Assembly (NCBI GenBank): GCA_018828585.1
Contig: JAHJVW010000080.1
Location: 10,931-74,930, forward strand
Reading direction: 5' to 3'
DNA length: 64,000 bases
From: Bacteroidota bacterium
Lineage (GTDB): Bacteria; Bacteroidota; Bacteroidia; Sphingobacteriales; Sphingobacteriaceae
Shown here: piece by piece, positions 1-64,000 of the stretch
Layout: each line of letters begins with the position of its first letter
Numbering within the stretch: the stretch's first letter is position 1
The notes under the pieces: model-generated
The model's input: the letters and a program-made list of their open reading frames with translations, nothing else
What the model was told of the DNA's origin: nothing
Databases searched by the model: none
Made by a program: the position numbers and the translations under genes

Positions 1-395
1 ATCCCTTCATGGCTAATATTGACTAAAGCGCAATAAAGACTGTGTCCGCCTCGGTCCTCGGCTCTTTCTATGATGCCGAGAATGATCATGATCTTTTTTT
101 GTTTAGCGAGTTGGCAAAAGACTGCTAAATCACCGGCAGCTATACTTACCGCTTGCATTGCATAATGTGCGAAAATCTCTTTCTGCACCTTCGATTCAAA
201 TTTTGCGCCATTGGTAAGTTCCACCCAAAATGGATAACCGGGCAACAAAGCTTCTCCAAAAGCAACAAGGTCACAACCTTTATCGGCAGCTTCGCTTACA
301 AAACTTAGCATTTTTTTAGTGGTCCCCTCCTTATCTAACCACAAGGGGGCAATTTGAGCCAGCCCAACTTTAAGCTTGGTATTTAATCGTTTCAT
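1..395 (-). CDS. Nitrilase / carbon-nitrogen hydrolase family protein (N-terminal part; runs off the window start)
   Basis: Manual translation from ATG at 395: MKRLNTKLKVGLAQIAPLWLDKEGTTKKMLSFVSEAADKGCDLVAFGEALLPGYPFW..., with the nitrilase-type F-x-E-x-x-x-P-G-Y-P motif around the catalytic Glu; not in the ORF track. Confidence 0.85.
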   Translation of the reverse strand, partial: MKRLNTKLKVGLAQIAPLWLDKEGTTKKMLSFVSEAADKGCDLVAFGEALLPGYPFWVELTNGAKFESKVQKEIFAHYAMQAVSIAAGDLAVFCQLAKQKKIMIILGIIERAEDRGGHSLYCALVNISHEG

Positions 396-851
396 CTAAA
401 ACGAAGTTAACAAATTAACATTGATGATGTAGCTGTCAGGATTTATTGAATAACCCTATTTTGAAAATAAATTGTAAACAAAGAATTAAATAAATACCAA
501 ACAAAAACAATCCCCTACTGCTTTAAAAAAAGTAGATCATGCAAAAAAAACAATTCTTGTTGCCCAACTGTCCTTAATCTTCAGCGCAGCGTGAAAAAGA
601 TTAATGAATAGGGAAGAATCTGAAGACTCTTTTCCATTATAAAATCCGTTGAGAGCGCTTCGCTAAACGCAAAGGATAGTTTTGAGAATAAAAAGGATAT
701 TAACGATCTTAACTACTAAAAATTTAACATGACACCAACTCACCCAATAGCTAAAAATGTAATAGGCACACCTTATTTGCTTGGTAAACAAATATTAAAC
801 TTACAATTAAAGATCAGCTTATTGATCTATCAGATTGCTACATCGCTAATC

Positions 852-2498
852 TTAAACACTTTGGGTTTCCAAGCTTAATTCGGCGACCAACCCAATGGTA
901 GACAGCGTAAACCAAAAAGTGCTTCCCTTTCCTAATTCACTATCCACACCTATTTGACCATTATGTTTTTTTATGATTTCTGCAGAAATGTAAAGTCCAA
1001 GTCCTAAACCAGAATATTTACTACCACTATTATCCGCTTGGTAATAGCGGTCAAATAAATAAGTTATTTTTTCGGGAGAAATACCAGGACCTTTATCTAT
1101 AACAGATACTTTGGCCATATCATCAACTTTTTCAATCTTGATGTTGATTTCTTTTGAGTCGGGTGCATATTTTACAGCGTTAGTAATAAAATTAATTATC
1201 ACCTGATTAATCCTTTCAGCATCTGCGTAAACCTGGAGGTCCATATCTCCTTCGGTAAGGATAGTATGTATGCCTTCAATACTTATTGAATGGCTACACT
1301 CTTCAATTGCGTGAGCTAGTGTAAATAACTTTTGATCTAACAAAAGTTGTCCTTCATTAACGTTGCTGGTGTCTAATAGGTATTTAATAAGTATGATCAC
1401 TTTATCTAAGCTATTGTTAGCCAAATCTATCAGACTAGGCAACATAGAAGTAGGTTCATTTTTTAACCTGTTCAACAATTGTAAGGTAGCTTTTAAACTG
1501 GTAATTGGCGTTTTAAGCTCATGACTTGCAATACTTATAAAATCATCTTTTTGTTGTTGTAACAGTCTAAGCTCGTGAATATCTGTAGCGGTGCCTGACC
1601 ATAACTGTACTTTGCCTTCTTCATTTTTAATAGGCATGATACGAATTAGATGCCAGCGTTCCATACCATCAAAACGTCTTTGTCGATTTTGAAATTCCCC
1701 ACCTATATTATTTTTCAATATCAATTTGTATGCATCCAAAGTAGATTGCATATCATCAGCGTGAACGACTGACAGCCATCCCCAACCTTTACTATGATCA
1801 AAATCAAGACCTGTATAATCATACCATCGTCGGTTATAAAAAGTAACTTCTCCGTCAATAGTGTTTGTCCATGCAATTTGTGGGGTTGTTTCCATCATTT
1901 CTCGAAACTGTTTTTCACTTTCTGCCAAAGCTTTTGTACGCTGTTCTACGCGTTCTTCCAATTGCTGATTCGATAATAAAAGATCGGCATTAATCATCCT
2001 AACTTTTTCTTCCTGCTTCATCAGCAATTGAGAATTTTCATGAAGTTCTTTGTTGGCAATGATTAGCGCCGCCGTCTGCTCTTTTAATTTTTCAGCAATA
2101 ACTTCCTTTTCTTTCCTTTCTTCGGCATCTGTTAATGCCCGTTCTATTTTTTGGATTAATGAAAATAATTTATCCTTTGATGCATAATCAGTAACACCAT
2201 TTTTAATTAACTCAACAGCATTTTCTTCTCCTATGATACCAGAAACGATAATAAAAGGGATATGTGGGGATTTTTCTTGTTTGATTTTAAACGCCGTAGC
2301 TGCATCAAAAGCTGGGAGTGAGAAATCGGATAATATTAAATCAGGATTGAAGTGTTGTAGAGCATACTCAAACGTTACTCGTGTTTGAACAATCTCAAAG
2401 GAGAAAGAAAATCCAGATTTTTTCAGTTCGCGGATAAGCAAATTGGCATCATGCTGATTGTCTTCGATTATAAGTATTTTAAAATCGGCTTTCATCAA
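852..2498 (-). CDS. Hybrid sensor kinase REC-coiled coil-PAS/PAC-HisKA-HATPase
   Basis: N-terminal receiver (ILIIEDN...DLILSDFSLP...KD), S-helix LEERVEQRTKAL, PAS (W...VHADD), H-box ASHELKTP, N box NAVKY, G boxes DKGPG and GLGLGL. Confidence 0.92.
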   Translation of the reverse strand: MMKADFKILIIEDNQHDANLLIRELKKSGFSFSFEIVQTRVTFEYALQHFNPDLILSDFSLPAFDAATAFKIKQEKSPHIPFIIVSGIIGEENAVELIKNGVTDYASKDKLFSLIQKIERALTDAEERKEKEVIAEKLKEQTAALIIANKELHENSQLLMKQEEKVRMINADLLLSNQQLEERVEQRTKALAESEKQFREMMETTPQIAWTNTIDGEVTFYNRRWYDYTGLDFDHSKGWGWLSVVHADDMQSTLDAYKLILKNNIGGEFQNRQRRFDGMERWHLIRIMPIKNEEGKVQLWSGTATDIHELRLLQQQKDDFISIASHELKTPITSLKATLQLLNRLKNEPTSMLPSLIDLANNSLDKVIILIKYLLDTSNVNEGQLLLDQKLFTLAHAIEECSHSISIEGIHTILTEGDMDLQVYADAERINQVIINFITNAVKYAPDSKEINIKIEKVDDMAKVSVIDKGPGISPEKITYLFDRYYQADNSGSKYSGLGLGLYISAEIIKKHNGQIGVDSELGKGSTFWFTLSTIGLVAELSLETQSV

Positions 2499-2586
2499 TT
2501 TAAATTATTGAAATGCGGTGTGTTGTTAAATATCATTTCTACTAGGTTACTCCTACTTATCCAAAAAGAATTCAATTCATTTTTCA

Positions 2587-3027
2587 CTAGTGCTGTGGCT
2601 CACTTAAAATCATCCAGTAAATTCCAATCTCTTTTATAGCAGAAAAAAAGTTATCGCTATCAACAGGTTTTACTATGTAACTATTAGCACCCAAAGCATA
2701 GCATTTTTTTATGTCGGGGTCTTCTTTAGATGAAGTAAGAATTACCACAGGAATAGATTTTAAGTCTGGATCAGATTTGATTTTTTCCAGCACTTCCATA
2801 CCGTTTACTTTGGGCATTTTAAGATCCAATAATATCAGTTTTGGATTTTCCTTGCTTTTTCGTGAAGCGTATAATCCTTTGCAAAAAATAAAATCAAGTG
2901 CTTCCGCTCCATCTTTTACATGAAGTAATTTATTGACAAACCCACTTTTTGTAAGTGCCCTGATAGTGAGCATAGCATCATCTTCACTATCTTCCACAAA
3001 TAATATTTCAACTTCGTCGTAATTCAT
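2587..3027 (-). CDS. Single-domain response regulator, Rcp1/phytochrome-associated type
   Basis: ILFVEDSEDD...LILLDLKMP...IPVVILTSS...GANSYIVKP; no output domain. Confidence 0.9.
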   Translation of the reverse strand: MNYDEVEILFVEDSEDDAMLTIRALTKSGFVNKLLHVKDGAEALDFIFCKGLYASRKSKENPKLILLDLKMPKVNGMEVLEKIKSDPDLKSIPVVILTSSKEDPDIKKCYALGANSYIVKPVDSDNFFSAIKEIGIYWMILSEPQH

Positions 3028-3037
3028 TGTTTATGTT

Positions 3038-5251
3038 TTAATTGTTTATAGCTGGTAAGCTGAAATAAAAACAGGTACCTTCATTTAGTATTGATTCTGC
3101 CCACACAGTTCCCCGATGTCGACTAATTATTTTTTGTACAATAGCTAGGCCAATTCCAGTACCCTCAAATTCTTCATGCGAATGTAAGCGTTGAAAAACT
3201 CCGAAAAGTTTATCATAATATTGCATATCAAAGCCAGCTCCTTCATCTTTAACAAAATAGACTATCAAGTTATCTTTTTCATAAGCACCAATTTCTATAT
3301 TAGTCATTGGTTTATATTTCGAATATTTGATAGCATTGGAAATAAGATTAATCCACACCTGTTTAATTAAAGACTGATCTCCTTGAGCAGCAGGAAGCAA
3401 TTTGATGGTAAATGCTGGTAAGTTTTCACCTTGGTCAAATATTAATTCTTTTTTTACCAATTTTACAAGGTTAATCATATTAATGTTCGAAACAGAGACT
3501 TCTTTTCTGCCTAATTTGGAAAATGCTAGCAAATCATCAATAAGGTTACCCATTCTCTTTGAATTATGCATAATGGAGTGAAGTACTTTTTTACCATCAT
3601 TATCCAATTTTTCTGAATAATCCTCTATCAGAATTTTTGAATATCCATTAATCGCTCTGATAGGTGCCCGTAAATCGTGTGATACGGAATAGGAAAAAGA
3701 GCCCAACTCTTTATTAACAGATTCTAATTGTGCGGTACGTTCTATTACTTTATTTTCTAATTCATCATTAAGTTTACGGATATCATCTTCTGCCTGCTTA
3801 AGTTCTCTGTTCGCATAGCCTAACTCATCAGCTCTTTTTTCTTTCTCTTCATTCTGAAAAGCAAGCTCTTTATTAGCAATAACTAATTCGGCTGCTCGGT
3901 GTTCTTTCTCTTCATTTTGAAAAGCTAGTTCTTTGTTCGCAATAACTAATTCGGCTGCTCGGTGTTCTTTCTCTTCATTTTGAAAAGCTAGCTCTTTGTT
4001 CGCAATAACTAATTCGGCTGCTATATTCTCTTTCTCTTCATTTTGAAAAGCCAGTTCCTTGTTCGCAATAATTAATTCTGCAGCCCGGTTTTCTTTCTCT
4101 TCATTTTGGAAGTGCAGCTCCTTGTTCGCAATAACCAATTCTGCTGCCCGGTTTTCTTTCTCTTCATTTTGGAAGTGCAGCTCCTTGTTCGCAATAACTA
4201 ATTCTGCTGCCCTATTCTCTTTCTCTTCATTTTGAAAGAGCAGCTCCTTGTTCGCAATAACTAATTCGGCAGCCCGATTCTCCTTCTCTTCATTTTGAAA
4301 AGCCAACTCTTTATTAGCAATAACTAATTCGGCTGCTCGGTGTTCTTTTTCTTCATTTTGAAAAGCTAGCTCCTTGTTCGCAATAACTAATTCTGCGGCC
4401 CTATTCTCCTTTTCTTCATTTTGAAAAGCCAACTCTTTATTAGCAATAACTAATTCTGCAGCCCGGTTTTCTTTCTCCTTATTTTGAAATTTTAATTCGG
4501 TATTGGCAATCTCCAAAACAGACGCCTGTTTTTCCTTCTCTTTATTTTGTATAATAAGTTTCTTATTGGCTATTCTCAGCTCTTTTGCTTTTTGTGCGGT
4601 AATATCTCTAGCTGCAGCAAAAACCCCTAATACATTCCCTTTATCATCTTTATAGATAGATGCATTGTATAATACATCTGTTAATGTGCCATTTTTATGA
4701 TGAATAGTTAACGGGTAATCTGAAACAAATTCTTTTTCAAAGACCTGCTTATATCCTTCACGAGCTTTTTGTGGTTCAGTGAAATAATCAGAAAAATCTG
4801 TTCCAATTAGTTTTAACCTTGGTACACCAGTTATTTTTACTGATGCTTCATTTACATCCGTAATTTTCCCTTCTGGAGAAATAGTCACAAGTGGATCAAG
4901 CGATGCTTCAATCAAACTTCTTGCATACATGGAAGCCTGTTTTATCGTATTGCTAATTACTTCAAGTTCTTTACTTTCTTTTACCCTTTTTTTCTTTTCT
5001 GCATTTTGAAAGGCAAGTTCTTTATTCGCAATAATTAATTCTGCTGCCCTATTTTGTTTTTCCTCATTTTGGAAGAGCAACTCCTTATTAGCAATCACCA
5101 ATTCTGCTGCTCTGTTTTCCTTCTCTTTACTTTGAAAAACAAGTTCTTTATTAGCGATAGCTAACTCCACCGCCCTAACTTTTTTCTCCTGTTTCTGAAG
5201 TGCAAGCTCTCTATTAGCAATAACAAGTTCATCCGATTTATTTTTCTCCAT
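3038..5251 (-). CDS. Cytoplasmic PAS histidine kinase with long 21-aa tandem coiled-coil repeats
   Basis: PAS (SLIEASLDPLVTISPEGKITDVN...AARDIT), H-box SYSVSHDLRAP, N box NAIKY, GTGIGL; no TM helix or signal peptide. Confidence 0.92.
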   Translation of the reverse strand: MEKNKSDELVIANRELALQKQEKKVRAVELAIANKELVFQSKEKENRAAELVIANKELLFQNEEKQNRAAELIIANKELAFQNAEKKKRVKESKELEVISNTIKQASMYARSLIEASLDPLVTISPEGKITDVNEASVKITGVPRLKLIGTDFSDYFTEPQKAREGYKQVFEKEFVSDYPLTIHHKNGTLTDVLYNASIYKDDKGNVLGVFAAARDITAQKAKELRIANKKLIIQNKEKEKQASVLEIANTELKFQNKEKENRAAELVIANKELAFQNEEKENRAAELVIANKELAFQNEEKEHRAAELVIANKELAFQNEEKENRAAELVIANKELLFQNEEKENRAAELVIANKELHFQNEEKENRAAELVIANKELHFQNEEKENRAAELIIANKELAFQNEEKENIAAELVIANKELAFQNEEKEHRAAELVIANKELAFQNEEKEHRAAELVIANKELAFQNEEKEKRADELGYANRELKQAEDDIRKLNDELENKVIERTAQLESVNKELGSFSYSVSHDLRAPIRAINGYSKILIEDYSEKLDNDGKKVLHSIMHNSKRMGNLIDDLLAFSKLGRKEVSVSNINMINLVKLVKKELIFDQGENLPAFTIKLLPAAQGDQSLIKQVWINLISNAIKYSKYKPMTNIEIGAYEKDNLIVYFVKDEGAGFDMQYYDKLFGVFQRLHSHEEFEGTGIGLAIVQKIISRHRGTVWAESILNEGTCFYFSLPAINN
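3810..4590 (-). repeat. Tandem 63-bp / 21-aa coding repeat, about 13 units (consensus AELVIANKELAFQNEEKENRA)
   Basis: 10 near-identical units, 2 diverged units and 1 degenerate unit, counted in the translation; coordinates approximate. Confidence 0.95.
4990..5235 (-). repeat. N-terminal block of 4 more 21-aa repeat units
   Basis: DELVIANRELALQKQEKKVRA / VELAIANKELVFQSKEKENRA / AELVIANKELLFQNEEKQNRA / AELIIANKELAFQNAEKKKRV; coordinates approximate. Confidence 0.9.
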
Positions 5252-5573
5252 AATAGGTTATTACAAATAATACTATTTGTCCCAGAAGTTAACCTTTTTT
5301 ATCCAAGTAACTGTTACATTTTTTAAAAAGAGATTCCATTATTCATTACTTTTAAAAGCTTATCATCTTTTGTTATGAAAAACCGAGGGCTTTCTGGTGA
5401 GTAGCTATTGAAAGAAAATACAATAGTTGGATTTAAATAACATACAATGATCAATTCATTGAACGACTGAAAGGAATAGCTTTCAAATCCTCATTAAGGA
5501 AATATTGATAATCGAAATTGAGATACATTCTTATGAATACTGAACTGATTTTGTTAACTCCTGTAAAAACAAA

Positions 5574-5603
5574 AACGGGGCGACTTTTTAATGACACCCC
5601 GTT
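5574..5603 (-). terminator. Intrinsic terminator of the S9 peptidase gene
   Basis: Minus strand AACGGGGTG...CGCCCCGTT stem followed by a T run, just after the stop at 5623. Confidence 0.7.
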
Positions 5604-5622
5604 GAAACTAATTTTATTGAAT

Positions 5623-8133
5623 TTATTTCCCGTTTTGCGGGATCTCCTTATCCATCTCTAAAATATCTACCTGCGACGAGCCGGAAAAATCACCTAACAG
5701 GTAATTGTTAAAATAGTCAGCTAAACGCCAAAACATGTATTCTGTCATATCGCCATATCCATGTCTCTGACCAGGAACTAAAACATAATCGAACCGCTTA
5801 CCAGCTTTAATTAATGCATCCGCCACTCTGATCGTCCCTGCTGGGTTGACGTTATTATCAATATCACCTGTCATCAGCATTAAATGCCCTTTCAGATTTT
5901 TAGCAATTTCGAGGTTCTTATCTATGGAATATTTAAAAGTGGTATCCTTTTCAGTGACCACTTCTTTCACTCCATGGTGTTTTTCGCTCCACCAACGATT
6001 ATAAATGCTATTATCGTGATTTCCCGATTCTGATACGGCTACCTTAAAGAAATCAGGGTAAACAAACATCGCTGCCGAGGACATGAAGCCGCCACCCGAG
6101 TGACCTGTAATACCAACTTTATTGACATCTATAAATTTAAAACGGTCGGCTAATTGTTCTACCGCAGCTTTCTTATCCGCCAAACCATAATCGCGAAGGT
6201 TTCCATAACCATAAGTATGATACCATTTAGAACGGGCAGGGTTTCCGCCTCTGTTTCCTACCGTGATGACGATATATCCAAATTGCGCCAGTCGGTCTAT
6301 CCTATTCATGCTAGTTCCGAAATTTTTGTTTACCGCCTCTGTTTGAGGACCAGGGTAAACATATTCTATAATTGGATACTTCTTACTCGGGTCGAAATCG
6401 AAAGGCTTATACATGACGCCATAAATATCGGTAATGCCATCGTCTGCTTTTACTTTAAATGGTTCTGGGAATTTATAACCGGTTTGCATCAACAACGATA
6501 AATCTGTTTCTTCTAAATCCATCACCTTATTACCCAACTGATCAAATAAGACAGCTTTAGGTGCGGTATTTACTCTAGAGAAATTATCGATAAAGAACTG
6601 GTTTTCATCATCCATATTTACTTGATGGTCAAAATCACCTTTGTTCAATAACTTCATCCCTGTACCATCAAACTTAATGCTGTATAAATGCAAGTAATAA
6701 GGGTCCTCGTTTACTTCTCTTCCGTTTGCGGTGAAGTATAAAACCCTATTTTTTTCATCAACATTTACAATTGCTTCGCAATGGAAAGCACCTTTGGTAA
6801 TCTGATTTTTTAAATTTCCGTTTCCATCAAATAAATAAAAATGACCCCAACCGTCTCTTTCGCTCCAATGAATAATTTCTTTTCCATTATCGATTAAAGC
6901 GGGCTGTTGAACCTCTATATACGTGTTAAATCGCTCGGGAATGATGGTTTTAATTTCGGAAGTGTTAATGTTTAAAGAACAAATATCCACCCGCTTTAAA
7001 TCTCTACTGGTACGTTGAAAATAAAAGGTGCTATTATTCCCCATCCAAATAGAAGGACGAAACTCGTTATCTCTGTCTTTATTTAAATTCTCTTTACGCC
7101 AAACGTTAATGGTTTGATCTTTAAAGGCATCTGTATTTAATGTTTTATAAGTTTTGGCAGCAAAATCAAATAAAACAAATTCATCAATAGGACCTTCCTT
7201 TTCTCCTGGCATTTGGTATTTATAAGTTTCTAAGGTTGGGCGACCTTTGCCCGTACTATTGATGACCCATAAATCTTTCACTTTTCTTTCGTCACTTCGG
7301 TCTAAAACGAAGTGTTTTGAATCTGGGGACCAAACAGCAAAAGCGCCTCTTCTCTTTTTCTGATTTTTGGCATACTCCTCATTATTTTCACCATAACCGC
7401 TATCGCCGCTTCCGTAAGAATAATACTTTACGCCATCTTTTGTCAATTGATGCTCTACAATGGTGCTATCATCTTCGTTTTTGACTGCTTTTTTGTAATT
7501 CTCTTTATCCATCCAATAGATATTATAATTTCTAGAAAAGATAATTGCTAAAGAATCTGGCGCAACCGAAGCCCATTTTGGTTTTGCTTTAGGTTTTTGA
7601 TAATTTTCTATTTGCGTTAGCTTTTGGTTAGCTAGTTCATAGTTAAAAGAAAAGATTTTCTTCTGAAGCGAATCGGCAGCTTTTTTATCTTTCCGATCAG
7701 GTTTCAGCTCATCTATAGAACTTTTTATTTCAAAAGTCACACTCTTTTCATCCTTAGAAAATTTAAGCTCTTCTATGGGTAAATGTTGCGCATCGAAAGC
7801 ATCACGAACCACCAAAGTAATTTCGGCAGCTAATTTATCCAGATCGAATAAAGTATTTTTACGTTTTGCAACAGGGTCAACGATATACCATTGTTTACCT
7901 GAAGGACTTTCGTATGGATACCAAAAACGGTGACTCAATTTCAACCAATGTGGATCGGCATTGGTTGAGAAAATTAGCTTTTTTAGTTTATTGGTCGAAA
8001 ACCTTGATGCCAACTGATAATTAGCTTTAGGTGAAGTCTCAACATTTTCTGTGATGGTGAAAGTTTTATTTTGGGCCGCTGCTGTAAAGCAAATGAGCTG
8101 CCCAACAAAGATTAGTTTGTAAAATTTATTCAT
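5623..8133 (-). CDS. S9 family peptidase, dipeptidyl-peptidase IV-like, secreted
   Basis: Signal peptide; DPPIV_N-like region; nucleophile motif GHSGGG; D (DNNV) and H (QRHG) of the triad. Confidence 0.88.
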   Translation of the reverse strand: MNKFYKLIFVGQLICFTAAAQNKTFTITENVETSPKANYQLASRFSTNKLKKLIFSTNADPHWLKLSHRFWYPYESPSGKQWYIVDPVAKRKNTLFDLDKLAAEITLVVRDAFDAQHLPIEELKFSKDEKSVTFEIKSSIDELKPDRKDKKAADSLQKKIFSFNYELANQKLTQIENYQKPKAKPKWASVAPDSLAIIFSRNYNIYWMDKENYKKAVKNEDDSTIVEHQLTKDGVKYYSYGSGDSGYGENNEEYAKNQKKRRGAFAVWSPDSKHFVLDRSDERKVKDLWVINSTGKGRPTLETYKYQMPGEKEGPIDEFVLFDFAAKTYKTLNTDAFKDQTINVWRKENLNKDRDNEFRPSIWMGNNSTFYFQRTSRDLKRVDICSLNINTSEIKTIIPERFNTYIEVQQPALIDNGKEIIHWSERDGWGHFYLFDGNGNLKNQITKGAFHCEAIVNVDEKNRVLYFTANGREVNEDPYYLHLYSIKFDGTGMKLLNKGDFDHQVNMDDENQFFIDNFSRVNTAPKAVLFDQLGNKVMDLEETDLSLLMQTGYKFPEPFKVKADDGITDIYGVMYKPFDFDPSKKYPIIEYVYPGPQTEAVNKNFGTSMNRIDRLAQFGYIVITVGNRGGNPARSKWYHTYGYGNLRDYGLADKKAAVEQLADRFKFIDVNKVGITGHSGGGFMSSAAMFVYPDFFKVAVSESGNHDNSIYNRWWSEKHHGVKEVVTEKDTTFKYSIDKNLEIAKNLKGHLMLMTGDIDNNVNPAGTIRVADALIKAGKRFDYVLVPGQRHGYGDMTEYMFWRLADYFNNYLLGDFSGSSQVDILEMDKEIPQNGK

Positions 8134-8274
8134 CTATTTAGTTTAGAAGCACTAAAATATTTAATTTAAGATTAATAGTCTTAAGATGTTTGTAATAAAT
8201 ATGATGGTTAAAGAAGAAAGTGATATTTGATAGATTTTAACTGAAAGATTTAATAAAACTATAAATCACAACCA

Positions 8275-8310
8275 AAAGAAGCCTTGTCAATAAATTCACA
8301 AGGCTTCTTT
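8275..8310 (-). terminator. Intrinsic terminator after the ABM gene
   Basis: AAAGAAGCCTTGT / ACAAGGCTTCTTT 13-bp inverted repeat. Confidence 0.7.
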
Positions 8311-8350
8311 CATAATTAAATTTAAATGTTTTTTCTTCGTTAACGAAGAT

Positions 8351-8644
8351 TTATTTTACTGCTAAAAACTCAATTTTTTCAATAGTTGGTGCAACTGACA
8401 ATAATTCTTCGGCACCTGCCATTAAAGCCGCGGCAACTTTTCCGTTCAAGTGCGCATCACGTCCAGACTCAGCCTCGAAAGTATCAAAAATACCAAAGCT
8501 TGAAGGGCCAAACTTTAAAGCATACCATCTTATAGTTCCCTCTTCTTCGTTAACGATGGTTAAAGCGCTTTTTAAAAAGGCTTCTACTTCTAATTCTTTA
8601 CCTGGTTTGGCTTCTAATCTTGCCAATAATGCTAATTTTTCCAT
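8351..8644 (-). CDS. Antibiotic biosynthesis monooxygenase (ABM) domain protein
   Basis: 97 aa; ARLEAKPGKE...EEGTIRWYAL...FGIFDTF...RDAHL pattern of the ABM dimeric alpha-beta barrel. Confidence 0.75.
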   Translation of the reverse strand: MEKLALLARLEAKPGKELEVEAFLKSALTIVNEEEGTIRWYALKFGPSSFGIFDTFEAESGRDAHLNGKVAAALMAGAEELLSVAPTIEKIEFLAVK

Positions 8645-8775
8645 GATTATGATTTATTTATTTTCTTTGTAAAAGAACATACGATACAATTTTGTTTTAG
8701 ATTTTTTGAAGGCATGGCTTTAATGAAAAAATCTTTCCATTTGCTGAAAACTAATAAATTAGTTATTTTAGTGCT

Positions 8776-9924
8776 ATGAAAAACATTTTCCTTACTTTTT
8801 TAATCTTAACCTCAGCTTTATTGGCTAATGCACAGCTTGATAACGCCAAGTTATTAGACCTTATGGAGTCGCAACATTATCAAGAAGCGGCCAATTATTT
8901 AGAAGGTTTATATCCTAATGGTACGGATGACCCAAAAATAATTCATCGCTTGGCTTACTCCTATTTGATGAGTGGCAACTTACCAAAGGCCGAGCAGAAC
9001 TATCAAGCCCTTTTACAAAAAGATTCAACCAACATTTCGGTTTTAAATAGCTTAGCTAGTATTGCTAGCAAAAAAGGAAATTCCAAAAAAGTAATGACCT
9101 TCTATCAGAAAATCTACAATTTAGATAGCACTAATTTTAATATTGTTAAGCAGATGGCTTATACTTATGTAAAAATGGGTAATGGCTTTAAATATGCTGC
9201 TTTTTTAAATAAAGCAAATCAATTAAATCCTCAGGATGGAGACGTTGCATCAGACTTAAGTACTATTTTAATATTGTCGAAATTATTACCTCAAGCTGAT
9301 TCTATTTTGGATATGGCTTTAAAAGCCGATTCATTAAACACCATGCTATTGCGTAGCAAGCTATTGATAAAAGATGCTTTGAGAGATTATAAAGGTGTTA
9401 TTAAAATTGGTGAAATGATATTTTCTTTAGCAGATTCTACTGCCGAAATTGAAAATAAAGTAGCACAAGCCTATTACTACACCAAAGATTACCGAAAATG
9501 TTTGGAGTTGATGAAGGCTATTGAAAAGAAAGATTTAGCAAACGAAACCACATTTTACTACTTAGGCTTATGCTATCGGAAGTTAGATCAAATAGAATTG
9601 AGCAATGATTATTTAAATAAGGCTATTGTAGCAGGTATTTCTAATAATATCAATATTTATTACCAAGAGCTAGCCTCTAACCGTGAAAAGCAGAAAATGT
9701 ATGGTACTAGTTTGTATGATTACCAAAAAGCACAAGAGTTTAGTGAAGACAATGCCGTAAATTATTCTATTGCCTTACTTTATGACCAATATTTACAAAA
9801 ACCTAAATCAGCTTTAATTTATTATCAGAAATTTTTGAAAGATGTTGATGCCAAGATTAAAGGAAACCAACCTTATATTGATTTCTGTGAAGCAAGAATA
9901 AAAGAAATTAAGGCTATGAAGTAG
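8776..9924 (+). CDS. Tetratricopeptide repeat protein, secreted
   Basis: Signal peptide; repeated LAxxY...G...A helical TPR patterns. Confidence 0.8.
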   Translation: MKNIFLTFLILTSALLANAQLDNAKLLDLMESQHYQEAANYLEGLYPNGTDDPKIIHRLAYSYLMSGNLPKAEQNYQALLQKDSTNISVLNSLASIASKKGNSKKVMTFYQKIYNLDSTNFNIVKQMAYTYVKMGNGFKYAAFLNKANQLNPQDGDVASDLSTILILSKLLPQADSILDMALKADSLNTMLLRSKLLIKDALRDYKGVIKIGEMIFSLADSTAEIENKVAQAYYYTKDYRKCLELMKAIEKKDLANETTFYYLGLCYRKLDQIELSNDYLNKAIVAGISNNINIYYQELASNREKQKMYGTSLYDYQKAQEFSEDNAVNYSIALLYDQYLQKPKSALIYYQKFLKDVDAKIKGNQPYIDFCEARIKEIKAMK

Positions 9925-9943
9925 TTCACCATACCCACAAAAC

Positions 9944-9983
9944 AAAAAAGCTGATTGGAAATATAATCCAATCAGCTTTTTTG
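9944..9983. terminator. Bidirectional terminator between the convergent TPR gene and glgB
   Basis: AAAAAAGCTGATTGGA / TCCAATCAGCTTTTTT inverted repeat. Confidence 0.8.
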
Positions 9984-9998
9984 CTATCATTCAATATT

Positions 9999-12074
9999 TT
10001 ATATCGCTTTAAAGACGACCACTCCTAAAGGAGGAATATCAACAGCGATAGAATTAGCTTTCCAATGACTGCCTTTGGGTTCGCTTACTTTATCAGAATT
10101 TATTATTCCGCTGCCCCAAAATTCTTTCGCATCTGAATTAAATATTTCTTTCCATTTACCACTTCTGGTCACGCCAAAACGATAACTTGGTCGTGGAACA
10201 GGTGTTAGGTTTAAAGCGATGATTAAATCGTCCTTAGGATTTAAACCTTTACGGGCATAAACGACTACAGAATTCTCGTGGTCATCGTTTACAATCCACT
10301 CAAAGCCGTTACCATCGAAACTACGTTCATACATGGCTGGCTCTTCTTTGTAAAGTTTATTCAATGCCATTACTGTTTTTTTAATTCCTTGATGCGGCTC
10401 AAACTCTAACAAATGCCAGTCTAATGAATGGGAAGGATTCCATTCTTGTGTTTGCGCAAATTCACCTCCCATAAACAACAACTTGGTTCCTGGATGTGTC
10501 CACATATAACTATAGAGTAATCGAAGGTTAGCAAATTGTTGCCATTCGTCGCCCGGCATTTTATAAATCAATGATTTTTTACCATGCACCACTTCATCAT
10601 GCGACAGCGGCAACATAAAGTTCTCGGTAAAGGCGTAAATGGTGCTAAAAGTTAATTCCGAGTGATGATACTTACGATTGATTGGATCTTCTTTAAAATA
10701 ACTCAACGTATCATTCATCCAGCCCATCATCCATTTTTGGCCGAATCCTAACCCACCAGTATAAGTCGGATGACTTACGCCAGAGAATGAGGTTGATTCT
10801 TCGGCGATGGTTTGCACATCTGGAAAGTGCGCATACACGGCTTCGTTAAATTCTTTTAATAAGGATACTGCCTCTAGGTTCTCTCTTCCTCCAAATTCAT
10901 TTGGAATCCACTCACCTTCTTTCCTAGAGTAATCTAAATATAACATAGATGCAACAGCATCTACTCTTAATCCATCAATATGATAACGATCTAACCAGAA
11001 AAGTGCATTAGAAATTAAGAATGCCCTTACTTCGTTTCGTCCATAATTGAAAATATAGGATTTCCAATCAGGGTGAAATCCTTTGCGTTCATCTGCGTGT
11101 TCGTAAAGATGTGAACCATCGAAATTATATAATCCATGCGCATCACCTGGGAAATGCGACGGTACCCAATCCATAATTACCCCAATCCCACTACTGTGGA
11201 ATTGTTCGATTAAATACATTAAATCCTGAGGCGTTCCATATCTGCTGGAAGCCGCGAAATATCCTGTAATTTGATAGCCCCAGCTTGGATAAAATGGATG
11301 CTCCATCAATGGCATAAACTCGACATGCGTAAAGCCCATTTCTTTCACATAGGGGACCATTTTACTGGCCATATCCCGATAGGATAAAAACTGATCTGGA
11401 GATTCAACTCCTCTTGACCATGAACCAAAATGAACTTCATAAACCGACATGGGCTTATTCAATGCATTTTTAGTATGTCTGGTTTGCATCCAAGGTTTAT
11501 CTTGCCATTCGTACCAAGTATCCCAAATAATAGAAGCGGTACGCGGTGGTTCTTCTGCCCTTAAAGCAAAAGGATCTGCCTTTTCTAAATCTTCTCCAGT
11601 AGTGGAGTTGATGAAATATTTATAAGTTTCTCCATGTCCAACATGTGGAATAAAGCCTTCCCAAATCCCAGTGCCATCCCATCTTACATAAAGCGGATGT
11701 GAGGCCTTGTCCCAATGATTAAAGTTACCGACAACAGACACATAATTACCATTTGGTGCCCAAACGGCAAAGTAAGTTCCGGTTTCTCCTTCATGAGTAA
11801 CTACATGTGAGCCTAATTTCTCATACAATTTATAGTGCTTCCCAGACTTAAAAAGCATCACATCAAAATCAGTAAAACGGGTATATGGAATTACATTGGG
11901 AGATAAAGGAGTAATGCTTACTTCTTCTTTTTTCTTTGCGTTGGCAGTCTTTTTATTTACAGGAGTCGTTTTTTCTACTGGTTTAGCAGTTGTTTTAATT
12001 TCTTGCTTTTTAGCTACAACTTTCTTTTCTTTTGGGATGGACTCTTTTAGAGTACCTATATTTTTTTTTGCCAT
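9999..12074 (-). CDS. glgB: 1,4-alpha-glucan branching enzyme
   Basis: FAVWAPN, WGYQ, DWVPSHF, DGLRVDAVASMLY, AEES, LSHDEVVHGK motifs. Confidence 0.96.
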   Translation of the reverse strand: MAKKNIGTLKESIPKEKKVVAKKQEIKTTAKPVEKTTPVNKKTANAKKKEEVSITPLSPNVIPYTRFTDFDVMLFKSGKHYKLYEKLGSHVVTHEGETGTYFAVWAPNGNYVSVVGNFNHWDKASHPLYVRWDGTGIWEGFIPHVGHGETYKYFINSTTGEDLEKADPFALRAEEPPRTASIIWDTWYEWQDKPWMQTRHTKNALNKPMSVYEVHFGSWSRGVESPDQFLSYRDMASKMVPYVKEMGFTHVEFMPLMEHPFYPSWGYQITGYFAASSRYGTPQDLMYLIEQFHSSGIGVIMDWVPSHFPGDAHGLYNFDGSHLYEHADERKGFHPDWKSYIFNYGRNEVRAFLISNALFWLDRYHIDGLRVDAVASMLYLDYSRKEGEWIPNEFGGRENLEAVSLLKEFNEAVYAHFPDVQTIAEESTSFSGVSHPTYTGGLGFGQKWMMGWMNDTLSYFKEDPINRKYHHSELTFSTIYAFTENFMLPLSHDEVVHGKKSLIYKMPGDEWQQFANLRLLYSYMWTHPGTKLLFMGGEFAQTQEWNPSHSLDWHLLEFEPHQGIKKTVMALNKLYKEEPAMYERSFDGNGFEWIVNDDHENSVVVYARKGLNPKDDLIIALNLTPVPRPSYRFGVTRSGKWKEIFNSDAKEFWGSGIINSDKVSEPKGSHWKANSIAVDIPPLGVVVFKAI

Positions 12075-12206
12075 TAACTGAGAATCCTTAATTGCATTTA
12101 TAATTCGGTTTTAATAATCTGAGATAGACTACTCTGACAATTTACATATTTAATTGAAATAAAAATATGTTTTAAAAATTTATGAGATTGTAAAAAATGA
12201 GCCATA

Positions 12207-12237
12207 AAAAAAGCCCCCCGAATAATCGGGGGGCTTA
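12207..12237 (-). terminator. Intrinsic terminator after GH31
   Basis: AAGCCCCCCGA / TCGGGGGGCTT with a T run on the minus strand. Confidence 0.85.
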
Positions 12238-12242
12238 GTAAA

Positions 12243-14753
12243 TTATTTAAAAATCTGGATGTTTTTAAAATGCTTGGATACTTTTATTCGAACCCGCTTT
12301 AAATCATCAAATTCTAGGCTACCTACATAATCTTTCCCATCAACAGTTACTTTAGCTGGCTGAAACGGTAATCCGATTAGTTTAAGGTCATAAGTTTCGT
12401 ATCTGGGTGTAAATAAACCCTCAACCGATTGTTTGATCATCATCGATTTGTCGTCGCCATTAACAATAAATTTTTTCTCCAAGTAGATATCTTGCTCATA
12501 AGCAAAAGTGTCTCCATGATCTTCAAAATAGAATGAGTTCACCTCATAATTGGAGTAATAAATTTGAAATAATAATTCATCAATCTCGAACTCATTGGTA
12601 TGTTGCATCACAGGAAATTCAGGAATTACAGAACCCGCCTTTACAAAAATTGGCATAGAATCTAAAGGCGCCTGCACCAAATGTTCTTCACCGCCTTTCA
12701 GTTCGTCGTGTGTCCAGTAATCGTACCAATCGCCAGCTGGTAAATAAACTTTTCTCGAAGTTCCTCCTTCTTCAAAAATTGGGCAAACCAAAATTTTATC
12801 ACCAAAAGTAAATTCATCTTCACGATAAATGTTAGTTACGTTTTCCTGCTCTAACATGATGACTGGGCGTAAAATAGGAAAACCATAGCGATGGTGTTCC
12901 CAAAAAGCAGAATAGATATAAGGTAATAGTTTATAACGAAGTTCAATAAATTTACGATTGATATCTTCTAACTCCGTTCCGAAACTCCAAGGTTCACGTT
13001 CGGCCGTATCGCCCGCAGAGTGTGCTCTCATGAAAGGGGAAAAAACACCTAATTGAATCCACCGCGTAAATAACTCTCCTGTTGGCTCGCCACTAAAGCC
13101 CCCAATATCTGTTCCTGCAAATGGCATCCCAGACATGGATAATCTTTGCATTTGTAAACTTCCAATTTTTAGGTGTTCCCAACTTGCTACGTTATCACCT
13201 GTCCAACAAGAACTGTATCGTTGTACGCCCGAATATCCTGCTCTAGTAATGGTAAAAGGACGCTTATTTTTTTGGATTTTCTTTAATCCATCGTAGGTTG
13301 CTCTTACCATTTGCATCCCATAAACGTTATGCGCTTTACGGTGCGAACCTCGATGTCCATCATATTGGTGACGTACATCATCAGGGAATGTTCCTTTACC
13401 GAAAACGGCAGGCTCATTCATATCGTTCCAAACTCCGGCTACGCCAACCTCTACTAACTCTTTAAATAAACCTCCCCACCAATGCCTCACTTCCGGATTA
13501 GTAAAATCAGGAAACTGACAACGGCCTGGCCAAACATGACCTTCCATAAAATAATCATCGCTTCGGCGACAGAAATATTTATTCTCTTTTCCTTCTTTAA
13601 ATACCCAGTAGTTATCATCTACTTTTATTCCTGGGTCAATAATGACAACCGTCTTAAATCCATCATCAGATAGTTCTTTAATCATCTTTTTAGGATTTGG
13701 GAAGTATTTTTTATTCCACGTAAAGCAACGATAGCCGTCCATATAATCTATATCAAGATATAGCGCATCACAAGGGATTTTACGACTTCTGAATTGATAA
13801 GCTAAATCTTTAAGCTTAGATTCAGGATAGTAGCTCCATCTACATTGATGGTAACCTAATGCCCATATTGGAGGTAATTTATGTGTCCCGGTAATGGAGT
13901 TGTAGCGTTTTACTACATCCATCATGTGTGGACCGTGGATATAATAATATTGTAATTCACCACCATCAGCCCAAAAACTCAATTTCGTTGAATCTTCTTG
14001 TCCGAAATCAAAATGTGTTTTAAAAGTGTTATCTAAGAAAATACCATGCGCATTTCCTTCATTTAAGCTGATAAAAAACGGAATACTTCGGTAAAGTGGA
14101 TCCTGATGCTTGGCAAATGAATAGGTGTCAGAATTCCAATTTTGTAAACGTTTACCTCTTAAATTTAATTCGGTAGGTTTATCGCCTAAACCGTAAAAAG
14201 CCTCTTCGGGATAACATTTTTTGGTACAATAGACGTAATAGCCACCAAACTGGTCGTTTTCTTCCCAATGCATTCCCAAAAAATCTTCATTGATTACTTT
14301 ACCATTATTATCTACAAAAGAGATGTGGAAGTTTGATTTATTGACATGACAAGAAACTGTATTTGTGGAAACAGCATAATACTCCTCTTCCTCAGCAAAA
14401 GTGAATACCGCTACTTTTTGATCTAAAGAGGGAACGGCGTAAGAAAAATCATCTAAAAAGACACTGTGAGGTGCTAAACGGACGCGAATAATTTCATCGC
14501 TGACTACTCTGATTTCTACTGAGGCAGACCCATCTGAAAAAATATACTTATTGCTTTCTTGTCTGACCTCTTTTACTGCTCCTAAAAAAACTTTCTCAAT
14601 TGGCTTTAAACCAACAATTGGATTATTAACATGTTGAATGGTTTCCTCATCTAAATCTTCTACTGAAACAATAGGATGTTCTGAAATATCCATTGCATCT
14701 TTTATATTATTAGGATCCTTCATTTGAGCTGGATCTTTATCTTTTTTCTTCAT
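12243..14753 (-). CDS. Glycoside hydrolase family 31 (alpha-glucosidase)
   Basis: YLDIDYM, catalytic WNDMNEP, WTGDN, GTDIGGF motifs. Confidence 0.92.
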   Translation of the reverse strand: MKKKDKDPAQMKDPNNIKDAMDISEHPIVSVEDLDEETIQHVNNPIVGLKPIEKVFLGAVKEVRQESNKYIFSDGSASVEIRVVSDEIIRVRLAPHSVFLDDFSYAVPSLDQKVAVFTFAEEEEYYAVSTNTVSCHVNKSNFHISFVDNNGKVINEDFLGMHWEENDQFGGYYVYCTKKCYPEEAFYGLGDKPTELNLRGKRLQNWNSDTYSFAKHQDPLYRSIPFFISLNEGNAHGIFLDNTFKTHFDFGQEDSTKLSFWADGGELQYYYIHGPHMMDVVKRYNSITGTHKLPPIWALGYHQCRWSYYPESKLKDLAYQFRSRKIPCDALYLDIDYMDGYRCFTWNKKYFPNPKKMIKELSDDGFKTVVIIDPGIKVDDNYWVFKEGKENKYFCRRSDDYFMEGHVWPGRCQFPDFTNPEVRHWWGGLFKELVEVGVAGVWNDMNEPAVFGKGTFPDDVRHQYDGHRGSHRKAHNVYGMQMVRATYDGLKKIQKNKRPFTITRAGYSGVQRYSSCWTGDNVASWEHLKIGSLQMQRLSMSGMPFAGTDIGGFSGEPTGELFTRWIQLGVFSPFMRAHSAGDTAEREPWSFGTELEDINRKFIELRYKLLPYIYSAFWEHHRYGFPILRPVIMLEQENVTNIYREDEFTFGDKILVCPIFEEGGTSRKVYLPAGDWYDYWTHDELKGGEEHLVQAPLDSMPIFVKAGSVIPEFPVMQHTNEFEIDELLFQIYYSNYEVNSFYFEDHGDTFAYEQDIYLEKKFIVNGDDKSMMIKQSVEGLFTPRYETYDLKLIGLPFQPAKVTVDGKDYVGSLEFDDLKRVRIKVSKHFKNIQIFK

Positions 14754-14858
14754 CTATTATATGCATTTACTACATCGCTAAGATGCTTATTATCCCCCAC
14801 TTATAGAAAAGTATTTAAATATAAATTTTATTAATAACGCAATAAAAAACGATATTTA

Positions 14859-16187
14859 TTACTTTTTTATTGATAAAATAGCATCGTCTTTAACAAAAAG
14901 TGTTAAAAATCCAGCTATTATCATACAGATGCCTCCTAACATAATTGTTTTTACAGTATGCCCGTTGAAAAAATGTTGCGTAAAAAACCCCAAAACTAAT
15001 CCGCTTACAATTTGAGGGATTACCACAAAGAAATTAAAGACGCCCATATAATATCCCATTTTATGAGATGGTAAAGAACCCGCTAAAATTGCATATGGCA
15101 TGGTCAAAATACTTGCCCAAGCAATTCCAATTCCTATCATGGGGTAAATAAGTAGCTCCTTGGTAGTAATTAAGAAAATAGATGTTAAGCTTAACCCTCC
15201 AATAATCAAACACAACATATGAACAAACTTTCTACTGGTCTTTTTAGCTAAAATTGGTAAAATAAAAGCTGCCAAAGCAGAAACACCACTATAAACGGCA
15301 AACATAATTCCTACATAATTTCCGGCATCCTGGAAAGCAGCAGATTGCGCATCCGTTGTTTGATAAACATTATCTGCTATTGCGGATGTTGTATAAATCC
15401 ACATGGCAAAAAGTGCAATCCAGGAGAAGAATTGAACAACTGCCAATTGAATCATCGTTTTAGGCATTTTTCCGAAACCACCTAAGATATCTATAATCGC
15501 ATTTTTCAATCCTTTAGATTCGGCTCTTTCAGCTTTAAATTTCTCTAAACTTTCTGGAGGAAACTCTTTAGTAGTAAATACTGTCCACATCACAGAAAGT
15601 AAATAAATAGCACCCCCAGCATAAAATGCATACCTCACTGAATCGGGAATTGAACCGTTAGTGGCACTATTACTTACTCCCAAATAATCTGAAAATATGG
15701 TTGGCAATAAAGAGGCGATCACCGCTCCACAACCAATAAAGAATGTTTGCATGGCAAAACCAGCAGTTTGTTGTTCTGTATTTAGTTTATCACCTACAAA
15801 TGCTCTAAAAGGCTCCATAGAGATATTTATCGAAGCATCCATCAGCCAGAGTACGGCTACCGCCATCCATAAAACACTTGAGTTAGGCATTAAGAATAAA
15901 GCTGTTGATGCTAAAATTGCCCCAATAAAAAAGAAGGGTCTTCTTCTTCCCCAGTATGGATGCCAAGTATTATCACTTAAATAACCAATAATTGGCTGAA
16001 CCAAAAGGCCAGTAATTGGAGCTGCCAGCCAAAACAATGGTAAATCATCAGCAGAAGCACCTAGTGTGGAGAAAATTCTACTTGTATTTGCGTTTTGAAG
16101 GGCAAATCCAAACTGAATTCCGAAGAAACCGAAACTCATGTTCCAAAGCTGCCAAAAGCTTAATTTTGGTTTAATAAAATCTTTCAT
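14859..16187 (-). CDS. MFS sugar transporter (maltose/sucrose, SLC45/SUC-like)
   Basis: GFFGIQFGFALQ, QPIIGYLSD...GRRRPF, MEPFRAFVGD; about 12 hydrophobic segments. Confidence 0.88.
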   Translation of the reverse strand: MKDFIKPKLSFWQLWNMSFGFFGIQFGFALQNANTSRIFSTLGASADDLPLFWLAAPITGLLVQPIIGYLSDNTWHPYWGRRRPFFFIGAILASTALFLMPNSSVLWMAVAVLWLMDASINISMEPFRAFVGDKLNTEQQTAGFAMQTFFIGCGAVIASLLPTIFSDYLGVSNSATNGSIPDSVRYAFYAGGAIYLLSVMWTVFTTKEFPPESLEKFKAERAESKGLKNAIIDILGGFGKMPKTMIQLAVVQFFSWIALFAMWIYTTSAIADNVYQTTDAQSAAFQDAGNYVGIMFAVYSGVSALAAFILPILAKKTSRKFVHMLCLIIGGLSLTSIFLITTKELLIYPMIGIGIAWASILTMPYAILAGSLPSHKMGYYMGVFNFFVVIPQIVSGLVLGFFTQHFFNGHTVKTIMLGGICMIIAGFLTLFVKDDAILSIKK

Positions 16188-16239
16188 TCAATTTTTAGAT
16201 TAGGTGAAATTGGTTGTTTAATTCGTTTCTAAATTAAGG

Positions 16240-18060
16240 TTAAAATTTTAACACCAACACATCTGAAGGTCCAACATTAACATTGATACCGTCTTTGATA
16301 TTGATGATATTTAAACTTTCATCTGTAAATACATTCATATAATTTATACTTTTTAATTCGTCTGCTTTTAAGGTTGATAAAACCGCTTCAGGGAGTTTTA
16401 TTTTCTGCTGAAAAGCTTTGTTTCTATCAAAATTTGCAATGATTAACACTCTTTCATTTCCGATATATCTTATGTAAGCATAAACTTTGTCTCCATAAAT
16501 ATCATTGGATTTAAAGTTATTTAACTCCAAATATTTGCCGAATTTGATGGCTTCATCCCGCCCTGAAAAGTTTAATAATTTAGAATAAAACGCTCTTAAA
16601 TCCTTTTCATCGTGATTTAATTTTCCTCCATCAAATGCACCTCCGTTCATCCATTTCTGATGGTTAGGAACTCCCCAATAATCAAAAATAGTGGTTCGGT
16701 TATCATCACCACCAAAACCTTCCATTCCAGTCGCAGGCTCTCCAACTTCTTGCCCAAAATAAATCATTACCGGACCCCCGCTTAAGGTTGCACTTAATAC
16801 CATTGCCGGCAATGCCAACTTGGGGTCTTCGGCAAATCCTTTAGAAGCAACTCTTTCCTCATCATGATTTTCCAAGAAACGCAGCATATGATCAGATATA
16901 TTCACACTTTCTTGATGCGTAACTTGATGGATATCTTTTACAGTAGCATTTTTATCATCTTTAATTAATCTTTTCAAGCCATCATATAAACCCACTTTAT
17001 CATACAAATAATCAAACTTTCCAATGTTAATGTAATCTTGATATTTGGATGGAGTATATGCCTCGGCAATGAAGACTATATTCGGATTCACCTTTTTCAC
17101 TTCAGGAATTACCCAGCTCCAAAACTCAACTGGAACAAACTCTGCTACATCACATCTAAAACCGTCTACCCCTTTTTTAGCCCAAAACACTAAAATATCT
17201 CTCATTTTATTCCAAACAGGAGGAAGAGGAGTGAAGTAATTTCTATCATGCTGAACATCAATACCGTAATTCAATTTAATGGTCTCGAACCAATCATCTA
17301 AAGATGGATTAGGTTTAAACACATTATTACCCGTAGCTTTCGCTGGATATTCATCGAATTTCTGGTCTTTTAAAGGACTTTTAAAATCTTTTCCGCCAGC
17401 ATCGTAGCCTGAAGGGACCATAAATTTCATACCTGGTATATAGTAGAAATCATTTTTCGGGCTATAGGCAGCGGTTTGGTCATCATCCTCTCCAAAATCT
17501 TTAACGTCAGCAGGTTTTGCATAAGAATGATAGGTACGAGCTACATGATTAGGAATAAAATCCATAATCACTTTTAAATCATTTTGATGAGTTCTTTTAA
17601 TGAGTTCCTCATATTCACTCATTCTATTTTTAACATTCACAGCTAAATCTGGATCAACATCATAATAATCTCTGATGGCATATGGCGAACCAGCAATTCC
17701 TTTCACTACATCAGGGTCATCATTTTTAATTCCATACTTGTTATAATCCGTCATGCTGGCATGAGCAATTACTCCGGTGTACCAAACGTAATTTATTCCT
17801 AATTTTTTAAGTGATTTTAAAGCCTTGTTATTAATATCATTAAACTTACCTACCCCATTTTCTGCTAAAGTTCCGTTGTACTTATTGGTGGTTTGTTTGT
17901 TCCCAAAAAGGCGTGGTAACATTTGGTAAATCACCAATTTATGATTTACCACAGAATTATTGGTTACGGTTTTTTTATGATTTAATTTCCCGCTACAGGA
18001 AATCATCAGGGCACAAATAAATAGAATAACTAGTAATTGTTTTAGTTTACTGATTCTCAT
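16240..18060 (-). CDS. GH13 alpha-amylase family protein, probable lipoprotein
   Basis: Lipobox-like LMISC; DFIPNH, DGFRCD, AEAY, FLENHD catalytic regions. Confidence 0.88.
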   Translation of the reverse strand: MRISKLKQLLVILFICALMISCSGKLNHKKTVTNNSVVNHKLVIYQMLPRLFGNKQTTNKYNGTLAENGVGKFNDINNKALKSLKKLGINYVWYTGVIAHASMTDYNKYGIKNDDPDVVKGIAGSPYAIRDYYDVDPDLAVNVKNRMSEYEELIKRTHQNDLKVIMDFIPNHVARTYHSYAKPADVKDFGEDDDQTAAYSPKNDFYYIPGMKFMVPSGYDAGGKDFKSPLKDQKFDEYPAKATGNNVFKPNPSLDDWFETIKLNYGIDVQHDRNYFTPLPPVWNKMRDILVFWAKKGVDGFRCDVAEFVPVEFWSWVIPEVKKVNPNIVFIAEAYTPSKYQDYINIGKFDYLYDKVGLYDGLKRLIKDDKNATVKDIHQVTHQESVNISDHMLRFLENHDEERVASKGFAEDPKLALPAMVLSATLSGGPVMIYFGQEVGEPATGMEGFGGDDNRTTIFDYWGVPNHQKWMNGGAFDGGKLNHDEKDLRAFYSKLLNFSGRDEAIKFGKYLELNNFKSNDIYGDKVYAYIRYIGNERVLIIANFDRNKAFQQKIKLPEAVLSTLKADELKSINYMNVFTDESLNIINIKDGINVNVGPSDVLVLKF

Positions 18061-18072
18061 ATAAATTCCTTT

Positions 18073-20394
18073 TTAAAGTGCACTTTCTAATAATACTTCT
18101 CTTTTTGATTGTGCGCCGATTTGATGTGTTAATTCAAATACTTTTACCACTATATTTTGATCAGAATGATTTTCAATTTTGATACCCAACTTATTCACTT
18201 TGATATCTAACAACGCTCCTCTGAATTTAATTTTAAAAGCGAATGCTTTCCAATTTGCTGGAATAAATGGGCTAAAACTTAACATTCCATCCTTTATACG
18301 CATTCCACCAAAACCTTCTACTACCGCCATCCAAGTGCCAGCCATAGAAGTGGTATGGCAGCCATCTTCAGTATCGTTATTATAATCGTCTAAATCCAGT
18401 CTTGAGGTGCGCAAATAAAAATTATAGGCTCGCTTTTCATCTCCTAATTTTGCGGCAATAATCGCATGTACACAGGGAGAAAGCGAAGATTCGTGAACGG
18501 TACGAGGTTCGTAAAAATCGAAGTTTCTTCTTAAAGTTTCGGTATCAAACCGATCTTCAAATAAATATAGTCCTTGCAAAACATCCGCTTGTTTGATAAA
18601 ACATGAGCGTAAGATCCTATCCCAACTCCATTTTTGATTTAAGGGCCGATCTGCTAGCGAAAGCTCACTCACTAAAGTTTGTTCTTTGTCTAAATAACCG
18701 TCTTGCTGCAAGAAAACACCTAGTTTTTCATCCTTAGGGAGATACATATTTTCTCTGATATGCGTCCATTTCCCTAACTCTTCCTTCTGCTTAAAATTAG
18801 TTTTTTGAACAATTTCATTGAAACGTTCTTGGTGATTTTCTTGAACATATTTTAGTGCTTCTGATGTGTATTCTAAGCACCAAGCGGCTAAATAACTGGT
18901 ATAAAAATTATTGTTGATGTTATTTTCATATTCATTTGGACCAGTGACCCCCAACATGACATATTGATTTTTATCCTCACTCCAATTCACACGTTGCGCC
19001 CAAAATCTCGAGATTCCTAGAAGTACTTCTAAACCGTAATCCGCTAAATATTTAGCATCGTTAGTGTATCTAATATAATTATAAATCGCGAAAGCAATTG
19101 CTCCGTTTCTATGGATCTCTTCAAAGGTAATTTCCCACTCGTTATGGCATTCTTCCCCATTGATGGTCACCATTGGATACAAAGCTGCACCATTTTTAAA
19201 ACCTAATTTCTCTGCATTTTCTATCGCTTTTTGCAGATGTTTATATCGATAAATCAACAGATTTTTCGCCACTTTTTCATCGGCGGTAGCCAGATAAAAA
19301 GGCACACAATAAGCTTCTGTATCCCAATAGGTTGAACCACCATACTTTTCACCCGTAAAACCTTTAGGGCCGATGTTTAATCTTTCATCCTCACCTGTAT
19401 AGGTTTGGTTCAACTGAAAAATATTAAATCGAATACCTTGTTGCGCTGCCTTGTCACCTTCAATCACGATATCACTTTCTTTCCACTTTGCTGCCCAAGC
19501 ATTTTCCTGATCTTTTAATACATGTTCGAAGCCTTTATAAGCTGCTCTATGAATTGCTTTTTTTGCACTTTCCATTAAATCAGATTTCTCATAATTCATA
19601 GATGAGATGATGGATGCATATTTATAAATAGCTAACTCCTCTCCTTTTTTTAAGTTTAAGGAGGTACTTAATGCAACATATTTATCATTTTCATGATACT
19701 TAAAATCAGATTCCACTAAGACGCCTTCGACTGCCAATTGTATTTTGGCACCCACAGCTACTTGAAAGGCTGTTTTCTTGGTTTCGCAAGTAAGATATAC
19801 TTCATCTTGATGATGACTTTTCTCACTTTCAATCCAGAATTTTTCATCATAATTAGAATCCTGATTAGAGATATCACCGTCTAAAGGTGATAAAATCTCT
19901 AAATTAATATCGCCTGATAATGGCGTAATAGCATATTTTATCGCTCCAATTTCATCATCAGCAATTGAAAGAAAACGCTTCGCATTCACCCTAATCTTAG
20001 CTCCATTTTTTAAGGTTGCCGTAAAAGAACGTTCTAAATATCCTTCCTTCATTCGCAACATACGGTAAAAATCCTTTACATCGGCCTTAGCCAAATCCAA
20101 TTCTTCACCATTGATTTTAACATGGATACCAATCCAATTTGTAGCATTTAAAACCTTTGCGAAATACTCTGGATAACCATTTTTCCACCATCCTACACGT
20201 GTTTTATCAGGATAATAAACCCCGGCAACGTAGTTACCCAACATGCTCTCACCAGAATAACTTTCCTCAAAATTGGCTCTTTGACCAAAACGTCCGTTAC
20301 CCAAACTAAAAATAGATTCGGAGATTTTGTGGTGATGAGGATGAAAGCCTTCCTCAATAATATTCCACTCGTCGGTTTTAATATAGTTTTTCAT
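18073..20394 (-). CDS. Glycoside hydrolase family 65 (maltose phosphorylase-like)
   Basis: IGPKGFTGEKYGG.TYWDTE, GPNEYEN, IKQADV, HESSLS; adjacent to pgmB. Confidence 0.9.
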   Translation of the reverse strand: MKNYIKTDEWNIIEEGFHPHHHKISESIFSLGNGRFGQRANFEESYSGESMLGNYVAGVYYPDKTRVGWWKNGYPEYFAKVLNATNWIGIHVKINGEELDLAKADVKDFYRMLRMKEGYLERSFTATLKNGAKIRVNAKRFLSIADDEIGAIKYAITPLSGDINLEILSPLDGDISNQDSNYDEKFWIESEKSHHQDEVYLTCETKKTAFQVAVGAKIQLAVEGVLVESDFKYHENDKYVALSTSLNLKKGEELAIYKYASIISSMNYEKSDLMESAKKAIHRAAYKGFEHVLKDQENAWAAKWKESDIVIEGDKAAQQGIRFNIFQLNQTYTGEDERLNIGPKGFTGEKYGGSTYWDTEAYCVPFYLATADEKVAKNLLIYRYKHLQKAIENAEKLGFKNGAALYPMVTINGEECHNEWEITFEEIHRNGAIAFAIYNYIRYTNDAKYLADYGLEVLLGISRFWAQRVNWSEDKNQYVMLGVTGPNEYENNINNNFYTSYLAAWCLEYTSEALKYVQENHQERFNEIVQKTNFKQKEELGKWTHIRENMYLPKDEKLGVFLQQDGYLDKEQTLVSELSLADRPLNQKWSWDRILRSCFIKQADVLQGLYLFEDRFDTETLRRNFDFYEPRTVHESSLSPCVHAIIAAKLGDEKRAYNFYLRTSRLDLDDYNNDTEDGCHTTSMAGTWMAVVEGFGGMRIKDGMLSFSPFIPANWKAFAFKIKFRGALLDIKVNKLGIKIENHSDQNIVVKVFELTHQIGAQSKREVLLESAL

Positions 20395-20442
20395 TATTTA
20401 TGATGATCTAAATTTGCGAAAAGGATTTCGCAATCGAATATT

Positions 20443-21099
20443 TTAAGATAATTGGTTTTGTAATTTTTTTAAATTGATTTGGTCTAAACCGCTCACTACC
20501 CAATCGGCTTTGTAAAGTGTTTGGCTTTCGCCGATACCTACCACCCGCATTCCTCCACTTATAGCGGCCTCTACTCCTGCAACAGCATCTTCAAAAACGA
20601 TACAGTTTTCGGGTTTCTCCCCTAGAAGTTCAGCTCCTTTTAAAAAAACTTCTGGATCAGGTTTAGATTTGGAAACTATAGTTCCATCTACAATGGCATC
20701 AAAAGCATCATAAAGATTGATTTTAAATAGAATGGCTTCAGAATTTTTACTAGCAGAACCCAAAGCAATTTTGATTCCATTAGCCCTTAATTCGTTTAAT
20801 AATTCTCTTGCTCCTGGTAAAATTTCATCTGCCTTCATTTTATTGATCATGTCTACATACCAAGTATTTTTTAACGTTGCCAGGTTTTGTAATTCGGAAT
20901 CATTCTTTTCTAAACCTCCCCATTTCAAAATTAATTGAAGAGATTCAACTCTACTCACCCCTTTCAATTGTTCGTTTTCCTTTTCGGTAAAATCTATTCC
21001 TAGCTCATTAGCTAATCTTTTCCAAGCTTTGAAATGATATTTTGCTGTATCTACAATTACGCCATCTAAATCAAATAAACAGGCTTTTATCTCACTCAT
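20443..21099 (-). CDS. pgmB: Beta-phosphoglucomutase
   Basis: HAD motif FDLDGVIVDTA..H, SKPDPEVF, VFEDA; next to GH65. Confidence 0.92.
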   Translation of the reverse strand: MSEIKACLFDLDGVIVDTAKYHFKAWKRLANELGIDFTEKENEQLKGVSRVESLQLILKWGGLEKNDSELQNLATLKNTWYVDMINKMKADEILPGARELLNELRANGIKIALGSASKNSEAILFKINLYDAFDAIVDGTIVSKSKPDPEVFLKGAELLGEKPENCIVFEDAVAGVEAAISGGMRVVGIGESQTLYKADWVVSGLDQINLKKLQNQLS

Positions 21100-21101
21100 T
21101 T

Positions 21102-22955
21102 TTATTTTGTTAATTCATAAACATAGGCGGTTCTAGCTGGTAAAACAATGGTAGTAAATCCACCTAATAGTTTACCATTCGTGATTTCCTTGGCTCCTGT
21201 AAAGCCATTGGTGCGTTCATCAAAACGCTTTAAATCCAAATTCTTTACCTCATCATTGCCGTTATAAATCACCATTACCGTTTTATCATTATCGTATCTG
21301 AAATACACATAAATTCCATCTACTGGAACATACTGCATCATTTTCCCTGTTTGTAAAGCGGGTGTGTTTTTGCGGTAATTCGCTAGGGTTTTAATATAAT
21401 TGAAAGCTTCATTTTCTTTGGACGTTCTACCTGATGAGGTGAATTTATTGGTTTGATCTGCCTTCCATCCTCCTAAAAAGTCAGCTCTTAATAAACCATC
21501 GGGATTATTAACCCCTGGCATTGCTAATTCGGTTCCATAATATATTTGAGGAACACCACGTAAAGTGAGCAACATGGCTAAACCTGATTTGAATTTGGTG
21601 AAATCCTCTCCGACTCCAGAATAGAATCGAGTGATATCATGATTATCTAAAAATATCACATTTCGATAAGCATCCTGATAAAGGTAATCGCTGGCCAATA
21701 CAGTATATAATTCATTCACTCCCTCTGTCCATCCAAATTTCTGATTGAGCGCATCTAATAAAGAGAAATGGACCTGAAAATCGGTAGTTGCAGGCAATTC
21801 AGTATCTATTTTTTGATTAACTGTTTTCCCTTGTGTGAAATAAGCCTGATTCGCCATTCCATGTACGTAGGTTTCTCCATATAAAGTGAAGTTTGGGTAT
21901 TCATCTTTCACTCTTTTTTGCCAGTGGGCCATGAATTCAAGGTTATTGTAGGGGTAAGTATCAATCCTAAAACCGTCAACTCCTGCATATTCTATCCAAA
22001 ATATATAACTCTGTTCTATGTAGTTGGCAACCATCTGATTTTCTTGATTCATATCGGGCATGTGATAATCAAACCAACCATTCTGCATTAATTTCTTATC
22101 AGCTGCGGAGGCGTGTGGATCAAATAAAGTTTGATCTTTATAAGTAGTTCTAGTGAATGAAGGCCACTGATGCACCCAATCTTTAAAAGGTTTATCCAAA
22201 ACGGTCCAATGTTGCGAGCCCACATGATTAGGCACCACATCCATCACAATTTTCATCTCTTTTTGATGCGCATCTTCTACTAGTTTTTTATACAATTCAT
22301 TAGTTCCATAACGAGGATCTATCTTGTAATTTTCGGTGTTAGCATAACCATGATAAGATGTTTTAAACTCATCATTCTCCTGAACGGGTGTTAACCATAG
22401 TGCAGTTGCGCCCAAATCTTTCAAATAATCTAAATGATCAATAATTCCTTGTATATCCCCACCGTGGCGATAATACATAGAATCACGACTGAAAGTCTGG
22501 TCTTTTAAACCCGAGATTTTATCGTTGCTGTAATTGCCATTGGCAAACCGATCAGGCATAATTAAGTAAATCAAATCTTTATCGGTTACTCCCTGAGCTA
22601 AAGTCCCCTTATTTCTTGCTTTCAATTGATAGCTATATATCAGATTTTTTTTTCCTTTTAGGGAAAAGATAATATCGAACTTACCGGGTTGTGCATCATC
22701 ACTTATCAACAAGTTGAGGAACATATAATTTGGATTTTCGACCTTTTCCACACTCTTTAAACTTACTCCAGAATAATCAATTTGAACCTCTCTTTGCGAG
22801 ATTTCATTACCATGGACGATTAATTGAAGCTGATGATTTTTAAAACCCACCCACCAAAAAGAGGGCTCAACTCGCTCTAAATCAGCTAATTTTTGCGCCG
22901 AAATCGTTTGCGTAAATGTTAAAAAAATTATAACTATGGCGAATACTCTTTTCAT
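21102..22955 (-). CDS. GH13 cyclomaltodextrinase/neopullulanase (SusA-like), periplasmic
   Basis: Signal peptide; N-domain RVEPSFWWVG; YLIMPDRFANG, DGFRIDT, FLDNHD. Confidence 0.88.
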   Translation of the reverse strand: MKRVFAIVIIFLTFTQTISAQKLADLERVEPSFWWVGFKNHQLQLIVHGNEISQREVQIDYSGVSLKSVEKVENPNYMFLNLLISDDAQPGKFDIIFSLKGKKNLIYSYQLKARNKGTLAQGVTDKDLIYLIMPDRFANGNYSNDKISGLKDQTFSRDSMYYRHGGDIQGIIDHLDYLKDLGATALWLTPVQENDEFKTSYHGYANTENYKIDPRYGTNELYKKLVEDAHQKEMKIVMDVVPNHVGSQHWTVLDKPFKDWVHQWPSFTRTTYKDQTLFDPHASAADKKLMQNGWFDYHMPDMNQENQMVANYIEQSYIFWIEYAGVDGFRIDTYPYNNLEFMAHWQKRVKDEYPNFTLYGETYVHGMANQAYFTQGKTVNQKIDTELPATTDFQVHFSLLDALNQKFGWTEGVNELYTVLASDYLYQDAYRNVIFLDNHDITRFYSGVGEDFTKFKSGLAMLLTLRGVPQIYYGTELAMPGVNNPDGLLRADFLGGWKADQTNKFTSSGRTSKENEAFNYIKTLANYRKNTPALQTGKMMQYVPVDGIYVYFRYDNDKTVMVIYNGNDEVKNLDLKRFDERTNGFTGAKEITNGKLLGGFTTIVLPARTAYVYELTK

Positions 22956-23004
22956 TTTAAAGGGATTTATGCTTTGGCTTAGGCCAGAAATTGGTTTAAT
23001 TGAT

Positions 23005-23012
23005 CAAATTTA
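23005..23012 (-). promoter_or_regulatory. Candidate Bacteroidetes -7 promoter element for the alpha-glucan cluster
   Basis: TAAATTTG (TAnnTTTG consensus) 50 nt upstream of the 22955 start; the motif also occurs by chance in AT-rich DNA. Confidence 0.4.
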
Positions 23013-23092
23013 AAATTATTTTCGCTTCTGCATCTGATTTTTTATATTTTTTTTCTGTGGATTAAATTTGGCTTAAATCAATTGCTAAATTT

Positions 23093-23100
23093 TATATTTG
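23093..23100 (+). promoter_or_regulatory. Bacteroidetes -7 promoter element directly before the luxE-like gene
   Basis: TATATTTG with TTTG at 23067-23070; ATG follows 4 nt later. Confidence 0.55.
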
Positions 23101-23104
23101 ATTA

Positions 23105-24073
23105 ATGAGAATTTTCAATATCAGGAACGAAGATGAATTTAACCATATTTGTTTAGATGTCTTTAAGCTTCAGTTCAATACTGTTCCCGTTTATCACGAT
23201 TTTGTATCTGCATTAAATTCCAATCCTGATAAGATTACAAATTACAAGGACATTCCATTTTTACCTGTCGAATTTTTTAAATCACACACTGTAATTGAAG
23301 ACCTAGCTTTCGCCGATGTAGTTTTCTCGAGCTCTGGCACTACTGGAACGCAAACTAGCAAACATTATGTTCAAGATGCGCAGGTTTATGAAGATAGCTA
23401 TTTAAATGGTTTTGAGCATTTTTATGGTGACGTGAAAGATATTTGCATTCTGGCTTTATTGCCGAGCTATTTAGAAAGAGAAGGATCTTCATTAATATAT
23501 ATGGTGGAAGACTTGGTTAAAAAGTCTGGACATCCAGAAAGTGGATTCTTTTTGCATAATCATTCCGATTTATTTGAAACACTGGCCATCTTAAAAGCTA
23601 AAAGCCAAAAGACTTTATTGATAGGCGTCACTTATGCTCTGCTAGATTTTATAGAAAAATATCCCATACACTTCCCTGATTTATTAGTGATGGAAACAGG
23701 TGGAATGAAAGGAAAGCGTAAAGAGATGGTTCGCGAAGAGCTTCATCAAACACTTTGTAAAGGCTTTGATGTAAATAAAATACATTCTGAATACGGCATG
23801 ACAGAGTTACTATCTCAAGCCTATTCGAAAGGTGACGGAATTTTCGAATGCCCGCCTTGGATGAAAGTAGTCACCAGAGATACCAATGATCCTTTATCCA
23901 TTTTAGAAAATGGAAAAACTGGAGGAATTAATGTGATTGATTTGGCAAATGTGCATTCCTGTTCTTTTATTGCTACTCAAGATTTAGGTAAAACTTATCC
24001 AAACGGAACTTTTGAAGTTTTAGGGCGATTTGATAATAGTGATATTAGAGGATGTAATTTGATGGTGGGATAA
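23105..24073 (+). CDS. LuxE-like acyl-protein synthetase / acyl transferase
   Basis: IPFLPVEFFK, FSSSGTTG, ETGGMKG, HSEYGMTELLSQAY, FIATQDLG, GRFDNSDIRGC. Confidence 0.8.
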   Translation: MRIFNIRNEDEFNHICLDVFKLQFNTVPVYHDFVSALNSNPDKITNYKDIPFLPVEFFKSHTVIEDLAFADVVFSSSGTTGTQTSKHYVQDAQVYEDSYLNGFEHFYGDVKDICILALLPSYLEREGSSLIYMVEDLVKKSGHPESGFFLHNHSDLFETLAILKAKSQKTLLIGVTYALLDFIEKYPIHFPDLLVMETGGMKGKRKEMVREELHQTLCKGFDVNKIHSEYGMTELLSQAYSKGDGIFECPPWMKVVTRDTNDPLSILENGKTGGINVIDLANVHSCSFIATQDLGKTYPNGTFEVLGRFDNSDIRGCNLMVG

Positions 24074-24078
24074 AACGA

Positions 24079-24100
24079 AAAAGAGGTTTTGCAACCTCTT
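24079..24100. terminator. Bidirectional terminator between luxE-like gene and tyrS
   Basis: AAAGAGGTT-TTGC-AACCTCTTT. Confidence 0.65.
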
Positions 24101-24124
24101 TCAATTCCATATTTATATCTCTAA

Positions 24125-25408
24125 CTATTCTACAATAATCAAAAAATAATTCTTTTTCCCTTTTTGCGCCACCAGAAATTTATCATTGATTAAATCCGAA
24201 ACCTCAAAAATCTTTTCAGGACTTTGAACTTTTTCACGATTTACAGAAACCCCTCCCCCAGCAATCATTTTCTTTGCCTCACCTTTTGATGGAAAAATGG
24301 AAGTTTTATCTGCCATTAAAGTCAACACATCGTATCCATTATCAAATTCAGTTTTAGAAATATTGAATTGAGGAATTCCTTCAAAAACAGCTAAAACACC
24401 CTCATCATCTAAAGAACTTAAAAAATCTAAAGAACCATTTCCAAAAAGAAAATCAGTAGTTTTTAATGCCATTTCTAAAGCATCAACTCCATGTACTCGT
24501 TCGGTAATATCGGTAGCTAAAGCTTTTTGTAATTCCCTTTGATGTGGAGCTTCCTTATGTTTATTGATTAATAGCTTTACTTCTTGCAAATTTAGGAAAG
24601 TGAAAATTTTGATATAATTTGCAGCATCCTCATCCGAAGCATTCAACCAAAACTGATAGAATTGATACGGACTTGTTTTCTTTGCATCTAACCACACATT
24701 TCCGCCTTCGGTTTTACCAAATTTAGTCCCGTCTGATTTTTTAATTAAAGGAGACGTTAACGCAAAAGCTTGTCCGCCGTCTTTTCTTCTAATGAATTCT
24801 GTCCCGGTTACAATATTTCCCCACTGATCTGAACCACCCATCTGAAGCACACAATTTTTGTGTTTCCACAGATAGTAAAAATCGTATCCTTGAACCAGTT
24901 GATAAGAAAATTCAGTGAAAGACATCCCCACTTCACTTTCTAAACGCTTCTTTACAGAATCCTTCGCCATCATATAATTTACCGTGATATGCTTACCCAC
25001 ATCTCTGATAAAATCTAAAAAAGTAAAGCTTTTAAACCAGTCGTAATTATTTACAATTTCAGCACTGTTTGCGCCACAATCAAAATCTAAAAAACGTTCT
25101 AACTGAGATTGAATTCCTTCTAGGTTATGATTTAAAATATCTTCGGACAATAAATTTCTTTCCTGAGATTTACCAGAAGGATCACCCACCATTCCGGTTG
25201 CGCCACCTACTAAAGCAAAAGGCTTATGCCCAGCTTGTTGGAAACGCATTAAAGTAAATATCTGAAGTAAACTTCCTACATGTAAAGAATCTGCCGTTGG
25301 ATCGAAACCTATATAACCTGCCGCCATACCTTTAGCTAGTTCTTCTTCGGTCCCAGGCATGATATCATGCAACAATCCTCGCCAACGTAATTCTTCAACA
25401 AAATTCAT
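24125..25408 (-). CDS. tyrS: Tyrosine--tRNA ligase
   Basis: GFDPTADSLHVG (HIGH-like), GGSDQWGN, KFGKT (KMSKS-like), C-terminal S4 domain. Confidence 0.97.
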   Translation of the reverse strand: MNFVEELRWRGLLHDIMPGTEEELAKGMAAGYIGFDPTADSLHVGSLLQIFTLMRFQQAGHKPFALVGGATGMVGDPSGKSQERNLLSEDILNHNLEGIQSQLERFLDFDCGANSAEIVNNYDWFKSFTFLDFIRDVGKHITVNYMMAKDSVKKRLESEVGMSFTEFSYQLVQGYDFYYLWKHKNCVLQMGGSDQWGNIVTGTEFIRRKDGGQAFALTSPLIKKSDGTKFGKTEGGNVWLDAKKTSPYQFYQFWLNASDEDAANYIKIFTFLNLQEVKLLINKHKEAPHQRELQKALATDITERVHGVDALEMALKTTDFLFGNGSLDFLSSLDDEGVLAVFEGIPQFNISKTEFDNGYDVLTLMADKTSIFPSKGEAKKMIAGGGVSVNREKVQSPEKIFEVSDLINDKFLVAQKGKKNYFLIIVE

Positions 25409-25448
25409 CTTTCTGATATTTTAAAATTTGTATTATCTTTCAAAAGCG

Positions 25449-25456
25449 CAAATATA
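25449..25456 (-). promoter_or_regulatory. Bacteroidetes -7 promoter element for tyrS
   Basis: TATATTTG 40 nt upstream of the tyrS ATG. Confidence 0.55.
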
Positions 25457-25513
25457 GGATTTCGCGAGAAATTGTATCATTATAATTATGAAAACGTAAA
25501 GGTTAGGAAGTAT

Positions 25514-26188
25514 ATGAATTTTTTATCTCATTATTATTTCGATAAAGCAAAGACCAATTCTTACGAAATTGTAGGTATGGTTCTTCCTGATTTGTTGAAA
25601 AATGCAGATAAAAATTGGAATGCTCATCCCGAAAAGCATGAACATCTATTTAAAAGCGATGACCATTTAGCTTTATTAAATGGATGGAAAAGACATTTGG
25701 CGGTTGATCAATTATTTCACAACTCTACTTTCTTTAAACATCATCAACACCAAATCAAATTACGAATCAGAGAAAATCTTGAAGATTCTCCAGTAAAGCC
25801 ATTTTTTTTAGGCCATATTAGTTTGGAGCTGATGCTAGATAGTTTATTGATGACTCATCAAATGATCAACGTTGATCAGTTTTATAAACATTTAGAGCAG
25901 GTGGAAAATCATATTTTAGAAGAATTTCTTCTTTTAAATGGTATTGAAAACACGGATAAGTTTTTTCATTTTTTTGAGATGTTTAAAAAGGAAAAATATT
26001 TATTTAGTTATATCAATCCCGAAAAAATCACTTATGCTCTCAGGCGTATTTGCATGAGGTTATGGAAAAATCCTTTTACTTTGGAGCAAGAAACTGCGCT
26101 AACTTATTCTTTATTAGATTATAAAAAAAGCCTCTCAGAAGAATTTATATTTATATTTGAAATGATTGATGCGCAATTAAACCAATGA
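25514..26188 (+). CDS. ACP phosphodiesterase (AcpH/DUF479)-like protein
   Basis: Start moved to MNFLSHYY; G..LPD and H..VD..FH motifs resemble the AcpH family. Confidence 0.6.
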   Translation: MNFLSHYYFDKAKTNSYEIVGMVLPDLLKNADKNWNAHPEKHEHLFKSDDHLALLNGWKRHLAVDQLFHNSTFFKHHQHQIKLRIRENLEDSPVKPFFLGHISLELMLDSLLMTHQMINVDQFYKHLEQVENHILEEFLLLNGIENTDKFFHFFEMFKKEKYLFSYINPEKITYALRRICMRLWKNPFTLEQETALTYSLLDYKKSLSEEFIFIFEMIDAQLNQ

Positions 26189-27270
26189 TAAAAAGGTCGT
26201 TGTTTCTACTTATATTTTCTCTGCCCATGTTTCTTTTTGCCCAAAAAAGAAAATATTCTAACGAGTTTTTACAAATTGGAGTAGGTTCCAGAGCTTTTGG
26301 AATGGCAGGTTCAGTGGTTTCTTCTATAAGCGATGTAACCTCAGGATATTGGAATCCGGCAGGATTAATCAATATGAAATCAAATACTCAATTCAGTTTA
26401 ATGCACTCTGAATATTTTGCAGGAATAGCCAAATATGATTATGCTGGTTTTGCCACTTTTGTTGCTGATAAAACTGCAGTAATTAGTGCTTCTTTGATTC
26501 GTTTTGGAGTTGATGATATACCCGATACTTCTGAATTAATAGATGCGGACGGTAATATTAATTACGATCGGGTAAAGTCTTTTTCGAGTGCAGATTATGC
26601 ATTTTTATTTAGTTACGCCCGAAACCAGAAAAAAAGAAAAGAAGGCGAAAATGGTTTAAGTTACGGGGCGAATGTTAAAATCATACATCGTAAAATTGGA
26701 GATTATGGAAAATCATGGGGATTTGGGTTAGATATTGGCGCACAATATCAACTGAATCATTTCAAATTTGCAGCTGTTGGACGTGATATCACCACAACTT
26801 TTAATGCATGGAGTTATAATCCCGATAAGTTTTCAAGTATTTATACTGCAACCGGAAATGATATTCCCAAAAACACTACTGAAACAACATTACCAAGAAT
26901 CATATTAGGTACCGCTTACGAAGCAAAGCTTTCTCAGAATTTTGGATTAACTACCGAACTTGATTTTAATTTAACTACAGATGGTAAAAGGAATGTCTTA
27001 GTTTCAGCAGCACCGGTAAGTATTGATCCAACTGTAGGATTTGAAGCTGACTATAAAAAAATTGTGTTTTTACGCACTGGTATAGGAAACATCCAAAAAA
27101 CCACAAATTTCGATGGCTCCCAACAATACAGCCTTCAACCTAATTTAGGTTTAGGTATTAAGATCAAAAAATTTTCGATTGATTATGCTTTAACAGATAT
27201 TGGTAATCAAAGCGATGGTTTGTATAGCAATGTTTTTTCTATCAGAATAGATTTCGACAAAGGTAAATAG
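26185..27270 (+). CDS. PorV/PorQ-family outer-membrane beta-barrel (T9SS PorV-like)
   Basis: Signal peptide; KYSNEFLQIGVGSRAFGM...YWNPAGL N-terminus; barrel-like C-terminus. Confidence 0.7.
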   Translation: MIKRSLFLLIFSLPMFLFAQKRKYSNEFLQIGVGSRAFGMAGSVVSSISDVTSGYWNPAGLINMKSNTQFSLMHSEYFAGIAKYDYAGFATFVADKTAVISASLIRFGVDDIPDTSELIDADGNINYDRVKSFSSADYAFLFSYARNQKKRKEGENGLSYGANVKIIHRKIGDYGKSWGFGLDIGAQYQLNHFKFAAVGRDITTTFNAWSYNPDKFSSIYTATGNDIPKNTTETTLPRIILGTAYEAKLSQNFGLTTELDFNLTTDGKRNVLVSAAPVSIDPTVGFEADYKKIVFLRTGIGNIQKTTNFDGSQQYSLQPNLGLGIKIKKFSIDYALTDIGNQSDGLYSNVFSIRIDFDKGK

Positions 27271-27342
27271 TGGATTAATTAAGTACTGCTATTGGATGAT
27301 TAGCTGCTTTTTTGACACCCCTTTTAGAAATTATAAAAACAA

Positions 27343-27375
27343 AAAATACCGAAAGCATTTCGCTTTCGGTATTTT
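27343..27375. terminator. Bidirectional terminator between PorV-like and L,D-transpeptidase genes
   Basis: AAAATACCGAAAGC / GCTTTCGGTATTTT perfect 14-bp stem. Confidence 0.85.
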
Positions 27376-27417
27376 AATTTTGTTAAGCCTAATTCTTTAT
27401 TTTAAAATCAAATATCT

Positions 27418-28875
27418 TTAATTAGGCATATAAGCTTTGAACTTGTTCAATAAAAGTTTATCATAACCGTAAACATCATTAGCAGTAATCAAAGCTCCAT
27501 TGTCATCCGTGAATGCTGTATAATAGGAGATAAAAACAGGTACAGGATTTTGAATCTTCACCCAACGTGAATCAGCTTTCTGACCTCTTGACGCGGCCTC
27601 TGTTTCATTTATAATTTTTTCGGATTCGCTTTTATCATTCAATAAAAACTCTTGCAATTTCATAGGTTGTTCAACCCTAATACATCCATGACTCACTGCT
27701 CTCATATCTTGTTTGAACATTGCTTGAGCAGGCGTGTCATGTAAATAAATTGCATAAGGATTAGTGAAAATGAATTTAATTTGCCCCAACGAATTATCAG
27801 CTCCAGGGTTTTGTTTGAAGGAATACTCATCAATATTGGCATTATTCCAATCCACATTGGACGCTTCAACTAATTCACCATTTTTATAAGCAACCATATT
27901 TTTAGCTTCCAAATAATAAGAATCTTTTTTAAGGCTTGCTAATATCTCTGTTGAGGCGATGCTTTCTGGTATATTCCATACTGGATTTACTTGCATCCTA
28001 TTTACCATTCCACTTAAAATTGGTGTTTCATGCCCTCCGGCTTCACCAACACAAACTTTCATTTTTAACGCTGTAGTGTTATTTTCTATTAGTCTTAATT
28101 GAAATTCAGGAATATTAACCAGAAGGTACTTTCCTTTATATTCCTTAACAGGCCAACGTAATCTTTCCATGGAGAGGTAGATTTTTTGTCTTTCATCAGA
28201 GGTTAATTTCTTTTCTGCCGTTTCATCATTAATTAATAAATTTTGTAAACGTTGATAGTAACCATTTTTGGGCTGTATTTTCTTTAAAAAATTAATCATG
28301 TCTAATGAATCTAAAGTCTTTTCAGCATCAATAAAATTGGGTCTATCTACACTTACATAATAATTAGGTTGAATATTCTTTGGATTTACAGCGCCGTATT
28401 TTAAAATATTTGCATAATTAACTAGTCCATCTGCACTATATAACTCCAATTTTGCTAAAAGCGGATAGCTTTCGCTTACATTTTTAAATTTGGTAAACTT
28501 TAATGAATCCAAAAGAACAGTCATCTTATCCGCATGAAAAAATGAAGAATTGAGCCCATGAAACTTTGCATTTAAAAGATATTGATGTAAAGAATCGATT
28601 TTTCCATCGACTAAAAATTCATCCAATAATATTAACCCGTTATCATCTTGTTGATAAATCTTATCAATCCATTTTGGGTCATGAAGCTCTGGCTTAAGTT
28701 TTTCGAGTTCTTGTTTAAAAACCTCATCATAATCAGAAGCAACAAAATTTTTGTATTGCTTACTCTTGTAAACCTTTGATAATTTTCTACCAAATTCTTC
28801 ATGTCTGCTCTTAGAACAGGACACTATTAAGAAAGAACTTGCAATAAATAGTAGTATAATTTGTTTAATTCGCAT
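27418..28875 (-). CDS. L,D-transpeptidase (YkuD domain, YcbB/LdtD-like scaffold), lipoprotein
   Basis: LIVSC lipobox; VNIPEFQL, NPVWNIP, IYLHDTP...SHGCIRV catalytic H/C. Confidence 0.88.
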   Translation of the reverse strand: MRIKQIILLFIASSFLIVSCSKSRHEEFGRKLSKVYKSKQYKNFVASDYDEVFKQELEKLKPELHDPKWIDKIYQQDDNGLILLDEFLVDGKIDSLHQYLLNAKFHGLNSSFFHADKMTVLLDSLKFTKFKNVSESYPLLAKLELYSADGLVNYANILKYGAVNPKNIQPNYYVSVDRPNFIDAEKTLDSLDMINFLKKIQPKNGYYQRLQNLLINDETAEKKLTSDERQKIYLSMERLRWPVKEYKGKYLLVNIPEFQLRLIENNTTALKMKVCVGEAGGHETPILSGMVNRMQVNPVWNIPESIASTEILASLKKDSYYLEAKNMVAYKNGELVEASNVDWNNANIDEYSFKQNPGADNSLGQIKFIFTNPYAIYLHDTPAQAMFKQDMRAVSHGCIRVEQPMKLQEFLLNDKSESEKIINETEAASRGQKADSRWVKIQNPVPVFISYYTAFTDDNGALITANDVYGYDKLLLNKFKAYMPN

Positions 28876-29018
28876 ACCTTTTAATTTTATTGATTATTAG
28901 GCAAAACTTATACCCTTTTCGGCAAATCATATAGAAGACATAATGTTGGAAGGATTTTTGAAAACCAATTTTAATATTGTAATGTTACGTTAATAAGAAA
29001 ATTATAAATCCAATTATT

Positions 29019-29330
29019 ATGACAATCCAAGTTAATACCGACAATCACATTGAAGGAAAAGAAGAGTTGATCACTTATATATCAAATTTGTACAGTGAAA
29101 AACTGAGCCGTTTTGATGCTCATGTGACGAGAATAGAAATTCATCTAAGCGATGAGAATGCTGGTAAAGCTGGTTCAGATGATAAGAAATGTAATGTTGA
29201 AGCAAGATTAGAGGGACATGATCCAATTTTTGCAAGTGCTCAATCTGACGAAATGAATAAAGCCGTACATGAAGGACTGCATAAAATTAAAAGAGCAATT
29301 GAACACTCACTAGACAGAGCTAAAGCTTAA
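29019..29330 (+). CDS. hpf: HPF/RaiA ribosome hibernation factor (short form)
   Basis: MTIQVNTD...LSRF...ITRIEIHL.DEN...DKKC.VEARL pattern. Confidence 0.85.
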   Translation: MTIQVNTDNHIEGKEELITYISNLYSEKLSRFDAHVTRIEIHLSDENAGKAGSDDKKCNVEARLEGHDPIFASAQSDEMNKAVHEGLHKIKRAIEHSLDRAKA

Positions 29331-29335
29331 AATAA

Positions 29336-29369
29336 ACAGGAGCATTTTTATAAAATTATGCTCCTATTT
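29336..29369 (+). terminator. Terminator after hpf
   Basis: AGGAGCAT / ATGCTCCT stem followed by ATTTTT. Confidence 0.7.
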
Positions 29370-29479
29370 TTACACTGTTAATCCCCCTACTTAATCTTAT
29401 TTAATTAATTAATCAACTATAAACTCTGTCGAGTCTATAGCTTATACCTAATAATGGGTATTTATTCATTAAATAAAAC

Positions 29480-29509
29480 TTGATTATCTCTTTTAGGTTC
29501 TTATATTTG
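29480..29509 (+). promoter_or_regulatory. Bacteroidetes primary-sigma promoter of the his operon
   Basis: TTG (29480-82), 19-nt spacer, TATATTTG (29502-09), matching the -33/-7 consensus. Confidence 0.7.
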
Positions 29510-29547
29510 TCCAACGAAATTTCTCTCCATAGAAATTAAAAAAAGAC

Positions 29548-29610
29548 ATGAAAAGATTATTGACAACTCTACATCATCTACATCATCACCATTGCGGTGA
29601 TGTTATCTAG
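29548..29610 (+). CDS. hisL: His operon leader peptide MKRLLTTLHHLHHHHCGDVI
   Basis: Manual translation; 6 His codons in 7 positions; lies between the promoter and hisG. Confidence 0.85.
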   Translation: MKRLLTTLHHLHHHHCGDVI

Positions 29611-29678
29611 TATTGTTTTGTACGTCAAAACTTTTCAACTCTCAATTGTTTGTCTTTTATTAATAACCCAAAAAAATC

Positions 29679-30530
29679 TTGAAAACTTTAAAAATTGCTA
29701 TCCAGAAATCTGGTAGACTGAATGAAAAATCAGTAGAACTATTAAAAAATTGTGGCTTAAGCTTCGATAATTATAAAAGCTCTTTAATTTCTCCGGTGTC
29801 TAATTTTCCTTTGGAAATTCTCTTTTTAAGAGATGATGATATACCAGAATATGTACAAGACGGCATTGCTGATATTGGTTTAGTAGGTGAAAATGTAATT
29901 GCCGAAACTGGTGTTGAAGTAGCTTATTTACAACGTTTAGGTTTCGGGAAATGTACCTTAAAAATTGCAGTTCCTAATCAAAGTGATTATAAAACAGTTG
30001 CTGATCTAAGAGGTAAATCAATCGCAACTTCCTATCCTGTAATACTTCAAAAATTTTTAGATAAAGAAGGTATTTCTGCAGATATAAAAACCATCTCTGG
30101 TTCTGTTGAAATTGCTCCTGGTTTAGGCCTTGCAGATGCTATTTTTGATATCGTTTCTACCGGTGGGACTTTACGAAGCAATGGCTTAAAGCCTTTTGCT
30201 GATGTGATGGCGTCTGAAGCAATTTTGATTGGCAGAAAAGGTGAAGAAACAAATCCTTTAATTTTAGAATTGCTGCAACGCATTCAATCCGTAATGCGAG
30301 CGAAAGAGACAAAATATGTCGTCTTAAATGTCGAGAAGAAAAATCTCGATAAAATCATCGCTTTATTGCCTGGCGTAAAGAGCCCTTCTGTTGTCAACCT
30401 CGCCGAAGAAGATTGGGTTGCGGTACATACTGTCATTCCAGAGAGAGATTTTTGGAATCATATCAATGAATTAAAAACAGCTGGCGCACAAGGAATTGTG
30501 GTGATGCCGATAGAGAAAATTATATTATAG
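29679..30530 (+). CDS. hisG: ATP phosphoribosyltransferase (long form), TTG start
   Basis: LKIAIQKSGRL, RDDDIP, GSVEIAP.LGLADAI.DIVSTG.TL. Confidence 0.97.
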   Translation: MKTLKIAIQKSGRLNEKSVELLKNCGLSFDNYKSSLISPVSNFPLEILFLRDDDIPEYVQDGIADIGLVGENVIAETGVEVAYLQRLGFGKCTLKIAVPNQSDYKTVADLRGKSIATSYPVILQKFLDKEGISADIKTISGSVEIAPGLGLADAIFDIVSTGGTLRSNGLKPFADVMASEAILIGRKGEETNPLILELLQRIQSVMRAKETKYVVLNVEKKNLDKIIALLPGVKSPSVVNLAEEDWVAVHTVIPERDFWNHINELKTAGAQGIVVMPIEKIIL

Positions 30531-30600
30531 TTGGTTAGATAATTAGTTGGTTAGCTGGTTCGAGATCACTAACAAACTATAAACTAACAACCCAACAAAA
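30528..30600. repeat. Short-period imperfect inverted repeat (TAGTTGGT-type units) in the hisG-hisD spacer
   Basis: TAGTTGGTTAG twice on the left arm; CTAACAAACTA / CTAACAA on the right arm. Confidence 0.6.
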
Positions 30601-30605
30601 TTAAA

Positions 30606-31901
30606 ATGAAACAATATAATTATAAAGATTTAAGCAAAGTCGACATTCAAAAGTTGGTCGCAAGGAATGTTGATGCTAATAATCGTATTCGTGAAAGTGT
30701 AGAAACCATTATCTCAGAAGTGAAGGCTAAAGGAGATGAGGCTTTAAAATCTTATGCCCTAAAATTTGATGGTGTTGACTTGGATTCTTTATTTATTGAG
30801 AAAGAAGAAATCAATCGATTAGCTAATCAAATTTCCGAAAAAACCAAAAATGCGATCAATATCGCATATCAAAACATCAAAAAATTTCACGAAACGCAAA
30901 TTTCTAAAGAAGAAAAAGTAGAAACCACTACTGGAGTGACTTGCTGGAGAGAAGCTAGAGCCATTGAGCGAGTTGGCTTATATATTCCTGGCGGAACAGC
31001 TGTACTGCCAAGTACCTTTTTAATGCTAGGGGTACCTGCAAAAATTGCTGGATGTAAGGAAATTGTGGTTTGCTCTCCTCCTCAAAAAAGTGGAGAAGTA
31101 AATGGTTATTTAGCTTACGTGGCTCAGTTGTTAGGCATTAATAAAATATATTTAGCTGGTGGTGCACAGGCTGTGACAGCAATGGCTTATGGAACGGAGA
31201 GCATACCAAAAGTAGATAAGATTTTCGGGCCAGGAAATCAATATGTGACTATGGCAAAAACCTTAGTACAATCTACCACCAACACAGCCATTGATATGCC
31301 CGCAGGACCATCAGAAGTTTTGGTAATTGCAGATGAAACCGCAAATCCAATTTTTGTTGCTTCAGATTTATTAGCCCAAGCAGAACATGGGGTGGATAGC
31401 CAAGCAGTTTTGGTTTGCTCTTCTCAGAAAATCATAGATAAAACCATTTTAGAATTAGAGAAACAATTGTTCGTTTTACCAAGAAAAGAAATCGCCGCTA
31501 AGGCTATTGATAATTCTTATGTGGTTTTAGTTAAAGATTTACAAGAGGCGATGACTTTCAGCAATGAATATGCTCCCGAACACCTGATTTTAGCAACTGA
31601 TAACTGGCAAAAGATTACGGATCAGATTTTGAATGCAGGCTCGGTGTTTGCAGGGAATTTAACTCCCGAAAGTGCTGGTGATTATGCTAGCGGAACCAAC
31701 CATACTTTACCAACCAGTGCTTATGCCCGCTCCTATTCTGGTGTTTCTTTAGATTCTTTTGTAAAGAAAATTACTTTTCAGCACATCAGCGAAAGCGGAA
31801 TAAAAAATCTAGGACCAAGTATAGAGATTTTAGCAGAAATTGAAGGTTTGCAGGCTCACAAAAATGCTGTGAGTTTACGTTTAAAAGAAATTAAAGAGTA
31901 A
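30606..31901 (+). CDS. hisD: Histidinol dehydrogenase
   Basis: GLYIPGG, DKIFGPGN.YV, IDMPAGPSE, LAQAEH, APEHL, GTNHTLPT. Confidence 0.97.
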   Translation: MKQYNYKDLSKVDIQKLVARNVDANNRIRESVETIISEVKAKGDEALKSYALKFDGVDLDSLFIEKEEINRLANQISEKTKNAINIAYQNIKKFHETQISKEEKVETTTGVTCWREARAIERVGLYIPGGTAVLPSTFLMLGVPAKIAGCKEIVVCSPPQKSGEVNGYLAYVAQLLGINKIYLAGGAQAVTAMAYGTESIPKVDKIFGPGNQYVTMAKTLVQSTTNTAIDMPAGPSEVLVIADETANPIFVASDLLAQAEHGVDSQAVLVCSSQKIIDKTILELEKQLFVLPRKEIAAKAIDNSYVVLVKDLQEAMTFSNEYAPEHLILATDNWQKITDQILNAGSVFAGNLTPESAGDYASGTNHTLPTSAYARSYSGVSLDSFVKKITFQHISESGIKNLGPSIEILAEIEGLQAHKNAVSLRLKEIKE

Positions 31902-31955
31902 AGATTAAATACTCATCTTCAAATTAATAAATTTTCAAATCATCAAATAAAAATC

Positions 31956-33008
31956 ATGTTTGATTTAAATAAAATCATCCGACCCAATATAAAAGATTTA
32001 AAGCCTTACTCCTCAGCAAGAGACGAGTTTAAGGGTGAGGCTTCTGTTTACCTAGATGCCAACGAAAATGCATTCGGTTCTCCGCTTTCGCAAGCTTTTC
32101 ATCGTTATCCAGATCCAATGGCTTATGCAGTAAAAATGCGTTTGAGTGAGATTAAAGGTGTACCAGCTAGAAATATATTTTTAGGAAACGGAAGCGACGA
32201 AGCTATTGATATTTTATTCCGAAGCTTTTGCAATCCTGGCGTAGATAATATAATTATCGTCCCTCCTACTTATGGAATGTATGAGGTTTCTGCAAACATT
32301 AATGATGTGCAAATAAAAAGAGTAAATCTGACGGAAGATTATCAGCTCAATTTAGAAGGTATCGCTGAAGCAATTGATAAAAATACAAAGTTGATTTTTA
32401 TTTGTTCCCCTAATAATCCAACAGGAAATTCAATTAAACGGGAAGACATTGAAACACTTTTAGCCAATTTTAATGGTTTGGTGGTGATTGATGAAGCTTA
32501 TATCAATTTTTCCAGACAAAAAACTTTTATCCAAGAACTAACAGAATATGCCAACTTGGTAGTGCTACAAACTTTATCTAAAGCTTGGGGATTAGCCGCA
32601 TTAAGAGTGGGAATGGCTTTCGCAAGTGAAGAAATTGTGGAAATCTTTAATAAAGTAAAACCACCATATAATGTCAATGAAGCTTCGCAGAAATTCGCTT
32701 TGGAAGCTCTGCAAAATGTAGATCAGGTAAATAATTGGATTAAAGAGATTTTAAAAGAACGCGATGCACTAGTTTTAGCATTGAAGAATTTCGATTTCGT
32801 AATTGATATTTATCCATCAGATGCAAATTTTGTTTTAGTGAAAACTGCTGACGCGGATGGTATTTATAAATATTTAACCGAAAAAGGTATTATTGTGAGA
32901 AACCGCAATAAGGTGGAGTTGTGCGAAGGTTGTTTACGAATTACTGTGGGAACGAATAAAGAGAACCAGGCTTTAATCAATAGCCTAAAAAAATTGAAAG
33001 ATGATTAA
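31956..33008 (+). CDS. hisC: Histidinol-phosphate aminotransferase
   Basis: [40 protein letters not shown]. Confidence 0.97.
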
Positions 33009-34137
33009 ACTATTATTTATCGATAGAGATGGCACTTTAATTTTAGAGCCAGAGGATGAGCAGATTGATTCATTTACTAAACTCATATTCTATCCAGGTG
33101 CCATCAGCAATTTGGCTAAAATCGCCAAAGAAACTAATTTTGAATTGGTAATGGTCACTAATCAAGATGGTTTAGGAACAGCTTCGCATCCAGAAGAGAA
33201 TTTTTGGCCAGTACACAATTTTATCCTTCAAACTTTAGAGAATGAAGGCATTCACTTTAGCGAAGTTATCATTGACCGAACTTTTGCTAAGGATAATGCG
33301 CCCACTCGTAAACCCGGAACAGCATTACTCACTAAGTTTTTTGATTCAAAGAAATATGATTTAGTAAATTCATTTGTCATTGGAGATCGTTTAAACGATG
33401 TGGTTTTGGCTAAAAATTTAGGTACAAAAGCCATTTGGCTAAATAATAATCCTGATTTAGGTGCCAACGAAGCTCAAAATAAAATTGAAAATTTAAATGA
33501 AGTTTTAGCTATTGAAACTTCAGAATGGGATGCGATTTATCGCTTTTTGAAAGTGGGTGATCGCAAGATTGAACATATTAGAAAAACCAAAGAAACGAAT
33601 ATTGAAATTAAAATTAACCTAGATGGAAAAGGTGATGCTGATATTTCGACAGGTTTAAATTTCTTTGACCATATGTTAGATCAAATTGCCCGTCATGGTG
33701 GAATTGATTTAAAAGTACACACCAAAGGCGACCTACACATTGACGAGCATCATACCATCGAAGATACCGGTATTGCTTTAGGAGAAGCTTTCGCTCTGGC
33801 TTTAGCCGATAAAAAAGGGATCGAAAGATATGGTTTCTGCCTACCCATGGATGATTGTTTGGCACAAGTAGCCATTGATTTTGGAGGTAGAAACTGGATT
33901 GTTTGGGATGCGGAGTTTAAACGTGAGAAAGTGGGTGATATGCCTACTGAGATGTTCTTCCATTTCTTCAAATCTTTTTCAGATGCATCAAAATCTAATT
34001 TAAACATAAAAGTCGAAGGCGATAATGAGCACCATAAAATAGAAGCTATTTTTAAAGCTTTCGCAAAAGCAATTAAAATGGCTGTAAAACGCGACATTAA
34101 TAACATGAGATTACCAAGTACAAAGGGACTTTTATAG
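33001..34137 (+). CDS. hisB: Bifunctional histidinol-phosphatase / imidazoleglycerol-phosphate dehydratase
   Basis: HAD DRDGTL N-domain; IGPD motifs [21 protein letters not shown]. Confidence 0.96.
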
Positions 34138-34200
34138 TAGCAAGATTCTAATATCAAGTATAAAGACGTTAAACATCTTGCTACTTGCTACTAAATACTA
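34135..34200. repeat. Heptamer-period inverted repeat ((T/A)AGTAGC units) in the hisB-hisH spacer
   Basis: AGTAGCAAGAT (34136-46) / ATCTTGCTACT (34175-85), with further degenerate 7-mers. Confidence 0.7.
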
Positions 34201-34211
34201 AAATCTTCAAA

Positions 34212-34802
34212 ATGATAGGTATAGTAAATTACGGAGCCGGAAACATATTCTCCCTAACAGCTGCATTAGAGCGTTTGGATTTAAAATATGGCATGATTAA
34301 TTCTGAAACGGATTTTGATTTTTACGATAGAATCATCATTCCTGGTGTAGGTCATGCAGGAACTGCCATGAAGAAACTAGTAGATACTGGCCTAGTTCCA
34401 AAAATTAAAAGTTTAACCAAACCCGTTTTAGGGATTTGCGTTGGAATGCAGTTGATCACCGACTTTTCCGAAGAAGGCAATTCAAAAATGTTGGAAATTA
34501 TCCCAGTAAAAACTTTGAGGTTTAATGAAGAAGTCTCAAAAAAAGTACCTCACATGGGTTGGAACCAGGTAGAGGTCCAAAAAAATATCCCATTATTTAA
34601 TGATATTGACACATCTGCATATTTTTATTTCGTTCACTCCTATTTTATAGAATTTAATTCTAAATTTACGGTCGCCTTTTGCAATTACGGAATTAAATTT
34701 TCCGCTGGAATACAGAGAGATAACTTTTACGGAGTACAGTTTCACCCAGAGAAGTCTGGTGAAGCAGGCGAAATACTCCTTAAAAATTTTGCACACTTAT
34801 AA
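34212..34802 (+). CDS. hisH: Imidazole glycerol phosphate synthase, glutamine amidotransferase subunit
   Basis: Start moved to MIGIVNYGAGN; PGVG, LGICVGMQ, VPHMGWN, QFHPEKS. Confidence 0.96.
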   Translation: MIGIVNYGAGNIFSLTAALERLDLKYGMINSETDFDFYDRIIIPGVGHAGTAMKKLVDTGLVPKIKSLTKPVLGICVGMQLITDFSEEGNSKMLEIIPVKTLRFNEEVSKKVPHMGWNQVEVQKNIPLFNDIDTSAYFYFVHSYFIEFNSKFTVAFCNYGIKFSAGIQRDNFYGVQFHPEKSGEAGEILLKNFAHL

Positions 34803-34811
34803 ATTGTAAAA

Positions 34812-35561
34812 ATGTATATCATTCCCGCAGTAGATGTGTTGGATCAAAAAATTGTTCGCCTTAGAGAAGGGGATTACAATCAGGTCACTACATATCAAGC
34901 TTCTTTGGAAGAACAAATTGAACTTTACCAATCTAACGGTACCGAATATGTTCATATCATTGATCTAAATGGTGCCAAAGGAGACTTTTCTAACCAAAAG
35001 TTCATTTTCGATATCATCAAAAAAACAGATATGAAAGTGCAGTATGGTGGAGGTGTTAGAAGTATTGAAAAAGTAAAAGAATTAATAGATTCGGGTATTC
35101 ACAGAGTAATCGTAGGTACACAAGCCATTACAAATCCTAGATTTTTAGAAGAATTAGGTCAAGAAATTTGTGGCAAAACCAAATGCTCTGACCAAGTAGT
35201 TATCGCAATTGATGTTTTAGACGAAGTCATCAAATACTCTGGTTGGATGGAAAGCTCACCCATTAAATTAATGGATTATGTAGATCGTTGTTTACAGTTA
35301 GGCTTTTACAGATTTCTTTGTACAGATATTAATAAAGATGGAAAACTAGGGGGTGCTGGACTGGAATTATATAAAAAACTATTAGCTCACTCTCCTTTTA
35401 TTAAATTGATCGCTTCAGGCGGGATCAGTTCTATGAATGATATTGAAGAATTGAATGAATATAAGATTGAATCTTGCGTTGTAGGTAAGGCCATTTACGA
35501 AAACAGAATTTCAATTGATGAAATTAAAGACTGGAATTTACAAATGCTAAGCACAATATAG
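34812..35561 (+). CDS. hisA: ProFAR isomerase
   Basis: IIPAVD, HIIDLNGA, QYGGGVRS, TDINKDG, ASGGI. Confidence 0.93.
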   Translation: MYIIPAVDVLDQKIVRLREGDYNQVTTYQASLEEQIELYQSNGTEYVHIIDLNGAKGDFSNQKFIFDIIKKTDMKVQYGGGVRSIEKVKELIDSGIHRVIVGTQAITNPRFLEELGQEICGKTKCSDQVVIAIDVLDEVIKYSGWMESSPIKLMDYVDRCLQLGFYRFLCTDINKDGKLGGAGLELYKKLLAHSPFIKLIASGGISSMNDIEELNEYKIESCVVGKAIYENRISIDEIKDWNLQMLSTI

Positions 35562-35573
35562 CCCCTTATTGTT

Positions 35574-36329
35574 TTGTTAGCTAAAAGAATTATCCCCTGC
35601 CTCGACGTTAAAGACGGACGAACCGTAAAAGGTATTAATTTCGTCGATCTTCGCGATGCAGGTGATCCTGTAGAGTTAGCTTGGCAATATTCTCGTCAGG
35701 GTGCAGATGAGTTGGTTTTCTTAGATATTACAGCCACTCACGAAAAACGTAAAACTACCATTGAAATGGTGAAATCTGTTGCTCGTCAAATTAACATTCC
35801 ATTTACCATTGGAGGTGGAATATCCGAGTTAAAAGATGCGGAAGCTTTATTAAATGCTGGAGCAGACAAAATTTCTATCAACTCCGCAGCAGTACGGAGA
35901 CCAGAGCTAATTAACGAATTGGCTAATGCTTTTGGAGTTCAGTTTGTAGTTTTAGCTGTAGATACAAAACATTTATCTAGTGGAGATTTTGTTCATTTAA
36001 ACGGTGGAAGAATAACCACAGAATTACAAACCCAGCAGTGGATAAAAGAAGCTGTGGAACGCGGTGCTGGTGAAATATTATTAACATCAATGGATAAAGA
36101 TGGAACTAAGGCTGGCTTTGATACGATACTTTTAAAAGAAATAAACGATATGATTTCTGTTCCAGTTATTGCTTCCGGTGGAGCAGGATCTGCTCAAGAT
36201 TTTATAGATGTTTTCCAAAAAAGTGATGTAGATGCCGCTTTAGCAGCTTCAGTTTTTCATTACGGAGAAATCTTGATTCCGGAGTTGAAACAATTATTAA
36301 AAAACAATCAAATTGAAATAAGGCTTTAA
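35574..36329 (+). CDS. hisF: Imidazole glycerol phosphate synthase, cyclase subunit
   Basis: [46 protein letters not shown]. Confidence 0.97.
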
Positions 36330-36345
36330 TTTGCTAACTTTAAGA

Positions 36346-36588
36346 ATGGAATCTTTAACAATAGAAATTTTAAATCCAAAAGCTAAAAAGCTGTTACAAG
36401 CTTTAGCAGAAATGAATCTCATTTCTATTTCTCAAAATTTTTTAGCTAAAGATGAAGAAGAATGGGATTCATTAACTAAAGAACAAAAAGAAGGAATTTT
36501 TGAGGCAATAAATTCAATTAAGCAAGGCAAAGGAATTCCACATGCTGAAGTCATGTCTAAAATAAAAATGAAATTGTTTAATGGTTGA
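36346..36588 (+). CDS. Type II antitoxin (addiction-module component)
   Basis: Start moved from TTG 36331 to ATG 36346; small protein with acidic WDSLTKEQKEGI.EAI..I..GKGIPH.EV motif; overlaps the downstream toxin. Confidence 0.72.
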   Translation: MESLTIEILNPKAKKLLQALAEMNLISISQNFLAKDEEEWDSLTKEQKEGIFEAINSIKQGKGIPHAEVMSKIKMKLFNG

Positions 36589-36886
36589 TGAGTTAATTTG
36601 GTCACCAGAATCTGAAGAAGATTTCTTAAATATCTTAAACTATCTTATTTCAGATTGGAATGTAAAAATAGCCAGTGATTTTGTTAAGGATATAGAATAT
36701 CACATTGAAAAAATTCATAATAATCCACAATCATACCCCATTATTTATAAACAAGAACAAGTTAGAAAATGCGTTGTAACTAAACACAATAGCTTAGTTT
36801 ATAACTTATTAGATAATAAAATTTTTATTTTAAGAGTCTTTGATACTCGTCAGAATCCTAATAAATTAAAATTCCCAAAACAGTGA
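36581..36886 (+). CDS. RelE/ParE superfamily toxin (ParE-like)
   Basis: IWSPESEEDFLNILNYL N-terminus, NP..YP, VRKCVV...SLVY, ILRVFDTRQNP C-terminus; 101 aa. Confidence 0.82.
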   Translation: MVDELIWSPESEEDFLNILNYLISDWNVKIASDFVKDIEYHIEKIHNNPQSYPIIYKQEQVRKCVVTKHNSLVYNLLDNKIFILRVFDTRQNPNKLKFPKQ

Positions 36887-37470
36887 ATATAAATTTTACA
36901 AAAAGCGACGGATTAGTGCCTGTTATTATTCAGGATGAACAAACTTTAGAAGTGTTAATGTTAGGCTATATGAATGAAGAAGCTTTTCAAAAAACAGAAA
37001 AAGAAGGGAAAGTGACCTTTTTCTCTCGTACCAAAAACCGTTTATGGACCAAAGGTGAAGAAAGTGGAAATTACTTAAATGTAAAGTCTATCAACTTAGA
37101 TTGCGACCAAGATACTTTATTGATTAAGGTAAATCCAGTTGGACCAACTTGCCACACAGGTTCTCGAAGTTGCTTTTCAACAGATTACAATCAAAACTTC
37201 ATATTTCAGCTGGAAAATATCATCAAAGATAGATACGAAAATCCCACGGCAGAATCTTATATCAATAAACTAAGAGCTAAAGGACTAAACAAAATTGCTC
37301 AGAAAGTGGGCGAAGAAGGTGTAGAAACGGTGATTGCAGCTCTGGCAGAAACTGAAATTGATTTAATTAACGAATCATCTGATTTAGTCTTCCACCTACT
37401 GGTTCTGTTAAAAGAAAAAGGTTTGAATTTGAACGATATTGCAAAGAATTTAGAAAGTAGACATCAATAA
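36883..37470 (+). CDS. hisIE: Bifunctional phosphoribosyl-AMP cyclohydrolase / phosphoribosyl-ATP pyrophosphatase
   Basis: GLVPVIIQD, LWTKGEESG, DCDQDTLL, PTCHTG..SCF, KVGEEGVE. Confidence 0.96.
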   Translation: MNINFTKSDGLVPVIIQDEQTLEVLMLGYMNEEAFQKTEKEGKVTFFSRTKNRLWTKGEESGNYLNVKSINLDCDQDTLLIKVNPVGPTCHTGSRSCFSTDYNQNFIFQLENIIKDRYENPTAESYINKLRAKGLNKIAQKVGEEGVETVIAALAETEIDLINESSDLVFHLLVLLKEKGLNLNDIAKNLESRHQ

Positions 37471-37472
37471 TT

Positions 37473-37555
37473 TTAGGGCGTTCGAGCGGGCTTTTTGCTC
37501 ATACTGCTCAAAGCGGCCTTAACCACAGGCTGGTATCCGCTACAATCCCTAACGC
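37473..37555. repeat. GC-rich structured intergenic element (REP-like, possibly Flavo-1-like)
   Basis: Nested stems TTAGGG/CCCTAA, AGCGG/CCGCT, CGGCCT/AGGCTG, GCTTT/AAAGC; the family name is from memory and unverified. Confidence 0.5.
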
Positions 37556-37567
37556 ATCCATCAGCAT

Positions 37568-38470
37568 ATGAAAGCTATTACATTAACTGGCCACAATAAT
37601 CCTATTTACACGGTAATAGCACACCCTGATAAAGCTTTTTTTTACTCCGCTGGAAATGATAAAGGGATTGTAGAATGGGATCTAAATACGAAAACTCATC
37701 AGCGAATTTTCAAAGTCCAACACACTGTTTATGCATTAGAAATTATTCCAGAATTAAACCTATTAATTGCTGGTGCTAATGATGGAACAATTTATTTTTT
37801 TGATTTAAACTTAGGCTTATTAGTTAAAAAATTAAATGTTGGTTCTGCTATTTTTGACATCAAGTATATTGCACATAAAAAAGAGTTATTGATTTCAACA
37901 GATTCAGGCAATATTTTCATTCTAAATCAAGAAGAAAAAGAAATCATCCATCAATTTCAATCAGGAAGTCAAAAGGTTCGTTCATTTGCATTTTATCAAA
38001 AGTTGAATTTATTAGTCACGGTCTCTAATGATGAATTGATAAGAGTTTACAATTTAGATGATTATGCTTTTATCCACCAATTTAAAGGACATGATAACGG
38101 AATAGGTTCTGTTTGTTTTTCACCTGATGGCAGATTTCTAATCACTGGTGGAAGAGATGCGCATTTAAAAGTTTGGAATGTATTGGATTGGAGTTTGGAA
38201 CGTGATTTTCCTGCTCATCTATTTGCTATTTATCAAATTATTTATCATCCAACGCTTCCATTTTTCGCAACAGCAAGCAGAGATAAATCTATTAAAATAT
38301 GGCGAGCAGAAGATTTTTCACTTTTCAAAAATCTGACTATCGGTAAAGCTAGAGAAGGACATCTACTTTCTGTAAATGATATTTGTTGGACAACGGATGG
38401 GGAAAATTTAATTTCTGTTGGTGATGATAAGTTTGTGAAAGTTTGGGGATTTGATGCTCTGAAATCTTAA
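37568..38470 (+). CDS. WD40 repeat protein
   Basis: GH...D..I..W repeats (GHNNPIY, GHDNGIGSV...GRDAHLKVW, SRDKSIKIW). Confidence 0.88.
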   Translation: MKAITLTGHNNPIYTVIAHPDKAFFYSAGNDKGIVEWDLNTKTHQRIFKVQHTVYALEIIPELNLLIAGANDGTIYFFDLNLGLLVKKLNVGSAIFDIKYIAHKKELLISTDSGNIFILNQEEKEIIHQFQSGSQKVRSFAFYQKLNLLVTVSNDELIRVYNLDDYAFIHQFKGHDNGIGSVCFSPDGRFLITGGRDAHLKVWNVLDWSLERDFPAHLFAIYQIIYHPTLPFFATASRDKSIKIWRAEDFSLFKNLTIGKAREGHLLSVNDICWTTDGENLISVGDDKFVKVWGFDALKS

Positions 38471-38492
38471 ATCTAAATTCGTTAATAGATGA

Positions 38493-39215
38493 CTATCTTA
38501 AATTAAACAAATCATCTACACCTAAAATTTTCTTACTCAAAAAACCTTCAGCGTAAGGAACTTTTATAGCCTTACCAAATTCGCTCGCCCTACCTTTAAT
38601 CACATCAAGAAAGGCAGGATTTGAAATATAGGTTTGCGGTTCGTCAAGATTTACGCCTTCCACAAAAAATTGTGTCTTATAGGCCCTAACTGATTCTAAT
38701 TTTTTCTCCATAAAATCAGTAATATCAATCACCACATCGGGCTCAATATAATTATCCTGGATAAAATGAAGCAATAACCTCGGTCTCCAAGCTTCCTGTT
38801 CTTCACCGTTTAAGTTTGTTTTTATTTTCGACAAACCTGATAGAAAACAAGCATCATTTACTAAATCGCAAGCTCTACCATGGTCAGGATGACGATCATG
38901 ATAAGCATTGGTAATTACAATTTCAGGTTGATATTTCCTGATCATTTCAATTACTTTCAATTGATGTTCCTCATCATTTTTAAAGAATCCATCTTTAATT
39001 CCTAAATTTTCACGAGCATCTAAATCTAATATTTTCGCAGCCTCTGCAGCCTCTGTTGCTCTAGTTTCTGCGGTACCTCTGGTTCCTAACTCACCCTTGG
39101 TTAAATCTACGACTCCAGTTTTTTTACCCTCGCTCTTATATTTTAACAAAGTGCCGCCAGCACCTAACTCTACATCATCTGGATGTGCAGCAATGCACAA
39201 TATATCTAGTTTCAT
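38493..39215 (-). CDS. bshB1: Bacillithiol biosynthesis deacetylase (PIG-L family)
   Basis: AAHPDDVELGAGG, DLTKGELGTRG, RHPDHG, YAEGF. Confidence 0.85.
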   Translation of the reverse strand: MKLDILCIAAHPDDVELGAGGTLLKYKSEGKKTGVVDLTKGELGTRGTAETRATEAAEAAKILDLDARENLGIKDGFFKNDEEHQLKVIEMIRKYQPEIVITNAYHDRHPDHGRACDLVNDACFLSGLSKIKTNLNGEEQEAWRPRLLLHFIQDNYIEPDVVIDITDFMEKKLESVRAYKTQFFVEGVNLDEPQTYISNPAFLDVIKGRASEFGKAIKVPYAEGFLSKKILGVDDLFNLR

Positions 39216-39724
39216 TAATCCTTCTTTGTTGTACTTAATAATTTTTGAATCTTCTTTTTCACTTTTGCCGAGTTTGGCTTAGTGAAAGGGAAAAAATAAT
39301 CAATCACTTCGCCTTTGCTATTTACCAAGTATTTGTGGAAATTCCATCGTGGAGCAGCACCTACATGGCCATTTTGCTTTTTATCCGCCAAAAATTTAAA
39401 AAGTGGAGAAGCATAAGAGCCCCTTACCCTTGTCTTTTTAAAAATGGTAAAACGGGTGTGATAATTCATCGCACAAAATTTACCTATGGCTTCATCATTT
39501 AAAGGTTCTTGTTGTCCAAAATCATTACTTGGGAACGCCAAAATCTCAAATTTTTGATTTTCAAATTCTTTTCTAAGCTCTTCTAAATCTTGTAATTGCG
39601 GCGTGAATCCACACTCTGAAGCAGTATTAACAATCATTAAAACTTTACCTTCATATTGCTGGAGGTTTATTTCCTCGCCTTTAGAATTCTCTACCTTAAA
39701 TTGGTAAATTGTATTTTCGGTCAT
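39215..39724 (-). CDS. Glutathione peroxidase family protein (Cys-type)
   Basis: VNTASECGFTPQ (TGT Cys), LAFPSNDFGQQEP, FCAMNY, WNFHKYLV. Confidence 0.92.
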   Translation of the reverse strand: MTENTIYQFKVENSKGEEINLQQYEGKVLMIVNTASECGFTPQLQDLEELRKEFENQKFEILAFPSNDFGQQEPLNDEAIGKFCAMNYHTRFTIFKKTRVRGSYASPLFKFLADKKQNGHVGAAPRWNFHKYLVNSKGEVIDYFFPFTKPNSAKVKKKIQKLLSTTKKD

Positions 39725-39730
39725 TTTAAA

Positions 39731-40339
39731 TTATTGGTAACTATAGTATCCTGCGGATCTCACTATGTTTTCTATATCTCTATCTTCATCAGGATCATAT
39801 TTGTTTTTCAAATCATGCCCGAAAATTCTGGCTATTGATTGAAAAACAAATGCTGAAACATTTCCTTTCATGTCCTGCACTAATTCGTAACTACTATTTC
39901 CTGTTTCTCTATCAATCAATTTGATTAAAACTTCACCCTGCGAAATGGATAAATCCTTGATCTTAGCATTGAATAAATCCTTTATTTCTTTTTCACAACC
40001 TTTCACTAATGCTTTTTGTTTTCTCTTATCTTGAGTTACAGCCAAATCTCTTTCTAATTGACGGTAACGCTGACCAGCGAAACGAGCATAGGGCAAAACC
40101 TTTAGAACATTATACCTTAATCTTCTATACTTATCAAAATCTTCTTTGGATTTAAAAGTCCTGGTAGAAATAATTGTTATTTCATTCAATACAATCCATG
40201 GCAAAATCTCACCATTCAAATTGGTGGTAGCAACTTTGATGGTATCATTCGTTCCCGCTTTCACATAACTTTGCTGAGCTTTTGACAAACTACTCATCAA
40301 CATTGCTGTTAAGAAAAGAAACAGAACTTTTGTCTTCAT
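39731..40339 (-). CDS. Bacteroidetes conserved secreted protein (DUF4294-like)
   Basis: Signal peptide; YNVLKVLPYA...G.VLIKLIDRETG..SY motif recalled for DUF4294. Confidence 0.65.
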   Translation of the reverse strand: MKTKVLFLFLTAMLMSSLSKAQQSYVKAGTNDTIKVATTNLNGEILPWIVLNEITIISTRTFKSKEDFDKYRRLRYNVLKVLPYARFAGQRYRQLERDLAVTQDKRKQKALVKGCEKEIKDLFNAKIKDLSISQGEVLIKLIDRETGNSSYELVQDMKGNVSAFVFQSIARIFGHDLKNKYDPDEDRDIENIVRSAGYYSYQ

Positions 40340-40350
40340 AATTTAAGATA

Positions 40351-40358
40351 CAAATTTA
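40351..40358 (-). promoter_or_regulatory. -7 promoter element for DUF4294-gpx-bshB1
   Basis: TAAATTTG 11 nt upstream of the ATG. Confidence 0.5.
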
Positions 40359-40441
40359 TAGCTATTAATTGACAAAAAAAGCAATAAGTAACCCTAAATT
40401 CGCTATTTAAAATGCTTTATTTGTAGGAGCGATATTTTTTA

Positions 40442-42673
40442 ATGAAAGATTACATCATAGATATAGAGGCTGAAAAGTCGGAAATCCTAAAAAGGTACAG
40501 AGCTTTGCTAAGAGCCTGTAAATCAACGCTTAAAAAAGGCGATAAAAGAATGATTAGGATGGCCTTCGACATGGCGGTTGAAAGCCATAAGGATATGCGT
40601 CGAAAGTCGGGAGAACCCTACATTTATCATCCTATTGCTGTTTCGCAAATAGCAGCAGAAGAAATTGGCTTAGGAACAACTTCTATTGTTTGTGCACTCT
40701 TGCATGATGTTGTGGAAGATACTGATATCACTTTAGAAGATATTGAAAGGGAGTTTGGTAAAAAAGTTGCTAAAATTATTGACGGCCTAACTAAAATTTC
40801 TGGAGTTTTTGATGCAAATAGCTCTATGCAGGCAGAGAATTTCAGAAAAATGTTGTTGACTCTTGCAGATGATGTAAGGGTAATTCTCATCAAATTAGCA
40901 GACAGGTTGCATAATATGCGTACGATGGATTTTATGCCTCGCGACAAGCAATTAAAAATCTGTTCAGAGACCGTTTACTTATATGCTCCCTTAGCTCATC
41001 GTTTAGGTTTATATTCTATAAAATCCGAACTAGAAGATCTTTCCATGAAATACATGGAGCCCGAAACTTATAAATTCATCGCTACTAAACTTAACGAGAA
41101 AAAAGCTGAAAGAGCACATTTTATCAATGAGTTTATTGGTCCAATTGATCGGATTTTAAAGGAACAGGATCTAAATGCCAGTGTATTAGGTCGTCCAAAA
41201 TCAATCCACTCCATCTGGACAAAGATGAAAAAGAAGGGAATTCCTTTTGAAGAAGTTTATGATCTTTTTGCTATCCGAATTATTTTAGATAGCAAGCCAG
41301 AAAACGAAAAAGCTGACTCTTGGAAAGCTTATTCCATTGTAACTGATTTGTATCGCCCTAATCCAGATCGTTTAAGAGATTGGATTTCATCGCCCAAAGC
41401 CAATGGTTATGAATCTTTACACACCACGGTGATGGGCCCAAAAGGGCAATGGGTAGAAGTGCAAATCAGAACTCAACGAATGAATGAAATTGCAGAGAAA
41501 GGCTTTGCCGCACATTGGAAATATAAAGAATCATCCAGCGACAGTGGTTTAGACCAATGGGTACAAAAAGTGCGTGAATTGTTAAGTAATCCCGAGGCAA
41601 ATGCTTTGGATTTTCTGGATGATTTCAAGATGAATTTATTTTCTGATGAGATTTTCATTTTTACCCCAAAAGGGGATTTAATTCAATTACCAATCGAGGC
41701 AACTGCCTTGGATTTTGCTTTCGAGATCCACTCTGATGTAGGCGCCAAATGTATTGGAGCTAAAGTAAACCATAAACTGGTTCCATTATCTTATAAATTA
41801 CAAAATGGTGATCAGGTAGAGGTAATTACTTCGAACAAACAAATCCCAAAAGAAGATTGGTTAAACTATGTAGTTACGGCAAAGGCTAAAGCCAAGATTA
41901 AATCATCACTAAAAGAAGAAAAAAGAAAAATTGCAGAAGATGGAAAAGAGATTTTAGAACGAAAGCTGAAATCCTTAAAGATCACTTACAACTCTGATAA
42001 TATTTATAAGCTGAGTTATTTCTTCAAATTACTATCTACCCAGGATTTGTTTTATAACGTAGCAAAAGGATTAATTGACCTTAAAGATTTAAAAGAATTC
42101 GCTACATCAGAAAGAATAGTCGAACAAAAACCTCCGCAGCAAGATGAAGGCGAGAAAATTAATAGCCTCATTAAACAAGTCAAAACCAAGGATAGTGATA
42201 TTCTTTTAATTGGGGAGGATTTACAAAAGATAGACTATAAACTGTCCAATTGTTGTAATCCAATACCTGGAGATGACGTTTTTGGATTCGTAACTGTTTC
42301 TGATGGTATAAAAATCCATCGTACCAACTGCCCAAATGCGACAAAATTGATGTCGAGTTTTGGTTATCGCATAGTAAAAGCAAAATGGACGAGTCAAAAG
42401 CAACTGGCATTTTTAACAGGACTAAAAATTACAGGAATTGATGAAGTTGGCTTGATCAATAACCTAACTCAGGTCATCTCAACTGACTTTAAAGTGAATA
42501 TGCGCTCCATCACGGTGGATACAGAAGATGGTATATTTAAGGGTACCATTATGATTTATGTGAACGACACGCAACATTTAGATAACCTCATTAAAAAAAT
42601 AAAGGAGGTAAAAGGAATAACGGATGTTTCGCGTTTTGATTCTGAGACAGAAACGCCAATTCTAAAAAGCTAA
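40442..42673 (+). CDS. rel: Long RelA/SpoT homologue, bifunctional (p)ppGpp synthetase/hydrolase
   Basis: Intact HD motif (LLHDVVEDT), YESLHT, EVQIRT, TGS and C-terminal ACT domains. Confidence 0.95.
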   Translation: MKDYIIDIEAEKSEILKRYRALLRACKSTLKKGDKRMIRMAFDMAVESHKDMRRKSGEPYIYHPIAVSQIAAEEIGLGTTSIVCALLHDVVEDTDITLEDIEREFGKKVAKIIDGLTKISGVFDANSSMQAENFRKMLLTLADDVRVILIKLADRLHNMRTMDFMPRDKQLKICSETVYLYAPLAHRLGLYSIKSELEDLSMKYMEPETYKFIATKLNEKKAERAHFINEFIGPIDRILKEQDLNASVLGRPKSIHSIWTKMKKKGIPFEEVYDLFAIRIILDSKPENEKADSWKAYSIVTDLYRPNPDRLRDWISSPKANGYESLHTTVMGPKGQWVEVQIRTQRMNEIAEKGFAAHWKYKESSSDSGLDQWVQKVRELLSNPEANALDFLDDFKMNLFSDEIFIFTPKGDLIQLPIEATALDFAFEIHSDVGAKCIGAKVNHKLVPLSYKLQNGDQVEVITSNKQIPKEDWLNYVVTAKAKAKIKSSLKEEKRKIAEDGKEILERKLKSLKITYNSDNIYKLSYFFKLLSTQDLFYNVAKGLIDLKDLKEFATSERIVEQKPPQQDEGEKINSLIKQVKTKDSDILLIGEDLQKIDYKLSNCCNPIPGDDVFGFVTVSDGIKIHRTNCPNATKLMSSFGYRIVKAKWTSQKQLAFLTGLKITGIDEVGLINNLTQVISTDFKVNMRSITVDTEDGIFKGTIMIYVNDTQHLDNLIKKIKEVKGITDVSRFDSETETPILKS

Positions 42674-42702
42674 AAAGGCTTACGCTAATCGTAAAATTTT
42701 AA

Positions 42703-42710
42703 TAACTTTG
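42703..42710 (+). promoter_or_regulatory. -7 promoter element for fur
   Basis: TAACTTTG 16 nt upstream of the ATG. Confidence 0.5.
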
Positions 42711-42726
42711 ACTTTTAATAATCACT

Positions 42727-43203
42727 ATGGCTGTACAAGAAACCATTGAGATGGTCAAAAAGATTTTCGAGACTTATCTTGAAAATAAAAACCTGAGAAA
42801 AACTCCTGAACGCTTTGCCATACTCGAAGAAATTTACTCTAGAACCGATCATTTTGATGTAGAATCACTCTACATCCATATGAAAAATAAAAAATATAGG
42901 GTGAGTAGAGCGACTGTTTATAACACCTTAGAGCTTTTACTTTCTTGCGATTTAGTGACCAAACATCAGTTTGGTAAAAATATGGCTCAGTTTGAAAAGT
43001 CTTATGGATATAAGCAACATGATCATATCATTTGTTTGGATTGTGGTAAAGTAGTAGAGTTTTGTGATCCTCGGGTTCATCAAATTCAATCTATGATGGG
43101 TGATTTGTTAAAATTCAATATCCAACATCATTCCTTAAATCTTTACGGAAATTGTACTCGTTTACAAGCGGGATATTGCGAATCTCATGAACATAAAAAT
43201 TAA
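42727..43203 (+). CDS. fur: Fur family transcriptional regulator
   Basis: [34 protein letters not shown]-terminal C..L..C. Confidence 0.88.
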
Positions 43204-43233
43204 TTAATCTTATAACAATCTGACCAATAATAA

Positions 43234-44508
<1,275 letters not shown>

Positions 44509-44518
44509 GAAATATATA

Positions 44519-44568
44519 AACCATAAAAAAAACAGCAATCTCAAAAAGATTGCTGTTTTTTTATGGTT
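44519..44568. terminator. Bidirectional terminator between purA and the M28 peptidase gene
   Basis: AACCATAAAAAAAACAGCAATCT / AGATTGCTGTTTTTTTATGGTT, about 22-bp stem. Confidence 0.85.
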
Positions 44569-44627
44569 ATGACTTATTAGTTAATGCCAAATTCAATTTT
44601 AAAATAACAGCGGTTTATTTTGATTTA

Positions 44628-46847
44628 TTACTTCGCAGCTGCCATTAGATAATCGGCCAACTTATTGATCGCTGTTGACAAAGTACCTATTTGTGCTTGC
44701 GCCTCCTTATAATTTCTTTGTTCAATTGCTTCTCGAACTCCTGGTAAAGTTTTCACACCATAGCCAGTATAAAATCCAGGAGCATAAATAGCGTGAACAT
44801 ACCAAGGTCTACGTGGCAAACCTTCGGGCATTAACAACTGTTGCTCTGCTTGATATAGTTTCTTATTAAAATTATTTGCGTCTTCTTTACTTTGCGCTAG
44901 TTTTGTCCATTTAATAGCCAATGAATCGCTACTCATTTCTAAGGCATGCAACGCATTTTGTAAAAGTGAAAAATCCAGATACGGAACTTCAGCTTTTGCA
45001 TCTGGAACAATAAATGTTTTTGTTGGGTCTTCTGCTAATTTATATTGACCTGTTTTAATCAATCGATTTTCTACCTCAGTGCTTTCCCGCATCTGGTCCA
45101 TATTCGTCATCACTTCTGTTGCATAAGTATTAATGTTTTTATACAGATTCCTAAAATCAAACGGTAAAACATCAGATTCTGATAAACGAAGCACCACTCT
45201 TCCTGCGGTTTGGGCTAATGCTAAACCATATTCAAATTTCGGATCTTTAAATCTTCTATAATCATCAAAAGAGTCATAAATAGAATGATATTCACCTCCA
45301 TCATCCTCACCACTAAAACCAATATTTAGAGACGGCACACCTAAATGTTGTAAAAAGCTAGAATAGTCAGACCCTGAACCTAGCGCACTTAATTTCAAAC
45401 TCTTTGTGTCTAATGCTTCCTGTTTCTGTTTACTGCTTTTCGCAGCTATTGCTCTCGCCGCATTTCTGCGTTCAAAAACGCTGACATTAGTTTGTGGATC
45501 AATCACAGTCTTTGAAATTTCGTCCATTAAAGGCTCTAACGCTTGGGAACCTCCGGCTTCTAAAAATCCGCGTCCGTTACCATCAGAATTAATATAAGCT
45601 ACTGCTTTCTGCTGTAATTCTTTTGCATGGTCTTCTACCCATTCTGTAGAGCCTATCAATCCAGGTTCTTCCCCATCCCAAGCACAATAAACGATGGTTC
45701 TTTTAGGCTTCCAACCCATTTTTAATAGATCGCCAATCGCTTTAGCTTCATCCAACATCGCGGCTTGTCCACTAATAGGATCATTGGCCCCATTTACCCA
45801 AGCATCATGATGATTTCCTCTTAATACCCATTGGTCAGGATATACGGAGCCTTTAATTGTAGCAATTACATCATAGCAAGGAACTTGTTTCCAATCAAAC
45901 TCTAATTTCAAATGGACCTTAGTTTTACCAGGCCCTACATGATAAGTAAATGGCAATGCTCCAGCCCAACCAGAAGGCGCTACTGGTCCTTCCATAGCTT
46001 GCAGCAGTGGTTGTGCATCGTGATAACTGATAGGCATCACGGGTATTTTTAAGATGGTAGTTGCATCTTTCTTATCCAATCTTTTCGCTGATGCGGTTGA
46101 ACCAATATTTGGAGTAAGTGGATCACCTGGATGAATGACCATATCCATAACCGAGCCTCTTTGAGCACCATATTCATTTTTAAATGCTCCTTTCGGATAA
46201 ACATCTCCTTGAAAATAGCCATCATCCATCGGATCAGAATAAATCAGACAACCGATGGCGCCATGTTCATAAGCAACTTTTGGTTTTATACCACGCCATG
46301 AATGTCCGTATTTGGCAATCACAATTTTTCCTTTTACATCAATACCTAATTTAGCAAGTTCGTCATAATCTTCAGGCAAGCCATAATTTACAAAAACTAA
46401 CTCTGCTGTTACGTCTCCATCACCACTCCATGCATTATATATGGGTAATTGTCCTGCTTGTCCAGAAGTTGCATCTTCAGAAAGAGCGAATTCTTTCAGT
46501 AATAGCTTAATACCACTTGGAGATACCGCTTCTAAAACACGTGTTTTAGGGGTTGGGAAAAGAACCTGATAAGTTTCAATTTTAGTATCAAAACCATAGC
46601 TTGTAAATTTTTTCGCGATGGCTTCAGCAACTATTTTACTACCAGACGAGCCTAAACTATGTGGAATAGCAGAAAGTTCTTTAATAGTTTCTCCAATTCG
46701 GATAGCGCTCATTGATGCGTCAAACTTTTGCTCAGTCTGAATTTGCTTGTTCACATCTGGAGATCGGAAACCGATAATGGACTTTTGCTGAGAAAAACCA
46801 GATTGTACAAAGAACAACGTGGCTGCAAGAAGTAAATATTTTTTCAT
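44628..46847 (-). CDS. M28 family peptidase, glutamate carboxypeptidase II-like (PA and TfR-dimerisation domains)
   Basis: Start moved to MKKYLLL (signal peptide); GNHHDAW, GANDPISG, WDGEEPG, YHSIYD. Confidence 0.88.
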   Translation of the reverse strand: MKKYLLLAATLFFVQSGFSQQKSIIGFRSPDVNKQIQTEQKFDASMSAIRIGETIKELSAIPHSLGSSGSKIVAEAIAKKFTSYGFDTKIETYQVLFPTPKTRVLEAVSPSGIKLLLKEFALSEDATSGQAGQLPIYNAWSGDGDVTAELVFVNYGLPEDYDELAKLGIDVKGKIVIAKYGHSWRGIKPKVAYEHGAIGCLIYSDPMDDGYFQGDVYPKGAFKNEYGAQRGSVMDMVIHPGDPLTPNIGSTASAKRLDKKDATTILKIPVMPISYHDAQPLLQAMEGPVAPSGWAGALPFTYHVGPGKTKVHLKLEFDWKQVPCYDVIATIKGSVYPDQWVLRGNHHDAWVNGANDPISGQAAMLDEAKAIGDLLKMGWKPKRTIVYCAWDGEEPGLIGSTEWVEDHAKELQQKAVAYINSDGNGRGFLEAGGSQALEPLMDEISKTVIDPQTNVSVFERRNAARAIAAKSSKQKQEALDTKSLKLSALGSGSDYSSFLQHLGVPSLNIGFSGEDDGGEYHSIYDSFDDYRRFKDPKFEYGLALAQTAGRVVLRLSESDVLPFDFRNLYKNINTYATEVMTNMDQMRESTEVENRLIKTGQYKLAEDPTKTFIVPDAKAEVPYLDFSLLQNALHALEMSSDSLAIKWTKLAQSKEDANNFNKKLYQAEQQLLMPEGLPRRPWYVHAIYAPGFYTGYGVKTLPGVREAIEQRNYKEAQAQIGTLSTAINKLADYLMAAAK

Positions 46848-47031
46848 CGTTTGGGATTGGAAATTCAAGATACAAATCTTTATTTATCTCGCCTATATTT
46901 GCCTGCTAGTATTTGTAAATTATTTATAGCGAAAGTCCTAACAGTTTTAACTTTTAAAATTAACTCTTAGTGGGTTTTAATTATAATTTAACTTAAAAAC
47001 CCAAGCCTTATTAAAGCGATTTTTTAAACAC

Positions 47032-47066
47032 AAAAAAACCCTTGAGAATATCTCAAGGGTTTTTTT
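47032..47066. terminator. Terminator of the ferredoxin gene; symmetric, so possibly bidirectional
   Basis: AAAAAAACCCTTGAGA / TCTCAAGGGTTTTTTT. Confidence 0.85.
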
Positions 47067-47083
47067 AATTATATCATTAAAAC

Positions 47084-47437
47084 TTATCCTTCTTGGTGTA
47101 ACCAAGCTTTTTTAGCTAATAATTCTTCTTCTGTTTCTCTTACATCTTCATCATCTACGCAACAATCTACTGGGCAAACCGCTGCACATTGTGGTTCGTC
47201 ATGAAAGCCTTTGCATTCAGTACACTTATCAGAAACGATATAATAAACTTCATCAGAAATAGCAGATTGCGCCTCATCAGCATCAAGTGTCTCGCCTTCA
47301 CCAAAATCTATCACTCCCTTTAAATTTGTGCCTTCAGAAAATTTCCAAGCCTGCCCCGCGTCATATATTGCATTATTTGGGCATTCTGGCTCACAAGCTC
47401 CGCAGTTAATGCACTCATCTGTAATTTTAATTGCCAT
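47084..47437 (-). CDS. 4Fe-4S dicluster ferredoxin (YfhL-like)
   Basis: CINCGACEPECP and CTECKGFHDEPQCAAVCP. Confidence 0.92.
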   Translation of the reverse strand: MAIKITDECINCGACEPECPNNAIYDAGQAWKFSEGTNLKGVIDFGEGETLDADEAQSAISDEVYYIVSDKCTECKGFHDEPQCAAVCPVDCCVDDEDVRETEEELLAKKAWLHQEG

Positions 47438-47492
47438 ATCTTATATGTTCTTACGTATGATAACGTATTTTTGTGCTTTTTGATTTAAGCTG

Positions 47493-47500
47493 CAAATATA
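47493..47500 (-). promoter_or_regulatory. -7 promoter element for the ferredoxin gene
   Basis: TATATTTG(C) about 55 nt upstream of the ATG. Confidence 0.5.
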
Positions 47501-47529
47501 ATATAATTTAGGTATTCGAATTTGATACA

Positions 47530-48555
47530 ATGTCAGAATTTTATAAAGAAAGAAAAGTTGAAGGATTAAAGCGTTTAGGGGATTTTTTATTAGAACCTGA
47601 TGATGATTTTAAAGACATTTTGTCCTTTGCTAAACATAAAAATGGTTGGTTTACCCTTGAAGAAGTGAGTAAAGCAGTAGCCGCTAACGGTAAAATGTTA
47701 AACATTGCAGATTTAGAAACTTGGTTAGCTGGCTATAAAATTGAAAGTCATGAACCTAAAAAAATTGGTTTGATACTCGCTGGAAATCTACCTTTAGTAG
47801 GTTTTCACGATATCATTTCAGTTTTGATGAGTGGAAACATCGCATTAATTAAGCTTTCTTCTCAGGATGATATTTTGATCCCCGCTATTCTTAAAAAGTT
47901 AATAGCCATTGAACCCGAGTTTGAAAATCAGATTCAATATGTAGAAAGATTAGAAAATTTTGATGCTGTTATTGCTACTGGCAGCAACAACTCTTCCCGT
48001 TATTTTGATTATTATTTTTCAAAAGTTCCTAATATTATCCGCAAAAACAGGAATAGTGTGGCTGTTTTAAGCGGAGAAGAATCTAGCGAGGAATTAAAAA
48101 GGCTAGGATCAGATATTTTCGACTATTATGGATTAGGTTGTAGAAATATTTCTAAAATGTTTGTGCCCAAAGGATATGTTTTCAATCATTTTTTCGAATC
48201 TATAGAGGAGTTCAGTCCAATCCTTAATCATCATAAGTACCAAAACAACTACGATTATAACAAATCTATTTACTTGGTAAACCGAGTAGAGCATCTAGAC
48301 AATGGCTTTTTGCTAATTGCACCTAGTGAAAATTTGAGCTCTCCCCTTTCTGTGGTTTATCAGGAAGCATATGATGATTTAGAAAGTTTAAAAGAAAAAA
48401 TCAATACTCAAGCTGATCAAATACAGGTAGTGAGCACCCAGATGGACTTACATTTAAACACCCCAAGTGTGAAACTCGGCGACAGCCAAAACCCTAAATT
48501 ATGGGATTATGCTGATAGTGTAGATACTATGGAGTTTTTAATTGGTTTAAGCTGA
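47530..48555 (+). CDS. Acyl-CoA reductase (LuxC-like)
   Basis: LAGNLPLVGFHD, KLSSQD, IATGSNNS, YYGLGCRNISK with catalytic Cys. Confidence 0.82.
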   Translation: MSEFYKERKVEGLKRLGDFLLEPDDDFKDILSFAKHKNGWFTLEEVSKAVAANGKMLNIADLETWLAGYKIESHEPKKIGLILAGNLPLVGFHDIISVLMSGNIALIKLSSQDDILIPAILKKLIAIEPEFENQIQYVERLENFDAVIATGSNNSSRYFDYYFSKVPNIIRKNRNSVAVLSGEESSEELKRLGSDIFDYYGLGCRNISKMFVPKGYVFNHFFESIEEFSPILNHHKYQNNYDYNKSIYLVNRVEHLDNGFLLIAPSENLSSPLSVVYQEAYDDLESLKEKINTQADQIQVVSTQMDLHLNTPSVKLGDSQNPKLWDYADSVDTMEFLIGLS

Positions 48556-48591
48556 ATTTTAAATTTTAGGCAATAGCATCTTAAAAAACTT

Positions 48592-48599
48592 TACCTTTG
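48592..48599 (+). promoter_or_regulatory. -7 promoter element directly before the small protein/ftsE operon
   Basis: TACCTTTG 5 nt before the ATG. Confidence 0.55.
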
Positions 48600-48604
48600 A
48601 AATT

Positions 48605-48808
48605 ATGTATGTGATAAAAGTAAAAGGTGTAGCAAAAATCCCTGATTATGTTCAATTAAGGGATGAACATTTCACTCTTTTAGCTTACTTTAGGGTTGAT
48701 AGACCTGAAAAATCTTTAGAGAAAGTAGGTTTAGGCGAAAAAGCCAATTACATCATGAACATTGTGAAGGATTTACCTTTCGGACAAATCTTAAAATTAG
48801 ACATCTAA
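48605..48808 (+). CDS. Small Bacteroidetes protein of unknown function (67 aa)
   Basis: Plausible promoter; TAATG overlap with ftsE; MYVIKVKGVAKIPDYVQLRD N-terminus recalled as conserved in Bacteroidetes. Confidence 0.7.
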   Translation: MYVIKVKGVAKIPDYVQLRDEHFTLLAYFRVDRPEKSLEKVGLGEKANYIMNIVKDLPFGQILKLDI

Positions 48809-49488
48809 TGGTTGGAAATTCTGTTATAAAATTAAACAACGTTGATATTTTTCAGCAAAAACACTTGGTGCTCTCCAACGTAAATCTACATGTTGATAAA
48901 GGCGAATTTGTTTATCTAATTGGACAAACTGGTTCAGGGAAGAGCAGTCTTTTAAAAATTATTTACGGAGATTTACATGTACAAAGTGGCGATGGACATG
49001 CTGTTGGTTATGAACTGAAAAAGTTAAAAGAAAATGATGTGCCTTTTATGCGAAGAAAATTGGGAATCATTTTTCAAGATTTTCAGCTATTAACAGATAG
49101 AAGCATTGAACAAAATCTTGCTTTCGTTTTAAAAGCAACAGGGTGGAAAGATAAAAACCTAATTGATGAGCGCATCAAAGACGTTTTAGAAAAAGTAGGT
49201 TTACGTAGTAAAATGAAAAAAATGCCTCATGAAATCTCAGGAGGAGAGCAACAAAGAGTGGTAGTTGCCAGAGCTTTGCTAAATGACCCAGAATTGATTT
49301 TAGCTGATGAGCCCACTGGAAATTTAGATCCAGAAACTTCGGAAGAAATCATGATTTTATTACGTCAGATTAGTCAATCTGGAACAGCTGTTTTAATGGC
49401 AACACATGATTACCATATTATCAGAACTTTCCCTTCTCGAATTATCAAATGTGAAAACGGCAAAGTAATAGAAGACGCAACCGTTTAA
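48808..49488 (+). CDS. ftsE: Cell division ATP-binding protein FtsE
   Basis: [42 protein letters not shown]. Confidence 0.85.
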
Positions 49489-49509
49489 AATACAGTCAAA
49501 ATTTCAAAA

Positions 49510-49563
49510 AGCAGTCAATTTGAAAGTTAAGCTTAACAGCTGACTGACAGGTTGACTGTTTTT
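49510..49563 (+). terminator. Probable terminator after ftsE
   Basis: AAGCAGTCAA / TTGACTGTTTTTT with a large loop. Confidence 0.5.
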
Positions 49564-49613
49564 ATTGAATGGCAGTATGTTTGGTAATTGCAAGTTGTTA
49601 TAATAATACACAG

Positions 49614-50210
49614 ATGTTCAAGAAAAAGAAAGTTTCAGTAACAGAAGATCAGAACAAAATGGCAGAAGAAAATAATATACAACCAGAAAATATTCAGGAA
49701 GAGGTAGAACAAGTGAACGAGGCTAGACAAAGCGAATTTGAAGAATCTACAGAAGAAATAAGTGAAGTAGATAAATTAAAAGCAGAAGTTGCTGGTTTAA
49801 ATGATAAATATGTTCGTTTATATGCTGAGTTTGATAATTTCAAACGTCGTACTACCAAAGAGCGAATAGAATTATTACAAACCGCAGGAAAAGACGTAAT
49901 TGTTTCTATGCTATCTGTTTTAGATGATTTTGAAAGAGCAGCAAAAGCTATGGAAAGCGCCACCGAAGTGAAACCTGTAAAAGAAGGTATCGAATTGGTT
50001 CATCATAAATTAAAATCACTTTTAAATCAAAAAGGTCTAAAAGAAATGGAGTCTAAAGGAAAACCTTTTGATCCAGAAATTCACGAAGCAATCACTAATA
50101 TTCCTGCTCCAACTGACAATTTAAAAGGAAAAGTGGTTGAAGAAGTTGAAAAAGGATATTTCTTAAACGATAAAGTAATCCGTTTTGCCAAAGTGGTAGT
50201 GGGCGCATAA
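49614..50210 (+). CDS. grpE: Nucleotide exchange factor GrpE
   Basis: RLYAEFDNFKRR, FDPEIHEAI, KGY.LND.VIRFAKVVV; start either 49614 or 49659. Confidence 0.95.
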   Translation: MFKKKKVSVTEDQNKMAEENNIQPENIQEEVEQVNEARQSEFEESTEEISEVDKLKAEVAGLNDKYVRLYAEFDNFKRRTTKERIELLQTAGKDVIVSMLSVLDDFERAAKAMESATEVKPVKEGIELVHHKLKSLLNQKGLKEMESKGKPFDPEIHEAITNIPAPTDNLKGKVVEEVEKGYFLNDKVIRFAKVVVGA

Positions 50211-50212
50211 AT

Positions 50213-50299
50213 TAATTTGAAAATTTGAAGATGAGTTGATTTGAAGATTAATTAATCAACCAACAAAAAGCATTTTCAAATTCTCAAATTTTCAAATTA
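50213..50299. repeat. Octamer-period inverted repeat (AATTTGAA units) in the grpE-dnaJ spacer
   Basis: AATTTGAAAATTTGAAGATGAG...ATTTTCAAATTCTCAAATTTTCAAATT. Confidence 0.75.
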
Positions 50300-50312
50300 A
50301 AGAATTGAATAC

Positions 50313-51473
50313 ATGAGTAAAAGAGATTATTACGATGTTTTAGGGGTAGCAAAAGGAGCTCCTGCCGATGAGATAAAAAAAGCTTATCGTAAGTTGGCTA
50401 TTAAATTTCATCCTGATAAAAATCCTGACGATAAAAGTGCAGAAGATAAGTTTAAAGAAGCCGCAGAAGCTTACGAAATTTTAAGTAATCCAGAGAAAAA
50501 GCAACGTTATGATCAATTTGGTCATGCTGGGGCGCAAGGTAGTTATGGCGGCGGCAGCATGAACATGGATGACATCTTTAGCCAGTTCGGAGATATCTTT
50601 GGCGGCGGCGGAGGTGGCGGCAGCCCATTCGATAGCTTCTTTGGCGGCGGTGGGCAATCTTCTAGGGGCGGACGAAGAGTTCAGAGAGGAACAAATCTCC
50701 GTATCAAAGTTAAATTGACTTTAGAGGAAATTGCAAATGGGATAGAAAAGAAAATAAAAGTAAATAAACAAATAGTTTGTAGCACTTGCGACGGTACTGG
50801 AGCAAAAGATAAAAACTCATTCTCTACCTGTAAAACCTGTGGTGGCCAAGGAGCTGTTCGCCGCGTAACCAACACCATTTTAGGTCAAATGCAAACTACC
50901 AGCACCTGCCCTACTTGTAATGGGGAAGGAACAACGATTTCTGCCAAATGTGGAACTTGTCATGGTGATGGCGTGATGCGTGGGGAAGAAACCATCAGCA
51001 TCAACATACCCGCGGGAGTGAGTGAAGGTATGCAATTGAGCATGAGTGGAAAAGGAAATGCAGCCCCGAGAGGTGGCGTTCCAGGAGATTTAATCATCTT
51101 GGTGGAAGAAATTCCTCACGAATCGCTGAAAAGAGAAGGCATTAATGTGATTTACGACTTACATGTAAGTTTTGTAGATGCCACTTTGGGCGCAAGCATC
51201 GAAGTGCCTACTATTGATGGCAAAGCTCGCATCAAATTAGATCCAGGCACACAGGGAGGTAAAATTCTAAGACTAAAAGGGAAAGGAATTCCGGAAGTAA
51301 ACTCCTATCATAAAGGTGATCAATTGGTGCAGGTAAACATCTGGACGCCAAAAATCCTGAATAATGATGAGCGTGAATTGTTAGAAAAACTAAAAGACTC
51401 CTCAAACTTCAAACCTAGTCCTGGTAAAAATGAGAAAAGCTTCTTTGATAGAATGAAGGAATATTTTGAATAA
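50313..51473 (+). CDS. dnaJ: Chaperone DnaJ
   Basis: J domain with HPD, G/F-rich region, four CxxCxGxG repeats. Confidence 0.97.
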   Translation: MSKRDYYDVLGVAKGAPADEIKKAYRKLAIKFHPDKNPDDKSAEDKFKEAAEAYEILSNPEKKQRYDQFGHAGAQGSYGGGSMNMDDIFSQFGDIFGGGGGGGSPFDSFFGGGGQSSRGGRRVQRGTNLRIKVKLTLEEIANGIEKKIKVNKQIVCSTCDGTGAKDKNSFSTCKTCGGQGAVRRVTNTILGQMQTTSTCPTCNGEGTTISAKCGTCHGDGVMRGEETISINIPAGVSEGMQLSMSGKGNAAPRGGVPGDLIILVEEIPHESLKREGINVIYDLHVSFVDATLGASIEVPTIDGKARIKLDPGTQGGKILRLKGKGIPEVNSYHKGDQLVQVNIWTPKILNNDERELLEKLKDSSNFKPSPGKNEKSFFDRMKEYFE

Positions 51474-51497
51474 AAATTTAGATTAATTTCAAAAATT

Positions 51498-51536
51498 AAA
51501 TAGCTCGTAGTTTTTATATTTCGAGCTATTTTTTTT
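51498..51536 (+). terminator. Terminator after dnaJ
   Basis: AAATAGCTCG / CGAGCTATTT followed by a T run. Confidence 0.75.
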
Positions 51537-51574
51537 GGAGCAATTTCAACAACTGCAAATCCCAAAGGTAACAT

Positions 51575-51637
51575 CTGCTTTCCATTTCCATCTTGAGCCC
51601 AAAAAACAGGGATAAAGGATTTCCACTGTAATCAGGG
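51575..51637. repeat. Second structured intergenic element, related to 37473-37555
   Basis: GGATTTCCACTGTAATC vs GGTATCCGCTACAATC; GCTTTCC vs GCTTTTT; CTG/CAG, ATC/GAT and CCC/GGG stems. Confidence 0.45.
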
Positions 51638-51758
51638 CTAAAGTTCAAATCCACTCGGTTCTATCAAATTTTTGATTTCTTAAATAATTAAATAAATTAA
51701 GGTAGTTTGTAATAATTTACTAAAAAATGTATCTAATAAAGAAATCAAAACCTTATAC

Positions 51759-52661
51759 ATGTTAAAAGTTAGCCATATTGTTAAAGAGTATGCCAAACAT
51801 CGGGCATTAGATGATGTAAGTTTAGAAGTTGAAAAAGGAACTATTTTTGGATTATTAGGTCCAAATGGAGCAGGAAAAACATCATTAATTAGAATCATCA
51901 ATCAAATCACCGGACCAGATGCAGGAGAAGTTTTCTTTAATGGTGAAAAACTCAATCAATCTCACATTAATAAGATTGGTTATTTACCAGAAGAGCGTGG
52001 CCTTTACAAAAAAATGGAAATTGGCGAGCAAATGCTTTACCTAGCACAATTAAAAGGTTTAAGTAGAGCGGATGCTACCAACAGGATCAAATATTGGTTC
52101 GAGAAAATGGAGATGCAAAACTGGTGGAAAAAGAAAGTAGAAGACCTTTCTAAAGGAATGCAACAAAAAGTACAATTTGTGGCCACTATCTTACATGAAC
52201 CTGAATTAATCATCTTAGATGAGCCATTCACTGGATTCGACCCAGTAAATGCCGAAGTCATTAAAAATGAAATTTTAGAGCTTAATCAAAAAGGTGCAAC
52301 CATCATTTTCTCTACTCATCGTATGGAATCTGTGGAAGAATTATGCGATCATATTGCATTAATCAATAAATCACATAAAATATTAGATGGCAGCGTTAAA
52401 TCAATCAAAAACGCATATCGTAATAATACCTTCAGAGTTGGCTTAACCAGAGAATTTGATACTTCAACCTTAAAAACTTTTGAGATCATCAGCTCAAAGA
52501 AAGAAGAAGAAAGTGAAAATTTCACCATCAAATTAAAAGATGGTTTTAGTACTAATGATGTTTTGCAAGAATTACTTCCACAAACTGGAATTATTTATTT
52601 GGAAGAAGTTATTCCAAGCATTAACGAGATATTCATCGAAAAAGTTAAACAGTTAAACTAA
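51759..52661 (+). CDS. ABC transporter ATP-binding protein (NatA/YhaQ-like)
   Basis: GPNGAGKT, LSKGMQQK, ILDEPFTGFDP. Confidence 0.92.
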   Translation: MLKVSHIVKEYAKHRALDDVSLEVEKGTIFGLLGPNGAGKTSLIRIINQITGPDAGEVFFNGEKLNQSHINKIGYLPEERGLYKKMEIGEQMLYLAQLKGLSRADATNRIKYWFEKMEMQNWWKKKVEDLSKGMQQKVQFVATILHEPELIILDEPFTGFDPVNAEVIKNEILELNQKGATIIFSTHRMESVEELCDHIALINKSHKILDGSVKSIKNAYRNNTFRVGLTREFDTSTLKTFEIISSKKEEESENFTIKLKDGFSTNDVLQELLPQTGIIYLEEVIPSINEIFIEKVKQLN

Positions 52662-52668
52662 TCCAACC

Positions 52669-53988
52669 ATGAACAAAGTTTTACTCATCATACAAAGAGA
52701 ATATTTAAGCAGGGTAAAGAAAAAATCCTTCTTAATTCTTACTTTTTTAGTACCCTCATTATTTATCGGAATGATGTCTCTTGTGGTTTACCTGACGGCC
52801 AAAGGGGATGATAAAGTCAAAGAATTCAAGGTTTTAGATCAATCAGGAATCTTTGAAAATCAATTTACAAACTCTAATAACCTCAATTTTAGCTATATAA
52901 AAGGGAATTACGAGGATGCAAAAAAAGACATTCGGAAAGAAAAAGAAAGTTTTCTATTGTACATCCCTGCCAATTATGATTTAACAAAAAACGTAGAAGT
53001 TATTGCTGAGAAAAAACCTGGTATTAATTTGATAAATGACGTTGAAAATCAAATGGAAACTATTATACGCAACAAAAAATTAATTGCGGCAGGTATAGAT
53101 ACCTCGGTATTAAATAGCTCAAGAGAAAAAGTCAGCATTAATGCCAAACAATTAACAGATGAAGGAGAGAAGGATGCTAGTATTGGCGCTACATTTATTG
53201 TAGGTTTTGCAAGTGCATTCTTAATTTATCTGGCACTATTTATTTACGGAGCGCAAGTAATGCGTGGTGTTATAGAAGAAAAGACTACGCGTATTATTGA
53301 GGTAATTGTTTCCTCTGTAAAGCCATTTCAACTGATGCTTGGGAAAATATTAGGTATAGGTGCGGTGGGTTTAACTCAGTTTTTGATGTGGATTATTCTG
53401 ACTGCTGGACTCTCAACGCTAGCAGCAAACTATCTAACAAAAGACGATACTGGCAAAGCAAAGACCGAACAGGTGATGAAAAAAGACATGAATCATCCTG
53501 ATATTCAAAAAGTAGCATCTGGTAATAAAGTAACTCAATTTTTAGATGCTGCAGACACTATTAATTTCCCATATATCATAGGTACATTCTTATTTTACTT
53601 TTTAGGAGGTTATTTATTATACAGTGCATTATTCGCAGCAGTGGGTTCGGCAGTAGATAATGAAACAGAAACGCAGCAATTTATGCTCCCCATAACGCTT
53701 CCTCTGATATTTACTTTTATCATTGGGATGAATGTGATTGTAAACAATCCGGATAGTACACTTTCTTTTTGGATGTCAATCATCCCTTTCACCTCTCCTA
53801 TTGCCATGATGATTCGTATTCCATTTGGTGTACCAGTTTGGCAGTTGGTATTATCCATGACTTTATTAGTTATTGGATTTATATTTACAACTTGGGTAGC
53901 ATCCAGAATTTACCGGGTAGGAATTTTAATGTATGGAAAAAAAGTAACTTATAAGGAACTGGCAAAATGGTTTAATTATAAAGAGTAA
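52669..53988 (+). CDS. ABC-2 type permease (NatB/YhaP-like)
   Basis: REYLSRVKKKSF, GVIEEKTTRIIE, IPFTSPIAM; N-terminal TM, large loop, 5 C-terminal TMs. Confidence 0.9.
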   Translation: MNKVLLIIQREYLSRVKKKSFLILTFLVPSLFIGMMSLVVYLTAKGDDKVKEFKVLDQSGIFENQFTNSNNLNFSYIKGNYEDAKKDIRKEKESFLLYIPANYDLTKNVEVIAEKKPGINLINDVENQMETIIRNKKLIAAGIDTSVLNSSREKVSINAKQLTDEGEKDASIGATFIVGFASAFLIYLALFIYGAQVMRGVIEEKTTRIIEVIVSSVKPFQLMLGKILGIGAVGLTQFLMWIILTAGLSTLAANYLTKDDTGKAKTEQVMKKDMNHPDIQKVASGNKVTQFLDAADTINFPYIIGTFLFYFLGGYLLYSALFAAVGSAVDNETETQQFMLPITLPLIFTFIIGMNVIVNNPDSTLSFWMSIIPFTSPIAMMIRIPFGVPVWQLVLSMTLLVIGFIFTTWVASRIYRVGILMYGKKVTYKELAKWFNYKE

Positions 53989-53997
53989 TTAAGGCAT

Positions 53998-54005
53998 TAA
54001 CTTTG
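53998..54005 (+). promoter_or_regulatory. Candidate -7 promoter element upstream of ppx
   Basis: TAACTTTG. Confidence 0.45.
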
Positions 54006-54009
54006 TATA

Positions 54010-54045
54010 AAAGTCCATGTCCTCGCGGTCATGGACTTTTTTTTT
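54010..54045 (+). terminator. Intrinsic terminator between the ABC permease gene and ppx
   Basis: AAAGTCCATG / CATGGACTTT followed by 9 T in total. Confidence 0.8.
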
Positions 54046-54066
54046 AAACACTGAACTTCCAAACGA

Positions 54067-54999
54067 ATGAACTCGAAAACAAAAGCAGTCATAGACATCG
54101 GCACAAACACTTTTCACTTATTAATAGCCCAAGTTGATGAGGATAAAAATATTCAAGTAATTCATAAAAATACCATTGCTGTAAAATTGGGTGAAGGAGG
54201 TGTGAACAAAGGTTTTATTACTGAGGCAGCTTATCAGAGAGGGATTGATGCACTGATTCAATTTCGGAAAGAACTAAATGACAATGGCATTAAAGATGTT
54301 TTTGCAACCGCTACCGCAGCGGTTAGAGATGCTTCAAACGGTCAAGAGTTTATTGATATGGCCTTAGCTAAAGCTGAAATTAAAATCACTTTAATTGATG
54401 GACTAAAAGAAGCCGAATACATTTATTATGGTGCAAAAGCCGCTCAAACTTTGAACGAAAATGTAAGCCTAATTATGGATATTGGGGGTGGTAGCGTAGA
54501 GTTTATCATCTGTACTGAGAATGAAATATTTTGGAAAAATAGCTTTAGATTGGGGGCTGCAAGGTTATTAGCGGATTATTACCTGACTGATGATTCAATA
54601 ACCAATGAAAGCTTGACAGAAATTGAATATCATTTCTCTCAGCAACTAAATTCGCTGTTTGAAGCAATTAAACAACATCAACCTAAAAAATTGATTGGTA
54701 CGGCAGGTTCATTTGATTCTTATGCAAGTATGATCGCTTTAAAAACTCAAACTATTTTCGATCCTCAAAAAATGTCGAGTTATGATTTTAATCATAAAGA
54801 TTTTGAAGAATTGATTAGTAAAATAATTAAATCAACACATCAAGAGAGAGTAAATATGGAAGGATTAATCCCTTTAAGAGTTGATATGATTTTAATGGCA
54901 TCCATACTTACCAGATATATCATAGAAAATGGAAATATTCAGGAAGTGACAACTTGTACTTATTCTTTAAAAGAAGGATTATTGCTTAGTCAAAATTAG
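54067..54999 (+). CDS. ppx: Ppx/GppA family exopolyphosphatase (single domain)
   Basis: IDIGTNTFHL, ATAAVRDASN, DIGGGSVE, GTAG, SLKEG. Confidence 0.9.
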   Translation: MNSKTKAVIDIGTNTFHLLIAQVDEDKNIQVIHKNTIAVKLGEGGVNKGFITEAAYQRGIDALIQFRKELNDNGIKDVFATATAAVRDASNGQEFIDMALAKAEIKITLIDGLKEAEYIYYGAKAAQTLNENVSLIMDIGGGSVEFIICTENEIFWKNSFRLGAARLLADYYLTDDSITNESLTEIEYHFSQQLNSLFEAIKQHQPKKLIGTAGSFDSYASMIALKTQTIFDPQKMSSYDFNHKDFEELISKIIKSTHQERVNMEGLIPLRVDMILMASILTRYIIENGNIQEVTTCTYSLKEGLLLSQN

Positions 55000-55546
55000 C
55001 CAATTCTTTGAATAAACGCTCGGTTGGTAAACCCATCACATTGGTATAAGATCCATTAATACTTTGAACACCTACCGCACCAATCCAATCTTGAATGCCA
55101 TAAGACCCGGCTTTATCAAAAGGTTTAAACTCTAAGATATAATACCAAAGCTGCTCATCACTTAATTGAGAAAAAGTAACCGCTGTAACTTCAGAAAAAC
55201 TAAAGCTTTTATGTGCAGATTTTAAGGTTACTCCGGTAATCACATGATGCGTTTTACCATTCAATTTACGTAACATTTCAAAAGCATGTTGATCGTTAAT
55301 TGGTTTACCCAGTATTTCGGTACCCAATAAAACAACAGTATCTGATGTGATAATTACACCATCGGATTTTGTTTCGAAAGCATCTGACTTTTTCTTCGCA
55401 ATATATTCGGCTACATCATTTAAAGGTAAATCAGCAGGATAACTTTCGTCAACTTCTTTTATTAATAATTCATATTCAAAACCCATTTGTTTTAAGAGTT
55501 CCTGTCTACGAGGTGATTTAGAAGCTAAATATATCTTTTTGGACAC
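54986..55546 (-). CDS. maf: Maf family nucleoside triphosphate pyrophosphatase
   Basis: LASKSPRR, TSDTVV...GKP, DKAGSYGIQ, NVMGLP; GTG start. Confidence 0.92.
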   Translation of the reverse strand: MSKKIYLASKSPRRQELLKQMGFEYELLIKEVDESYPADLPLNDVAEYIAKKKSDAFETKSDGVIITSDTVVLLGTEILGKPINDQHAFEMLRKLNGKTHHVITGVTLKSAHKSFSFSEVTAVTFSQLSDEQLWYYILEFKPFDKAGSYGIQDWIGAVGVQSINGSYTNVMGLPTERLFKELANFD

Positions 55547-55710
55547 GGTACTGTTTCTTTTTAAATACGTTCAAAAGTGCAATTTATCTTTTAATGATAA
55601 AGTATAAACCATAAAAGAAAATGAAATTCCTAATACTATAAGATATTTAAAAAGACAAACAAAATTAAAACTGGTATTAATTGTGGAGTATAATTTTCAA
55701 ATAAATACCG

Positions 55711-56280
55711 ATGAATCAAATGATGAGTAGAGGGTGGATAGATTCTTTATTATCTCCCCATAGATTTAATGATGTTACAAGAATAGCTGATTCTACAGAA
55801 GCAAATGAGTTTTTTAGAGAAAGTAAACTAAAATTAATTCAACCCAAAACTTGGGTGCAACCCGTAAACTTTGATTCTTGCAATAAAATAACCTGTTTTG
55901 ATCGATACGGTTTTGAAATCGATCGACCAATAATTGTAGGTGACAAATTAAAATTGAATTTTAATTATGAGATAAATGGGAGAAATATCTTATGGCTCAG
56001 AATAATTGAATTAACGGTTATAAAAGAATTGGATGGATACGAAGAAGAAATATTTTTATTGCTACAAGAGACTAAAAATGATAGTTTAATACCCCTCAAT
56101 AATACTTCTATTTCTTCTGGAGAGTGTGCCATTACTTTAAAAAGATTAATAAATACCATTAGTTTGGATATGAAAATAAAACCAGCGCTAAATAACTCAT
56201 TATTCGAACCATCTGAACATAGTTTAATGTTGCAGTTTAATTGGAAAAGATTAATGAAAAATATTTTATCGCAATTATAA
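55711..56280 (+). CDS. Hypothetical protein (189 aa)
   Basis: Long AT-rich ORF co-oriented with the PA2169 gene; no family motif I can name with confidence. Confidence 0.55.
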   Translation: MNQMMSRGWIDSLLSPHRFNDVTRIADSTEANEFFRESKLKLIQPKTWVQPVNFDSCNKITCFDRYGFEIDRPIIVGDKLKLNFNYEINGRNILWLRIIELTVIKELDGYEEEIFLLLQETKNDSLIPLNNTSISSGECAITLKRLINTISLDMKIKPALNNSLFEPSEHSLMLQFNWKRLMKNILSQL

Positions 56281-56307
56281 ATAAGTACCAACAAAAATTA
56301 AATAATC

Positions 56308-56763
56308 ATGAAAAATCAAAATGAAATCACAGCAGATTTAAAAGGATTAATCAACATCTTAAATGATGGAAAAGAAGGCTATAAAGAAGCTATCCATAAT
56401 GTAAAATCCGAAGAATTGAAATCTACATTTATGGATCTTTCCAATGAAAGAGCCGTTTATGCCGAAGAATTAAAAGCACATATTCTACAACATGGGGATT
56501 ATTCTGAAAATGAAGATGGTGGTGTGTTAGGTGCTTTGCACAGAGCTTGGTTAGATGTTAAAGAAGTGTTTTCAGCTAATGAAGATAGTGCCATTTTAAA
56601 TGCAATTGAAACTGGAGAAAAAGCAGCTATTGAAAAATACGATTCTGTACTAAAGAATTACGCAGATCATGCTGATCATTATAGTTTATTGAATGAGCAA
56701 AGAAATGGCATTCAGAAAGCTTTAGACAAAATCAAAACTTTAAGTTTGCAATACCAAGATTAA
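56308..56763 (+). CDS. PA2169 family ferritin-like four-helix-bundle protein (DUF2383)
   Basis: LI.ILNDGKEGY.EA, GALHRAWLDVK, ETGEKAAIEKY. Confidence 0.88.
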   Translation: MKNQNEITADLKGLINILNDGKEGYKEAIHNVKSEELKSTFMDLSNERAVYAEELKAHILQHGDYSENEDGGVLGALHRAWLDVKEVFSANEDSAILNAIETGEKAAIEKYDSVLKNYADHADHYSLLNEQRNGIQKALDKIKTLSLQYQD

Positions 56764-56783
56764 TTATTGGAGAGGTTATTTTA

Positions 56784-56818
56784 AAAAGGATCAATTTAAA
56801 TTTAAATCGATCCTTTTT
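56784..56818. terminator. Bidirectional terminator between PA2169 and kdsC
   Basis: AAAAAGGATC / GATCCTTTTT. Confidence 0.65.
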
Positions 56819-57344
56819 ATTTGATAGATCCATCATCAGCATCTGGCTTTTCGGCAAACCATTTACCCTGCACTTTTAATACTTTTTCTATGATATCTCT
56901 AACAACCCCTTCGCCACCTTTAAATGCCGAGATGTAAGAGCAGCAATCTTTTATTTCTTGCGCACCATCAGCCGGACAGACAGAAATGGCTACTTGCTCC
57001 ATAATTTCCTGATCTGGCAAATCATCACCAACGTAAACAATTTGCTCGGGTTTAATTTCCGTTTTCTCTAAAAAATCTTGAAAAAGCGGCATTTTATAAG
57101 ATACTCCTTGATAAATATGCTGAATTCCTAAACCCTTTAAACGCATAGTAACCGATTGAGCTCTTGCGCCAGTAATAATTGCAACAGTGTACCCTTTATT
57201 TAATGCCAGTTGAATTGCATAGCCATCTTTAATGCTGTATTGGCGAAGCTGATCACCAGTTTCTGTAATTAAGATGTTACCGTTAGTTAAAACGCCATCC
57301 ACATCAAAGATAAAAGTGGTGATATCTTTTAGTTTGTCTAACAT
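56817..57344 (-). CDS. kdsC: KDO 8-phosphate phosphatase, KdsC/YrbI HAD family
   Basis: FDVDGVLT, KDGYAI, YVGDDLPD, GGEGVVR. Confidence 0.85.
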   Translation of the reverse strand: MLDKLKDITTFIFDVDGVLTNGNILITETGDQLRQYSIKDGYAIQLALNKGYTVAIITGARAQSVTMRLKGLGIQHIYQGVSYKMPLFQDFLEKTEIKPEQIVYVGDDLPDQEIMEQVAISVCPADGAQEIKDCCSYISAFKGGEGVVRDIIEKVLKVQGKWFAEKPDADDGSIK

Positions 57345-57414
57345 AGTGGAAAATTACGATTTAGGATCAAAGATTTAAAACCTTAAATATTTAGGATGAC
57401 CTATTTATATTAAA

Positions 57415-57440
57415 CGGGCTAAAGATTTTGGCTTAAAGCC
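57415..57440 (-). terminator. Probable terminator after iscX
   Basis: CGGGCT / AGCCCG stem followed by TTTAAT on the minus strand. Confidence 0.5.
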
Positions 57441-57483
57441 CGACCAACTGCAAATAGCTTGACAGACTTTATTTCTCAAACAA

Positions 57484-57726
57484 TTATTGATTGTCTCGCC
57501 ATTCATAAACCCAGGTAGATTGGATTTGCTCTAAATGGCCTTCATTACATTCTTCTTTAGTGCCTTTGAAATGAGGTAATTCTAAAACCCAGTCCATTAA
57601 CTCGGTAAAACGAATACGGTAAATTTTAGACTCACCAAACGCGTCTCCAAATTTTTCATATAACCCCATTGCAATGTCTTCATAATCGTTCCAATGGATT
57701 GGAAGTTCAAATTTATCTTGATTCAT
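57484..57726 (-). CDS. iscX: Fe-S cluster assembly protein IscX (YfhJ)
   Basis: W.D.EDIA..LYE...IRFTEL..WV.ELP.F...NE..LE.I...W pattern. Confidence 0.88.
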   Translation of the reverse strand: MNQDKFELPIHWNDYEDIAMGLYEKFGDAFGESKIYRIRFTELMDWVLELPHFKGTKEECNEGHLEQIQSTWVYEWRDNQ

Positions 57727-57736
57727 TTTATTTGGT

Positions 57737-58069
57737 TTAGTGTCCTAAGAACTGAGATTGATCTGGAATAGTTACTTCAATATCGCCATCTATAACTACA
57801 CATTGGCAGCCTAAACGAGAACTGATGCGTGGATCTACAGCCCTATCGATAAAATCCTCTTCTTTATCTGATATTTCCTGAATATGGCCATCTCCTTTAT
57901 TTAAATAAACATGGCAGGTGCTGCAGCCACAAACGCCACCACAATTATGCTGTAACTCTATTCCGTTATCAAGGCAAACGTCTAATACTGACTCCCCTTC
58001 TGCAATAGCAAGCTCGACAGTTTCGTGACCTTTCTCTTCAAAATTTATCTTGACTTTATAAATATTCAT
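57737..58069 (-). CDS. fdx: 2Fe-2S ferredoxin, ISC/adrenodoxin type
   Basis: CGGVCGCSTCHV...SRLGCQ. Confidence 0.9.
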   Translation of the reverse strand: MNIYKVKINFEEKGHETVELAIAEGESVLDVCLDNGIELQHNCGGVCGCSTCHVYLNKGDGHIQEISDKEEDFIDRAVDPRISSRLGCQCVVIDGDIEVTIPDQSQFLGH

Positions 58070-58106
58070 GTAATGGCAAATTAAGAATTTATTTGTCGGA
58101 TGCTGG

Positions 58107-58877
58107 TTATTTAGAATACATTTTGACTATGTATTGACTGATGGACTGATATAGATCTTTGAGTTGAGGCTCATTTTCTAATAATTTCAAATGCTTTTGC
58201 ATGATTTGCAAATCATTCCTTTTTGCGGGACCAGTTTGAACATCTTTTGGTTGATTGAGCATGGCTTTATCTGCAGTTTCTTGAATGAGTGGTCTTAGTA
58301 AATCAAAATCAAGATTTACCGAATCTGTTATTTCTTGAGCAATTGTATAGAAAGCATTGGTAAAATTACAGGCAAAAACTGCTGAAATGTGCAATAAAGC
58401 TCTTGTTTTAGAATCCGCATAAATTACTTTTTCTGAAATTTGATTTGCTAAATTTGTTACTTTTTCAATAGAATAGGAATTGCTTCCCTCCACAAAAATT
58501 GGAATTATCGAAAAGTCTATGTCGCTATTTTTAGAAAAAGTTTGTAAGGGATATAACACTCCGCAATTTTCAAATCTTTTACTTAATAAATCTAAATCAG
58601 CAGTGCCTGATGTATGAAATATTAAAGCTTGGCTATTTTGAGGAATTTTATTGATGACTTCTGCAATTGCATCATCCTTAATAGCAACAATAATAAGTTC
58701 AATTTCTTTACCAATTTCACCAATATCTGGGATAGAATTTGCCCCAATTTCTAATGCTAAATCAATGGCATTTTCGTGGTTTCTACTCCAAATCTGTTTA
58801 ACAGGGTGCCCAGCTTTGATGAGTACTTTACTTAAATGAGTCGCAACATTACCTGAACCTAAAATGGCGACTTTCAT
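58107..58877 (-). CDS. Rossmann-like + DUF2520 domain protein
   Basis: GSGNVA, IKDDAI, HTSG, YPLQTF, HISAVFACNF, QTGPAKR. Confidence 0.85.
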   Translation of the reverse strand: MKVAILGSGNVATHLSKVLIKAGHPVKQIWSRNHENAIDLALEIGANSIPDIGEIGKEIELIIVAIKDDAIAEVINKIPQNSQALIFHTSGTADLDLLSKRFENCGVLYPLQTFSKNSDIDFSIIPIFVEGSNSYSIEKVTNLANQISEKVIYADSKTRALLHISAVFACNFTNAFYTIAQEITDSVNLDFDLLRPLIQETADKAMLNQPKDVQTGPAKRNDLQIMQKHLKLLENEPQLKDLYQSISQYIVKMYSK

Positions 58878-61312
58878 GTAGTTTTAGCTTCTTTAGATCT
58901 TCTAAATATAGACAACAAGAAACCTATTACCATCATTATAGTACCACCCCAAAACAAATTGATATAAGGAAATTCAATCGCTTTTAAAACTATCCAATCT
59001 TTCTTCTCCGACTTTGGTTTTTCGTAAACAGTGAGTTCCAATTTTCCTTTATCTGGAAGCACATTTGTGAACCTTAATTTCAATCCAGCTTCATCAACAG
59101 TTTTTCCAAAATCAACTTTTGTATTTCCTTTAATTAAGAAGATAGGTTCTGCTTCAAATTTTTTATTTGCTGAAAGAACTTCTAAATTCATTCCAATAGC
59201 TGCATCACCTTTTTCGAGCGGAATATCTTTAATGGTGGCATTTCTGTTGATTGATTTAACAACAATTTGTCCTTCTCTAAAACGAACCGTATCACCAACT
59301 ATCACTTCATGAACCACTGGTGGAAGGTATGACTCATCATCTGAATGTCCTTCATGGTCGTGATTATCTTCTTTTAGCGGCACACTACTTACGTGTGTAT
59401 AAATATCATGAAACAAATAATGCTTGGTATCAGGGGACGCTATAATTTGCTGCATCTTGGCATTTTGTTGTGCATTTGGATATAAATCAAAGTTCTCCTT
59501 AATTTTATCTCCATCATAAACCTTATAATTTACTCTGTAATAGGTATTCACACCTGATGTAGAGTCACCCATATAAGTCACGGTGTACTTATCCATTTTT
59601 ATAGGTTCATTCTTGTATAAAATGATATTCTCCCTCGGGTTATTACTCTTAGCAAATTCGTTCCCAAAACCTATACCGGTATTATTTACTGATATAACCT
59701 TATTGTTTGCTGCAGCTATTAATGCCCCAACTAGAATAAAGGCAAAACCAATGTGTGCCACCGCAGAACCTGCTAATTTCCATTTACCTTTAAGTGCTTC
59801 TCCTAATAATTTGGCATTACAAAGTATCGAGAATATTGCCGCCCAAGTTAAAAGAATGTACATGAAATTGTGGTATATATCAGTAAAATAAACCACAACA
59901 GCTGTTAAAAGAACTGCAACAACAAACGATACACTTAAGCTAATGAAGAATTTTCGTGTGTCTGTTTTCTTATATTTTAAAAACTGAGAAAATGCAGAAA
60001 TGGTCGCAATTGCAAATGCAAAAGCTATCTGCCATTTATTATAATGTTGGATTAAATTGGTTGGTGGCGCAATTGAAGTTCCGAAAATTTTATTATAAAC
60101 AGGTATAGATGTCGTCGCTAATATTTGAATACAAGAGACAACCAATACAATTGATCCAATAAAAAGCCAGAATTCTCTGGAATAAGTTTCTTCGTCCTTT
60201 TTAGTAATGGGAAGTTTTTTCCAGTTGATGATGATTAAAACAGCCGCTAAAACGATAAAAGCAAACATATAAATCAATAACTGACCTGACATTCCTAAAT
60301 CCGTAAATGCATGAACCGAGGTGTCACCTAAAATTCCACTTCTGGTTAAGAAAGAAGCATATAAAACTAATATGAAACTGATAATGATCAGAAATAAGGC
60401 AGTAAAATAAGAATGACCAGAATTCTTATAGGCAATCATCACGTGTAAGCCAGCTATCAAAGTAATCCAAGGTAATATGGATGCATTCTCTACTGGATCC
60501 CAAGCCCAAAAACCTCCAAAGTTTAGCGCTTCATAAGCCCAAAAAGAACCCATAATTATTCCTGTACCTAAAATCATTACAGCAAATAATACCCAAGGCA
60601 TTGCTGGCTTTACCCATTCAGCATAACGTTTCTGCCAAAGGGCGGCAATTCCATAAGCAAAAGGGACAACCATTGATGCAAACCCTAAAAACAAAGTAGG
60701 TGGATGAATCACCATCCAATAATTCTGTAACAATGGATTTAAACCATTTCCATCTTGTATCAGTGATAGATAATCTGCTCTCGAAAAAATAGGACCCTCT
60801 ACTACGTCTCTCAATAGTACAAAAGGAGACGAGCCGATTTTAGCTCCAAAAATCTCTACTCCTAAAAGCATGGTTGCTAAGAAAACCTGAGATAGGGAAA
60901 TAACTGTCATAACAGAATTTTCCCATGATTTTGCTTTAACTATTAGGATACAGCCCAAAACTGCTTGCCAAAAAGTCCAAAGCCAAAAACTACCTTCCTG
61001 ACCTTCCCAAAAACAGGAAATTATATAGTAAACTGGTAAAGTTTTGGAGGAGTGTGCCCAGGCGTAATGGTATTCAAAATAGTGGCTATAAATAATGTAA
61101 AACAAACAAGCACCTATTCCGATCACTGCAAAAAGGTTTAAGCGATAGGCTAAGCGACCTAGTTTTTGCCAAGAATTGTCACTTTGATTTTTATTATTTG
61201 CAGCAAAAAAATAGCTTAATAAAGCAATTAAAGATGTACCAAAGGAAAGAATAATAAAGAACTGACCGAGTTTTCCCGGCAATAGGTGTTCACCTACAAA
61301 CTGTGTATCCAT
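58874..61312 (-). CDS. ccmF: Cytochrome c biogenesis heme lyase, CcmF-type
   Basis: WEGQEGSF..W, IHPPTLFLG, WWD motif GGFWAWDPVEN, RSG...SVHAF. Confidence 0.9.
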   Translation of the reverse strand: MDTQFVGEHLLPGKLGQFFIILSFGTSLIALLSYFFAANNKNQSDNSWQKLGRLAYRLNLFAVIGIGACLFYIIYSHYFEYHYAWAHSSKTLPVYYIISCFWEGQEGSFWLWTFWQAVLGCILIVKAKSWENSVMTVISLSQVFLATMLLGVEIFGAKIGSSPFVLLRDVVEGPIFSRADYLSLIQDGNGLNPLLQNYWMVIHPPTLFLGFASMVVPFAYGIAALWQKRYAEWVKPAMPWVLFAVMILGTGIIMGSFWAYEALNFGGFWAWDPVENASILPWITLIAGLHVMIAYKNSGHSYFTALFLIIISFILVLYASFLTRSGILGDTSVHAFTDLGMSGQLLIYMFAFIVLAAVLIIINWKKLPITKKDEETYSREFWLFIGSIVLVVSCIQILATTSIPVYNKIFGTSIAPPTNLIQHYNKWQIAFAFAIATISAFSQFLKYKKTDTRKFFISLSVSFVVAVLLTAVVVYFTDIYHNFMYILLTWAAIFSILCNAKLLGEALKGKWKLAGSAVAHIGFAFILVGALIAAANNKVISVNNTGIGFGNEFAKSNNPRENIILYKNEPIKMDKYTVTYMGDSTSGVNTYYRVNYKVYDGDKIKENFDLYPNAQQNAKMQQIIASPDTKHYLFHDIYTHVSSVPLKEDNHDHEGHSDDESYLPPVVHEVIVGDTVRFREGQIVVKSINRNATIKDIPLEKGDAAIGMNLEVLSANKKFEAEPIFLIKGNTKVDFGKTVDEAGLKLRFTNVLPDKGKLELTVYEKPKSEKKDWIVLKAIEFPYINLFWGGTIMMVIGFLLSIFRRSKEAKTT

Positions 61313-61321
61313 TAAGAAATA

Positions 61322-61729
61322 TTAACTTTTTATTTGGGCTTTAACTTCTGTAATTTCGATTTTATCCTTAGTATATTTAGAAGGGCATTTCATCAGAATT
61401 TTATTAGCATGGAAAGCACCATTATCCATCTGTCCCGTTAAAACGATTTGTTCAGAACGCTCGAAATCTTGTGGTTTAGTACCGGTGAATTCGACTTTAC
61501 ATTCTTTGCCTTTATTATCCACCATATAAAATGAGAAATAGTTTGCGTCCTGTTGCGGATTATAAACCATTTCTTTTTTCTTATTTAATTTACCAACAAC
61601 ATGTAATTCCTTTTGCGTTTCTTGTGCATCAGTGAAAGAACCATAAGTACTGCTATCAGCATAAGTGCTGATAATTACCCCAATAGTGATGGCTATGATC
61701 ACCATTCCTACAATCGAACTCTTTTTCAT
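61322..61729 (-). CDS. ccmE: Heme chaperone CcmE, CxxxY type
   Basis: N-terminal TM, OB-fold (PQDF..S.Q.VLTG), LMKCPSKY. Confidence 0.88.
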   Translation of the reverse strand: MKKSSIVGMVIIAITIGVIISTYADSSTYGSFTDAQETQKELHVVGKLNKKKEMVYNPQQDANYFSFYMVDNKGKECKVEFTGTKPQDFERSEQIVLTGQMDNGAFHANKILMKCPSKYTKDKIEITEVKAQIKS

Positions 61730-61849
61730 GTGTTTAATTTTTTTAGATTATGCCTAACAATCATCAAATCAAATGATAAACGTTTGAATTTATTATTTCT
61801 TCTAATAAAATTTAAGAACACAAAAATACAAAACCTAAAGTCTAAGCCG

Positions 61850-61857
61850 CAAATATA
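61850..61857 (-). promoter_or_regulatory. -7 promoter element for the ccmE operon
   Basis: TATATTTG(C) about 120 nt upstream of ccmE. Confidence 0.45.
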
Positions 61858-61904
61858 ACAAGATTGTTATCTTATTAAGAAACATTCTAAATAATGAAAA
61901 TATT

Positions 61905-62714
61905 CTATTTTTTATCCCAAATATTTTTGAGGGTAAGATTAATCTTATCTCCGAAGAAAAGTCTTGTACTGGTTTCAAATGCACTCGTTTTATCGGAAAC
62001 AAAAAACTGATGTTTAGGTTTTTCAGTGGAGGTATTTAAAAGATTCAAACTTGCCAGCTTCCTTTTAACATCATCTGCAACAATTTCGGCAGTATTTAAA
62101 ATATCCACTTTCCCCTTGTAAAACTCGTTGATCTCGTTTCTAATCAATGGGTAATGTGTACATGCTAAAATCAATGAATCAATATTTTTCAATTTTGAAG
62201 ATGACAAATAGGTATTGATAATGGTTTTACTGATGTTATTATTAAAAAAACCTTCTTCGATCATAGGCGCTAGTAAAGGCGTAGCAAAAGATTTTACGTT
62301 TATGTTTGGCAAAGCCAAATTTAATTTTTGGGCATAAACATCAGATTTGATTGTTGCTTTTGTGGCTATAACTCCAATTTTATGATAGTTAGGTTGACGA
62401 CCACAAAATTCAACGACTGGGTCAATCACATTTAAAATTGGCAAATCATCTCCCAGAAAATCTTTCAAATCCTGATATCCTAATGACGAGGCTGTATTAC
62501 AAGCAATTACAATAGCTTTACATCCTTGCTCCTGCAAGAACTTCCCGATTTTTAAACTATAATATTTAATCGCTTCCTCTGATTTGTCGCCGTAAGGCAT
62601 GTGAGCAGTATCTCCAAAGTAAATCAAGCTTTCATTAGGCAAAACATTTCTAATCGCATTCGCAACTGTTAAACCACCAATTCCCGAATCAAAAATACCA
62701 ATAGGACGCTGCAT
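61905..62714 (-). CDS. murI: Glutamate racemase
   Basis: IGIFDSGIGGLTV, ACNTAS, LACTHYP. Confidence 0.96.
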   Translation of the reverse strand: MQRPIGIFDSGIGGLTVANAIRNVLPNESLIYFGDTAHMPYGDKSEEAIKYYSLKIGKFLQEQGCKAIVIACNTASSLGYQDLKDFLGDDLPILNVIDPVVEFCGRQPNYHKIGVIATKATIKSDVYAQKLNLALPNINVKSFATPLLAPMIEEGFFNNNISKTIINTYLSSSKLKNIDSLILACTHYPLIRNEINEFYKGKVDILNTAEIVADDVKRKLASLNLLNTSTEKPKHQFFVSDKTSAFETSTRLFFGDKINLTLKNIWDKK

Positions 62715-62778
62715 CTATATATGTTAATGCTTAAAGCTAAAGCCTTGAAGCGATTAAAACGAAAGTACAATTTAAAAC

Positions 62779-62817
62779 AAAAATGCGAAACTGAAATCTA
62801 TTCAGTTTCGCATTTTT
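62779..62817 (-). terminator. Terminator after skp
   Basis: AAAAATGCGAAACTGAA / TTCAGTTTCGCATTTTT. Confidence 0.85.
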
Positions 62818-62870
62818 AATAGTTTCCAGCTTTTGACTCCCGATAATATGGAGAAAGCTTCAGACATTTT

Positions 62871-63383
62871 TTATTTAACTCCTAATTTTGCTTTAACATC
62901 AGCCATAATATCAATACCGCCATCGAAGTAAACAATACCAGGTTGTGTTGTATCAAAAACATAAGCATAACCTTTTTCTTTTGCCACTACTTTTACTGCA
63001 TCTTCCGCTTTCTTAAGAATTGGATCATAAAGCTCACTTCTTTTCTTTTCGAAATTATCACTTGCTTTTTGTTGATATTCTTGAATACGAGTTTGTAAAT
63101 CCTGAATTTCTTTAATTCTGGTTTCTTTCATTGCATCACTCAAAGTTTTCTCTGCTGTTTGAAAAGCTTGCACTTTTGCTTGATATTCTGTGTACATGGT
63201 TTTTCCATCTGCATCCAAAGTGCTTTTGTAAGTTTCTAATTGCTTATCAGCATTAACAACTTCGGGCATTGCCTTAATTAATTCCGCAGAATTAATATGA
63301 GCAATTTTCTGTTGAGCACTTACTAGGTTTGCTGTAAATAATAAACCTCCTGCTACTAAAACAATCTTAAATAATTTTTTCAT
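62871..63383 (-). CDS. skp: OmpH/Skp periplasmic chaperone
   Basis: Signal peptide, KIAHINS, coiled coil, YAYVFD...DI...V. Confidence 0.9.
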   Translation of the reverse strand: MKKLFKIVLVAGGLLFTANLVSAQQKIAHINSAELIKAMPEVVNADKQLETYKSTLDADGKTMYTEYQAKVQAFQTAEKTLSDAMKETRIKEIQDLQTRIQEYQQKASDNFEKKRSELYDPILKKAEDAVKVVAKEKGYAYVFDTTQPGIVYFDGGIDIMADVKAKLGVK

Positions 63384-63433
63384 TTTTTGATTTTGTGTAT
63401 TAATTTGATTTTACGATTTTAAAATAAATATTG

Positions 63434-63961
63434 CTATTTAGCAAATGATCCTGGCTTATAACCCATTCTGGTAATAATATCATTAGTACCATCAAACGTT
63501 GATCTTGCAAATAATAGTGTAACTGTACTTTTATCGATGATGATATCTATACTTTCGCTGTTTGCATAATCTTCAACAGCTTTAGCTACTCTATCTTGTA
63601 TAGGTTTGATTAATCTTATCTTTTGGTTGAATAATTCGCCTTGAAAACCAAAACGTTGTTGCTGTGAATCAATCGCTTCTTTTTCTCTTTTTTCTATTTC
63701 AGTTTCCCTTTGCTTTTTCATGGCATCAGTTAATAAAACCCTATCTGCTTGATATTCTTTTTGCATCTTGTTAACTTCAGCAAATTTAACATCAATTTCT
63801 TTCTGCCACTGCTCTGCTAAGGCATCTAATTGCTTTTGTGCCGAAGAATATTCGGGAATATGTTTTAATATATACTCTGAGTCTACATAAGCAACTCGTT
63901 GTGCAAAGGCAGCTGCGCCAAGCATAACGAACAATATGGACAGAATAATATATTTTCTCAT
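63434..63961 (-). CDS. skp: OmpH/Skp periplasmic chaperone (paralogue)
   Basis: QRVAYVDSEYIL, coiled coil, LIKPIQD, DIIIDK. Confidence 0.9.
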   Translation of the reverse strand: MRKYIILSILFVMLGAAAFAQRVAYVDSEYILKHIPEYSSAQKQLDALAEQWQKEIDVKFAEVNKMQKEYQADRVLLTDAMKKQRETEIEKREKEAIDSQQQRFGFQGELFNQKIRLIKPIQDRVAKAVEDYANSESIDIIIDKSTVTLLFARSTFDGTNDIITRMGYKPGSFAK

Positions 63962-63967
63962 TAAATA

Positions 63968-64000
63968 TTAATTAAAACCGCCTAGCTGTTGTGCAATACT
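63968..64000 (-). CDS. bamA: C-terminus of a probable BamA (gene runs off the window end)
   Basis: Reads SIAQQLGGFN*; identity rests only on the bamA-skp-skp-murI order typical of Bacteroidetes. Confidence 0.55.
   Translation of the reverse strand, partial: SIAQQLGGFN

Follow-up and report, generated by a model that had tools for sequence, protein, structure and literature searches.

Tandem arrays of a 21-residue S-helix-like unit as a proposed regulatory input of bacterial histidine kinases

The array kinase and its gene cassette

The window, the whole stretch of 64,000 nucleotides analysed here from a Bacteroidota bacterium, carries a three-gene cassette on the minus strand (Table 1), the first gene of which encodes a histidine kinase of 737 residues. 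The protein is composed, in order, of four repeat units, a PAS domain, 13 further units, an S-helix, and the DHp/CA kinase core. As in HisKA-class sensor kinases, Pfam detects a HisKA domain with the phospho-acceptor His together with a HATPase_c domain, and the phospho-acceptor, His525 (3677‒3679, within SHDLRAP), is invariant. No transmembrane segment was found in the protein, where the highest 19-residue Kyte-Doolittle mean is 0.83. The open reading frame, Pfam, hydropathy, and motif spacing therefore bear out the architecture proposed by an earlier sequence-only reading, which described a kinase lacking membrane segments with four repeats, a PAS domain, about 13 more repeats, and DHp/CA.

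Table 1 Positions of the features of the array kinase and its cassette in the window
Feature	Position	Strand	Basis
Histidine kinase gene, opening the three-gene cassette	3038..5251	minus	ORF, 737 aa; Pfam PAS, HisKA, HATPase_c
N-terminal array, units 1-4 (aa 5-88)	4988..5239	minus	ANxEL motif at 21-aa spacing; TRF array 4984-5159
PAS domain (aa 111-221), ending in RDIT motif, embedded in the array	4589..4921	minus	Pfam PAS_9/PAS_4/PAS
Main array, units 5-17 (aa 221-493), 273 aa	3773..4591	minus	ANxEL spacing; predicted helical (AlphaFold2)
Array core, ten near-identical units 7-16, RAAELVIANKELAFQNEEKEN type	3836..4465	minus	Unit alignment; TRF period 63/189
Degenerate terminal unit 17, RADELGYANRELKQAEDDIRK	3773..3835	minus	Conserved in orthologues
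11-residue insert LNDELENKVIE (aa 494-504)	3740..3772	minus	Heptad register listing; Arg-to-His distances
Canonical S-helix core ERTAQLESVNKEL (aa 504-516)	3704..3742	minus	Direct reading; signature per PMC1592074
HisKA/DHp domain (aa 517-581)	3509..3703	minus	Pfam HisKA, E 3.5e-14
HATPase_c catalytic domain (aa 624-734)	3050..3382	minus	Pfam, E 2e-21
Stand-alone receiver, 146 aa, second cassette gene	2587..3027	minus	Pfam Response_reg
Receiver-controlled kinase (REC, coil, PAS, HisKA, HATPase_c), third cassette gene	852..2498	minus	Pfam
Single repeat unit QTAALIIANKELHENSQLLMK in the REC-PAS linker of the third gene	2016-2078	minus	Unit match

A sequence search of the PDB matched kinase cores to residues ~500‒735 (e.g., 8f71, E = 5e-36), and no structure in this search covered the repeats; the PAS domain searched alone gave no match to the PDB at E ≤ 0.01. 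Over the repeats, neither Pfam, searched with the 737-residue protein, nor the best 25 NCBIfam families listed gave a match, and none of the listed families was an S-helix family. An identity as a bacteriophytochrome was rejected, since the resemblance to 9ys3 and 8uph is confined to the kinase core (residues 503‒732) and both GAF and PHY are absent in Pfam, so that there is no PAS-GAF-PHY module. Two 836-residue open reading frames in the window are unrelated to the array kinase, and a promoter and terminator scan of 600‒5700 gave results no better than shuffled sequence. A look for RNA evidence listed no run.

Of 80 related loci in Bacteroidota, about 76 carry the cassette of array kinase, 146-residue receiver, and receiver-controlled kinase; beyond it, no conserved neighbours were observed, and the flanks differ among these loci. 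The receiver gene starts 10 bp downstream of the array kinase, and a 70‒98% identical copy lies directly downstream in 76 of the 80 loci. This protein seems to be the cognate receiver encoded nearby, with putative phosphotransfer from the kinase. Orthologues of the third gene carry one or two repeat units at the same place in the REC-PAS linker.

The 21-residue unit and its relation to the S-helix

The motif A-N-x-E-L recurs at an exact spacing of 21 residues, four times before the PAS domain and 13 times after it, giving 17 tandem units as counted on this short-read metagenome-assembled contig. Tandem Repeats Finder independently detected a period of 63 with 10.4 copies at 3837‒4489 (score 842), together with a period of 189 that scored 947; over the N-terminal units, it reported a further array of 63-bp period with a weaker signal. 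The proposed tandem unit of exactly three heptads in about 17 copies is thus confirmed. Near-identity is limited to units 7‒16, which differ by 0‒3 residues and 2‒14 nt per unit, and units 1, 2, 5, 6, and 17 are degenerate. Unit 17 is 1‒4 nt from the last unit of two related loci (L003 and L002), and a degenerate terminal unit occurs across this kinase subfamily. The main array contains no Pro and one Gly and has a net charge of -17.

At the DNA level, the two HFQ units 11 and 12 (4088‒4213) are 2 nt apart and the two EHR units 14 and 15 (3899‒4024) are 3 nt apart, as the sequence-only reading had noticed for these neighbours. Units 7 and 9, 126 bp apart, show 4 nt differences, and the remaining unit pairs show 6‒14 differences per 63 nt. 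Over units 7‒16, pS is 0.62 and pN is 0.044 (pN/pS 0.07). Since the units are near-identical as protein and diverged as DNA, the array is mostly old and kept by purifying selection, with a few recent duplications. The suggestion of recent 63- and 126-bp duplications therefore holds for units 11/12, 14/15, and 7/9, but the high pS indicates that the amplification is not mainly recent.

Conservation was computed over 658 units with 650 distinct DNA sequences. Positions L5, A8, K19, E11, L12, Q15, E18, E4, A2, N9, R1, I7, and F14 are 89‒100% conserved, with values of 91% for Arg1, 90% for Ile7, and 89% for Phe14, which is replaced by Tyr in a further 9%. The variable positions 3, 6, 13, 17, and 21 form the b/f/c face if L5 is placed at 'a'. 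Two flanking stripes, A8/Q15/R1 and N9/N16/A2, are both conserved, and the heptad register is therefore ambiguous. We prefer the register with L5 at 'a' and R1 at 'd' because of the direct-fusion kinases described below and the pattern of variable positions. The register with Asn9 and Asn16 at 'a', which is continuous with the ERT S-helix of the present kinase, is less favoured, and both registers are possibly used. In a helical-wheel reading, the conserved hydrophobic residues Ile7 and Phe14 are located ~130‒200 degrees from the L5/L12 seam, and neither register places them in the a/d seam. Their conservation is not accounted for by a simple coiled coil of two strands.

The S-helix signature, with ERT at heptad positions c-d-e and an upstream Asn at 'a', occurs once in the 737-residue kinase, as Asn495 and Glu504-Arg505-Thr506, with Asn495 ten residues before Arg505. 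Both residues 494‒520 and the array have the defining form of an S-helix, a heptad helix directly N-terminal to a dimeric output domain. The literal ERT/Asn signature is missing from each 21-residue unit; the units read (K/N)21-R1-A2, with Glu and Thr absent. In many relatives, the last unit (RAAELIIANKEL) stands directly before the H-box with an Arg-to-His spacing of 20, the same as that of the S-helix core here. Because of these direct fusions of unit and H-box, R1 of the unit is shown to be positionally equivalent to the Arg of ERT. The unit seems to be a derivative of the S-helix and not a literal S-helix, and the homology that had been proposed from the sequence is upheld, since the last unit of these relatives takes both the place and the spacing of the S-helix before the H-box.

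In the present kinase, the distances from the unit Arg to the His are 52 and 73 (mod 7 = 3), in contrast to 20, 41, and 48 (mod 7 = 6) in the direct fusions. The 11-residue insert shifts the array by four residues (+4 stutter) from the heptad phase of the S-helix and DHp. Across the family, the number of residues between the last unit and the output domain falls into discrete classes modulo 7, for kinases as well as for GGDEF and HD-GYP, and the family kinases are mainly of two phase classes with respect to the H-box.

The AlphaFold2 monomer model of the 737-residue kinase contains helices at residues 2‒97, 219‒414, and 422‒545. The long array has low pLDDT values (45‒60) and an unexplained break at residues 415‒421, which is possibly a fold-back of the monomer. 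In the model of a PAS-less relative, a single helix at residues 3‒175 runs through the H-box (pLDDT 63‒81), and the helix is thus predicted to be continuous from the array into DHp. The array is presumably a dimeric parallel coiled coil. Of the long continuous coiled coil that had been proposed, the helix is supported by prediction, but its heptad phase with the S-helix is broken by the 11-residue insert.

Orthologues, copy number, and the wider family

Most orthologues have no PAS domain, and their whole N-terminus, apart from ~4 leading residues, is an array of 3‒26 units. The PAS domain is present in seven of the 80 related loci and is an optional insert. Since the PAS domain is optional and most orthologues consist of array and kinase only, the array must be more than the rod between sensor and kinase core that the sequence-only reading had considered. 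In 66 of the 150 top family representatives, the array is the sole input region. Close relatives with 86‒93% identical genes have 11, 13, or 15 units, with orthologous edge units and reshuffled interior units; the comparison of copy number across orthologues that had been suggested thus reveals variation in steps of 21 residues.

The unit also precedes GGDEF and HD-GYP domains in several phyla and probably RsbU-type phosphatases, and the family comprises about 1,000 protein clusters at 50% identity (E ≤ 1e-10). Literature searches for unit sequence strings returned nothing relevant, and searches on the S-helix combined with tandem, array, or repeat found no paper; the array-bearing family is apparently undescribed. 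Its proteins are without a Pfam model. Polar or psychrotolerant isolates make up many of the named carriers, namely Paenisporosarcina antarctica, Glaciimonas sp., Labilibaculum antarcticum, Flavobacterium degerlachei, and Pedobacter cryoconitis. Carriers of neither kind are Desulfurivibrio sp. and a Clostridia MAG. The link to cold habitats is only anecdotal and is set aside as evidence because taxon sampling is biased and there are counter-examples.

Proposed mechanism and comparison with known systems

We propose, with a probability of about 0.5, that the array is a metastable parallel coiled coil ("poly-S-helix") whose packing sets the kinase output and which is stutter-coupled in this subfamily. 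The proposal builds on the observed anatomy, conservation, phase classes, and copy-number variation and on the predicted helicity; we infer the antagonistic coupling, the stimulus, and the route of phosphotransfer. In each subunit, the repeats would form one long unbroken α-helix continuous with helix 1 of DHp. Since DHp is a parallel homodimer, the most likely arrangement of the two subunit helices would be a two-stranded coiled coil in parallel orientation, with a rod of ~40 nm for the main array. The core seam of each unit would consist of three apolar layers (Leu5, Ala8, and Leu12) followed by three polar layers (Gln15, Lys19, and Arg1), and the polar layers may make the rod only marginally stable by design, with the kinase being regulated through its packing state. 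Because of the 11-residue stutter before the ERT motif, the array and DHp of this subfamily would be in different heptad phases, and tight packing of one should thus loosen the other, resulting in a kinase/phosphatase switch. The embedded PAS domain of the window's protein may exert a further bias on the rod. Where PAS is absent, as in the majority, the rod would be the only input and therefore probably responds to a physical variable (temperature or ionic strength) or a partner protein; a physical-sensor role of the array is plausible. The phosphoryl group may be transferred to the single-domain receiver encoded next to the kinase, to the receiver of the downstream kinase, or to both. Whole units would be gained or lost by unequal recombination, by which the phase is kept and the stability or cooperativity of the rod should change. 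Against this model, the wide copy-number variation could equally mean that length hardly matters.

It is possible, if rather doubtful, that the array is a portable, self-sufficient physical sensor (of temperature or ionic strength, for example). Several phyla would then have joined this "poly-S-helix" module to HD-GYP phosphodiesterases and diguanylate cyclases as well as to kinases, and probably to RsbU-type phosphatases. The copy number, which unequal recombination would alter by 21 residues at a time without loss of phase, would set the switching threshold.

The occurrence of 3‒26 copies with the same kinase core suggests a weak length constraint, and coiled-coil stalks are common in kinases (PMC6798134). 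Both observations would fit a passive stalk, in which the rod serves for constitutive dimerisation or spacing and control comes from the PAS domain, where present, or from partner receivers. However, a spacer needs neither 89‒100% conservation at 13 of the 21 positions, including non-core positions, nor polar core layers, and the low pN/pS would be unneeded as well. In addition, nothing is located at the far end of the rod in most orthologues, and the unit replaces the S-helix, itself regulatory, beside the H-box. We consider such a stalk unlikely.

The stripe of Ile7 and Phe14, conserved yet off the L5/L12 seam, might instead be exposed for binding a partner or another rod, leading to bundles, filaments, or avidity signalling. 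Candidate partners in this multivalent docking or self-assembly would be a receiver protein or the downstream kinase through its single unit, and the presence of one or two units in the REC linker of that kinase is in line with it; identical repeats could in principle also pair out of register by whole units. On the other hand, the cassette proteins otherwise show no covariation with copy number in the data gathered, and the acidic nature of the array disfavours self-association without counter-ions, which makes such docking or self-assembly rather improbable.

The window comes from a contig of a short-read metagenome-assembled genome, and in Logan assemblies (four runs from two studies) the array interior (3895‒4427) is broken into pieces of 55‒148 nt. 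Each of the listed pieces is identical to the window, and together they cover nearly the whole array, although they do not establish the order and count of the units; no alternative joints were found among the unitigs listed for the four runs. The exact 737-residue protein is recorded on three contigs of 50‒200 kb, of which the one shown belongs to GCA_018820515.1. In one isolate, the scaffold is interrupted within the array by a gap of 342 N. Since arrays are present in complete isolate genomes (CP060294.1 and CP183230.1) and dozens of other assemblies, the existence of this kind of array is beyond doubt. The short-read origin, the broken unitigs, and the gapped scaffold would suit an assembly artefact or a functionless slippage product, at least with respect to copy number, but this is very improbable given the recurrence of 3‒26-unit arrays in complete genomes of isolates and across about 1,000 protein clusters, the in-frame units with their low pN/pS, the identical product on three contigs, and the 100% unitig matches without alternative joints.

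No sensor domain can be recognised in many histidine kinases and cyclic-di-GMP enzymes, which raises the question of how they are controlled. The commonest form of the present family has only variable copies of one conserved S-helix-like unit before the catalytic module. The family represents a natural experiment on coiled-coil length, phase, and stability versus enzyme output, with natural variants of 3 to 26 units, two main H-box phase classes, and the presence or absence of PAS. If the rod is indeed the sensor, it would explain widespread "sensor-less" signalling proteins and offer a simple tunable input module for synthetic signalling. In practical terms, such arrays break short-read assemblies.

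In E. coli TolA, the in-frame repeat copy number is reported to differ between strains and to modulate stress tolerance (PMC3477136), but this protein belongs to the envelope and is no signalling enzyme, and the TolA repeat has no relation to the 21-residue unit. The order of a kinase followed by a receiver-controlled kinase resembles the branched LvrA/LvrB cassette of Leptospira (PMC13269768). In NCBIfam, the core of the first gene is matched best by LvrA and the REC domain of the third by LvrB. Orthology was rejected, since the scores are far below the family cut-offs (263 vs 1200 bits and 134 vs 500).

Poly-HAMP arrays occur in bacterial AskA and fungal group III hybrid kinases, some of which are proposed osmosensors (PMC13446029). 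As in the array kinases, the input of these soluble kinases is a long array of near-identical coiled-coil modules with intragenic amplification. However, HAMP is a two-helix module of ~50 residues that forms four-helix bundles and has two alternating types, whereas the unit described here is a single 21-residue helical segment without a connector. With no HAMP match in Pfam, no connector in the unit, and only one Gly and no Pro in the array, an identity as poly-HAMP was rejected.

BvgS-family kinases are controlled by marginally stable or antagonistic coiled-coil registers (PMC4810494, PMC5829827), and the function of YF1 depends on a heptad-periodic linker length (PMC6798134). The resemblance to our model is that the choice between kinase and phosphatase mode depends on the register of the helix before DHp and on its marginal stability, with two antagonistic registers in one linker. 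Their linkers are not built of repeats, whereas here the linker from PAS to His is repetitive and 306 residues long, and most members of the array family have no upstream sensor.

In the original description of the S-helix (Anantharaman, Balaji & Aravind 2006, PMC1592074), one segment of about 40 residues, or 5 heptads, connects two domains, and Arg/Thr mutants of the S-helix do not switch off (PMC1592074). The array shares with it a heptad helical connector directly before DHp, GGDEF, and other dimeric outputs, with a basic core residue and a nearby Asn. In contrast to the single S-helix, a 21-residue derivative is here amplified 3‒26 times and often constitutes the entire N-terminal region, with ERT replaced by (K/N)-R-A.

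Repeat architecture and assembly of the window kinase

The window kinase contains an A-N-x-E-L motif at a spacing of exactly 21 residues, four times upstream of its PAS domain (aa 5-88) and 13 times downstream (aa 221-493). Tandem Repeats Finder independently detected a 63-bp period (10.4 copies, 3837-4489), a period of 189 bp with a higher score, and, at 4984-5159, a second, weaker array of 63-bp period. The motif spacing and these periods confirm the tandem 21-residue array proposed in the sequence-only reading. The 273-residue main array (units 5-17) contains no proline and one glycine. Outside the three tabulated domains, no Pfam model matches the protein, and the NCBIfam families listed match best over stretches that fall almost wholly within the kinase core. 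No hydrophobic segment was found in the protein, the highest 19-residue Kyte-Doolittle mean being 0.83.

Domain organization of the window kinase
Feature	Residues	Window position	Strand	Basis
Histidine kinase, 737 aa		3038..5251	minus	ORF
PAS domain	111-221	4589-4921	minus	Pfam
HisKA	517-581		minus	Pfam
HATPase_c	624-734		minus	Pfam

The PAS domain is of an unusually conserved type, and copies 75-86% identical to it are themselves tandemly repeated, 6-8 domains per array with a period of 117 aa. The proteins compared were P0003, P0005, P0009, P0012, P0032, P0056, P0069, and P0070, and PAS-array proteins are attributed to distant phyla (Geomonas, Kofleriaceae, Rudaea, Dormibacteraeota). By sequence, the PAS domain matched no solved structure at E ≤ 0.01.

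The AlphaFold2 monomer of the window protein shows predicted helices at residues 2-97, 219-414, and 422-545, with low pLDDT (45-60) over the long array. In a 364-aa PAS-less direct-fusion relative, residues 3-175 are predicted as one helix that passes through the H-box (pLDDT 63-81); DHp helix 2 and the catalytic domain come after it. As an ideal coiled coil, the main array would by arithmetic be ~40 nm long (273 residues, 0.1485 nm per residue).

The window derives from a metagenome-assembled genome (GCA_018820515.1), and an assembly artefact was considered. Eight public runs, drawn from two studies, contain 61-86% of the words sampled from stretch 3700-4700. Logan contigs from four of the runs agree exactly with the window on either side of the array and fragment at 3895-4427 into 55-148-nt pieces; those listed are exact window matches and cover the array almost end to end, and no other way of joining the units was reported among the contigs of the four runs. 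The pieces show that the unit variants exist; the order or number of units is not thereby proven. The existence of this kind of array is secure, because complete genomes of isolates (Pedobacter sp. PAMC26386, Mucilaginibacter sp. X5P1) and many other assemblies carry like arrays. On an isolate scaffold of P. cryoconitis DSM 14825 (locus L059), a 342-N gap at ~5510-5850 lies within the orthologous kinase's array and splits the gene, illustrating that such arrays defeat short-read assembly.

Kinship with the S-helix and heptad phase

The S-helix is defined by an Asn followed ten residues later by ERT (PMC1592074). One canonical S-helix in the window protein, with Asn495 and E504-R505-T506 ten residues on, fits this definition. 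Many relatives lack a separate ERT segment, and their last unit continues directly into the H-box (EKEKRAAELLIANKELEQFTYIASHDL). These direct fusions have an Arg-to-His spacing of 20, as does ERTAQLESVNKELGSFSYSVSHDL of the window protein. This shared spacing supports both the alignment of unit and S-helix drawn in the sequence-only reading and a heptad register with R1 (unit residue 1) at 'd' and L5, L12, and K19 at 'a'. In this register, the variable unit positions land on the b/c/f face, and the core of each unit would thus comprise six layers, of which L5, A8, and L12 are apolar and Q15, K19, and R1 polar.

Among the kinases of the set, His lies at distances from the last good unit that fall into discrete mod 7 classes. 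Two of these predominate, class 6 in several kinase subfamilies (n = 87) and class 3 in the window's subfamily (n = 100); classes 2 and 5 are minor. GGDEF and HD-GYP fusions are likewise phase-locked in small samples. Compared with the direct fusions, the window's subfamily carries 32 extra residues, composed of the degenerate unit 17 and the 11-residue LNDELENKVIE, a difference of four heptads plus a 4-residue stutter.

Distribution, copy number, and age of the units

A 10-unit query against 1.84 billion representatives at 50% identity retrieved 1,610 clusters at E ≤ 1e-3, of which 1,005 also pass E ≤ 1e-10. Sixty-six of the top 150 representatives are an array and a kinase core alone; in others the array is joined by REC or PAS, or the protein terminates in a GGDEF or HD-GYP domain. 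The unit is a portable module. Named carriers belong to Bacteroidota, Bacillota (Paenisporosarcina antarctica, Planococcus sp., one Clostridia MAG), Pseudomonadota (Glaciimonas sp., one Methylococcales MAG), and Desulfobacterota (Desulfurivibrio sp.). More output domains probably exist than those listed here, since certain array proteins 900-1,030 aa long (P0245 cluster, P0270, P0360) have long regions unmatched by seed domains, and the P0245 cluster includes a protein with the annotation RsbU-type serine phosphatase.

Scanning with the non-repetitive kinase core (aa 494-737) yielded 80 loci with 72-95% identical cores in Pseudopedobacter, Pedobacter, Mucilaginibacter, Ferruginibacter, and other Bacteroidota. 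A 146-aa receiver (70-98% identical) directly follows the kinase in ~76 of them, and the next gene starts with a related receiver domain. Genes flanking these three are not conserved across the related loci compared, and the three thus form a self-contained cassette. The REC linker of the third gene (REC-PAS in the window) carries one or two units: a single unit QTAALIIANKELHENSQLLMK at 2016-2078 (minus strand) within the window's receiver-controlled kinase (852..2498), and one or two fuller units in Chitinophagaceae orthologues. In several Mucilaginibacter loci (L035, L064, L067, L069, L075-L077, and L081 listed), the third gene is only ~212-240 aa and encodes a receiver and a short helical stretch that contains an H-box-like motif (SHQLRGPIANILG), without an ATPase domain; the tail after the array in Flavobacterium degerlachei P0202 resembles this stretch. 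Immediately past the end of the upstream S9 peptidase gene, at ~5560-5605 (minus strand), lies a GC-rich inverted repeat (ACGGGG...CCCCGT) with a T-run behind it. The pair resembles an intrinsic terminator, in which case the cassette would have a promoter region to itself (5252-5560). A consensus terminator scan did not report this repeat, probably owing to its long loop.

The PAS domain is present in only 7 of the 80 loci; PAS-less orthologues consist of M-x-K-N, n units, the S-helix, and DHp/CA, and nothing else. With the terminal degenerate unit included, n in orthologues ranges from 3 to 26 (mode 6-7). N-terminal and main-array units number 4+13 in the window, 4+11 in L003 (a Pseudopedobacter MAG locus, 93% nucleotide identity), and 4+15 in L002 (86% identity, same synteny). 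The first three and last main-array units of these loci are orthologous (1-12 nt differences) and the interior units have no one-to-one counterparts, the signature of unequal recombination or conversion within the array.

Units 7-16 of the window protein differ at 0-3 residues versus 2-14 of 63 nucleotides. Since their mean per-site differences are 0.62 (synonymous) and 0.044 (non-synonymous; ratio 0.07), the array is mostly old, with strong purifying selection on the peptide and a few recent duplications added. By DNA, the closest pairs are 11/12 (2 nt) and 14/15 (3 nt), together with 7/9, whose members lie 126 bp apart and differ at 4 nt; these are the units on which the sequence-only reading based its recent 63- and 126-bp duplications. 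Among 658 units from the 80 loci (650 distinct as DNA), L5, A8, K19, E11, L12, Q15, E18, E4, A2, N9, R1, I7, and F14 are conserved at 89-100%, and positions 3, 6, 13, 17, and 21 are variable. All six codons of both Arg and Leu are in use.

A possible signaling rod

As DHp domains form parallel homodimers, parallel pairing would also be expected of the two array helices. A core in which apolar layers alternate with polar ones, one of them an Arg that corresponds to that of the S-helix, suggests a metastable rod. Mutation of the S-helix Arg blocks switching off (PMC1592074). In BvgS-family kinases, the choice between kinase and phosphatase mode is set by the marginal stability of the coiled coil ahead of DHp and by antagonism of two registers in one linker (PMC4810494, PMC5829827), and the output of YF1 depends on linker length with heptad periodicity (PMC6798134). 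By analogy, in the mechanism that we consider most likely, array packing would be coupled to the S-helix and DHp. The stutter in the window's subfamily would render the array-DHp coupling antagonistic, and gain or loss of whole units would keep the phase and alter stability. Since most family members carry no other signal-sensing part, the rod itself is the candidate input, answering a physical variable or a partner. We consider the parallel-paired metastable rod likely and its role as an input speculative.

Ile7 and Phe14, conserved hydrophobic residues far from the L5/L12 seam, and both conserved stripes beside the seam (A8/Q15/R1 and N9/N16/A2) do not fit this simple mechanism. Their conservation could reflect two registers, x-da-like packing, higher-order bundles, or partner docking.

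No Pfam model and, by sequence search, no solved structure covers the array units. Tandem arrays of an S-helix-like unit were not found described in the literature covered, which leaves out most subscription journals, and a prior description may exist elsewhere. Known already are the S-helix (PMC1592074), coiled-coil linkers, and poly-HAMP arrays (PMC13446029).

Follow-up and report, generated by a model that had tools for sequence, protein, structure and literature searches.

A conserved histidine-codon leader ORF enclosed in a long-range RNA helix upstream of hisG in Sphingobacteriaceae, a probable ribosome-mediated sensor

Introduction

Leader-peptide attenuation is a textbook mechanism known in detail almost exclusively from Proteobacteria, Firmicutes and Actinobacteria. 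No his leader from Bacteroidota is present in Rfam, and no description of one was found in the literature searched. The window studied here, a stretch of 64,000 nucleotides, comes from a Pelobium-like member of the Sphingobacteriaceae and contains a his operon preceded by a very short ORF crowded with histidine codons. Does this ORF, together with its RNA, report histidine supply to the operon, and by what means could it do so at a locus with no classical attenuator hairpin?

Results

A His-codon leader ORF is conserved directly upstream of hisG

The features of the locus are listed in Table 1. The promoter (TTG-N19-TATATTTG), the leader ORF with its run of His codons, the 68-nt distance from the leader stop to the hisG start and the TTG start itself had all been proposed in the original prediction, and each holds on re-reading of the DNA. 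Six of the seven codons at 29572-29592 (CAT CAT CTA CAT CAT CAC CAT) encode histidine, at 29572-77 and 29581-92, and the downstream gene matches the hisG model TIGR00070 at 2e-57. Transcription is predicted to start at about 29514-16, the spacing between the -7 element and the start being 4-5 nt in F. johnsoniae (PMC6847099). The promoter motif TAnnTTTG is nearly invariant in the alignment of relatives, and 71 of the 72 non-redundant relatives have it 20-56 nt 5' of the leader ATG; at one of the related loci (L014), a metatranscriptome contig begins at the position equivalent to the predicted transcription start. The organism of the window occurs solely in DNA metagenomes. For Mucilaginibacter and Pedobacter loci, metatranscriptome contigs have flat or pooled depths, from which 3' ends cannot be read.

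Table 1. Coordinates of the leader elements and the his operon within the window.
Feature	Position	Strand	Details
Bacteroidota-type promoter	29480..29509	+	TTG -33 element 29480-82; 19-nt spacer; -7 element TATATTTG 29502-09
P5, 5'-terminal hairpin	29518..29537	+	AAUUUCU 29518-24 pairs with AGAAAUU 29531-37; predicted folds
Rod 5' strand	29535..29564	+	P0a 29535-48; P0b 29549-55; P0c 29560-64; predicted folds
Leader ORF (hisL-like)	29548..29610	+	MKRLLTTLHHLHHHHCGDVI; ATG start, 20 codons, stop TAG 29608-10
P1 hairpin	29584..29602	+	CAUCACC-AUUGC-GGUGAUG; -9.0 kcal/mol
H2 hairpin	29615..29631	+	GUUUUG-UACGU-CAAAAC; -2.9 kcal/mol; begins 5 nt past the leader stop codon
Rod 3' strand	29624..29664	+	P0c 29624-28 GUCAA; P0b 29631-37 CUUUUCA; P0a 29651-64 UGUCUUUUAUUAAU
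hisG initiation region (A-rich, predicted open) and hisG	29665..30530	+	TTG start 29679
his operon hisGDCBHAF-IE	to 37470	+	hisG, then hisD, hisC, hisB, hisH, hisA, hisF, hisIE

Of 80 related loci, 77 have a His-rich ORF, 14-21 codons long, at this position, always directly 5' of hisG. These relatives came from a single genome scan, which gave only loci with at least 75% HisG identity, and conservation is therefore stated for the Sphingobacteriaceae. Among the leader ORFs, the first pair of His codons falls at codon 7-9, and HHxHxHH(H/R)H is the constant pattern between N- and C-termini that differ from locus to locus. In Markov simulations, a run of at least five His in seven codons is expected 0.02 times per 64 kb. 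Since, in addition, the 186-nt leader folds better than 200 of 200 shuffles (z = -3.4) and the ORF, both hairpins and the long-range complementarity described below recur in relatives, chance is an unlikely explanation of the His-rich leader. The element is conserved with clear covariation across at least seven genera of the family.

Two local hairpins, at and behind the His codons, covary

In hairpin P1, the last His codons of the leader pair with the Cys, Gly and Asp codons that follow them; its median energy over 71 loci is -9.5 kcal/mol. Pair 5:17 of P1 is G-C in 27 sequences, A-U in 26 and mixed in none, and a His CAC codon becomes Arg CGC only jointly with a change of GGUG to GGCG on the other strand. 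The C-terminal residues of the peptide (CGDVI, VVIR, RFAAM or QLWR) vary exactly as P1 complementarity demands and are thus dictated by P1 pairing.

Hairpin H2 is the small AT hairpin noted originally (GTTTTG-TACGT-CAAAAC, 29615-31), and it is real and conserved: it is nearly invariant, 96% paired, with three pairs changed on both sides, and its UACG loop is kept in at least 90% of sequences. The TTTT behind it (29632-35) belongs to the 3' strand of another helix, P0b, paired with UGAAAAG at the leader start, and most relatives have no such run behind the hairpin. For P1 and H2 together, 89.2% of cells are paired, against 33-60% for slid controls, and none of 500 shuffles reaches the observed value. 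RNAalifold applied to a 65-sequence MAFFT alignment recovered H2 alone because the remaining stems are mis-registered in that alignment; stems were then scored on clade alignments with hand-defined structures and by a test of cognate versus non-cognate duplexes.

A long-range rod encloses the leader ORF and excludes H2

Complementarity between AAAAGACA (29541-48) and TGTCTTTT (29651-58) had been pointed out from the sequence of the window. It is real, and it forms the base of a much longer co-evolving helix, here called the rod. The 5' strand of the rod consists of the A-rich region 5' of the leader ATG (P0a), the last two bases of the start codon with codons 2-3 (P0b, UGAAAAG) and codons 5-6 (P0c, UUGAC, or 'anti-H2'). 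A 13-nt pyrimidine-rich bulge (29638-50) interrupts the 3' strand, whose P0a segment ends 15 nt 5' of the hisG start; over 71 loci, the 3' end of the rod has a median position of -15 from that start (IQR -18 to -7.5). The U-richness of this 3' arm matches its complementarity to the A-rich leader start.

The rod is present in all 22 representative MFE folds. Cognate rod arms pair better than non-cognate ones (-15.6 versus -9.6 kcal/mol, p = 2e-11), and for the rod with its 5' strand at 29535-29564 the cognate arm pairing of -18.8 kcal/mol compares with -7.7 +/- 3.1 kcal/mol for 55 non-cognate pairs, none of which is as good. Rod cells are paired at 73.8% in the clade of the window (37-50% in slid controls) and at 87.6% in the Mucilaginibacter clade (25-52%). 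The alternative fold, consisting of P5, H2 and P1, is equally conserved (90.8%). Its 5'-terminal hairpin P5 has 83.5% of cells paired in the Mucilaginibacter clade and 53-67% in the window clade; in other clades, the 3' half of P5 can pair instead with the end of the rod 3' arm.

Nucleotides 29624-31 belong both to the 3' half of H2 and to the 3' strands of P0c and P0b, and H2 and the rod are therefore mutually exclusive. P0c covaries by changes of GAC/GUC to or from GAA/UUC, and the 3' half of H2 covaries three-way with both its partners. The comparison of Sphingobacteriaceae his leaders that the original prediction had called for thus finds P1, H2 and the rod all covarying. Folding predictions and covariation strongly support two mutually exclusive folds of the leader RNA. 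In one, the closed rod, the 5' portion of the leader (A-rich initiation region, AUG and codons 1-6) is paired with a segment that begins in the 3' half of H2 and ends 15 nt short of the hisG start, and P1 lies at the tip; in the other, the open form, H2 is present as a local hairpin and the U-rich 3' arm is left unpaired. Footprint geometry suggests that the choice between the folds depends on the position of the ribosome.

The hisG start is predicted to stay open in both states, and the region upstream of it may change

The hisG start codon is TTG in 34, GTG in 32 and ATG in 5 of 71 loci, and thus non-ATG in 66. Initiation in Bacteroidota needs low structure from -20 to +20 and A-rich upstream positions, not a Shine-Dalgarno sequence (PMC6847099). 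In the window, hisG -15..+12 has a predicted unpaired probability of 0.88 (average 0.67), and the region is predicted to be open in both states. No conserved pairing of the hisG start with the 5' UTR, the ORF or the 3' arm was found outside Parapedobacter; a marginal pairing signal with H2 (-0.7 kcal/mol, p = 0.03) is not trusted. In three Parapedobacter loci (L050, L068 and L072), which have an ATG start, the 5' end of the transcript pairs with the start codon, and in the latter two this pairing spans an 85-95 nt insertion that folds on its own.

The adjoining region, hisG -35..-16, is predicted to be 0.40 unpaired in free RNA and 0.59 unpaired when the 5' part of the leader is occupied; in the window clade it is nearly unchanged with one ribosome at the first His codon. 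By thermodynamic masking, a single stalled ribosome opens the base of the rod in part, pairing falling from 0.60 to 0.36 in the Mucilaginibacter clade, from 0.69 to 0.54 in the Daejeonella-type clade and from 0.52 to 0.50 in the window clade. Because this opening is partial, steric effects or a trailing ribosome must be invoked. The leader initiation region itself is predicted to go from 0.61 unpaired in the nascent RNA to 0.30 in the full leader.

No classical terminator, antiterminator or known leader family is found

One terminator scan of the leader returned no site with a GC-rich hairpin followed by a U-tract, and the sites flagged by a second, at 11 of 72 loci, were all P1 followed by a tail poor in U, in agreement with the original view that the locus has no classical GC-hairpin attenuator. 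Several candidates were set aside. H2 with TTTT is too weak for a terminator at -2.9 kcal/mol, its T-run belongs to P0b, no T-run stands behind H2 in the Mucilaginibacter or Daejeonella clades, and such a terminator would act under starvation. P1 has a U-poor tail and is disrupted in both ribosome states. A classical 2:3 antiterminator, in which the 3' strand of P1 would join the 3' arm, is not supported either, cognate partners pairing significantly less well than non-cognate ones. The Rfam model His_leader (RF00514) gave no match over 28800-30200 even at E <= 10, and no family reached its gathering score in the whole 64-kb window, the T-box model included.

Discussion

A probable histidine sensor with a nested switch

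Taken with the conserved folds, the position and codon content of the leader make it highly probable that this element is a ribosome-mediated histidine sensor with a nested switch, a hisL-type leader of the his operon. In the mechanism we propose, a pioneer ribosome would load co-transcriptionally, as the leader start is free only before the 3' arm is transcribed. With little His-tRNA, this ribosome would come to a halt on the first His codons, at codon 7-9, and the 5' strand of the rod would be covered by its footprint or by another ribosome queued behind, so that H2 could form and the rod would stay open. With ample His-tRNA, the ribosome would reach the stop 5 nt before H2 and leave, and the rod would close, which would also stop further translation of the leader.

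How would the switch act on hisG?

The output that we favor, if tentatively, is masking of the U-rich region 5' of the weak hisG start, followed by polarity. The closed rod would hide the single-stranded U-rich stretch at -16..-35 that adjoins the hisG initiation region; as the TTG start is weak and has no Shine-Dalgarno sequence, initiation at hisG would then drop, and the untranslated operon RNA would be lost by polarity or decay. The open form would restore initiation. We assume here that inhibition works through adjacency or through loss of a landing site of the protein-S1 type. Such an output is favored by the position of the rod 3' end at a median of -15, by the mostly non-ATG starts of hisG and by the pairing of the start codon in the three Parapedobacter loci. 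Against it speak the hisG initiation region, predicted open in both states and with no conserved partner outside Parapedobacter, and the merely partial opening of the rod base by one stalled ribosome. Moreover, hiding a single initiation region would not in itself control eight genes, and a conserved hairpin of the pause type, such as P1, together with a leader translated just once, is what one would sooner expect of a transcriptional attenuator. The translational switching of the original prediction stays among the two best readings.

The other, a close rival and a real if lesser possibility, keeps the same sensor and switch and makes the closed rod a long-range intrinsic terminator. The leader start-codon region would be its upstream strand and the downstream strand would contain or precede a U-rich tract some 25-35 nt 5' of hisG. 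By masking the upstream strand, stalled ribosomes would permit read-through, and the system would amount to classical transcription attenuation in which the terminator is nested. In the Mucilaginibacter clade, a helix of AUGAACGG and CCGUUUAU is followed by (AUUC)UUUUUUAU, and in Daejeonella (L007) U8 stands behind the rod, five of its U being bulged and not needed for pairing. Pairing, mainly with the start-codon region, takes up half or more of the 8 nt that precede the most U-rich window at 40 of 61 loci. P1 resembles the pause hairpin of classical attenuators; sensing would be one-shot and co-transcriptional, because transcription of the 3' arm is predicted to close the leader initiation region; operon-wide control requires a transcriptional effect; and both the insertion tolerated in Parapedobacter and the lack of conserved pairing at the hisG initiation region fit a terminator. 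In the window, however, the pairs that abut the U-tract amount to 4 bp (GACA/UGUC) beside the 13-nt bulge, the classical scans yielded nothing or the U-poor P1, and complementarity to the A-rich leader start already accounts for the U-richness. We also know of no precedent for a terminator whose strands lie about 100 nt apart.

The remaining explanations are much less probable. It is improbable that the same switch acts on RNA processing or stability, the his mRNA decaying when histidine is plentiful, either because a double-strand-specific RNase cuts the rod or because closing of the rod unfolds P5 and exposes the 5' end. Rods that are long and nearly continuous in several clades (-42 kcal/mol in L035) would suit the first route. 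The second is suggested by the end of the 3' arm, which repeats the 5' half of P5 in the Mucilaginibacter and Daejeonella-type clades, so that rod and P5 exclude each other there; in the window clade, though, the overlap of rod and P5 is limited to 3 nt, and bulges break the rod into short helices. Rho-dependent attenuation, advanced in the original prediction, is very improbable. It would require a rut site, rich in C and poor in G, on which Rho loads in the spacer whenever no stalled ribosome stands in the way, and the 68-nt spacer between leader and hisG is indeed G-poor (5 G), with an 11-13 nt pyrimidine-rich bulge single-stranded within the rod. Yet it is not C-rich: its 12 C (18%) equal the average of the window, and it is mostly T and A, short and about half base-paired. 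The ribosome would stall more than 30 nt 5' of it, and the pyrimidine-rich stretch of the spacer is predicted to be exposed with a ribosome stalled and paired once the ribosome has gone. Direct Rho loading there would hence shut the operon down in starved cells, the opposite of what a biosynthetic operon needs. Within an untranslated hisG, Rho polarity could well play a secondary part. Hardly credible, finally, is a functional His-rich micropeptide, for instance a metal binder, or an ORF that arose by chance and regulates nothing. Ni or Zn binding is possible for His-rich peptides, and this one is short and its product undetected; but the ORF always lies directly 5' of hisG, its conservation is limited to the His codons and the RNA pairing, with C-terminal residues that follow P1, Arg replaces a His codon wherever the partner base changes, and the chance expectation per window is low (0.02).

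Relation to known leader systems

Like enterobacterial hisL, the leader has a short ORF with a run of His codons directly upstream of hisG, its last His codons lie in the 5' strand of a hairpin (compare A:B), and in the proposed logic a ribosome stalled for lack of His-tRNA picks the 'on' fold. Unlike hisL, it lacks the sequential C:D/E:F terminator, a GC-rich hairpin ending in a U-tract and any antiterminator of the 2:3 type, and the regulated helix encloses the whole ORF, with the leader start region as one strand. In the E. coli trp leader, the ribosome-binding site pairs with a distal leader segment and shuts off leader translation, as an accessory to the 3:4 terminator. Here, too, the initiation region is predicted to be sequestered once distal RNA is made, but this start-region pairing is the main conserved long-range structure. 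In pyrBI the ribosome directly blocks the terminator strand; similarly, the ribosome itself, not an antiterminator hairpin, would keep the helix open. In the Min Jou interaction of MS2, a long-distance pairing is opened by any translation of the coat gene. The likeness lies in early codons of an upstream ORF that pair far downstream, just before the next start, and are opened by upstream ribosomes; the difference is that opening here would need stalling at His codons, and that the upstream ORF is a 20-codon leader.

Within the phylum, Bacteroid-trp has an ordinary terminator hairpin, and Vitreschak et al. reportedly mentioned Bacteroidetes/Chlorobi attenuators in 2004. With both, the window shares a leader of an amino-acid operon in a phylum where leader-type control is predicted. 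The Bacteroid-trp motif (RF01692), a cis-regulatory leader of an amino-acid biosynthesis operon in Bacteroidota (Weinberg 2010, PMC2864571), differs in concerning another amino acid and another RNA, the window matching no Rfam family. 'Sequestor' attenuators are predicted in Actinobacteria (PMC1262725) and are mentioned in PMC9413887. They and the translational attenuation of ermC- and cat-type genes share with the mechanism proposed here a stalled leader ribosome that refolds the RNA and makes downstream initiation usable with no need for a terminator. In contrast to these systems, the hisG start codon is predicted to be unpaired except in the three Parapedobacter loci, pairing being confined to the U-rich -16..-35; the signal would be lack of charged tRNA and not a drug; and the phylum offers no Shine-Dalgarno sequence to sequester.

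Implications

The element looks like a new design of a well-known amino-acid sensor, in which the leader lies inside a long-range helix and not before a classical terminator. It is possible, though less likely than not, that it represents a class of sensors specific to a phylum that does without Shine-Dalgarno sequences, with neither a terminator nor sequestration of the start codon, in which a stalled ribosome holds a helix of about 100 nt open. The strands of this helix would be the initiation region of a mini-ORF and the U-rich landing region of the downstream gene, and one stalled ribosome would license many initiations at a weak TTG or GTG start. In the scans and folds made here, the element shows none of the parts by which the classical device is defined, namely terminator, antiterminator and, outside Parapedobacter, start-site sequestration. 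The case is tractable, because Pedobacter and Mucilaginibacter are culturable, and better annotation would follow, because standard pipelines call neither the leader ORF nor its RNA. More broadly, it could show how ribosome position becomes gene expression where ribosomes ignore the Shine-Dalgarno sequence.

A His-rich leader ORF precedes hisG in most of the sampled Sphingobacteriaceae loci

The promoter, the 20-codon His-rich ORF, its distance to a TTG-start hisG, the AT hairpin with its T-run and the AAAAGACA/TGTCTTTT complementarity of the original prediction were all found where it had placed them (table). The leader was described there as C-rich and G-poor; the leader–hisG spacer is indeed G-poor (5 of 68 positions) but holds C at the window average (12 of 68), and thus consists mostly of U and A. 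The chance expectation for so dense a His cluster is 0.02 per 64 kb, and the leader fold outperformed 200 of 200 shuffles (z = -3.4). The only other run in the window with at least five His in seven codons, HLHHPHH at 45293-45313 (+), was rejected as a chance occurrence, being out of frame and antisense within a 746-aa minus-strand ORF and not itself an ORF.

Features of the his leader region in the window
Feature	Position	Description
Promoter	TTG 29480-82; TATATTTG 29502-09	19-nt spacer; sequence reading
Leader ORF	29548-29610	20 codons, product MKRLLTTLHHLHHHHCGDVI; His at 6 of 7 codons at 29572-92
P1 hairpin	29584-90 with 29596-602	-9.0 kcal/mol; last His codons and the codons after them
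H2 hairpin	29615-31	GTTTTG-TACGT-CAAAAC, TTTT directly after
Complementary pair	29541-48 with 29651-58	AAAAGACA with TGTCTTTT
P0a	29535-48:29651-64	rod helix
P0b	29549-55:29631-37	rod helix
P0c	29560-64:29624-28	rod helix
hisG	TTG start at 29679	68 nt past leader stop; TIGR00070 match, 2e-57
Rest of his operon		hisD, hisC, hisB, hisH, hisA, hisF, hisIE, in this order after hisG

Genome scanning with HisG gave 80 related loci at 75-96% HisG identity, all from Sphingobacteriaceae (Pelobium (96%), Pedobacter, Mucilaginibacter, Daejeonella, Parapedobacter, Pseudopedobacter and Paradesertivirga). In 77 of the 80, the corresponding position holds an ORF that starts with ATG, is 14-21 codons long and has three or more His in eight codons, the conservation on which the original prediction had made itself depend; the exceptions are one truncated contig and two loci that retain the ORF with just two His. 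The first His pair sits at codon 7-9, 71 of 72 non-redundant loci have TAnnTTTG 20-56 nt before the leader ATG, and the leader stop is 53-82 nt from hisG except in three Parapedobacter species. In three Sphingobacteriales/Sphingobacteriaceae MAGs (L016, L025 and L018) the ORF persists with His reduced to 2-3 codons, and these leaders may therefore be relaxed or re-purposed versions; the long-range pairing of GGUAAAAGRC with GUCUUUUACC is also retained in L016 and L025. Metatranscriptome data include a contig (run X21, depth 81) that begins 5 nt past TATATTTG at the Mucilaginibacter rubeus locus (L014:2340), on the predicted transcription start, and spans the leader into hisG; leader contigs there are 3-10x deeper than hisG-body contigs, in depths that pool species.

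Elsewhere in the window operon, hisH and hisF start with TTG and hisIE with GTG. Two small overlapping ORFs (85 and 101 aa) lie between hisF and hisIE at 36331-36886; a match of the second to the ParE toxin family (PF05016, 4.7e-09) makes the two look like a type II toxin-antitoxin pair inside a biosynthetic operon. The gene directly upstream of the leader (29019-29372) encodes an HPF/YfiA-like ribosome hibernation factor, with a TIGR00741 match that falls short of the family cut-off; after it comes an ordinary terminator, AGGAGCAU...AUGCUCCU and then AUUUUU, indicating that the organism uses classical terminators.

Two small hairpins and a long-range rod are supported by covariation

All structures described here are predictions supported by covariation. 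P1 and H2, the hairpins at the 3' end of the ORF and after its stop, were 89.2% paired over 55 distinct sequences versus 33-60% in slid controls, over which hand-defined structures drawn from member sequences are somewhat favoured. Their covariation score was 0.256 versus at most 0.111 in controls and was reached by 0 of 500 shuffles, a positive outcome of the covariation check originally proposed for Sphingobacteriaceae his leaders. P1 has a median of -9.5 kcal/mol over 71 loci, and at its fifth pair 26 sequences have A-U, 27 have G-C and none is mixed; His CAC thus becomes Arg CGC exactly where GGUGAU becomes GGCGAU. The C-terminal ends of the peptide vary (CGDVI, VVIR, RFAAM, QLWR), and the compensation within P1 indicates, at the level of sequence comparison, that these residues are set by RNA pairing and not by the protein. 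H2, the weak hairpin of the original prediction, is nearly invariant including its UACG loop, begins 2-14 nt past the stop (mode 5) and has an energy of just -1.8 to -3 kcal/mol; the T-run after it is confined to the window clade.

In 22 of 22 representative minimum free energy folds, a long-range rod (P0a, P0b and P0c in the window) joins the 5'UTR, AUG and first codons to RNA past the stop. Arms from the same locus pair at a mean of -15.6 kcal/mol versus -9.6 when the arms come from dissimilar loci (p = 2e-11); for the window the value is -18.8 versus -7.7 +/- 3.1, with 0 of 55 non-cognate pairings as good. The rod is 73.8% paired in the window-clade alignment (37-50% when slid) and 87.6% in the Mucilaginibacter-clade alignment (25-52%). 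These comparisons indicate that the two arms co-evolve.

H2 and the rod form a predicted ribosome-responsive switch

The H2 3' half (29626-31) shares nucleotides with the 3' strands of P0c and P0b, making H2 and the inner rod mutually exclusive. The alternative fold, which combines H2 and P1 with the 5'-terminal hairpin P5, reaches 90.8% pairing in the Mucilaginibacter clade, and covariation links the H2 3' half to each of its partners (UUGAC/GUCAA, UUUUGAA/UUCAAAA, UUUUCAC/GUGAAA, UCGC/GCGA); both predicted folds are conserved. The leader initiation region is unpaired at 0.61 before the 3' arm is made and 0.30 after (0.57 to 0.21 in the window). By standard footprint sizes, a ribosome whose A site holds the first His codon would cover codons of the rod 5' strand, and one at the stop would reach into the H2 5' strand. 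The latter rule does not hold for all members, since in three Pelobium/Sphingobacteriales MAGs (L003-L005) the ORF ends after 14 codons with its stop within the P1 loop, ~20 nt before H2. In thermodynamic masking, a single stalled ribosome is predicted to open the rod base only partly (0.60 to 0.36 in Mucilaginibacter, 0.69 to 0.54 in Daejeonella-type and 0.52 to 0.50 in window-clade leaders); a stalled plus a trailing ribosome would clearly open it.

Translational output is tentatively preferred

The output may be translational, with secondary polarity or decay, a tentative reading that we nevertheless rank highest. Initiation in Bacteroidota needs low structure from -20 to +20 and A-rich upstream positions, possibly read by bS1 (PMC6847099). 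Relative to the hisG start, the median position of the rod 3' end is -15 (IQR -18 to -7.5), so that the closed form would hide the U-rich -16 to -35 stretch adjoining the hisG initiation region. The start is TTG or GTG in 66 of 71 loci (34 and 32, respectively). A search for conserved pairing to the hisG start in relatives found none outside Parapedobacter; the start is predicted to be open (unpaired 0.67 on average, 0.88 in the window). In Parapedobacter L050, L068 and L072, hisG starts with ATG, which pairs with the transcript 5' end (UUCAUG or UUCGUG); this pairing spans a ~85-95 nt insertion between rod 3' arm and hisG, with a predicted hairpin of its own, in L068 and L072. L042 shares the insertion and L050 is free of it.

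Second in rank, and rather doubtful, is a transcriptional output in which the closed rod acts as a long-range terminator. The Mucilaginibacter and Daejeonella clades have a U-rich tract after the start-codon helix in plausible geometry, P1 resembles a pause hairpin, leader translation would be one-shot and eight genes require operon-level control; in the window, however, just 4 bp beside a 13-nt bulge adjoin the U-tract. Scans of the leader for classical terminators found none, bearing out the claim that it lacks a classical attenuator hairpin, and for a 2:3-type antiterminator between the P1 3' strand and the rod 3' arm, cognate pairing was worse than non-cognate. An RNA-stability switch is improbable. 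Direct action of Rho, the attenuation originally suggested, is more improbable still: the pyrimidine-rich spacer would be exposed with the ribosome stalled and paired once it has left, which is the wrong sign.

Relation to known leaders

A literature search found no published description of a Bacteroidota his leader; Vitreschak et al. 2004 reportedly mention Bacteroidetes/Chlorobi attenuators in their abstract. Neither the leader nor the window matched an Rfam family, and the window leader belongs neither to RF00514 nor to the terminator-based attenuators. Leader-type control has been predicted in Bacteroidota for Bacteroid-trp (RF01692; PMC2864571). The window element would sense the same thing as enterobacterial hisL, by a possible mode of action similar to erm-type translational attenuation and the MS2 long-distance interaction, but with a start codon that is not sequestered.

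Follow-up and report, generated by a model that had tools for sequence, protein, structure and literature searches.

Chromosomal toxin-antitoxin (TA) modules are usually regarded as free-standing, mobile and short-lived, and their upkeep and control are debated. Why should such a module be found in the middle of an operon devoted to amino acid biosynthesis, and should it be seen there as a passing guest or as a long-standing resident? The question is raised by a stretch of 64,000 nucleotides from a Pedobacter-like bacterium of the Sphingobacteriaceae (contig JAHJVW010000080.1, positions 10,931 to 74,930), referred to below as the window, where two small genes separate hisF from hisIE. The reading at which we arrive, and to which we attach a probability of about 0.7, is that of a working type II TA cassette sitting in a conserved hisF-hisIE slot, which would have been inherited vertically while its payload was swapped.

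The cassette and its operon

The features that matter for the argument are as follows.

29480..29509, + strand: putative his operon promoter of the Bacteroidota sigma-A type (TTG at 29480-29482, 19-nt spacer, TATATTTG at 29502-29509), read from the sequence
29548..29610, + strand: His-rich leader peptide ORF of 20 codons, MKRLLTTLHHLHHHHCGDVI, a candidate attenuator leader, read from the sequence
29679..35561, + strand: hisG, hisD, hisC, hisB, hisH and hisA, operon genes that precede hisF, from the ORF list
35574..36329, + strand: hisF, imidazole glycerol phosphate synthase cyclase subunit (Pfam His_biosynth, E 5e-80)
36335..36342, + strand: -7-box-like element TAACTTTA, 3 nt 5' of the antitoxin ATG, in the 16-nt hisF-antitoxin spacer
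36346..36588, + strand: antitoxin, 80 aa, two modules
36581..36886, + strand: ParE-family toxin, 101 aa, Pfam PF05016
36883..36886, + strand: GTGA junction, where the hisIE GTG start shares bases with the toxin TGA stop
36883..37470, + strand: hisIE, bifunctional PRA-CH / PRA-PH (NCBIfam HisIE equivalog, 284 bits; Pfam PRA-CH and PRA-PH)

The names hisG, hisD and hisC come from reading the translations; in the relatives, HisB (IGPD), HisH (GATase) and HisA/HisF (His_biosynth) have Pfam calls, and hisA was placed by tblastn. An earlier note, made from the letters of the window, had placed a TA pair between hisF and hisIE, and all its coordinates hold. The hisF gene ends with TAA at 36327-36329. 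The toxin ATG at 36581 precedes the antitoxin stop (36586-36588), creating the 8-nt overlap that had been announced (ATGGTTGA), and the toxin TGA (36884-36886) overlaps the hisIE GTG (36883-36885), again as described. While there is an alternative in-frame TTG for the antitoxin at 36331, the ATG at 36346 is used by the gene calls (17 contigs) and by the homologues, and gives a protein of 80 aa. The orthologous cassettes share this layout, with the antitoxin first, the toxin adjoining it, and both genes co-directional.

The insert (36330-36882) is indeed more AT-rich than hisF, as had been judged by eye: its GC content is 26.2%, against 33.7-37.6% in the his genes and 34.6% in the window as a whole, and only 0.2% of the 553-nt windows across the 64 kb are as low. 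Its boundaries are without terminal inverted repeats and without flanking direct repeats, which bears out the remark that no target duplication is visible; short repeats near these boundaries are AT-rich and look like chance matches. A direct repeat, CTTTAA-N8-CTTTAA, spanning the hisF stop and the box, had been considered as an operator or a duplication and was dropped, its first copy being the last hisF codon and the stop. Within the 64 kb, a second copy of the toxin or antitoxin gene was not found. The region was found in DNA sequencing runs of metagenomes, sampled from groundwater, marine and glacier sites, and in no RNA sequencing run.

At the other end of the operon, the His-sensing leader that had been proposed is present as a short ORF with a run of His codons. 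As regards possible terminator and antiterminator hairpins, this leader gives better folds than its shuffled counterparts (z = -3.7), and reading shows a GTTTTG/CAAAAC stem with TTTT after it; no Rfam family matched anywhere in the window, leader included.

A ParE-type toxin and its partner

The toxin matches Pfam PF05016 with 37.1 bits, for a cut-off of 23. This family spans the entire RelE/ParE superfamily, a breadth that leaves room for a RelE-like ribosome-dependent mRNA endonuclease in place of a ParE-type gyrase poison. One could add in the same direction that the Pedobacter psychrophilus orthologue reaches a sub-threshold 23 bits against NCBIfam RelE_StbE (cut-off 27.9), that the invariant polar residues R62, K68, D88, R90 and Q91 could make a catalytic site, and that the antitoxin has weak matches of the RelB/ParD type. 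The profile and fold searches point to ParE. In a profile search of the PDB, the six matches at E<=0.004, among them 3kxe, 5cw7, 8c24 and 7r5a, are all ParE or ParE-type (PrpT) toxins, and RelE, YoeB and HigB are missing from these significant matches. In a Foldseek search with the AF2 model of the toxin (pLDDT 89), ranks 1 to 18 are ParE or ParE-like, with TM-scores of 0.69-0.78, while RelE, YoeB, HigB and YafQ come lower, at 0.50-0.64.

The motifs tell the same story. The toxin retains the family-invariant residues R62, C64, K68 and F87-Q91; its C-terminal motif [VI]FDTRQNP aligns with the V/I-L-H-x-R of solved ParEs (h-[FD/LH]-x-R in common terms), the invariant F87-D-T-R-Q91 and the NPNKLKF that follows falling on the ParE C-terminal motif, and its R-x-C motif also aligns with a ParE motif. 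The C-terminal segment of ParE is needed for toxicity. By profile and by modelled fold, the toxin is ParE rather than RelE, in line with the earlier impression that it was the more ParE-like; an mRNA endonuclease is unlikely, and gyrase would be the expected target. Plasmid and phage collections yielded no convincing relative of the toxin, with one plasmid match at 30% identity and no phage match.

Two modules make up the antitoxin. Cassettes of the ParE type and others, discussed below, of the PIN type have the N-module (residues 1-30; 36346-36435) in common. The C-module (residues about 39-78; 36460-36579), with the signature W..LT.EQ..GI..AI..I..GKGIPHxEVM, travels with the ParE toxin. In a representative protein library, 52 relatives match the antitoxin over either its N-half or its C-half. 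By tblastn, the C-module immediately precedes the toxin in about 67 of 77 toxin-family loci, and the type of C-module co-varies with the type of toxin, ParE or PIN. With PF05016 above its cut-off and this recurrent upstream partner, the identification of the locus as a type II toxin-antitoxin pair, already made in the earlier note, is supported at the level of sequence.

The antitoxin itself lies outside every curated family: it has no Pfam family, PDB sequence relative, Foldseek match or PADLOC model, and it scores 17 bits against NCBIfam RelB_ParD, below the cut-off of 60. Its model is all-helical, without any strand and with low confidence in the N-module, and a ParD-type N-terminal ribbon-helix-helix domain was not found. 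Since there is no Pfam match, RelB_ParD is sub-threshold and the model is strandless, we can understand the pair as a ParE toxin whose partner is not a ParD. Pfam, PDB and Foldseek searches recognized no known DNA-binding fold, the conserved N-module being the candidate for this role, and, as the model of that module is of low confidence, autoregulation by the antitoxin is a guess.

In the wider toxin family, the 77 loci mostly have gaps of 100-400 nt and mixed orientations, which rules out embedding in operons as a general habit of the family. At least one other tight insertion of a member of this family is seen, in a mevalonate operon (locus L088).

An old slot with a changing payload

Is hisF directly followed by hisIE in close relatives? 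Outside one clade, it nearly always is. At the hisF-hisIE junction of 52 other Sphingobacteriaceae loci there is no TA match (0/52); the gap is at most 185 nt in all but one, the exception having 610 nt with an unrelated ORF, and in seven of them hisF and hisIE overlap in an ATGA junction. The start of hisIE is ATG in 57 of the 59 loci aligned from residue 1, the two others being a TTG and a GTG, the latter in a TA-bearing locus (L001).

The TA-bearing loci are monophyletic in a tree of HisA, HisF and HisIE, with a bootstrap of 100/100, and their clade comprises Pedobacter psychrophilus, P. alpinus, a Pelobium MAG and others. The cassette is at the hisF-hisIE junction in all ten sampled lineages of this clade, a distribution that holds among the matches listed by pattern-based genome and metagenome scans, which may miss clade members lacking TA. 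All ten have a GTG start for hisIE, to be counted as a single shared-derived change and not as ten independent events, and the distance from toxin to hisIE ranges from -4 to about +11 nt, so that the chaining of the toxin stop to the hisIE start, pointed out in the earlier note, is a tight junction conserved in relatives. The order hisF-antitoxin-toxin-hisIE was found in P0002, P0003, P0007 and P0010 (toxins at least 57% identical, context checked), in L177 and in the divergent L159. The HisF of the window shares 90-94% identity with that of its TA-bearing relatives, and no more than 79% with others.

The composition of the insert, at 26.2% GC among the lowest 0.2% of windows, might have suggested a recent horizontal insertion, private to the lineage of the source genome. 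The presence of orthologous cassettes at the same junction in at least ten lineages, which make up one clade, and the saturation of synonymous sites among the five lineages compared refute this view, which we take as next to impossible. What had been called a splice into the his operon is thus well described as an insertion into an otherwise contiguous junction, and wrongly so if a private or recent event is meant. As judged from dN/dS in these five lineages, both cassette genes are under purifying selection, with 0.11-0.30 for the toxin and 0.09-0.44 for the antitoxin, against 0.01-0.07 for the his genes, all values being approximate because dS is saturated. This selection, with the co-variation of C-module and toxin type, lends indirect support to a toxin that would arrest growth and an antitoxin that would bind and neutralize it.

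The slot persisted, and its content changed. Among the ten lineages the payload is ParE in seven, including one with a divergent allele, and a VapC/PIN toxin in three, the antitoxin N-module being common to all. In L001, L178 and L179, a PIN_3/TIGR00305 toxin comes with a VapB15-like antitoxin C-module, and the N-module and junctions are as in the ParE loci. The His proteins of L001, which has the PIN payload, and of L081, which has ParE, are 96% identical, and a comparison of their his genes by 60-nt windows gives 83-100% identity for most windows and 72% for one. The toxin of L159 is 55% identical to toxins from outside his operons against 43-46% to those of the his clade, and the antitoxin of L177 is a chimera, composed of the N-module, a VapB-like segment and the module that partners ParE. 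These alignments show exchange of the payload between ParE alleles and VapC/PIN. The suggestion that the operon shelters the module has therefore to be amended: it is the slot that appears sheltered, not this particular ParE module, since the payload was exchanged. Filled across the whole clade, and at times with a different toxin, the slot is, on this comparative evidence, old, inherited and exchangeable, which sets it apart from a one-off insertion.

Retention for so long in a housekeeping operon, where the stop/start junction has been preserved, could also point to a domesticated, non-toxic pair that now serves as spacer ORFs or regulates hisIE translation or his expression, and the GTG start of hisIE would fit dependence on upstream translation. 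This is hard to reconcile with unrelated toxins occupying the slot, ParE alleles or VapC/PIN, each with its matching antitoxin C-module, as would be expected for selfish or defence cargo and not for a histidine-specific regulator; moreover, the his-embedded toxins keep every residue that is invariant in the wider family, which is mostly free-standing. We hold domestication to be very unlikely.

Expression of the cassette and its place among known systems

The earlier note had seen a near-consensus -7 box 3 nt before the antitoxin ATG, and there it is: TAACTTTA at 36335-36342 agrees with TAnnTTTG at seven of eight positions, its last base being A and not the G of the consensus. In all ten orthologous loci a TAnCTTTA box precedes the antitoxin ATG at a distance of 3-4 nt, in a spacer that otherwise varies, and the A is there in every lineage. 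By chance, TAnnTTT[AG] occurs in the window about 1.7 times per kb per strand, and for this reason a single occurrence is weak evidence. In Bacteroidota, the sigma-A consensus has been described (PMC9723704, PMC7366714), its -7 box TAnnTTTG sits at about -12 to -5 (PMC9723704), its -33 motif is often undetectable (PMC7366714), and leaderless mRNAs make up about 4-5% of the total (PMC9723704, PMC7366714). With the consensus placed at -12 to -5 and a 3-nt spacing, the +1 would be expected 0-1 nt beyond the A of the antitoxin ATG. At -33 the sequence is ATTG in the window, L081, L082, L001 and L159, and ATAG in L083, L084, L177 and L178; a conserved -33 TTG about 19 nt upstream of the box was not found across the TA-bearing lineages. 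A sigma-70 promoter scan returned fewer sites than shuffled sequences, that model being one which does not apply to Bacteroidota.

We may take these facts as the start point of an alternative in which the cassette is autonomous, expressed mainly from a self-repressed leaderless mRNA starting at its own box, with the his context as a safe landing site and nothing else. Histidine attenuation would then have no meaningful effect on the TA balance, and hisIE would also receive, from the internal promoter, a basal transcript that attenuation does not affect. The fixed 3-4 nt between box and ATG in ten of ten lineages, amid an otherwise variable spacer, speaks for this; the position of the box fits sigma-A if transcription begins at or beside the A of the ATG, and leaderless messages exist in the phylum, in the proportion given above. 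The wider toxin family, mostly free-standing with upstream gaps of 100-400 nt, would therefore have promoters of its own. It has to be set against this that an A replaces the conserved G of the box, that the -33 element is not conserved, and that no terminator-like site lies in the 16 nt separating hisF from the antitoxin, so that read-through from the his promoter seems unavoidable. Autonomy is to us a conceivable, if somewhat doubtful, account; it is compatible with most of the explanation we favour and differs from it in the source of transcription.

The favoured explanation, vertical inheritance of an exchangeable slot, can be told as follows. The slot would go back to a single insertion, in the ancestor of a Pedobacter/Pelobium subclade, into a probably very tight hisF/hisIE junction, and would then have been passed down vertically with the his operon. 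Its fixed entry would be the TAnCTTTA box with the antitoxin N-module, its fixed exit the toxin stop abutting or overlapping the hisIE GTG start. Between them, the payload, made of the toxin and the toxin-binding antitoxin C-module, would be swapped by recombination, with ParE alleles and VapC/PIN replacing one another. The cassette would be transcribed on the his mRNA from the promoter controlled by the His leader, because neither side leaves space for a terminator: no terminator-like site was found from the hisF stop to hisIE, those of the + strand being found only inside hisF. The internal box may also give a leaderless or near-leaderless cassette transcript, and no TAnnTTT[AG] that could serve as a -7 box of hisIE itself exists on the + strand between 36343 and 37467. 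The antitoxin, translated first, would neutralize the toxin through its C-module, and ribosomes ending the toxin ORF would re-initiate at the weak hisIE GTG, so that the supply of HisIE would depend on transcription and translation through the cassette. Because of this dependence, and of addiction, imprecise loss of the slot would be costly.

A bolder extension would have the slot hard-wired to the histidine attenuator as an exchangeable toxin site, with hisIE translated only through the toxin ORF and with histidine starvation or translational stress raising TA transcription and shifting the antitoxin:toxin balance. It is quite improbable as a whole. If true, it would amount to a switch for growth arrest or abortive infection triggered by starvation, where selection for diversity keeps replacing the payload, ParE alleles or VapC/PIN.

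The interest of the locus can be understood without this extension. Here is a TA module that is built into an amino acid biosynthesis operon, has lasted through genus-level divergence chained to the next essential gene and, despite this persistence, has had its toxin payload replaced like an allele. Cultured strains (Pedobacter psychrophilus, P. alpinus) offer a natural system in which to ask whether operon context stabilizes a TA locus, a system that bears as well on amino acid attenuation of a toxin and on payload exchange on a fixed antitoxin platform. Two elements defined here lie outside curated families: an antitoxin module partnering ParE toxins in Bacteroidota, and an N-terminal antitoxin module common to ParE and VapC cassettes.

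Full-text literature searches did not find a TA module described inside a his operon. TA loci that adjoin housekeeping genes, or share a transcript with them, are familiar, as in relA-mazEF, where a TA locus adjoins a stringent-response gene. The yefM-yoeB module of Escherichia coli lies upstream of the his operon and divergent from it (PMC1802561). Like the module discussed here, it physically adjoins amino acid genes, yet it stands outside the operon and is transcribed away from it, whereas that of the window is inside, flanked by structural genes on both sides, its stop overlapping the next start.

As for the components, the ParDE systems (Caulobacter ParDE1, 3kxe; Mycobacterium tuberculosis ParDE1, 8c24; Pseudomonas aeruginosa ParDE, 6xrw) share with the present pair the ParE fold and motifs of the toxin, the small size of the proteins, and an antitoxin gene that comes first and overlaps the toxin gene. 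They differ by their ribbon-helix-helix ParD, where the antitoxin of the window, sub-threshold for RelB_ParD, has no counterpart in Pfam, PDB or Foldseek searches, and by being free-standing, where the module of the window sits tightly within a biosynthetic operon, chained to the gene that follows. The best TM-score match of the toxin model (0.77-0.78) is the toxin of PaaA2-ParE2 from E. coli O157 (5cw7/5czf), also a ParE with a non-canonical, largely helical antitoxin, although the latter has no sequence similarity to ours. PaaA2-ParE2 belongs to a module of three genes in a prophage setting, not to an operon junction. The VapBC systems with their PIN domain are represented by the alternative payload of L001, L178 and L179 (PIN_3/TIGR00305, antitoxin C-terminus VapB15-like), which is not that of the window, and the PIN antitoxin of the slot carries the N-module of the ParE-type antitoxin, itself not a described VapB DNA-binding domain.

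Type II antitoxins and toxins are known for a modular, 'mix and match' evolution with swapping of partners, of which the Panacea antitoxin domain is an example. The slot shares with these systems the association of one antitoxin N-module with different toxin-binding modules and toxins, one chimera included. There, however, shuffling takes place between dispersed loci; here, exchange occurs at one chromosomal junction between conserved his genes and, because that junction is fixed and flanked by these genes, it looks like allelic replacement at a locus.

The insert between hisF and hisIE

The his operon is complete in the window, according to its ORF list, and between hisF and hisIE it carries two small ORFs, a predicted toxin-antitoxin (TA) pair that we call the cassette:

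29480-29509, + strand: putative his promoter, a perfect TTG-N19-TATATTTG, 5' of hisG
29548-29610, + strand: candidate leader ORF MKRLLTTLHHLHHHHCGDVI, with six His in seven consecutive codons
29679-30530, + strand: hisG
30606-31901, + strand: hisD
31956-33008, + strand: hisC
33001-34137, + strand: hisB
34185-34802, + strand: hisH
34812-35561, + strand: hisA
35574-36329, + strand: hisF
36346 (ATG) to 36586-36588 (stop), + strand: antitoxin ORF, 80 aa
36581-36886, + strand: toxin ORF, 101 aa
36883-37470, + strand: hisIE

Every element described at this place in the earlier note holds: the ORF coordinates, the 8-nt overlap of the two small ORFs (ATGGTTGA), the GTGA at 36883-36886 in which the GTG start of hisIE overlaps the toxin stop, the -7-like box TAACTTTA (36335-36342) 3 nt 5' of the antitoxin ATG, the AT-richness and the unmarked ends. 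The GC content of the insert is 26.2%, against 33.7-37.6% for the his genes; only 0.2% of windows of equal length across the 64 kb are as AT-rich, and at its ends neither inverted nor direct repeats were found. An alternative in-frame TTG at 36331 is used neither by homologues nor by the gene calls on 17 contigs.

A pattern-based HisIE scan of GTDB species genomes gave at least 80 loci (handles such as L001 designate compared loci from other genomes or metagenome contigs). At the hisF-hisIE junction of the 52 other Sphingobacteriaceae loci tblastn found no TA match, and the gap is at most 185 nt in 51 of them, the exception being L033, where 610 nt hold an unrelated 184-aa ORF. The hisF stop overlaps the hisIE ATG (ATGA) in seven loci. 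Of 59 loci aligned from residue 1, 57 begin hisIE at an ATG, one at a TTG and one at a GTG; the GTG belongs to L001, the nearest relative among the scan matches listed, whose junction is also filled. The junctions of relatives being TA-less, short and often overlapping, the two ORFs are therefore, by this comparison, an insertion into an otherwise contiguous, often translationally overlapped junction.

The same junction is otherwise filled in two unrelated genomes, by an Asp/Glu racemase gene in a Maribacter MAG (L058, 3253-3996) and by the lipoprotein-like 184-aa ORF of Pedobacter nototheniae (L033, 3404-3958). Between hisA and hisF, several Pedobacter and Mucilaginibacter genomes carry a DUF559 (Vsr-like endonuclease) gene (L033 2198-3394; L084 1612-2757; L031 2763-2945), which in L084 and L033 is in frame with hisF as a single ORF of 381-398 aa; in L081 and L083 a gap of about 420 nt is found there, without canonical hisF start codon. 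Other Bacteroidota his operons hold differing small passenger genes in this gap, for DUF1572/DinB-family, 23S-rRNA-intervening-sequence four-helix and 70-79-aa predicted membrane proteins (L058 1857-2366; L075 2642-3172; L079 2679-3194; L057 2765-3130; L070 2805-3089; L003 2796-3035; L012 and L015 about 2800-3070; L036 2753-2992). It looks as if hitch-hiker genes often settle in the his operon. Directly 3' of the operon comes the gene of a 300-aa WD40/beta-propeller protein (37568-38470), its position kept in the TA-bearing L082, L083, L084 and L179; the 97-nt spacer 3' of hisIE (37471-37567) is GC-rich (e.g. GGTATCCGCTACAATCCCTAACGC), contains a 24-mer unique within the window and has no clear intrinsic terminator detected.

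Toxin family and antitoxin modules

The preference for ParE over RelE, first expressed from the termini of the toxin, is supported by profile search, predicted fold and motifs. The protein scores 37 bits against Pfam PF05016 (ParE_toxin; cut-off 23), and a profile built from 23 relatives had no significant PDB matches other than ParE and ParE-type toxins, among them Caulobacter ParE1, E. coli ParE2, M. tuberculosis ParE1 and Vibrio ParE2. Its AlphaFold model (pLDDT 89) best matches ParE or ParE-like toxins (TM 0.69-0.78, against 0.50-0.64 for RelE, YoeB, HigB and YafQ), and the family-invariant R62-x-C64 and F87-D-T-R-Q91 align with the R-x-C and h-L-H-x-R motifs of ParE. We place the predicted toxin in the ParE branch, as a new member.

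The antitoxin has no Pfam family, PDB relative, Foldseek match or PADLOC model, and matches NCBIfam RelB_ParD below threshold. Its 52 relatives among 1.84 billion representative proteins each align either to the N-terminal 30 residues or to the C-terminal 40 or so, which is why we see two modules in it. The C-module (W..LT.EQ..GI..AI..I..GKGIPHxEVM) is encoded directly 5' of a toxin of this family in about 67 of the 77 genome and metagenome loci among the matches listed, a co-occurrence expected of a cognate antitoxin. The N-module, of uncertain structure in the model, is common to all 10 lineages as MES(L/I)T(I/V)EI(L/I)NPKAKKLL..LA.(L/M)NLI.I, and kept at the protein level with a DNA identity of only 56-83%.

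Clade-wide distribution of the cassette and exchange of its payload

The pair is not private to the genome studied here. All examined toxin homologues of at least 57% identity occupy the same place with the same layout, in Pedobacter psychrophilus (L081), a Pelobium MAG (L082), P. alpinus (L083), GCA_037968815 (L084/L085) and the metagenome contigs L177 and L159, the toxin of L159 being only 46% identical, yet in the same place and layout. Neighbour-joining trees, built from HisF, from HisIE and from a HisA+HisF+HisIE concatenation (697 columns), unite the TA-bearing loci in a single clade (bootstrap 100/100) apart from all sampled TA-less relatives; the distribution inside it is a sample, drawn from the matches listed in pattern-based genome and metagenome scans. 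Within the clade, His proteins are 85-96% identical and toxin and antitoxin 46-70%. Estimated dN/dS is 0.11-0.30 for the toxin, 0.09-0.44 for the antitoxin and 0.01-0.07 for the his genes, values that are approximate because synonymous sites are saturated (dS > 1) among the five lineages compared. Such saturation, together with low ratios, indicates that both small genes have long been kept under purifying selection, which argues against decay or recent transfer of the cassette. These data show that a predicted ParE-family toxin and the partner with which it co-occurs have become fixed at the hisF-hisIE junction, that purifying selection acts on both, and that the toxin stop stays in contact with a GTG start.

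What sits in this slot does vary. L001 has His proteins 96% identical to those of P. psychrophilus, and 60-nt windows of hisA, hisF and hisIE are mostly 83-100% identical, with one at 72%; its slot holds a PIN_3/TIGR00305 toxin and an antitoxin with a VapB15-like C-terminus. PIN-type payloads are also found in two further lineages, L178 and L179-181, the PIN stop overlapping the hisIE GTG in L179. The placement of L179 apart from L001 on the tree, at weakly supported internal nodes (30-47/100), suggests more than one switch between PIN and ParE. The ParE toxin of L159 is 55% identical to toxins outside his operons, against 43-46% to other his-embedded ones, and the 110-aa antitoxin of L177 is a chimera of N-module, VapB15-like segment and ParE-partner C-module. 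The stable parts of the slot are its entry, spacer box and N-module, and its exit, the hisIE GTG; the toxin and its putative binding module behave like exchangeable alleles, likely swapped by recombination for which the conserved hisF and hisIE on either side would serve as homology arms. We give a probability of about 70% to the overall reading of a working TA cassette in an inherited slot with exchanged payload. Domestication of the cassette we rank low, because a payload that turns over fits selfish or defence cargo better than a regulator specific to histidine.

Possible expression of the cassette, and known systems

TA(A/T/C)CTTTA is kept 3-4 nt 5' of the antitoxin ATG in all 10 lineages, while the other spacer bases vary; nine lineages have a spacer of 16-18 nt, and L178 one of 26 nt. 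The box agrees at 7 of 8 positions with the Bacteroidota sigma-A motif TAnnTTTG, located at -12 to -5 (PMC9723704; PMC7366714), so that transcription could begin, leaderless or nearly so, at the A of the ATG or one nucleotide from it. Against it stand the last base of the box, A in every lineage, the unconserved -33 TTG and the rarity of leaderless mRNAs, only 4-5% of Bacteroidota transcripts (PMC9723704; PMC7366714). This motif class arises by chance 1.7 times per kb per strand in the window; the weight of the box lies in its conservation, not its mere presence. The + strand has no -7-like box from 36343 to the end of hisIE, and we infer that hisIE is transcribed through the cassette, at whose junctions there is space neither for a terminator nor for a promoter box belonging to hisIE alone. 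In the 10 TA-bearing lineages the toxin stop lies -4 to about +11 nt from the hisIE start, always GTG.

The 'His-sensing leader' of the earlier note finds a sequence basis in the promoter, the His-rich leader ORF and a region that folds better than shuffles (z = -3.7), a candidate attenuator (29480-29610) with no matching Rfam family. The cassette would ride on the his mRNA, rising when attenuation is relieved, and may in addition be transcribed from the box in front of it. The C-module would neutralize the toxin, and ribosomes that have finished the toxin ORF would re-initiate at the hisIE GTG. Addiction, and the requirement that hisIE stay expressed, would both work against loss of the cassette. 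That histidine starvation acts as a switch through the embedded cassette we consider unlikely.

The wider toxin family is mostly free-standing. In Flavobacterium sp. LS1R47 (L088, 2781-3303) a ParE-family cassette, 38-40% identical, lies between genes for mevalonate diphosphate decarboxylase and a GHMP (mevalonate-type) kinase, with gaps of 30 and 4 nt, a second, independent putative operon insertion. In L132 (1376-3131), an 84-aa ORF lies 5' of a related cassette and repeats the N-terminal part of the 310-aa methyltransferase-like gene that directly follows the cassette; the start of this gene overlaps the toxin stop, and the repeat may be a duplication left by insertion.

That antitoxin modules and toxins swap partners is known; an exchange of alleles at a single fixed junction within a biosynthetic operon was not found described in our literature searches. 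The pair differs from canonical ParDE, since the ribbon-helix-helix ParD tested for was not found, and in this respect resembles PaaA2-ParE2. The alternative PIN payload is VapBC-like. The E. coli yefM-yoeB pair is a neighbour of the his operon but not part of it, and points away from it (PMC1802561), while the present cassette lies within, between hisF and hisIE.
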